Source: Eledone cirrhosa
Lineage: Eukaryota
Assembly: GCA_964016885.1 (NCBI GenBank)
Contig: OZ024741.1
Coordinates: 14,570,001 to 14,634,000 of the forward strand
Length of the DNA stretch: 64,000 bases
Direction of reading: 5' to 3'
In this document: piece by piece, positions 1 to 64,000 of the stretch
Position numbering within the stretch: the stretch's first letter is position 1
Layout of the letters: every line of letters begins with the position of its first letter
Made by a program: the position numbers and the translations under genes
The notes under the pieces: generated by a model
What the model saw: only the letters and a program-made list of their open reading frames with translations
Told to the model about the DNA's origin: nothing
Database searches by the model: none

Positions 1-26296: not shown

Positions 26297-29176
26297 GTAA
26301 CTTTGAATAACTTTGAAATGTTTTGGCCAGTATTGGCCCAGGCCATGTCTAACTTAATAGCACCACCTGGCGAAGTCTTTCAATTCAGGATTTGGGCACC
26401 ATGGCCCATTCGAGAAGAGAATTACTGTTTGCGGAGACATATCCGGGTGTGGGTGGTTTGTCCGGGATTACTTGGAGGAATTTGTCCAAAGACTTCTTGA
26501 ATTTTGTGTGGTCAGTTTCTGTTTTGACGTGTCCTGGTGTGATGTTGAAGAGAGCAGGGCCGATTGAGGTGAAATAATTGTGCCGTATTGTTGTTATGAG
26601 TTGCGATTTAGATTTTTGAATGGGACGGATAGCACGGGGCCCAAGCCTTGGGTGTATCTTGAAGGCGATGCCAACATCATTTGGGCAGTGATGATGGAAC
26701 ATTTTCCACATCATGCAGATAATATAACGCTCACGGCGACGTTGGAGTGAGTAAAGTTTCAGGTTTTCTAATCGACCCCAGTAGTCAAGGTCTGACATGC
26801 CATCTATCTTTTTCGTGATTGCCCTTTGAGGAGCTTCAAGTTTCATGATACTTTGTTTCGTGTGGGGAGACCACAGTGGACAACAGTATTCAAGGTGTGG
26901 TCGGGCGAAAGTAGAGAAGAGAAGGATAATGGTGCGGGAATCTCTCGACTGGAAGGTTCTGAGGATCCAGGAACACATTCTGCGGGCCATGTCAACTTTG
27001 CTGCTTATATGCGTGGTCCAGCTTATATTGCTGTCCACGGTTACTCCCAAGTCTCTGATGTTGTTAGATGCCACGAGAGTTTCCCCGGAGGGAAGGGAGT
27101 ACGGGAGTTTCAGAGCATCCTCTTTTCCAAAGTGGATCAGTTCAAATTTGTCTTCGTTCAGTAACATGTTGTTCTTTTCTGCCCATTGGGTAACAGCCAG
27201 TAGGTCTGACTGAAGGCTTATCCGGTCATCCACGCCATTGATGACCTTTTGGAGCTTGGAATCATCAGCGAAAATTTTAATGTTGCTGTGTTTGATGATG
27301 TCAGTGATGTCATTAATATAGATGATGAAGAGAAGTGGGCCCAACACAGTGCCTTGTGGGACCCCACTACTGACTTTGGCTGGGCTTGATTTGACTCGCT
27401 CAACTACAACATGTTGGGTTCTGTTTGACAGGAAGCTCTTGATCCACTGCAGCAGCTTTCCAGTGACACCAATATTGGACAGCTTTCTCAGTAGAATGTT
27501 ATGATCAACCCTGTCAAAGGCCTTGCTGAAATCAAGGTAGATAACATCAGTGTTGGAACCCTCTCCCAAGGCTCTCAAAATGTCATCAAAGTGATGCAGT
27601 AGCTGCGTCAGGCAATCCCTTCCATTACGGAATCCATGCTGGTTGGAGTTCAGCATATTGTTACTCTCAAGGAAGTGGGTCATTCGCGATCTCACCACTC
27701 GCTCAAATACCTTAATGATATGAGAGGTGAGTGAGATTGGACGGTAATTCACGGCAAGGGATTTGTTTCCCTTTTTGAAAACTGGGACAACAGACTGGGA
27801 TAGAAGGTTTTCTGGCACATATCCAGCATCCAGTGAGTTCCGCCACAGATTTGCAAGAGGAGATGCAAGTTGGTGTTGACACGCCTTCAAGACACAAGCA
27901 GGGAACCTATCGGGACCTACTGCTGAATTATGCTTGATTTCCTTTATTGCCGCCAGGACATCAGGGGCGCCAAACGTTATGTCCGATAAGGTGTAATGGG
28001 GAGTAACATCGCCGATACAGCCCAGATCGGCCATATCAGGATTGCTGAAAACAGAGCAGTATTGTTTCTGCAGTATCTCACCCATGGTTTTAGCATTGTC
28101 TTGAAGAGTGCCATTTTCATCAATTAGAGGGCCAACAGTAGAGCCAGTGATTTTGTGTTTTTTTGCAAATGAAAAGAACACTTTGGGATTGAGTTTGATC
28201 TTCTCAATGGCCCAGGCCTCTTCAGCTCTTCTCTGATTGTTGATGAGGGACATTATGTTGTTTTGGAGGTTATGTTTTTTAATCTCTAGTGATGAAATGG
28301 CAGTCAAGTTGATGTGTTGCTGCTGACAGTATTTCAGCTTGTTGATTTTTTTGTTCGTTCTCTTAATTTTTCTGATGAGCGTTTTTCTATTTATAGGGAT
28401 TCTGCTCTTAGATTTGTTTATAGTTCTTAATGGGGTGTGTTTAGCACATATGTTTGTAACAGTGTCCACAAATGTCTGCCAGGACTTTTTGATGTTAGTG
28501 GGTGTATGAGTGTGCGTGAAGGACCAGTCGACATGTGCAAGATCATGACTGATCGCTTCCCAGTTTACATTGTGGAAATCCATAGCGTCAAACGGATGGA
28601 CAGGAGAGATGACATTGGGTTTGTATATTGGACGGTGGAATCTCAGATCACAGAGAACCATGTCATGATCAGAGAGTAGAGTTTTCTCCACTGCAATATT
28701 GTGGATATTGTCAGTGTGATTGCTGAAAATTAAGTCTAGGACGTTTTTGTGGCACCTCGTTGGTTCGAGCACCAGTTGGGATAGGAAGAAATCATCCATG
28801 AAGTCAAGAAGCGATTCCACAGCTTCCCTGTCAGAGGTTGAGGCAGAAGAACCTGGTGGCAGGCTGTTTGTGGACCAGTCAACTCCGGGGAGGTTGAAGT
28901 CCCCCATCATTAAGATGTTGTCAGGGTGACACTCTTGGATGAAACACTTTATGCTGTTGAGGCATTCCTTGAAGCATGGTACAGGCGTTTGGGGTGGCCT
29001 ATAGAGCCCAACTACTAATAGGTTGTTGGTTTGACTGAATACAGTGACTGCTTCACAGTATCCATTAGTGAATATGTTCATAGCCTCTGTTGAGAAAGAA
29101 TTATGGACATAAATGGCAGTCCCGCCCTTTCTTCTGCCAGCGCGATCAGCACGGATGGCTTTGAAACTTTTCACTG
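26297..29176 (-). mobile_element. CR1-group LINE, 5'-truncated within the endonuclease domain
   Basis: APE plus RT ORF, short 3' UTR, (TTCAAAGTTA)2 tail, inserted in a TA/TG microsatellite. Confidence 0.9.
26385..29174 (-). CDS. LINE ORF2: AP endonuclease plus reverse transcriptase (929 aa, uninterrupted, no true start)
   Basis: MGDFN, LDLIF, SDH (APE); [29 protein letters not shown] (RT); RPHLEYC and [11 protein letters not shown]-terminus typical of CR1. Confidence 0.9.
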
Positions 29177-29256
29177 TATATATATGTATATGTATATATA
29201 TATATGTATGTATATATATATATGTATATATGTATATATATAAGTATATATATGTA

Positions 29257-29287
<31 letters not shown>

Positions 29288-29288
29288 G

Positions 29289-29319
<31 letters not shown>

Positions 29320-29330
29320 GTATGTATATG

Positions 29331-29411
<81 letters not shown>

Positions 29412-29424
29412 GTATATGTATATG

Positions 29425-29565
<141 letters not shown>

Positions 29566-29920
29566 ATGTATATATGTATGTATATATATATATGTATGTA
29601 TATATATATATATATGTATGTATATGTATGTATATGTATGTATGTATATATATATATGTATATATGTATATATATGTATATATATGTATATATATATATG
29701 TATGTATGTATATATGTGTATATGTATGTATATATGTATATATATGTATGTATGTATATATGTATATATGTATGTATATATGTATATATATGTATGTATA
29801 TATGTATATATATGTATGTATATATGTATATATATATATATGTATGTATATATGTATATATATATGTATGTATGTATATATGTATATATATATATGTATG
29901 TATGTATATATGTATATATG

Positions 29921-29965
<45 letters not shown>

Positions 29966-29967
<2 letters not shown>

Positions 29968-30575
29968 CAGGTCACCAGTTGGTGCTACTGGTGACATGTA
30001 TCCCAGTACAACCTGTCCCATGGTCGGGTCTTTGGCGACTAAACTGGCAACCCCACCAAGGTTTCTTGATGAGGAGGGTGACTTTGGACATCCTGCAGGA
30101 CTAAAAACAAAACCTGTCAAAGGGCAAAGGAGCTCTTAAGAGTCAATGGCCATCTAAAATCACCAGGAGAGATGACCCCTTAGCCTTTGTCAATGCAGAA
30201 TTCTAGGAGAAGGAAAACTCTGATATAACACCTGCAACTCTGATGGTATCCAATGATGTAGACTTGTTCTTCTTTTTGGTAAATATCATCTTGGTTAAGA
30301 GAGTGGGACTGGCTTTGTGCAGTGCCTTTGCTCACTATAAAAGCTTCACGGCACAGGCATTGCTTTATATCTGGAGATCTCTCTGCACTTGTCGTCACAT
30401 GGTACCATGGGCCCAGCACTATGTGTCAATAATTGTCACAAGTGTAGTGTTTGTACCAGAGTTTTCAAGTCGCTGGCGGAACTAAAAAGTCACACTCGTT
30501 CAGCGCATCGGTAGGGGTTCTCCTACATGGATATAAAGTAGTGGCCGTACTCGAAAACGAGTTGGCAGCCACCAT
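29966..30575 (+). mobile_element. Family X, full length
   Basis: Colinear with 23466-24073. Confidence 0.9.
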
Positions 30576-30706
30576 ATATATATGTATATATATACATGTA
30601 CGTATGTATGTACGTATGTATGTATGCATTTGTGTGTGTATGTATGCATGCATGTGTGTGTATGTGTATGTATGTATGTACGTATGTGTGTGAGTGTGTA
30701 TGTATG

Positions 30707-31000
30707 TAAGGAAAGGGAGCCAAAGATGACTGTGGCAACTACAGAGGTATTTCATTGCTATCTGTGGCTGGGAAGATCTTGTGCAGGATATTGTTTGACA
30801 GATTGATACAACACATTGCTGTTGAGGTACTTCCTCAGTCCCAATGTGGCTTTAGGAATGGCAGAGGCACTGTTGACATGGTATTCTCGACCAAACAACT
30901 TCAAGAGAAATGCATTGAGCAGCGCATGAAGTTACATCAAATTTTTGTCAGTCTGAATAAGGCATTTGACACTGTAAATCAGGTTTTGTGGGTTATTTTG
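30707..31000 (+). mobile_element. RTE (BovB-like) RT fragment
   Basis: CGNYRGISLLSVAGKIL, SQCGFRNGRGTVDMVF, LQEKCIEQ, KAFDTVN. Confidence 0.85.
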
Positions 31001-31158
31001 ACATGCAGGCATGGGTAAACATTATTTCCCTCAACATTTGAGGCACTGTCATTTGACAGCTGGCTTAAAGAAGGGGAATATGCTGTCCATATTTTAAACA
31101 GAAAGATTATTTGTAAAAACAAATTAAAGTTCAAATATTATGAGGTGAATTGTTGTTT

Positions 31159-31330
31159 ATCGGTAGAGGGTTGGACGCCATGCTTTCTAGCATAATTACG
31201 TCCCTTTACGGTTTGAGTTCAAATCCCGCCGAGGTTAACTTTGCCTTTCATCCTTACGGGGTCGATAAAATAAAGTACCAGTAATGTACTGGGTAATTGC
31301 TGGCCTTGTGCCTAAAGTAGAAACAATTAT
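31159..31330 (+). mobile_element. SINE family 1
   Basis: Family match; a related minus-strand variant lies at 31480-31611. Confidence 0.9.
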
Positions 31331-31817
31331 GAGGTCACCTTTTCACGGGGTAAAGACGGGTGACTTATGTCCCCTTTCAAATATTTCAATGAAATACAAA
31401 ATTAAACAACTTAATCCAACAAACCTCTCGGAGCTCAGAATCACACGACTTCACACTTTAGTCGGCAGTAATAATGGTTTCTGATTTAGCCACAAGGCCA
31501 GCAATTTGGGGATGGGGAAAGTAGATTAAATCGACCCTAGTGTATTACTGGTACTTTATCTTCTTGACCCCCTAAGGATGAAACGCAAAGCTAACTTCGG
31601 CGGGATTTGAAAAACAATATTTCATCATTCAGGATACTGTAGGCTGTCGGTGTGTTTCTGTGTTTATGATGACTCCCTCTCTCTCTCCCCCCCCCTCTCT
31701 TTCCCTTTCTCTCTCTCTCTTTCCTTCTTTCTTTCTCTCTCTCACACTTTCCTTCTCTATGTGTGTGTTTGTGAGTGTATGTGTGTGTGCGTGTTTGTGT
31801 GTGCGATTGTGTATATG

Positions 31818-31868
<51 letters not shown>

Positions 31869-32451
31869 ATGTGTGTGTGTTTGTGTACGTGTGTGTGTTT
31901 GTGTGTTTGTGTGTGTGTGTGTGTGTGTGTTTGTGTACGTGTGTGTGTGTGTTTGTGTGTTTATGTGTGTGTTTCTCTGTATAGACTTTTTGTACGTGTA
32001 TGTATTTCTGTGTGTGTGTTCACGTGAGTGCGTGTTTATGTGTGTAGCCTGTGTATGTGTGTGTGTTTATGTGTGCATGTGTGTGTATTTATGTGCGTGC
32101 GTGTGTGTGTGTGCTTATGTATGCGTGCGTGTGTGTGTTTTTATGTGAGTTCGTGAGTGTGTGCGTGTGTTTGTGTGTATGCGTGTGCGTGTTTATGTGT
32201 GTGCGTCTCTATGTGTGTGCGTGTTTATGTGTGCGTGGGTATGTGCATATTTATGTGTGTGTGAGTGTGTGCATGCGTGTTTATGTGTTTATATGTGTGC
32301 GTGTGTCTGTGCGTTTCCTTCTCAAAGTCATTTGTGGTCTTCTTGACATGTTAAATGTTATGTATTATATCTCTCTTTCTATATCACTCATTGTAGTCTG
32401 TTGAGAGAAGAAGAAGAAGAAGAAGAAGAAGAAGAAGAAGAAGAAGAAGAA

Positions 32452-32504
<53 letters not shown>

Positions 32505-34149
32505 GCGACAGCAGCAGTTAGAATAATGAAATCATCATCATCAAAGACAGTAACAAAAACAACATCAACAACAGGAATAACAAAGTCAACAACAATATCA
32601 GTACCGCCACCAAAAACAATACAAACCTCAATAACAACAATACTATAGCAACAACATTAATATCAACAACAACGACATTATCATGAACAATAACAATACT
32701 ATCAATTTCGACAGTAGCAACCACAACAACAACAACCACAACAACAACAACAACAACAACAACTACAACAACAACCACCACAACAACAACAACAACTACA
32801 ACAACAACCACAACAACGACGACGACTAAAACGACAATGACAACGAAATATAAAAAATATCGTAATGGATAATCAGGTAAGATTATGGGTCGAGCTTCCG
32901 ATAGCTCCTGCCCACCACCCTACGTCTTGGATATCATGTTTGACCTCTTGGAAGACAATCCCCTACCACCACAAAAGAAAATAATAATAAAGAGCCATAT
33001 ATAAAACTCTGTAAGGCTTCATCTATGAGGACAGACAAATGGTGGATCTCTTATCATCTGTTCCAGAGAGATTAGTGCCATGGGACTCTAACAAGCAGAA
33101 ACGTCGCAGAGAGAGAGAAAACAAAATGGACAGGAGCGCTCATTATAAATTCAAAATGGATTTTTCGTTCGTTTCGTGTATTTGTCCCGGCGTCCAACTA
33201 AATAGCTTTATCGTACCGCTTAGCTTTGCTGCCATCCATGCTTATGTGTTCTTAGTTAATCATTCTGGCGAAATAAATACACCATGCATATTCTATATGA
33301 GCAATTGATTACAAGATAATGGCATCACAAATATTACTTTACGTTGTTCTTCTCATTTTTACTAATGTCTCTCTTTTGTTTTTCTTCCTTTCTTTCTTTC
33401 TTCCTTCCTGCTTTCCTTTCTTTCTTTCTTTCTTTCTTACTTCTGTGTTTCTTGCTTTCTTTTCTTTCTTCATTCGTCCAGTCTGTATGGATGATAATCG
33501 GAAGGCGAGAATATTATTATTATAATTATTATTATTGGCTAGTGGTTTGTGCAGCCGTGGTACTGTTGGCTCCAGTAAGTTTGTTGTTTTCATATATTTA
33601 AATCGCTGTTTTGTTAAATTTTTTTGTTACAAAGGGGACATAAGGCGTCTGTCTTGGCTCACAAAAAAGTGCAAACCCATAATATTTGGACCTTTGGCCC
33701 AAGTATTTGTACTTTACTATTTGGATTTACGCCCATAAATCTTTTTTTAAATTAATGAAACGCACTCATGCACACACACACACACACACAATCGGAGAAA
33801 CAAAACAGAAAAACATTATCCAACACACATAAACTCACACACACAAACACGCACACACACACACACAGAAACACACACACAACCTGAGAAACAAAATAAA
33901 AAAACATTATCTAACACACACACACACAAATACACACACACACACACACACATACAGACACACACACACACAAACAGACATGTAACAGTTCAGAAAACCT
34001 GAGCCAGCACCAGTGTTTCCTATGTTATTGGCAGCAACTAAAAGCAACTTTAACGTTTAGGAGTATTGCTATCAAGTTCTAAACACATGAGTTGGCCCCT
34101 CAATACGCCTGAGTTGGCCCCACAGTGCCACTGGAGGCAGCTCTGTAAG

Positions 34150-34600
34150 GTTTCATGCCAGATATAAGACGTTGCAAGTACCATGCAGTTTGCATGCATC
34201 TCAGTACTCTTCAAAAGCGAGGCCCTTGCAAATATGTACTCTGTGGTCTCTTGTAAAATGGATCAATTCGTTAATTTCCCCTCTTAAATCCGAAGAACAA
34301 TGAAGGTTCGAATTTCTGAGATCCCACCAGAATTAGACATTTGGTAGATCCTAGAATTAATCGTCCTGGAGGGAAGTGAAACCCTACTGAAAGTAAAGCG
34401 GACCCGCAGGGAGAAATGGTCGTGTATCAGTCTGGAAATTACTTCTCCACATCGAACCAGAGATTGACAAGATCCACGACCTAATTCGCTTTTCGGATCG
34501 CGTGAAGCTACGTGTGGTTATAGAGGGCGAAAAACTTAGGAGTGGAGAAACCACCTAAAAGCTTTCTGTCCTGTACAGAAAATAGCGGGAGACACCGTGA
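34150..34600 (+). mobile_element. Possible decayed LINE ORF1 (L1/Tx1-like) fragment
   Basis: KVRISEIPPE and VKLRVVIEG remnants with stops; recognition by recall only. Confidence 0.35.
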
Positions 34601-34848
34601 ACCATTTCTGCAAACATCAGGGCCTCAACAACAACAGCAACAACAGCAACAGCGGCACCTACACCTGTAGCAGCAAATACATCAACAACAACAACACTAA
34701 CCACTGCAACAGCACCACCACAACAACAACACCTACAAGAGCCAGCAACCCTCCCCCTACCCCCACTCACACACAAAGCAACCAACATACCTCAATCCCC
34801 ACCTTTGTCAGACATAAACACCTCCTCATCTCCCAGCTAAGAAAAAGA

Positions 34849-37800
34849 CTCAGACTCAGACTCAGAAGCTCCCGCGTCTTGCGACGCATGAGGCAATCAT
34901 AGTGTTCCACCGCGTTCGGTCAGCAGCCAGTTGCACAGCGTCCCGCCATTGTCTGTTTGTCGCTCGCAGGTCCCTCTCAACTGTCTGGCGCCAGTTCATT
35001 TTGGGTCGCCCTCTCCGTCTGCTTCCCTGTGGGTTCCATTTAAGTACTTGGTTCGCCAGTCTCTCCGGGGGAAGTCTCAAAGCGTGCCCAAACCAGCCCA
35101 GGCGTCGCTTGCAGATGGCAGAAGAGACTAGCTGCTGGTTGGTGCGGTTCCTGACTTCCTGGTTTGTTACATGGTCACTCCATTTAATCCCCAGGATCTT
35201 TCGCAGACACCTGGAATCGAATGCGTCCAACTTCTTCTCTTGGCTGGTCTTAAGGTGCCATGTTTCACTTCCGTACAAGAGTGTGGACAGCAGGTTGCTG
35301 TTGTAGAATCTCATCTTTGTTTTGAGGGTGAACTACCTGCTCTTCCAGATCTTGACAAGCTGGTTAAATGCTGCTGAAGCCTTTCCCATTCTACATTTCA
35401 ATTCACTGTCCATGGCGCCCTCATTGTCAATGGAGCTTCCTAGGTAGGTGAAGTTGTCCACTATCTCCACCTCCCCCTGTTCAATGAAAAAACTACTTGG
35501 TGATGGGTGTGTCCCAGATAACATGCTTTTGGTCTTCTTAGCACTGATATTGAGACCTAAGCTTCCTGCTTCGACATTGATATTGTTCATAATGATTTGC
35601 ACGTCAGCTGTGCTCTCTGCAAGTGCAACAATATCGTCCGCAAAGTCCAGGTCAGACAACTTTTGCTCTCCCACCCAAGATATACCCTGGTCTTTAGACG
35701 CTCTTCTTAGTACCCAGTCAATGGCTATGGCAAAGAGAATTGGAGAGAGCGAGCAACCCTGACGCACACCAGTAACCACCTCAAACCAGTCACTGTAACC
35801 ATCCTCTGTCCGTATGCAGCACTTGGAGTTTGCATAAATCTGTTTGATTGCCGAAATGACTTTCTGGGGCTGACCATACTCATGCATGATGCTCCAGAGT
35901 GACGGCCGATGAATGCTATCGAATGCTTTGGAGAAATTGATGAAGCTGACGGCGAGGGGCCTCTGGAATTCGTTGTACCTCTCAATGATGCGGCGTAACG
36001 TAAAGATCTGCTCTGCACAGGAACGTTTTGGTCGGAACCCTGCCTGTTGTTCTCGCAGTTCCCGGTCTACCATGCCACGTATGCGGTTCAGGATCATCAG
36101 ACAATAGACCTTCCCTGGTATGGAGAGAAGTGGTCACTCCCCTCCAGTTGTCACAATCGGCAAGGTTGCCCTTCTTGGGGATACAGACAAGCGCTCCGTT
36201 TCTCCAATCTTCTGGGACTTCACCCGTGTTCCACACAAGATTACATAAGTGGCCCATCCACTTGACTATGCTTTCGCCTCCTGACTTCAGCATTTCAGCA
36301 GAAATGCCATCCATACCTGGTGACTTGTTATTCTTAAGGGTTTTGATGGCCATGCGGACTTCCTTCTCGGTGAAGTCATCAGTATTGATAGGCAACAAAC
36401 TAGTAGGTTCCTTAGTATCTGCTGGCACACGTGGATCCGGTCGGTTGAGGACTTCCTTGAAATGTTCAGCCCATCTGACTAACTTTTCTTCACCCTTGGA
36501 AAGCAGCGTACCATCTTTCGCTTTCACAGGGCCTGAGTTAGCTCTAGAGCTGCCGGTGATTTTCTTGGCAATTTGGTACACAGAGCGCATGTCATTGCGT
36601 ACCACAGCTGCTTCCGCCTCCTCTGCCTTACCCTTGTGCCACATTCGTTTGTCCTTTTAGGCGCTGCGTTTCACCTCCTTGTCCTTGTCAACATACTGCT
36701 GATATACCTTGATGGCCTCTGGGGTAGTGGCATGCCTCTGCTGGTGTAGGGCTTTCCTTTCATTAATCAGCTGCCAGGTGTTGTCGCTGACCCAAGCTTC
36801 TCTGAGGGACTTCCTGTAGCCCAGGATTTCTTACCCTGCAGCTTCCATGGTCTTCTTCATTTCCTCCCACCAATTGACCGAGCCTGGTGCAGACTCCTCA
36901 AGGACAGCAAATCTATTCCTAAAAGCAGCCTCGAACTGTGCTTCTGTGTCACCGTTCTTCAGCTTGGTAGTGTCAAAACGCCTTGTAGTTAGTGCTCTGT
37001 TCTTCTGCTTCTTCAGTCTGATTTTAAGTTTGGTAACAGACAGATAGTGGTCACTGCAGACATCTGCGCCCCGGTAGACTCGGACGTCCTGCAGGCAAGG
37101 AGCTCTCCAACTTGAGCCAATCGTATCGTATAGTCAGGTCACCAGTTGGTGCTACTGGTAACTTGTATCCCAGTACAACCTGTATCAAGGTCGGGTCGTT
37201 GGCGACTAAACTGGCAACCCCACCAAGGTTTCTTGGTGAGGAGGGTGACTTTGGACATCCTGCAGGACTAAAAACAAAACCTGTCAAAGGGCAAAGGAGC
37301 TCTTAAGAGTCAATGGCCATCCAAAATCACCGGGAGAGATGACCCCTTAGCCTTTGTCAAGGCAGAATTCTAGGAGAAGGAAAACTCTGATATAACACCG
37401 GCAACCCATCGGTTTGCAGTTCTACCAGAGACTACTCCACTTACTGTATCTTTACTAAATGTCAGTGGTTGGGCTTCAGGTTAGCGACCTGTTCCCGGAA
37501 AAACTCTCCTGCTACGAAAACAATTCATAGTGCATCAGATTTAAATTCCAAGCAGTCAGGAGAACGGTTGTCTCTAACCGGAGATTGTATGACGGGTGTC
37601 GGCGAAAGTCTCAATGAGGAAGCCGACATCCTGAGGACCAGAATTCTGTCTGCAAAAACAACCACACGTATTGGATATTGGAACATAAGAACTATGTACC
37701 AACCATCCAAACTTGCGCAAGTTATCGGAGAAATGGAGGCCTACAAAATTAACATCCTGGGCCTCAGCGAGGTCCGCTGGACTGACTCTGGGAAGTTTGT

Positions 37801-38258
37801 CCATGAAAACAAGACCATCCTGTTCTCAGGCCGTCAGAACGGGACCCACCGAGATGGAGTTGCAATCATCATGGACAGGGCTGCCAGTGGTGCTCTTGAG
37901 GAGTGGAATCCTATCAACCAACGCCTAATGACAGCAAGATTCACCACATCACATGCAAAGGTCACCATAGCTCAGTGCTATGCTCCAACCAACGAACATA
38001 ACGATGATGACAAGGACGCTTTCTACCAGCAACTACAAGATGTTGTAAACAAAACCCCACCTCATGACATCCTGATCATCATGGGAGACATGAACGCACA
38101 AATCGGGGGAAACAGGGTTGGCTTTAAACATGACAACGGGGACAGGTTTGTCCAGTTCTGTGCCATGAACAATATGAAAATCGGCTCGTCACTATTTGAC
38201 CACAAGAACATCCACAAGGTCACATGGGCTTCGAACGACCACAGGATCAAGACGCAAA
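34849..38258 (-). mobile_element. Near-full-length RTE LINE with inverted 5' segment
   Basis: Minus-strand body 34849-37130 (end of APE, RT, (TCTGAG)n tail); plus-strand 5' UTR and APE N-terminus 37133-38258; 11-bp duplication TAAGAAAAAGA at 34838-34848 and 38259-38269; frameshifts and stops. Confidence 0.9.
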
Positions 38259-38799
38259 TAAGAAAAAGAGGAACTGCAAAATACCTAAAAGCAAAAATAA
38301 ATACACACAAAAATCAAACATCACACTCTGCTACACACCCACACCCACTCCAGAAAACACGACACACCTCAATAACTACACCTCCACTCCAGCTAACAAC
38401 ACAACCACATCGGCACCACCATCAACTGTAACACAACTACAAACAATCACAACAAAAAGGAAATATACAAACACACAACAACAAGCAATATGTAAACTAA
38501 ACGACTAATTCTGTTTTTTTTTTAAATCAACGAAGACAACCTATCAAAATTACCGATTTCCCTCATCCCAACCCCGCATATTCCAACCCCTCCCCTATTA
38601 TTTGGGACCCAAGGGGACCAACAACACACCAACCTATACACTACCTACATATTTATTTACCTATCCTTGTACCTGTAATTCTGCTGCAATCAAGTCCCAT
38701 AAATTACTTGTACGGTCCTCCGCCTTACATCCACATATACCTACCTACCAGAATAGATGTTCGGAAATATGTTGTCTGAAACAGAGATGATTCAGAAAT

Positions 38800-40288
38800 C
38801 ACAAACCACCACCACCACCTACAATAATAAGGCTATACCACCACCACCACCACCACCACCGCCACCTACGACAATAAGGCTATCACACCACTACCACCAC
38901 CACCACCACCACCACCACTACCACCACCGCCACCTACAATAATAAGGCTATCACACCACCACCACTACCACCACCACCACCACCGCCACCTACAGTAATA
39001 AGGCTATCACACCACTACCACCACCACCACCACCACCACCACTACCACCACCGCCACCTACAACAATAAGGCTATCACACCACCACCACTACCACCACCA
39101 CCACCACCACCACCGCCACCTACAACAATAAGGCTATCACACCACCACCACTACCACCACCACCACCACCACCGCCACCTACAGTAATAAGGCTATCACA
39201 CCACCACCACCACCACCACCACTACCACCACCGCCACCTACAACAATAAGGCTATCACACCACCACCACTACCACCACCACCACCACCACCACCGCCACC
39301 TACAACAATAAGGCTATCACACCACTACCACCACCACCACCACCACCACTACCACCACCACCACCACCACCACCGCCACCTACAACAATAAGGCTATCAC
39401 ACCACCACCACTACCACCACCACCACCACCACCACCTACAATAATAAGGCTATCACACCACCACCACTACCACCACCACCACCACCACCACTACCACCAC
39501 CACCACTACCACCACCGCCACCTACAACAATAAGGCTATCACACCACCACCACTACCACCACCACCACCACCACCACCGCCACCTACAACAATAAGGCTA
39601 TCACACCACTACCACCACCACCACCACCACCACTACCACCACCACCACCACCACCACCGCCACCTACAACAATAAGGCTATCACACCACCACCACTACCA
39701 CCACCACCACCACCACCACCGCCACCTACAACAATAAGGCTATCACACCACTACCACCACCACCACCACTACCACCACCGCCACCTACAATAATAAGGCT
39801 ATCACACCACCACCACTACCACCACCACCACCACCGCCACCTACAGTAATAAGGCTATCACACCACCACCACCGCCACCACCACCACCACCACCACCACC
39901 GCCACCTACAACAATAAGGCTATCACACCACTACCACCACCACCACCACCACCACCGCCACCTACAACAATAAGGCTATCACACCACTACCACCACCACC
40001 ACCACCACCACCACCACCACCACCGCCACATACAACAATAAGGCTATCACACCACTACCACCACCACCACCACCACCGCCACATACAACAATAAGGCTAT
40101 CACACCACTACCACCACCACCACCACCACTACCACCACCACCACCACAACCACCGCCACCTACAATAATAAGACTATCACACCACTACCACCACCACCAC
40201 CACCACTACCACCACCACCACCACAACCACCGCCACCTACAATAATAAGACTATCACACCACTACCACCACCACCACCACTACCACCG
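38800..40288. repeat. Minisatellite with constant spacer and variable (CAC)n array
   Basis: GCCACCTACAACAATAAGGCTATCACAC followed by varying CAC/TAC runs, about 25 units. Confidence 0.95.
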
Positions 40289-40700
40289 TTTATTAATTTT
40301 TCAGATTTAACCCAACCACACCCGGTTTTATTCTGACTTCCCACCCCACCCCACCGCTCATTAAATTTTCTCCGGAGAATTTTTATTTTAAATGGTGGCA
40401 TTCCTGCGACAATTTTCTACATTACTAGAAATGCCATACGTTATAAGATAGATAGAATAGGTTGGGCTTTCAATATGTAGACTAATTCTATTTGTTTGTT
40501 CTTTAAATCAACGGAAACAACCTGGTAACATTACCAATTTTACATCCAACCCGCTTATTCAAACTTCCCGGCTTATTCCACCCCCACTTATTCCCCTCAC
40601 CTAATATTTGGGAACAGAGAGTACATATTTTGCGGGAAATATTACAATAATAATGTGTGTGTGTGACAGCTCGCACCTATATGTGTGTGTGTGTGTGTGT

Positions 40701-40942
40701 GACAGCTCACACCTATACAGGTTTAGCTGGCCTCCTCCAAAGTATATCTAGTTGGAGGTGTCTTGGGTAATTTAATGATAGGGACCCCAGTCCTATCATC
40801 TCATTTCTACGGCTGAGTAAACTGGAACAACGTGAAATAAAGTGTCTTTCTCAAAGAAACAACACATCACTTGGTCGGAGAATTGAACTCACAACCTTTC
40901 GATTGCAAGCCCAATGCTCTAACCACTAAGCCATGCGCCTTC
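40701..40942 (-). mobile_element. SINE family 2
   Basis: Colinear with 7985-8225; partial relative at 47742-47830. Confidence 0.85.
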
Positions 40943-41129
40943 ACACAATAACAATGGCAATAACATCAACGATAAAATCGGGAAATATCCTTATTATTTC
41001 CCTCCTCAACATCCCAGATCCACGCAGAATATATTTAAAAGTAAACTCTTAACAAATAGGTTGCACAATTCTAACGAACATAAGAGTACATACACAGAAG
41101 GAGCTGTAGTATTAATAGTGTTATTTGCC

Positions 41130-41430
41130 TTCATACATTGTGCCGGGATACACAACAATCGGGGGAATAGCTGTAGTTATTACACTCCTAGTCTAGCTTG
41201 CCTACCTCAACCATGGCCATCAACAGAAGCCACGGGTAACCAGAAAGAAACTTGATACTACAGAAAGTACATGTTCATACTGTCACACTACACACCGTAG
41301 TATTCAGCACTATATGTTTGACAGTGAAATACCTGTGGAAATAGACTGGACCTTGGTGAGAGTGTAATATGTCACCCTACACCAGTCATGGGAAACTGTG
41401 GCCCGTTTGGCTTTCTGAATAGTACGCCTA
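41130..41430 (+). mobile_element. Possible 3' remnant of an I-group LINE (CCHC knuckle)
   Basis: LNHGH..TCSYCHTTHRSIQHYMFD resembles the C-terminal CxxC..H..C motif. Confidence 0.35.
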
Positions 41431-42195
41431 ATTTCAAATTTTTTTTTTTTTTTAGTAGGATTCTTAAGCGTTTTATTAATGAAAAAAAAAGAACTCATAA
41501 ATAGATTAAACTTGGTCAGCCTATGAACTCCTCATCCCTTTTACTCCTCATCTATGAACTCCTCACCTATGAACTCCTCATCCGACCCTTCTACTCCTCA
41601 TCCGACCCTTCTATATGTATATACATGTTTGTCAGTGTGTGTGTACATATGTATATAGAATATTGTCCTAACTACTATATACATAGATAAATCTATTTCA
41701 ATAACGACACTACAGATATTTACAAACGAGAAAAGAAGGGAAGGGAAAGGGTTCTGGGGTTACAGAAGAATGGAAGGAAGAAGGGCGAGCGAGGGGGATG
41801 GATTCTAGGCCTAGCGGGTGGTGGTTTGGAGGCTGCACCCCGCGGACAAAACCTCAAAGGCGTTTCGCTGTAACAGCCACACCACCTCGTGGAACTCCTT
41901 CATCAGACGGGCTGCTGATGTTGTGGGAGAGCTCCAAAATTGCCTTGAATTTTTTAGAAGTGCGGCCCGCCTTATGGGGCCCATTGCTCGAGATATGTTA
42001 CCGCTGCCTACCCTATACACTATATTATCCAGCACTATACGTCGTGTGTGTAGCAAAGTACTCAATGTCAGAGTCAGGCTTTATTTTTTAACAAAGTCCC
42101 TGGACAGAAACAAGACTGGTTGGAATTACTACATGTTAGATTACACAGCGCTAGCATCACTCCTTCATGGGCAGCCTATGAACTTTTCAGCCAAC

Positions 42196-43090
<895 letters not shown>

Positions 43091-44581
43091 GAATATTTTG
43101 CCCTCTTTCAACCCGTTTTCTCTCTCCGTCTCCTTTAATATCTTTATCACAGTCTATCTCGTACAGAAAGTACTGACGTCTCCCCCACTACACCCCCTCC
43201 TCCCTATCACAGTCTCGTACAGAAAGTACTGACGTCTCCCCCACTACACCCCCTCCTCCCTCCTTCCTTTGGTCAGATCTGATTCTCTGTCTTAATCCTT
43301 CAATCATTGTTAGATAGCCAGACATACAGACCACCAGCTCCTTCTCCTCTCTCTCCTCCCCCTCTTACGTACACCTCCTCCAACCTACACCTCCTCTCCT
43401 ACACATATCTCCACCATTCCTCAGCAGATCATCTTGCACATACATACACATACGCACGCATACACACATACACTACTCATACTCACGGTCTCACACACAC
43501 ACATACACACACACACACACTCATACACACACATATACACATACACATGAACACATACAGTCACACGTGCATACACACTCATACACACACACACACACAT
43601 ACACACATACACACTCATACACACAAACTCACACACACACACATACACACACACACTCACACACACACACATACACACATACAGACACACACCCACACAC
43701 ACACATACACATACACACATTCATACACACACACACTCTCACACACACACATAAACACACTCATACACACACACACACGCACATACATACACATTCATAC
43801 ATACACGCGTGCATACCCAAACACCCACCACATCCCCACCCACACAAAGCACGGTCATTTCCCCCACGCCATCCCCCAAGCTACATCTCCAGATAACAAT
43901 CAATGTCCGTCAATCATGTTTAAACCAAATCCTCGTCATATTATATTTGGTCATCTTTGACGATTCATTAACTCTTATCGACTATCTGCTCAAATTACAT
44001 TGGGTTATTATAGTTTCCGTTATTGTAGCCTCCCAATACGGCAGTGATCTTGGCAAACAGATCTCTGATCAAAGACCTTCCAACCATGACCAGTCCTCCC
44101 TGTTTTCTTTTTATTTTATATTTTCAGCAATAGTGTACGACTGATTATATTAGACAAAGTATTCCTTTTTAATTCTTTTCTTTAAACGGCGGCTTACGCA
44201 TGTTAACCGTTTACAAAAAGCCTCTCACTTGGATACACACACACACACATACACACATACACACACACACGCCCCCCCCCCCACACACACACACGCACAC
44301 ACATATATATAATGACAGTACTTTACTCCGTTCCTGCACTGGATACCACATCTACGATGGATTACTTACATTAAGTTGAGTGCTTTGTTCGATTTGTTAC
44401 ATCATGATTTGCCTACCAGAGCCACCAGTTCGACCGTTTGGTAATCAAAATAACTTAAATATATATATATATTATTCGAGTAAAGAAACGTTGGCTGATC
44501 AAATAATCTACGGAGTTTAGGCGTAAAGAGACATAAAGCACTCTACAATTTGTTCCTTAAAGTATTATCAATAAGGTATCA

Positions 44582-44766
44582 AGGATTGGCAGTATCGGTA
44601 GAGTGTCGGACGCCATGCTTTACAGCAAAGAGTTACGGCCCTTTATGGTTTGAGTTCAAATCCTGCCGAGGTTAACTTTGCCTTTCATCCTTACGGGGTC
44701 GATAAAATAAAGTACCAGTAATGCACTGGGTAATTGCTGGCCGTGTGCCAAAAGTAGAAACAATTG
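44582..44766 (+). mobile_element. SINE family 1
   Basis: Family match. Confidence 0.9.
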
Positions 44767-44767
44767 T

Positions 44768-45140
44768 TATAAAGCAGTGAGACGGTTTAAAGTGTCCATC
44801 CCTTGTTTATTATATAATCCTGTTATACGTATTTCAAAGACATCAAAGGGAATGCATATTAACCCTTTGACGTGCCCTCATCAGACAGGCGTTAAGTTGT
44901 AATGTTTTGTTTTTGATATATTATAATATTTAGGAGGGTTATGGTAGCAGTCCCCTACCTGTAAGCATGTGATGTACAGAACTGTTTCTATAGGCAAGCA
45001 GGGTCGGGGGAGATATTACTCTTGCTACAACTTAACATCTGTCTGATAAAGACACTTTGATGTCTTTGAAAAACAACAGGATTATGTCATAAATAGAGTA
45101 TGAACACTTAAAACCGTTTCTCTTCTTTATTATAATTGTT
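44768..45140. mobile_element. Fold-back element, family D
   Basis: Diverged arms ~44768-44901 / 45026-45131 ending in TA. Confidence 0.7.
44819..44889 (-). ncRNA. Type I hammerhead ribozyme motif
   Basis: Minus strand: CCTGT-CTGATGA-gggcACGTCAAAGGG..CCCTTTGATGTcttt-GAAA-TACGTA-TA-ACAGG. Perfect stem I, palindromic stem III; the mirror copy is decayed. Confidence 0.85.
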
Positions 45141-45224
45141 ATATATATATATATATATATATATGAAGATCCCGTTAAGGGTGAAAGCAGCGATTCTTTG
45201 CTTAAACTTTAATCTGTTATTTTA

Positions 45225-45321
<97 letters not shown>

Positions 45322-45438
45322 AGTATGTACACGTACATACATATATGTATACAGACGTACAGTATGTACGTGTACATACTTATATTTAAGTAACAGCCGT
45401 ACTAAGAGTGGGAAATGAAATTATGTTTCATTTTTTCC

Positions 45439-45501
<63 letters not shown>

Positions 45502-45509
<8 letters not shown>

Positions 45510-46217
45510 TAACAGATTGAAGTTTAAGCAAAGAATTCTTCTGAAACTAAAAAAGTCAATCTGTGAACGCAGAACTGGATATTTCAAAAAACGTTGCAAC
45601 CTGAGGAAGACAGGAAGACGATACTTTGGTTCGTGGAAACGTTCCCTGGCAAAGAACGGGAAAAAACGAATATAATACGTCATTAATAGGAGCGGTGAAA
45701 AACAATTACACGCAAAGATAGGATCACGTTTATGGTATAAAAGAAGTCGTAGACTAAAGATCTCTTAGGTGGTTCATGGAGATGTTCTCTGGCAATGAAC
45801 GGAAAAAACGAAGATAATACGTCATATGTGGAGCGTGGAGAACCACCTAAGGGAACTTTAGTCTACGACTTCTTTTATACCCTAAACGTGGTCATGTCTT
45901 TGCGTGTAATTGTTTTTCACCGCTCCTATTAATGACGTATTATTCGTTTTTCCCGTTCTTTGCCAGGGAACGTTTCCACAAACCAAAGTATCGTCTTCCT
46001 GTCTTCCTCCGGTTACAACGTTTTTTGAAATATCCACTTCTGCGTTTACAGATTGACTTTTTTAGTTTCAGAAGATCCGTTAAGGGTGAAAGCAGCGATT
46101 CTTTGCTTAAACTTTAATCTGTTATTTTAATAAATATTTGCTCTACGGTTCTTATATATTTGATATATATTTATCCTTATCGAGCCCTCTTTGGATTTTA
46201 GTCTTCAAATTTATTAT

Positions 46218-46222
<5 letters not shown>
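45502..46222. mobile_element. Longest family A fold-back element
   Basis: Arms ~45502-45775 / 45841-46132. Right arm has the CAGAAGA hammerhead-like motif (46064-46113) and tail; left arm has the core deleted. More family A pieces at 45165-45232 and 46372-46523. Confidence 0.8.
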
Positions 46223-46270
<48 letters not shown>

Positions 46271-46290
46271 AATTATATATTTATATACAA

Positions 46291-46358
<68 letters not shown>

Positions 46359-46418
46359 AATTGTTTCTACTACTAATAATAAATGTGAAGACTAAAATCC
46401 GAAAAGGGCTCGATAAGG

Positions 46419-46468
<50 letters not shown>

Positions 46469-46515
46469 GCAGAGCAAATATTTATTAAAATAACAGATTA
46501 AACTTTAATCTATTA

Positions 46516-46581
<66 letters not shown>

Positions 46582-46585
<4 letters not shown>

Positions 46586-46745
46586 AAGGGGCGCTGAAAA
46601 TTTCCCGGCTTGAAATGTTTCACAGAGACCTGGATGGAGGCCCAACTTTCCAAGTTCTTTTTACAGTGCTTACAAAAACTTAAGGACTGCATGTGGTGAA
46701 GTGTGAGAAACTGAGATGGAAATGTGTTGAATAAAATCATAAGTA
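46582..46745 (+). mobile_element. Tc1/mariner-derived non-autonomous fragment
   Basis: GAAGGGGCGCTGAAAA mariner-like end after TA, and VKCEKLRWKCVE* resembling a mariner transposase C-terminus. Confidence 0.5.
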
Positions 46746-46943
46746 CTCAAACAAGGAGGAAATAATCGAGAATTTCCGGATCTTTACTCAGAGTTTAAGG
46801 TATTGGACAAGGGGCTGGCAAAGAGCTTGAACCTTCTCGACAAGATTCTGGTCCCTACACGACCCACCAGACAACCATGCTTATATCTCTCTCACTTTCT
46901 TTCTTTCCCTATCTACCTCTCTTTCTCTCTCTCTCTATCACTT

Positions 46944-46980
<37 letters not shown>

Positions 46981-47086
46981 CTCTTTCTCTCTCCCTCAAT
47001 CACTTTTCTCTCTCTCTTTCTCTTTGTGTGCGCGTTTGTATGTGTGCATCAGTGTACATGTAAGTGTGTGTGTGCGCCAGTATACG

Positions 47087-47132
<46 letters not shown>

Positions 47133-48059
47133 TGTGTGTGTGTGTGTGTGCATCAGTGTACATGTGCGTGCATCAGTAACATGTATGTGTATGTGTGAGC
47201 ACCAGTGTATGTATGTGTGTTTCCCTTGCTATAAATTGATAGTTGAGTTAACATATAAAACGAAACTATAGAATCAAACTAGAAATCCCCAACCAATCCA
47301 TCCAACCACTGACATGTTTCACTAACCTGCCCTCCACCATCCCCTCCCCACACTAACCTGCCCCTCCCCCCACCCTCCACCATCGCCCCAACCTCCCCTC
47401 CACCATCTCCTCCAGACCCCAACCTGCCCTCCACCATCTCCCCTATCCCTCAACCCTTCTAACTTTCCTTTCAGCTATATAATCTACTAATCAGTTAATC
47501 CTATAAACCCTTTCACTGGACATCTTCGAATGACGTCTGTCTGCCGTCAGAAAATACTTCTGATGAAAAGATGGTGGACAAACTCTAGTCAGGCCACCCT
47601 CAGGCCACAGGCAACTCCTGATTGACCATATCTTTGATAAAAAAAGGATCGATCGACTTTCGTCAAATCGGACCGAGGAAACAATGTTTCCGTTGGTCTT
47701 TCCAGTTGCTCATACTATCTATCGGTCGCAACTCCAGGTAGAAGGAGCAACGTGAAATAAAGTGTCTTGCTCAAGGACATAACGCATCGCTGGTCCAGGA
47801 ATCGAACTCACCACCTCAAGATTGTGAATCCAATTATAATTAGAACGTGTCGTTGACTTTTTTGAAACGGTGTAACATCGTCTGAGGAGATTTCGCTGCT
47901 ATATTTAGCAGATCAAGCAGCCACATAGAGGTTTCTTGTCTTGGTTTCTTACCGTCAGATTTATATATTTAGGTCTCTTTCTCTTTCCCTCCTTACTTGG
48001 ATTTTAATTCATTTATTTATTCAATCATTCATACAATTGCTCATTCATTCCGTAGTCCT

Positions 48060-49580
48060 TGATTCCCTTGTTCCTTTATTCCGTTGTTCCTTCATTCCGT
48101 TGTTCCTTCATTCCGTTGTTCCTTCATTCCGTTGTTCCTTCATTCCGTTGTTCCTTTATGCCGTTGTTCCTTTATCCGTTGTTCCATCATTCCGTTGTTC
48201 CTTTATTCCGTTGTCCTTCATTCAGTTGTTCCTTCATTCCGTTCTACCTTCAATCCGTTGTTCCTTTATTCCGTTGTTCCTTCATTCAGTTGTTCCTTTC
48301 TTCCGTTGTTCCTTTATTCCGTTGTTCCATCATTCAGTTGTTCCTTCATTCAGTTGTTCCTTTCTTCCGTTGTTCCTTTATTCCGTTGTTCCATCATTCA
48401 GTTGTTCCATCATTCAGTTGTTCCTTTATTCCGTTGTTCGTTCATTCAGTTGTTCCTTTCTTCCGTTATTCCTTTATTCCGTTGTTCCATCATTCAGTTT
48501 TTCCTTTATTCCGTTGTTCCTTCATTCCGTTGTTCCTTTATTCCGTTGTTCCTTTATCTGTTGTTCCTTCATTCCGTTCTTCCTTTATTGCGTTGTTCCT
48601 TTATATATTTATTTTTCATTTCTTCATTTCTTTGTTCATTTTTCATTTTTTAATTTTCCTTTTCTTTCCTTATTTCCTTCCTTCATTCCTCCTTTCCCTT
48701 CCTTCCTTAATTCTGTCACTCATTCCTTCCGTCTTTCCTTCCTGCTGTCACTCTTTCCATCCGTCTTTCCTTCCTTCTGTCACTATTTCCTTCCGTCTTT
48801 CTTTCCTTCCTTATTTCCTTCCTTCTGTCACTCTTTCCTTCCGTCTTTCCTTCCTTCTGTCACTCTTTCCATCCGTCTTTCTTTCCTTCCTTATTTCCTT
48901 CCTTCTGTCACTCTTTACTTCCGTCTTTCCTTCCTTCTGTCACTCTTTCCTTCCATCTTTCCTTCTGTCACTCTTTCCTTCCGTCTTTCCTTCCTTCTGT
49001 CACTCTTTCCATCCGACTTTACTTCCTTCCTTATTTCCTTCCTGCTGTCACTCTTTCCATCCGTCTTTCCTTCCTTCTGTCACTCTTTCCTTCCGTCTTT
49101 CTTTCCTTCCTTATTTCCTTCCGTCTTTCCTTCCTTCTGTCACTCTTTCCATCCGTCTTTCCTTCCTTCCTTATTTCCTTCCTGCTGTCACTCTTTCCTT
49201 CTGTCACTCTTTCCTTCCGTCTTTCCTTCATTCTGTCACTCTTGCCTTCCGTCTTTCCTCCTTCCTTATTTCCTTCCTGCTGTCACTCTTTCCTTCCGTC
49301 TTTCCTTCATTATGTCACTCTTTCCTTCCGTCTTTCCTCCTTCCTTATTTCCTTCCTGCTGTCACTCTTTCCTTCCGTCTTTCCTTAAAATAAAGTACCA
49401 GTAATGCACTGGGTAATTGCTGGCCTTGTGCCAAAAGTAGAAACAATTATGTTACTCTTTCCTTCCGTCTTTCCTTCCTTCTATCACTCTTTCCTTCCGT
49501 CTTTCCTTCCTTCTGTCACTCTTTCCTTCCGTCTTTCCTTCCTTCTGTCACTCTTTCCTTCCGTCTTTCCTTCCTTCTGT
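48060..49580. repeat. 16-bp then ~32-bp pyrimidine-rich minisatellites, with a SINE 3' tip at 49385-49450
   Basis: TTCATTCCGTTGTTCC and CTGTCACTCTTTCCTTCCGTCTTTCCTTCCTT units. Confidence 0.9.
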
Positions 49581-49872
49581 TAATATTTCCCTCCGTCCTG
49601 CCGTCCTTCATTCCTTCATTTCCAATATTCTCATTTTTTATACCTTCATTCATTCGGTCGTCATTCATTCCTCATGAAACTCCTTTACCATCTCTGTATT
49701 ATAACTGCAACCGACATATACATACATACACACATACATATATACATACATACATACATACACACATACATATATACATACATACATACACACATACATA
49801 TATACATACATACATACACATACATACATACATACGTACAAATATACATACATGCATACATACATACATACA

Positions 49873-49903
<31 letters not shown>

Positions 49904-49905
<2 letters not shown>

Positions 49906-51351
49906 GGTGGCTGCCAACTCGTTTTCGAGTACGGCCACTACTTTATATCCATGTAGGAGAACCCCTACCGATGCGCTGAACAAGTGTGACTTTTTAGTCC
50001 AGCCAGCGACTTGAAAACTCTAGTACAAACACTACACTTGTGACAATTATTGACACATAGTGCTGGGCCCATGGTACCATGTGACGACAAGTGCAGAGAG
50101 ATCTCCAGATATAAAGCAATGCCTGGTCTGTGAAGCTTTTCTTTTATAGTGAGCAAAGGCACTGCACAAAGCCAGTCCCACTCTCTTAACCAAGATGATA
50201 TTTACCAAAAAGAAGAACAAGTCAACATCATTGGATACCATCAGGGTTGCAGGTGTTATATCAGAGTTTTCCTTCTCCTAGAATTCTGCCTTGATAAAGG
50301 CTAAGAGGTCATCTCTCCCGGTGATTTTGGATGGCCATTGACTCTTACTTTACTGTAGCACCGGCTCAGAGCAGGAGAGTTAGGGCGAAAAAGGTATCGG
50401 ATGCTGAATTTGCCGACGACATAGTTTTGGTGACAAATACAGTGAAGGAGGCAGAGGATTTGATGCGGGAGGTTGAGACTGTGTCGATGAGTGTGCGGCT
50501 GAGAATGAATGAGACTAAAACAAAATATCTGGTAGAGAATGTTGAGAAGCCAGAGGGGATCACTAATGTAGGCGGGAAGCCGCTAGAATTGGTTGAGGGC
50601 TTCCTGTATTTGGGAGCAAAGATTGGGAATACGGAAGATGATGTGGTTGAGAGGAAGAGCAAGGCCTGGGCGGCGTGCCACAGCTTGAGATCGGTGTGGA
50701 AGTCGGACCTTCGTAGAGACCTGAAAATCCGCCTCTTCATTGCTGTAGTGGAGTCTGTGCTGCTGTATGGGTCTGAGACTTGGACACTGACCAAGAAACT
50801 CACTCAGATGGTGGATGGGTGCTACACAAGAATGCTGAAGATGGCTCTGAACATTAATCAGTATACACTGAGGATGAAAAACTCAGAGCTGTATGGGAGC
50901 ATCCCAAAAGTCAGCTCAAAAGTGACACAGAGGAGACTGAGGTTAGCTGGATATGCTCACCGACATCCAGAGTTGACATTGCACTCTGTGCTCCTTTGGG
51001 AGCCCCTACATGGACACACTAGAAGCGGAAGACCAAGGTTAACGTATGTTGTTGTCCTAAGGACAGACACTGGTCTGTTGGAGACGCAGGACATGGCAGC
51101 GATAATGAGGGACAGAGACCACTGGTGAGAACACGTCCATGGATCTCGGGAATTTTACCCGCCTTAGAGATTGACTCTTAAGAGCTCCTTTGCGCTTTGA
51201 CAGGTTTTGTTTTTAGTCCTGCAGGATGTCCAAAGTCACCCTCCTCACCAAGAAACCTTGGTGGAGTTACCAGTTTAGTCGCCAACGACCCGACCATGAG
51301 ACAGTTTGTACTGGGATACATGTTACCAGTAGCACCAACTGGTGACCTGAC
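49904..51351 (-). mobile_element. Family X interrupted by an RTE insertion; extra 3' tip at 51380-51458
   Basis: The two halves rejoin to the sequence seen uninterrupted at 25001-25030. Confidence 0.9.
50348..51169 (+). mobile_element. RTE LINE 3' fragment nested in family X
   Basis: FADD..LLYGSETW open frame; duplication ATTGACTCTTA at 50337-50347 and 51170-51180. Confidence 0.92.
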
Positions 51352-51879
51352 ATATTACCAAACATGTATACACACATACATGGTGGCTGCCAACTCGTTT
51401 TCGAGTACGGCCACTACTTTATATCCATGTAAGAGAACTCCTACCGATGCGCTGAACACATACATACACACATACATACGCACATACATACACACACACA
51501 TACACTCATACACACACATACATATACACATACACAAACACGTACATACATACATATTTATATATATACAAACATGTATACACACATACATACACACATA
51601 CATACATACAGACAGACAGACACACACACACAATTACACAGAGATAGATACACATACATACACATACACACACATAAATTCACACACACTCACACACATA
51701 CACTCAAACATACCATACATACATACACACTCACTAGAGTGTCGCATTGCACTGTGGGTAATAGAACGTCGGCCGCCATTAATCTTCGAACACCTTAGAT
51801 GCCAGAGAGAGAGAGTTACGTTCTTTATGATGCTGTCTCGGCCTGAACACCTATTGCTGGATCGAGAGGCTGGTAGTAT

Positions 51880-51908
51880 TACTACCTCCACTACCACCAC
51901 TACTACTA

Positions 51909-51960
<52 letters not shown>

Positions 51961-52021
51961 CTCCACTACTACTACCACCACTACTACTACTACCATTACT
52001 ACTACTACTACTACCTCCACT

Positions 52022-52056
<35 letters not shown>

Positions 52057-52082
52057 CTCCACTACCACCACTACTATTACTA

Positions 52083-52137
<55 letters not shown>

Positions 52138-52205
52138 CACTACTACTACCTCCACTACTACTACCACCACTACTACTACTACCATTACTACTACTACTAC
52201 TACCT

Positions 52206-52269
<64 letters not shown>

Positions 52270-52271
52270 CT

Positions 52272-52317
<46 letters not shown>

Positions 52318-52331
52318 CACTACTACTACTA

Positions 52332-52398
<67 letters not shown>

Positions 52399-52400
52399 CT

Positions 52401-52467
<67 letters not shown>

Positions 52468-52556
52468 CACTACTACTACTACTACCACTACTACTACCAC
52501 CACTACTACTACTACCATTACTACTACTACTACTACCTCCACTACTACTACTACCA
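51880..52556. repeat. (ACT)n microsatellite
   Basis: Direct reading. Confidence 0.95.
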
Positions 52557-53153
52557 TATTACTTAACATCTCTCTCCATATTATTTACTCACTTCAGTCT
52601 ATATTTTTACTCACCTCAATCCGAATTATCACCTGAAAAGAATTTTTTTTAAATTCTTAAATTTCTAATTGTTAATTTCTTAATTGTTTAATTTATAATT
52701 TCTGATATTTGATTTAGGATTTTAATTTTTATTTCCAACTCTCACACTTAACTTCCAACGTAAAACCATGATACCTAGAATTAAGTTTATTTTCCCTTAT
52801 AAGGTGATGGTCAGTCGTACCGTCAACGCTTAGTGAGGGGTAGTATTATGACCTACTCTCCCACCCCCTCTGGCTCTCGGCTGACTGCCACAGCCGTGAT
52901 GGGTTGCAGTAAAATATGGTCCAGGCATTGGTGGGCCATTGTTTTGGCTGGGGGGGTGAACTGACTAAGCGAATTTCGTTGAAATCTGCGGTGGCTAATG
53001 GTCAACTTCCTTCGGACATACTCTTGCGCAGGCCGGTGGGGGGTGAATTGGTACTCACAAGGGAGCGGATGAAAAATCCCAAAACACGCAATTCATCCGT
53101 TCCCATGTCGATCCAATTTGGATTGCCTCGGAAACAACCTTATTATGTAACAA

Positions 53154-53227
53154 GCTATCTGATGATGCCACGACACTCGCACACAGAACAGTGTGGCCAG
53201 TGTCGTCATTGAAATATATATCACAGC
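53154..53227 (+). ncRNA. Type I hammerhead ribozyme motif
   Basis: GCTAT-CTGATGA-tgccACGACACT..AGTGTCGTcatt-GAAA-TATATA-TC-ACAGC (one stem I mismatch); ATTAAA follows, TA tract about 125 nt downstream. Confidence 0.75.
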
Positions 53228-53347
53228 ATTATTATTAAAGTTGAACATCTGAAACTACTTCGCTTTTCCTTATTCGATATTTACTCCGTCACTCCTATGT
53301 GGAAAAAGTACGTTGAGTCCTTGAATTGAATTGCATCAATGTTTACC

Positions 53348-53413
<66 letters not shown>

Positions 53414-53417
<4 letters not shown>

Positions 53418-53680
53418 ATTAGAAAGTGAACAGCACAAAATATAACTACTCCATTACCAAAGGTTTCTGGATCCCAGATAATATTAATATAGTCTGGATC
53501 GAACATCTCTGTCTGACGACCGATCCAGACGTATATTATTATTGTCTGTGATCCAGAAACCTTTGGTAATGGAGTAGTTACATTTTGTGTTGTTCACTTT
53601 CTAATTAAATAGCTCTGTTCTATACATAGAGCACTCTTTTTTCCTTGGCATTTTCTTCGGAATTACCTAACATATATATC
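53414..53680. mobile_element. Fold-back element, family E
   Basis: Arms ~53414-53501 / 53521-53610; right arm continues as a tail; TA flanks. Confidence 0.75.
53508..53573 (+). ncRNA. Type I hammerhead ribozyme motif
   Basis: TCTGT-CTGACGA-ccGATCCAGAC..GTCTGtGATCca-GAAA-CCtttGG-TA-ATGGA; GUA cleavage triplet. Confidence 0.7.
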
Positions 53681-54886
53681 TCGTTTCGATATCTTATTAT
53701 TTATATATATATATATATAGGAATGAAAAATGGCGTCTCTCCCCCTTCTCTCTCCTTCTCCTTCTTACTTTCATTCACCCCTCTGCTAGTCACCCTCTCT
53801 CGGCTAGCTTCTTCCTCACACTTTCACTCACTTACTCTCTTCCTCCATCGTCCCACACCGTGCGAAATTCTTTCCTCGCTTACTTTCGCACAGTTAAGAT
53901 GTGTCTTTCGTCTTCTCGTCAATATTCGCAAGTTCTTATGTTCAAAATGAACCATTGACTTGATTTTCTCATGTTTTCCTCTCTTTACGTTGCCTCACTA
54001 TTCGTGTTTGTTTACCTGTCTCTCTTTCTCCACCCAATTCTTGTTATCCCAATAAGCTATTTTAGTTATTGTTCGCGCTAGCCTGAGGTATTTGGTCTTT
54101 AATGCGAAGAAATACCTATGATGGCTAGTAGACGACTGATGATGGATAGTCCAGGCTTCTATTTCTAATTCTTCATTTTAATTTGTATATATATATATAT
54201 ATCTATAATAAGATATCGAAACGAGATTATTAATAAAATGTTGAATATTCACGTTAACAATATAAAAAAAAGCTTTGAGTTGTTGGAACGTTAAAGTACA
54301 AAATTACCAGTTCCACATCCACTAGACTTGTATAATGGCGACAAATATAACGAGCTTGATTACAGAAAGGTTTTGAATATTTTAAAGGGTGGATTAATGT
54401 ATTACAGGGTTTCTAGTCATTAAGACATCTAAAGTATTTTCGCAGATATTTTTAATTTAAAACGATAAAATCAAAGCCACTTTGAATAACGGTTTAACAT
54501 TGCGTTTTTTTTTATAAACAATATACTCCTATTCTATGAGAGGTAAAGTTCACAGCCATCATGGCCCTCGTTTATATTAAGCGGGAGAAATTTGAGTTCA
54601 AATTTGTTCAGGTCCTCTTTTAAGTTTATTCCAATTACGAAGTCTAGTTTCCCTCACTTACTATATTACCTACGAGACAACAAATTGACAGCTGCTAGAG
54701 CTCAGAACGAGAATATAGAAGAAAGGTATGACATACGTAAGACCCCTTAGTTCTATTAGATATACTCTATTAGAAACGTTTGTGTTTGTAAAAAATTCCT
54801 AAGGACAGAACATAATAGAATCAAATTCCCACTGTCTCTGCCTCAGCTCTCTATCGCTCTTCACATCTCTCATTATTATAAGCAAA

Positions 54887-55062
54887 AGGGTGGTGGATTG
54901 GCAGCATTGGTAGGGGGTCGGACGCCATGCTTTGACGCATAGAGTTACGGTCCTTGCCATTCTGAGTTCAAATCCCACCGAGGTTAACTTTGCCTTTGAT
55001 CGATAAAATAAAGTACCAGTAATGCACCGGGTAATTGCTGATTTTTACCAAAAAGTAGATCA
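54887..55062 (+). mobile_element. SINE family 1 with internal deletion
   Basis: Family match; duplication TTATAAGCAAA. Confidence 0.88.
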
Positions 55063-55356
55063 ATGCTTATAAGCAAACGGGGGCCACGGACTCGGCGGAG
55101 AGAAGGGGGAAGTTAGTCGTATTAGAGATTTTCTGTTCTAAAATTTGGTTTGATCGAGATAACTATTGCTTTAACTACCTCAACCCAACTAGATGGGCAG
55201 ACATAGACTAAACAATATATGTGACCCTATTAACAGTATTGTTTCCTTTATAGTAACTCGTGCGGCCTCAACAAATCTTACCATATCGTTCGTTCTTCCT
55301 ACACATCCGGATGTGGAATTTTGACTGACAATATTTGATTATATAAAGGACTGAAT

Positions 55357-57045
55357 CAACACACACAAACACACACCATACCACACACACAAACACACAC
55401 CACACTCACACACACACACACACAAACCCACCACACCACACACACAAACACACAAAACACACACCACACACACAAACACACACCACACTCACACACAAAC
55501 ACCCACCACACCATACACACACACAAACACCCACCATACCACACACACACAAACACCCACCACACACACAAACACACACTCACACACACACAAACACCCA
55601 CCACACTCACACACAAACACCCACCACACACACACACAAACACCAACCACAGCACACACAAACACCCACCACACTCACACACAAACACACACCACACACA
55701 CACACAAACACCCACTACACTCACACACAAACACACACCACACTCGCACACAAACACCCACCACACTCACACAAAAACACACAGCACACTCACACGCAAA
55801 CACCCACCACACTCACACACAAACACCCACCACACTACACACACAACCACACACCACACTCACAAAAAAACACACTTACACACAAACACCTACCACACAC
55901 ACACTCAAACACACCACACACACAAACATCCACCACACTCAAACACACACCACACTCACACACAAACGCTCACCACTCTCAAACACAAACACCCACCACA
56001 CCACACACACAAACACGCACCACACCACACACACAAACACCCAACACACCAAACACATACACAAATACCCACCACACTCACGCACAATCACACACCACAC
56101 CACACACACAAACACACACCACACCACGCCACAACCACACTTACACCCACCACACCACACACACCACACACACAAGCACCCACCACACTAACACACAAAC
56201 ACCCACCACACCACACACAAACACCCACCACACTCACACACAAACACCCACAACACTCACACACAAACACCCACCACACCCCCACACACAACTACACATC
56301 ACACTCACACACAAACACACAACACACTCACACACAAACACCCAATACACCACACACACAAACACCCGCCACACCCACACACAAACACACAAGACACTCA
56401 CACACAAACACCCACCACACTCAACACAAACACACCACACACACAAACAGCCACCACACCACACACAAACAGCAACCACACTCACACACAAACACCCACC
56501 ACACTCACACACAAAAATCCACCACACCACACACGCAAACACCCACCACACTCACACACAAACACCCACCCGACAACACACAAACACCCAACACACTCAC
56601 ACACAAACATCCACCATACTCACACACAAACACACACAACACTCACACAAACGCCCACCACACTCACACACAACCACACACCACGCACACAAACACCCAC
56701 CACACTAACACACACACACCCACCACACCCACACACACAACCACACACCAAACTCACACACAAACACCCACCCGACAACACACAAACACCCAACACACTC
56801 ACACAAACACCCACCACACAACACACAAACACCCACCACACTCAGACCCAAACACCCACCACACGACACCACACACACAAACACCCACCACACTCACACA
56901 CAAACACCCATCACACTCACACACATACACCCACCATACTCACACAAGAACACCCACCACACAACACACACAACCACACACCACACACCACACACACAGA
57001 AGCACCCACCACACTCACACACAAACACCCACCACACCACACATA
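55357..57045. repeat. Degenerate CA-rich minisatellite
   Basis: CACACAAACACCCACCACACTCA-like units. Confidence 0.9.
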
Positions 57046-57299
57046 CAAAAAAAACAGCAACAACACAGTACAATGAAGGAATGTATTAGTTTAACGTTTG
57101 ATATAGCTGGAAAAGTCATTACGTTTCGGACACTAGTGTTTCATCAAAAGATAGAATAAGAAATAAAACATGAAATATAAAGATAGAGAAGAAGAAGGGC
57201 CGGAAAATTTTTTTTGTGAAAAATCATGTTTGTATTTAATTAGCTATTCTGGGGATACACACACACACAAACAGAGAGACATATATATATATATATATA

Positions 57300-59668
57300 C
57301 TAGCAGAAGTACCCGGCGTTGCCCGGGTGTAAGTCGACCTTTGGTCTGTTGTTAAAATGTTTGAAAGTTACTTCCCGCGCATCACAGGTACAAAAACATT
57401 CGAACCTCAAAGAAAAAAACAGAGGTTAGTATACGCAGGTGTGTAATTGAGCATAAATAATGGATCAATTGTAGGTTCAGAGTGTATCGTTGAAATTGTT
57501 CTTTGCAAGACTGACGGAAGTCAAATTCACTTGAAATTGAATTTCAGTTGATTTTTAAAGCAGGGTTAAAAAGTCGATTTTTTTCAATTTGTTTTTGTTT
57601 TTTACAACTTTGGCGCTCACATGTGCAGAAGAAGAAATAAAGGGGACTTTATCTGAATCGCGGCATAATGGAGGAATCATTTGCGACAGTTTTCACGAAA
57701 ATCGGACGTTCCTGTAAAAAATTATCCCATCTGCAACTTTGCCTTGTTTTTTGCGCAAAGTCGAAACCCGCTTCAGTTTTATTGATTTTTTCATGAATGC
57801 GTAACCTCTGAAGTAGATTTGAGTAGCTAAAGACCTATCCCGGTAAATTTGCTATATGTGAAAAAAAGTTGATCAAAATTGCATCTAGGATTATTGCCCT
57901 TTGCAACAGCCTCAAGAACATGTAATTAAAAAGATTTACCATGGACTATCGTGCACGTTGGTATTGTGTTTAGCCTGCGAAAATCAGTGATCAAATGAGG
58001 CAACAATAAGCCATACTGATGACGTTTAAGCGGGTGGCAAGGAATTGATGCGGCATAGATAGCCATGGGAGTCTTGAAGGAGCACGGCGGTCAGGCAAAA
58101 GAAAGGGCCGAGGAGAGGATGGTGGCTGACAGTGCATGGAGGCGGCATCCTGAGGCATGAAGATGTAGTGGGGCGACGGCCAGCAGGCAAGGAAGAGGGC
58201 ATGGGTGGACGGTGGCAAGGATGCCGCATGGTGAGCCATGGCAGTCTTGAAGGAGCACTGCGGGCAGGAAAAAGAAAGGGCCAAGGAGGGGATGGCGGCT
58301 GACAGAGCATTGATGCGGCATGGTGATGCATGATGATGCAGTGGGGCGACGGCGTGCAAGGAAGGGAGATGGCCGGGATTGACGGTTGCAGGGATTCCGC
58401 ATGGTGAACCATGGCACTCGTGAAGGACCAAGTCGTGCGGGTAAGGGAGAGGGAAGGGGAGGGCATGGTGGCTGACAGAGCATGGATACGGCATGGTGAG
58501 GCTTGACGATGCAGTGGGACGACAGCGTGCAGGGAAGGGAGAAGGAAGGACTTGGTGGTGGCAGGGATGCGGCTGAGTTAGGCAAGGCAGTATTGAAGGA
58601 GCACGGCGGGCAGGCCAAAAAAATGGCTGAGGAGGGGATGGTGGCCGTCAGGGCAGTAATGCGGCATGGTGAGGCATGACGTTGCAGTGGGACGACGGCG
58701 TGCAGGGAAGGGAGAGGGCAGGGGTTGACGGTGGCAGGGATGCGGCTTGGTCAGGCCTGGAAGTCTTGAGCTCTCCCGGAGTGTAGGCAATGGAAATGGG
58801 CAGGGGTGGACGGTGGCAGGGATTCGGCATGTTGACCCGTGGGAGTCCTTAAGGACCACGGAGGGCAGGCAATGGAAAGGGCCGGGGAATGAATTGCAGC
58901 TGACAATGCAGAGATGCGCATGGTGATGCACAACGATGCAGTAGGTCGACGGCGTGCAGGGATGGGAGAGGGCAGAGTTTGACGGATGCCTCATTATGCT
59001 ACGGTAGTGGGACCACGGGAATGAAGGGAGCGCATGGAGGCTCGATGATCGCTTGAGAAGACTGGGTGTAATACAGGATGATGCGCGGCGGTATAGTGTT
59101 GATATTCCTTATATAAGAAATGGAAGAATCGGTATAGAAGGTTTGCTGAATATGGTGAGCGTTAATTTAAAGAGACTTACGGTGGATAATCCTGATAGAT
59201 TGAACATTTTTTGCATGGTGGGAGTCGCGACAAATGTAAGCAAGAAGAATGGCGTTTTTCGGTTGCCGGATTTTTGCCTCTGGGGGTCCGATTATCGATT
59301 TTCTTTTTACAATTTCAAGTATCCCACGTTAATCCCCGCATCAAAATACATACCTACGTCAAATTTCATTGGAATCAGACAAAATTCGTAAACATCGATG
59401 TTTGCCTTTGGTGATCCAATTATCGATTTTTCGAAAATTTAATGTAGCGCACGTTTATCCCCGAATCAAAATACACACTTGCGTCGATTTTCATCGATTT
59501 TTGAAAATATCGATTTTTTGCTTCTGGGGTCCCGATTATCGATTTTTCGAAATTTTCAAGAAGCCTATTCCACTCTACGCGTTGAGTTTTATATACGTGT
59601 GAGGTATCATGAAAATTGGATGAACTGTGTAGCATGCAAGTTGGGAACACCAAACAATGCCCATCTTC

Positions 59669-59685
<17 letters not shown>
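57300..59685 (-). mobile_element. Non-autonomous Helitron-like element
   Basis: Minus-strand 3' end: hairpin CCCGGgcaacgCCGGG, then CTAG (57300-57303) followed by T. Other end reads TATATATAAAGTGAAGATG; the 5' TC is not seen. No Rep/helicase ORF. Confidence 0.65.
58030..58990. repeat. GC-rich ~174-bp tandem repeat (~5.5 diverged units)
   Basis: GTGGCA(A/G)GGA anchors at ~58034, 58212, 58385, 58558 and 58731. Confidence 0.85.
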
Positions 59686-59751
<66 letters not shown>

Positions 59752-59758
<7 letters not shown>

Positions 59759-60225
59759 AAGAGTGAAGAGTAACATGGTTCGCTGTACAATAAGGGGCTT
59801 TATTTAAAGTACTGACAATTGTTTCGTTGATCAGGTGAGTCTAGAGTTCGCTATTCGCTTGAAGTTGCGTCACTCGATCTCCATATATACGTACTCTTAT
59901 GTGTTGACCAGAGGTAAATAATGTATTGGAGATCAAGCGATGCAACTTCAAGCGATTAGCGAACTCTTGACTCACCTGATAAACGAAACAATTGTCAGTA
60001 CTTTAAATAAAGCCCCTTATTGTACAGCCAACCACGTTACTCTTCATTCTTTAACTATTATTACTCCAAGTATAACCTGCATAGGAATTACCGCGATCTC
60101 GCTGCATAACTATGGAAGCATCTTGTTGAGTCAAACAAAGCCGTACGTTAAAACTATCCACGACGCAGAGTACTCACAACCTCTAACTGGATTACCTATA
60201 ACGATAATTTGTTTTCCCATATATA
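59752..60225. mobile_element. Fold-back element, family F, with degenerate hammerhead
   Basis: Arms ~59752-59883 / 59927-60058; GTACT-[CTTATGT]-long stem II-GAAA-CAATTG-TC-AGTAC at 59891-60001; AATAAA; tail to TA. Confidence 0.7.
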
Positions 60226-60237
60226 TATATATATATA

Positions 60238-60931
60238 TATATAGTAGAATAATCGAGAATCGGAAAAACAGCTCACGAATTAACGATAAACAATATCCGA
60301 TATGAATGGCAGAGGGCTCAATAATTTGGATAAATCAGAGCTATAACCATCGTTAAATTACCAACACATAGAGATCATGCCTAAAATCACCCGTGCAGCC
60401 GAAAAAGAACGACCAGGAAGATTCGGGTCACCAAACTAAAGTATCAATAAATCAATAAATTAAATGAATGTAAAAAACTTACCCGGGCCCGCTAGAAGTG
60501 TGTGAAATCTAGCTTCTTGGGTTTCTGCATTTCCTTAATCCATTCACTATCAGCCCACATAAAAAATATATAAGACTTCTAGAGAAGGACTGGACGCGGA
60601 AGAGCTTTCTCAACGGGTTCCGTCCGATAATAAAGAAGGGATCCTTAGCCAGAAACGCACATAGTACCCAGCAAGGGAGATAACCTCTATATTAGCGAAC
60701 AAATTTTGGTAATGTGCAAATTATGTAAGAATGCAAAATATCACATATCGAATCAGAGTGCTCAACAGACGTGTTAAAATAAACAGGAGCTATTAATCAG
60801 TCAATAAGATCGACAAAAAAATAATCAATAAAATTAACTGGTCAATAGCTAAGGTCTAGAGCTAAATATAGTAGAATAATCGAGAATCGGAAAAACAGCT
60901 CACGAATTAACGATAAACAATATCCGATATT
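60238..60931. repeat. ~628-bp unit with a ~65-bp terminal direct repeat
   Basis: ATATAGTAGAATAATCGAG..CAATATCCGATAT at ~60239-60303 and ~60866-60930. Confidence 0.85.
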
Positions 60932-61325
60932 ATAATTTACTAACTAGTCGTATGTATGTATGTATGTATGTAAGTGCGTACGTATGTATGTACGCATCAT
61001 TTATGTATGTATCAATATAGATGTATATGTAGTTACATTTGAACACTAAAATTCTCATATAGACATACGTATGTACATCCATATGTACATAACTATATAC
61101 ACACTTACACAGATTGCATATGATCGTTTGAATGTTCAGCAATATAGGAATGACCAGTCGTGTATTGAACAACATTGAAACGATCGTATAGAACAAGTCT
61201 TATATACACACACTCACGTACATACACATACACACACACACAGACACATATATATATACATACACATATATATATATGCATTTATATATGTATACAATAC
61301 AAGTATATTTATATCAGACATACGT

Positions 61326-62893
<1,568 letters not shown>

Positions 62894-62928
62894 AACATAT
62901 ATATATATATATATACATACATATATAT

Positions 62929-63012
<84 letters not shown>

Positions 63013-63116
63013 GTATAGGTATATAGATAATTAGATATGTATATATACTGTATATAGATATATAGATATAGATATACACACACACACATACACACACATA
63101 CACACATATATATATA

Positions 63117-63200
63117 CTAGCTGAGGTACCCAGCTTCGCCAGGGTTAACAAATGATAAGAGAAGACCGGCAGAATAGAAAACGTCTGTATTGAATGCATG
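63117..63200 (-). mobile_element. Helitron-like 3' terminus
   Basis: CTAG at 63117-63120 with a GC hairpin at 63129-63144, same layout as 57300; other end not located. Confidence 0.55.
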
Positions 63201-64000
63201 GCCTTATTTACTGTGTATGTGTATTGTGTGTGTGTGTATATGTATGTGTGTGTGTGAGAGCGTTCGTGAGTGTGTGTGTGTGTGTATATATATATATGTG
63301 TGTGCCTGTGTGAGTGTTCGTGTGTGTGTGTGTGTAAACCACGGTTGGAATCGGAGACATAGGCCGCGAAACACGATCATCACTGACAACGAACTCGCAG
63401 AGAGAATCCCTTATGGTTGATTCCCAGCCTGCTAGAAATAGCAGTCAGGTTGGTTAGCATATGTGGAATGTCTTTCTTCTTCTTTGGTGTTATAAAATTA
63501 GTATCAATAAACTTTCCTGGATATACTCTTATCCCAATCCTGTACATACTTTCCGATTGTCACTTTTCGTTTTTTTCGTGTGATACGCGAAGGAACCAAC
63601 CAACAAACATCTCTCTTTTATATCTTTTTTATTTGTTCATTCAAAATATTTTTCAGCTAATTCTGTCGTACAATATACATCAGCAAGAGTTATCTAATGT
63701 TTAAAACATGAATAGCTGCGATATATGCACCATATCATTCAAAAACGATATGAGACTTGAATACCATACTGAAGCACCAGTAAGCTTGCTCAGAACCTGC
63801 AGATAGAAATGTTAATAAATACAACATTTGGCTTGGGTAAACTCTAAGATGTCCTTTCATTGTAGGTTTCTTTTCTCAGCCAGTACGTTAAAGAAAATTG
63901 ATAGTTACGACAATAAAGGTTGAAAAAATTTTTTAACAAACTTTACAATAATTTGGACAACCATAATGGAAATTCAAAGTAACAGAAAATACATAAATTA

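Follow-up and report, generated by a model that had tools for sequence, protein, structure and literature searches.

Type I hammerhead motifs with a conserved C–C mismatch in stem II in a 64,000-nt stretch of Eledone cirrhosa DNA

Analysis of a 64,000-nt stretch of Eledone cirrhosa DNA (hereafter, the window) revealed a type I hammerhead motif on the minus strand at 44889–44819, for which self-cleavage is predicted. The motif comprises a 5-bp stem I, the catalytic core, a 42-nt stem II segment, GAAA, TACGTA, UA and the return strand of stem I (Table 1), and the CUGANGA core, GAAA and UH follow one another in the order that defines type I hammerheads. Its stem II, like that of all other intact copies found in the window, contains a C opposite a C at the fourth position from the core; judged from sequence, this design is possibly a new structural variant. 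The perfect stem I of this copy, as given in the preliminary description, was confirmed. The 11-bp stem II given there exists as well (with one G–U pair), but the C–C mismatch and three G–U wobbles stand between this helix and the core.

None of the Rfam hammerhead models matched the window at the gathering score, or the region 44700–45150 at E-values up to 10. The only Rfam match in the window at the gathering score was a tRNA-like SINE head, and the region 44700–45150 gave two weak, unrelated matches.

Table 1. Coordinates of the focal motif, its carrier and the other hammerhead-like sequences of the window.
Feature	Position	Strand	Remarks
Stem I, 5' strand	44885–44889	−	5/5 pairs with 44819–44823
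Catalytic core C3–A9 (CUGAUGA)	44878–44884	−	N7 U/A-variable within the family (position 44880)
Stem II, basal 5' strand (10.1–10.3)	44875–44877	−	three G–U wobbles with 44836–44838 in the focal copy
C10.4 of the C–C mismatch	44874	−	motif scan and six-locus alignment
Distal stem II	44840–44873	−	11-bp helix (44863–44873 with 44840–44850, one G–U) and 12-nt loop
C11.4 of the C–C mismatch	44839	−	motif scan and six-locus alignment
Catalytic core G12–A15.1 (GAAA)	44832–44835	−	
Stem III self-complementary octamer	44825–44832	−	A15.1, TACGTA (44826–44831) and U16.1
Predicted cleavage site, after A17 at 44824	44823–44824	−	triplet AUA; predicted from the hammerhead consensus
Stem I, 3' strand	44819–44823	−	5/5 pairs with 44885–44889
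AAUAAA	44806–44811	−	13 nt behind the predicted cut
Putative 5'-truncated retroelement end-piece with ribozyme	44759–45025	−	3' end adjoins the tail of the SINE-like repeat 44583–44773
Inverted, shorter, decayed partner	45026–45140	+	G8 lost, most of stem II and palindrome deleted; ends in (TA)n
Intact motif, group distinct from the focal one	615–684	+	insert TGTTCA; C–C at stem II position 4
Intact motif	997–1066	−	insert TATGTA; C–C; best predicted fold among the six
Decayed inverted partner of the 1056− copy	1247–1317	+	one C of C–C and core mutated
Head-to-head intact pair	17424–17492 and 17613–17681	− and +	insert TATGTA; C–C
Head-to-head intact pair	25183–25252 and 25397–25466	− and +	insert TATATA; C–C; same family as 17623
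Motif with one stem I mismatch	53149–53232	+	insert TATATA; C–C
Hammerhead-like 3' half	59976–59996	+	lacks G8 and stem II; not intact

Hammerhead motifs of the window

Intact motifs, i.e., those with the exact CUGANGA core, stem II and stem I, were found at six loci (625+, 1056−, 17623+, 25407+, 44884− and 53159+, named by position and strand). Two further intact copies, 17482− and 25242−, are inverted twins, which brings the number of intact copies to eight. Based on flank similarity, 17623 and 25407 represent one family, so that the six loci fall into five sequence groups. A blind descriptor, which asked for the core and stem II only and for nothing concerning stem III, detected seven motifs, and all seven had a 6-nt insert, UH and stem I; 53159+ was under the stem II threshold of this descriptor. 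The motif set is far above chance: 200 block-wise dinucleotide shuffles gave, on average, 0.44 core-plus-stem-II matches and 0.06 full motifs per window, and none with a 6-nt insert. A covariance model run on the window returned the eight intact and two decayed copies, along with three more matches at E-values above 1. When one core mismatch was permitted, a single additional site appeared, which lies within a LINE reading frame and has a broken GAAA.

The proposed structure is supported by co-variation. In the six-locus alignment, both-sided changes were observed in 12 of the 17 named pairs, a value reached by none of 500 shuffles; they involve all five pairs of stem I and five of the eight columns of stem II. 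Slid registers pair 25–48% of the cells, as compared to 85% in the proposed register; this control is biased towards the structure, since the latter was derived from the same six-locus sequences. Pair 10.1–11.1, which is usually G–C in type I hammerheads, is A–U at two loci, G–U at two and U–U at the remaining two. Position 11.1 is U at all six loci, and C is found there in 39% of the depth within the family of the focal copy (the 44884 family). The U–U pair at the base of stem II is a tolerated variant according to Perreault et al. 2011 (PMC3088659).

The seven hexamers quoted in the preliminary description are all located where it placed them, and six of them do lie between the GAAA and UH of intact hammerhead motifs. 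The seventh, at 59989, was rejected as a hammerhead: CTGATAA stands in place of the core, just 2 nt lie between it and GAAA, both G8 and stem II are missing, and it was missed by the scans as well as by the covariance model. The inverted twin of this sequence likewise lacks G8. The region 59752–60058 is an inverted pair with 132-nt arms (93%) that contains the 3' hammerhead-like half only, with AATAAA behind it, and is perhaps a copy that has lost its 5' half. A seventh motif (53513+), absent from the preliminary description, was observed on the plus strand at 53508–53573, with an inverted partner at 53412–53491. It has a 7-nt stem III insert, by which it resembles Hydra-clade motifs of Penelope-like elements (PLE) (rows of Craig et al. 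2021, PMC8557442, File S2), and can close a 3-bp hairpin (+0.4 kcal/mol). Viral and metagenome contigs were also searched with a pattern placing no constraint on stem II, which gave 17 and 60 loci, respectively. None of these 77 loci has a convincing stem II; they were rejected as hammerheads, treated as chance matches and kept as a control.

Truncated copies and their likeness to known elements

At four of the six loci the intact motif has a head-to-head inverted partner (946–1368, 17386–17719, 25136–25513 and 44759–45140), and such partners also accompany the 53513 and 59989 motifs. In many pairs one of the copies extends further 3' than the other, and (TA)n follows at the ends: it is present within about 250 nt downstream at five of the six loci, while the sixth adjoins a SINE tail and has a partner that ends in (TA)n. 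In two inverted pairs (with damaged copies at 45033–45085 and 1247–1317), core and stem III are damaged in one copy only, its partner being intact; G8 is missing from both of the damaged copies.

In composition the window is typical animal DNA, with long microsatellites, pieces of LINE reverse transcriptase and tRNA-derived SINE-like repeats. The SINE-like repeat, which we take to resemble cephalopod SINEs, is about 190 nt long and high-copy (44583–44773, and near 5452, 12856, 13094, 14966, 16770, 22806, 31158 and 54895); its copy at 44583–44773 meets the ribozyme element tail to tail. In four copies of a dispersed repeat (23839–24009, 24646–24816, 30341–30511 and 49968–50201), the reading frame has a weak C2H2 zinc-finger match just below the Pfam cut-off. 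Another repeat family (45132–46583, 227–498 and 16633–16770) is nested and inverted around (TA)n, and the hammerhead scan found no motif in it. On the minus strand at 26388–29100, between (TA)-rich tracts, lies a LINE reading frame that appears intact and encodes AP endonuclease and reverse transcriptase. The 387-aa stop-to-stop frame at 5784–6947 (minus strand) has an ordinary composition and is probably a transposon remnant.

Neither a PLE reverse transcriptase nor a GIY-YIG domain (Pfam) was found in two sets of 146 and 150 reading-frame pieces of the window (the second set being 150 of 154 candidates), as expected for short 5'-truncated copies. Published PLE hammerheads occur as solo motifs and as opposite-strand motif pairs 100–700 bp apart (PMC4209133), published PLE insertions have an inverted truncated copy and a tail, and (TA)n targets are described for the Neptune and Hydra clades (PMC8557442). 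The copies of the window follow the published pattern of 5'-truncated PLE insertions, with an inverted copy, a longer 3' tail and a (TA)n target, and they look like 3' end-pieces of PLEs. Because no PLE protein piece was found, this assignment rests on layout. Same-strand tandem repeats of 150–450 bp with the motif, i.e., the layout of non-LTR retrozymes, were absent from the window.

At all six loci AATAAA or ATTAAA starts 5–13 nt past the predicted cut, as compared to 0.11–0.12 expected per 22-nt A+T-rich window, a pattern that was noticed post hoc. This hexamer may be the poly(A) signal of the element. Since several published PLE hammerhead rows carry AAUAAA in the same flank (PMC4209133 supplement), it is not special to the C–C variant.

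The comparison with the literature draws on parts of PMC4209133, PMC8557442, PMC3088659, PMC11167929, PMC6765202, PMC7229834, PMC6962438 and 10.64898/2026.07.22.740005. With the PLE hammerheads of Cervera and de la Pena 2014 (PMC4209133; D. willistoni, Aedes, shrimp and rotifer rows), the window motifs share type I topology, the exact core, a short helix I and a long helix II, as well as the palindromic helix III, the solo and opposite-strand copies and the A+U-rich flanks; the D. willistoni row also has a 6-nt insert and U–U at the base of helix II. In contrast to these published motifs, those of the window have neither the G10.1–C11.1 consensus nor an extra base after A9. The strict min-HHR of the same paper has no loop 3 (only 15.2 and 16.2 are found between GAAA and UH), an extra base after A9 and G10.1–C11.1. 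The window motifs, with a 6-nt insert and an on-register stem II without the extra base, were rejected as members of that class.

Hydra-clade PLE hammerheads (Craig et al. 2021, PMC8557442) share with the window copies the (TA)n targets, the location of the motif near the 3' end, the inverted 5'-truncated copy and the frequent U–U or G–U at the base of stem II. However, the inserts of the Hydra-clade rows are 7–8 nt long in 26 out of 26 cases and their stems II are mostly short, whereas the window motifs have 6-nt inserts and a long stem II; moreover, assignment to this clade requires the protein, which is absent from the window copies. The satellite and retrozyme type I hammerheads (Perreault 2011, PMC3088659; PMC7229834) share the 2-bp stem III with a palindromic tetraloop and the 6-nt palindrome between GAAA and UH. 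Unlike the window motifs, the canonical satellite and retrozyme motifs described in these sources have a 4-bp helix II, loop I–loop II contacts, a tandem array arrangement and a second stem III pair that is mostly C–G.

Stem II mismatch and stem III palindrome

All eight intact copies (six loci, five groups) have the same stem II design, which the preliminary description does not mention: three basal positions, a C opposite a C, an R–U pair and a longer helix. The C–C column is unpaired in all six rows of the alignment, while both-sided changes are seen in five of the other seven columns of stem II. A C–C at stem II position 4 was found in none of the 12 shuffle matches and in one of the 77 chance pattern matches from viral and metagenome contigs. 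In the decayed copy 1247–1317, one C of the mismatch is gone, and the core is gone too.

Members of the 44884 family were surveyed in four public sequencing runs (X1, X2, X4 and X21) at 80% likeness, which yielded 296, 307, 129 and 198 records, respectively. X1 and X2 belong to one sample and X4 to a second organism; X1, X2 and X4 consist of contigs, and X21 of reads. The summed depth, which is no copy number, is near 6000 over stem III, as compared to 6.6 over unique sequence in X1; the family is plainly large and is present in the second organism (X4) too. C11.4 is altered in about 1% of the depth in X1 and X2 and in 28% in X4 (2 contigs), and no change of C10.4 was seen among the variant rows listed (40 of 105). 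A loose-end consensus behind 44848 (X2, X4 and X21; minus strand, by eye) has other 5' arms with the C at position 4 kept, and these arms are not independent of the 44884 family.

Among 56 rows of Cervera Fig. S3 (PMC4209133, by eye), none has a C–C at position 4 of a helix II that extends past it, and none of the 34 rows of Craig File S2 (PMC8557442, by eye) has a C–C at this position. The motif strings gave no matches in the supplement of Craig 2021 (PMC8557442), where line breaks may hide some. The design is thus seen in none of these 90 published rows, and no description of a C–C mismatch in hammerhead stem II was found in the literature compared.

Stem III of the focal copy is self-complementary and too weak for a monomer, as in PLE hammerheads with a palindromic helix III. 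A monomer would form at most two A–U pairs on a tetraloop (+4.7 kcal/mol), while the octamer homoduplex has 8 bp and −6.5 kcal/mol, in agreement with the preliminary description, in which the inserts were considered too short for a stable hairpin yet self-complementary or nearly so. The homoduplex energies of the other types are −3.2 (TATATA), −2.2 (TATGTA) and −1.8 kcal/mol (TGTTCA). Over the six loci, three inserts are perfect palindromes, two are fully paired via a central G–U and one has a central U–U; the background per hexamer is 2–5% for perfect palindromes and 8–11% when G–U is allowed. Across families the two outer stem III pairs are constant, and a single both-sided change was observed, at the third pair. 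Across families there is thus little to support the earlier statement that symmetry persists while the sequence varies, 17623 and 25407 being one family; the statement fares better within the 44884 family. There, changes at the two inner positions, 44827 and 44830, reach nearly the same depth (X1, 637/5370 and 660/5403; X2, 616/5037 and 600/5131; X4, 310/2279 and 331/2293), as predicted by a both-sided change to the TGCGCA type; the family variants are unphased, and the variant rows listed are 40 of 105. In X21, the minus-mate reads show 146/162 changes at each of the inner positions but have few start sites, so that they perhaps represent one locus, and the changes in plus-mate reads are unequal (10/19 vs. 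5/19). The central CG has decayed in 8–19% of the depth of the family, which accounts for the TATGTA insert type.

Folding was predicted with nearest-neighbour models for single strands, tertiary contacts being outside the models. For the focal copy, these predictions do not bear out its earlier designation as the best test candidate: the probability is 0.01 for the correct stem II register and 0.85 for a trapped A9. The G at 10.3 lets the arm shift by one base, so that G10.3 pairs with C11.4 and A9 is trapped. The majority of the 44884 family has A at 10.2 (44876, 493/508 of the depth in X1) and at 10.3 (44875, 461/508), and the focal copy differs at both positions. For the 1056− copy, the predicted probabilities are 0.86–0.89 for the right register and 0.92–0.98 for four stem I pairs. 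Shifted stem II registers with a bulged C were considered and rejected; they have lower energy in three of the six copies, are impossible in the others and trap A9. A-to-I editing was also rejected as the source of the focal G–U pairs, four of the nine majority differences listed being A to G on the ribozyme strand. No same-strand member of the 44884 family was found in the window, and the partner at 45026–45140, which lies on the opposite strand, cannot serve as a dimer partner. Since, in addition, a read-through RNA over the inverted pair would fold onto the inverted twin (the core is predicted to pair with the far arm, P 1.0), the genomic focal copy is probably inert.

Proposed mechanism and its alternatives

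Dimer cleavage via the palindromic stem III, which is published for this class of ribozymes, appears to be the most likely design. In this model, the ribozyme would be a 5'-truncated remnant of a Penelope-like retroelement, namely of the terminal repeat (pLTR) at its 3' end, and the parent element would be transcribed in tandem. Pairing between the self-complementary stem III octamers of two same-strand copies would give a single helix of 8 bp and, with it, two complete catalytic junctions; the RNAs would both be cut after A17 to release unit-length RNA, while one copy alone would cut poorly. On balance, we regard cleavage of a tandem PLE transcript after A17, through pairing of same-strand octamers and formation of both junctions, as fairly probable. 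Palindromic stem III with dimer cleavage, including that with 6-nt inserts, is already published (Perreault 2011, Cervera 2014): the stem III palindrome is drawn as a dimer, with 6-nt inserts for Schistosoma and Nematostella (Perreault 2011, PMC3088659, Fig. S8), and a review cites Lunse, Weinberg and Breaker (RNA Biol 14:1499) for small PLE-linked hammerheads with a short stem III and dimer cleavage. The preliminary description had taken the window motifs for minimal hammerheads that cleave as dimers. Dimer cleavage is indeed published for the class, but the motifs are not minimal as that term is used in the literature, and the form they do have, a 2-bp stem with tetraloop, supports monomer cleavage in many invertebrate retrozymes. 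The slow cutting of PLE dimers in vitro (Cervera 2014, PMC4209133) and the weakness of three of the six homoduplexes (−1.8, −2.2 and −2.2 kcal/mol) also count against the dimer model.

A ribozyme of the same origin might instead cut as a monomer with a 2-bp stem III and tetraloop. Its stability would then come from a tertiary contact involving the C–C or from the protein of the element, and the palindrome would permit dimers without their being required. The efficient monomer cleavage of invertebrate retrozyme hammerheads with 2 bp and a tetraloop (PMC7229834) speaks for such a possibility, as does a PLE hammerhead of Anolis that cuts only with its protein (PMC11167929). Furthermore, the C–C is located four positions from the core, which is about where loop II makes contacts in canonical motifs with a 4-bp helix II (PMC4209133), and the 53513+ motif is able to close its short hairpin. 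On the other hand, both stem III pairs are A–U here, and the hairpin at +4.7 kcal/mol compares with +1.9 and +2.4 kcal/mol for two published C–G octamers. The inner tetraloop changes symmetrically in the 44884 family, which would be needless for a monomer. By eye, the stem I flanks offer no conserved partner for the C–C, and no consistent position for a G–G partner was seen in them. Monomer cleavage is considered unlikely.

An origin of the copies as non-autonomous retrozymes or SINE-like repeats, and not as PLE end-pieces, would agree with the lack of any PLE protein remnant in the reading-frame pieces of the window, and type I hammerheads whose loop III is palindromic are indeed present in animal retrozymes (PMC7229834). 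Retrozymes, however, form same-strand tandem arrays and have loop I–loop II contacts (PMC7229834), whereas the window has no same-strand tandem but unequal head-to-head inverted pairs with a short stem I and a long stem II, which makes this origin quite improbable. It is even harder to credit a genuine core in which both the symmetry of stem III and the C–C are mere passengers of A+T-richness, CpG decay and common descent. TATATA is indeed cheap in this genome, where perfect palindromes make up 5% of the unmasked hexamers, the five sequence groups possibly belong to one clade, and C11.4 is absent in over a quarter of the X4 depth (the 28% from two contigs given above). Against such passengers stand the constancy of the C–C column amid five stem II pairs that change on both sides and the rarity of the mismatch among the chance and shuffle matches.

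Beyond the dimer model, the motifs may represent a subtype of retroelement hammerhead that has so far gone undescribed: a long helix takes the place of loop II and carries, four positions from the core, an invariant C–C followed by R–U. The C–C might then be a functional docking site for the stem I flank or for the reverse transcriptase of the element. Together with the AAUAAA that lies 5–13 nt behind the cut, the C–C might also make a switch, whereby a paired tandem transcript would be cut and lose its poly(A) signal, while a lone one would be polyadenylated. This reading is put forward tentatively, and we consider it rather doubtful as a whole. PLE hammerheads are slow in vitro, are without recognised tertiary contacts and, in one case, are protein-dependent, hence the interest in an invariant C–C. 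Being fixed while its neighbours co-vary over five sequence groups, the mismatch is a concrete candidate for the activation site of these ribozymes.
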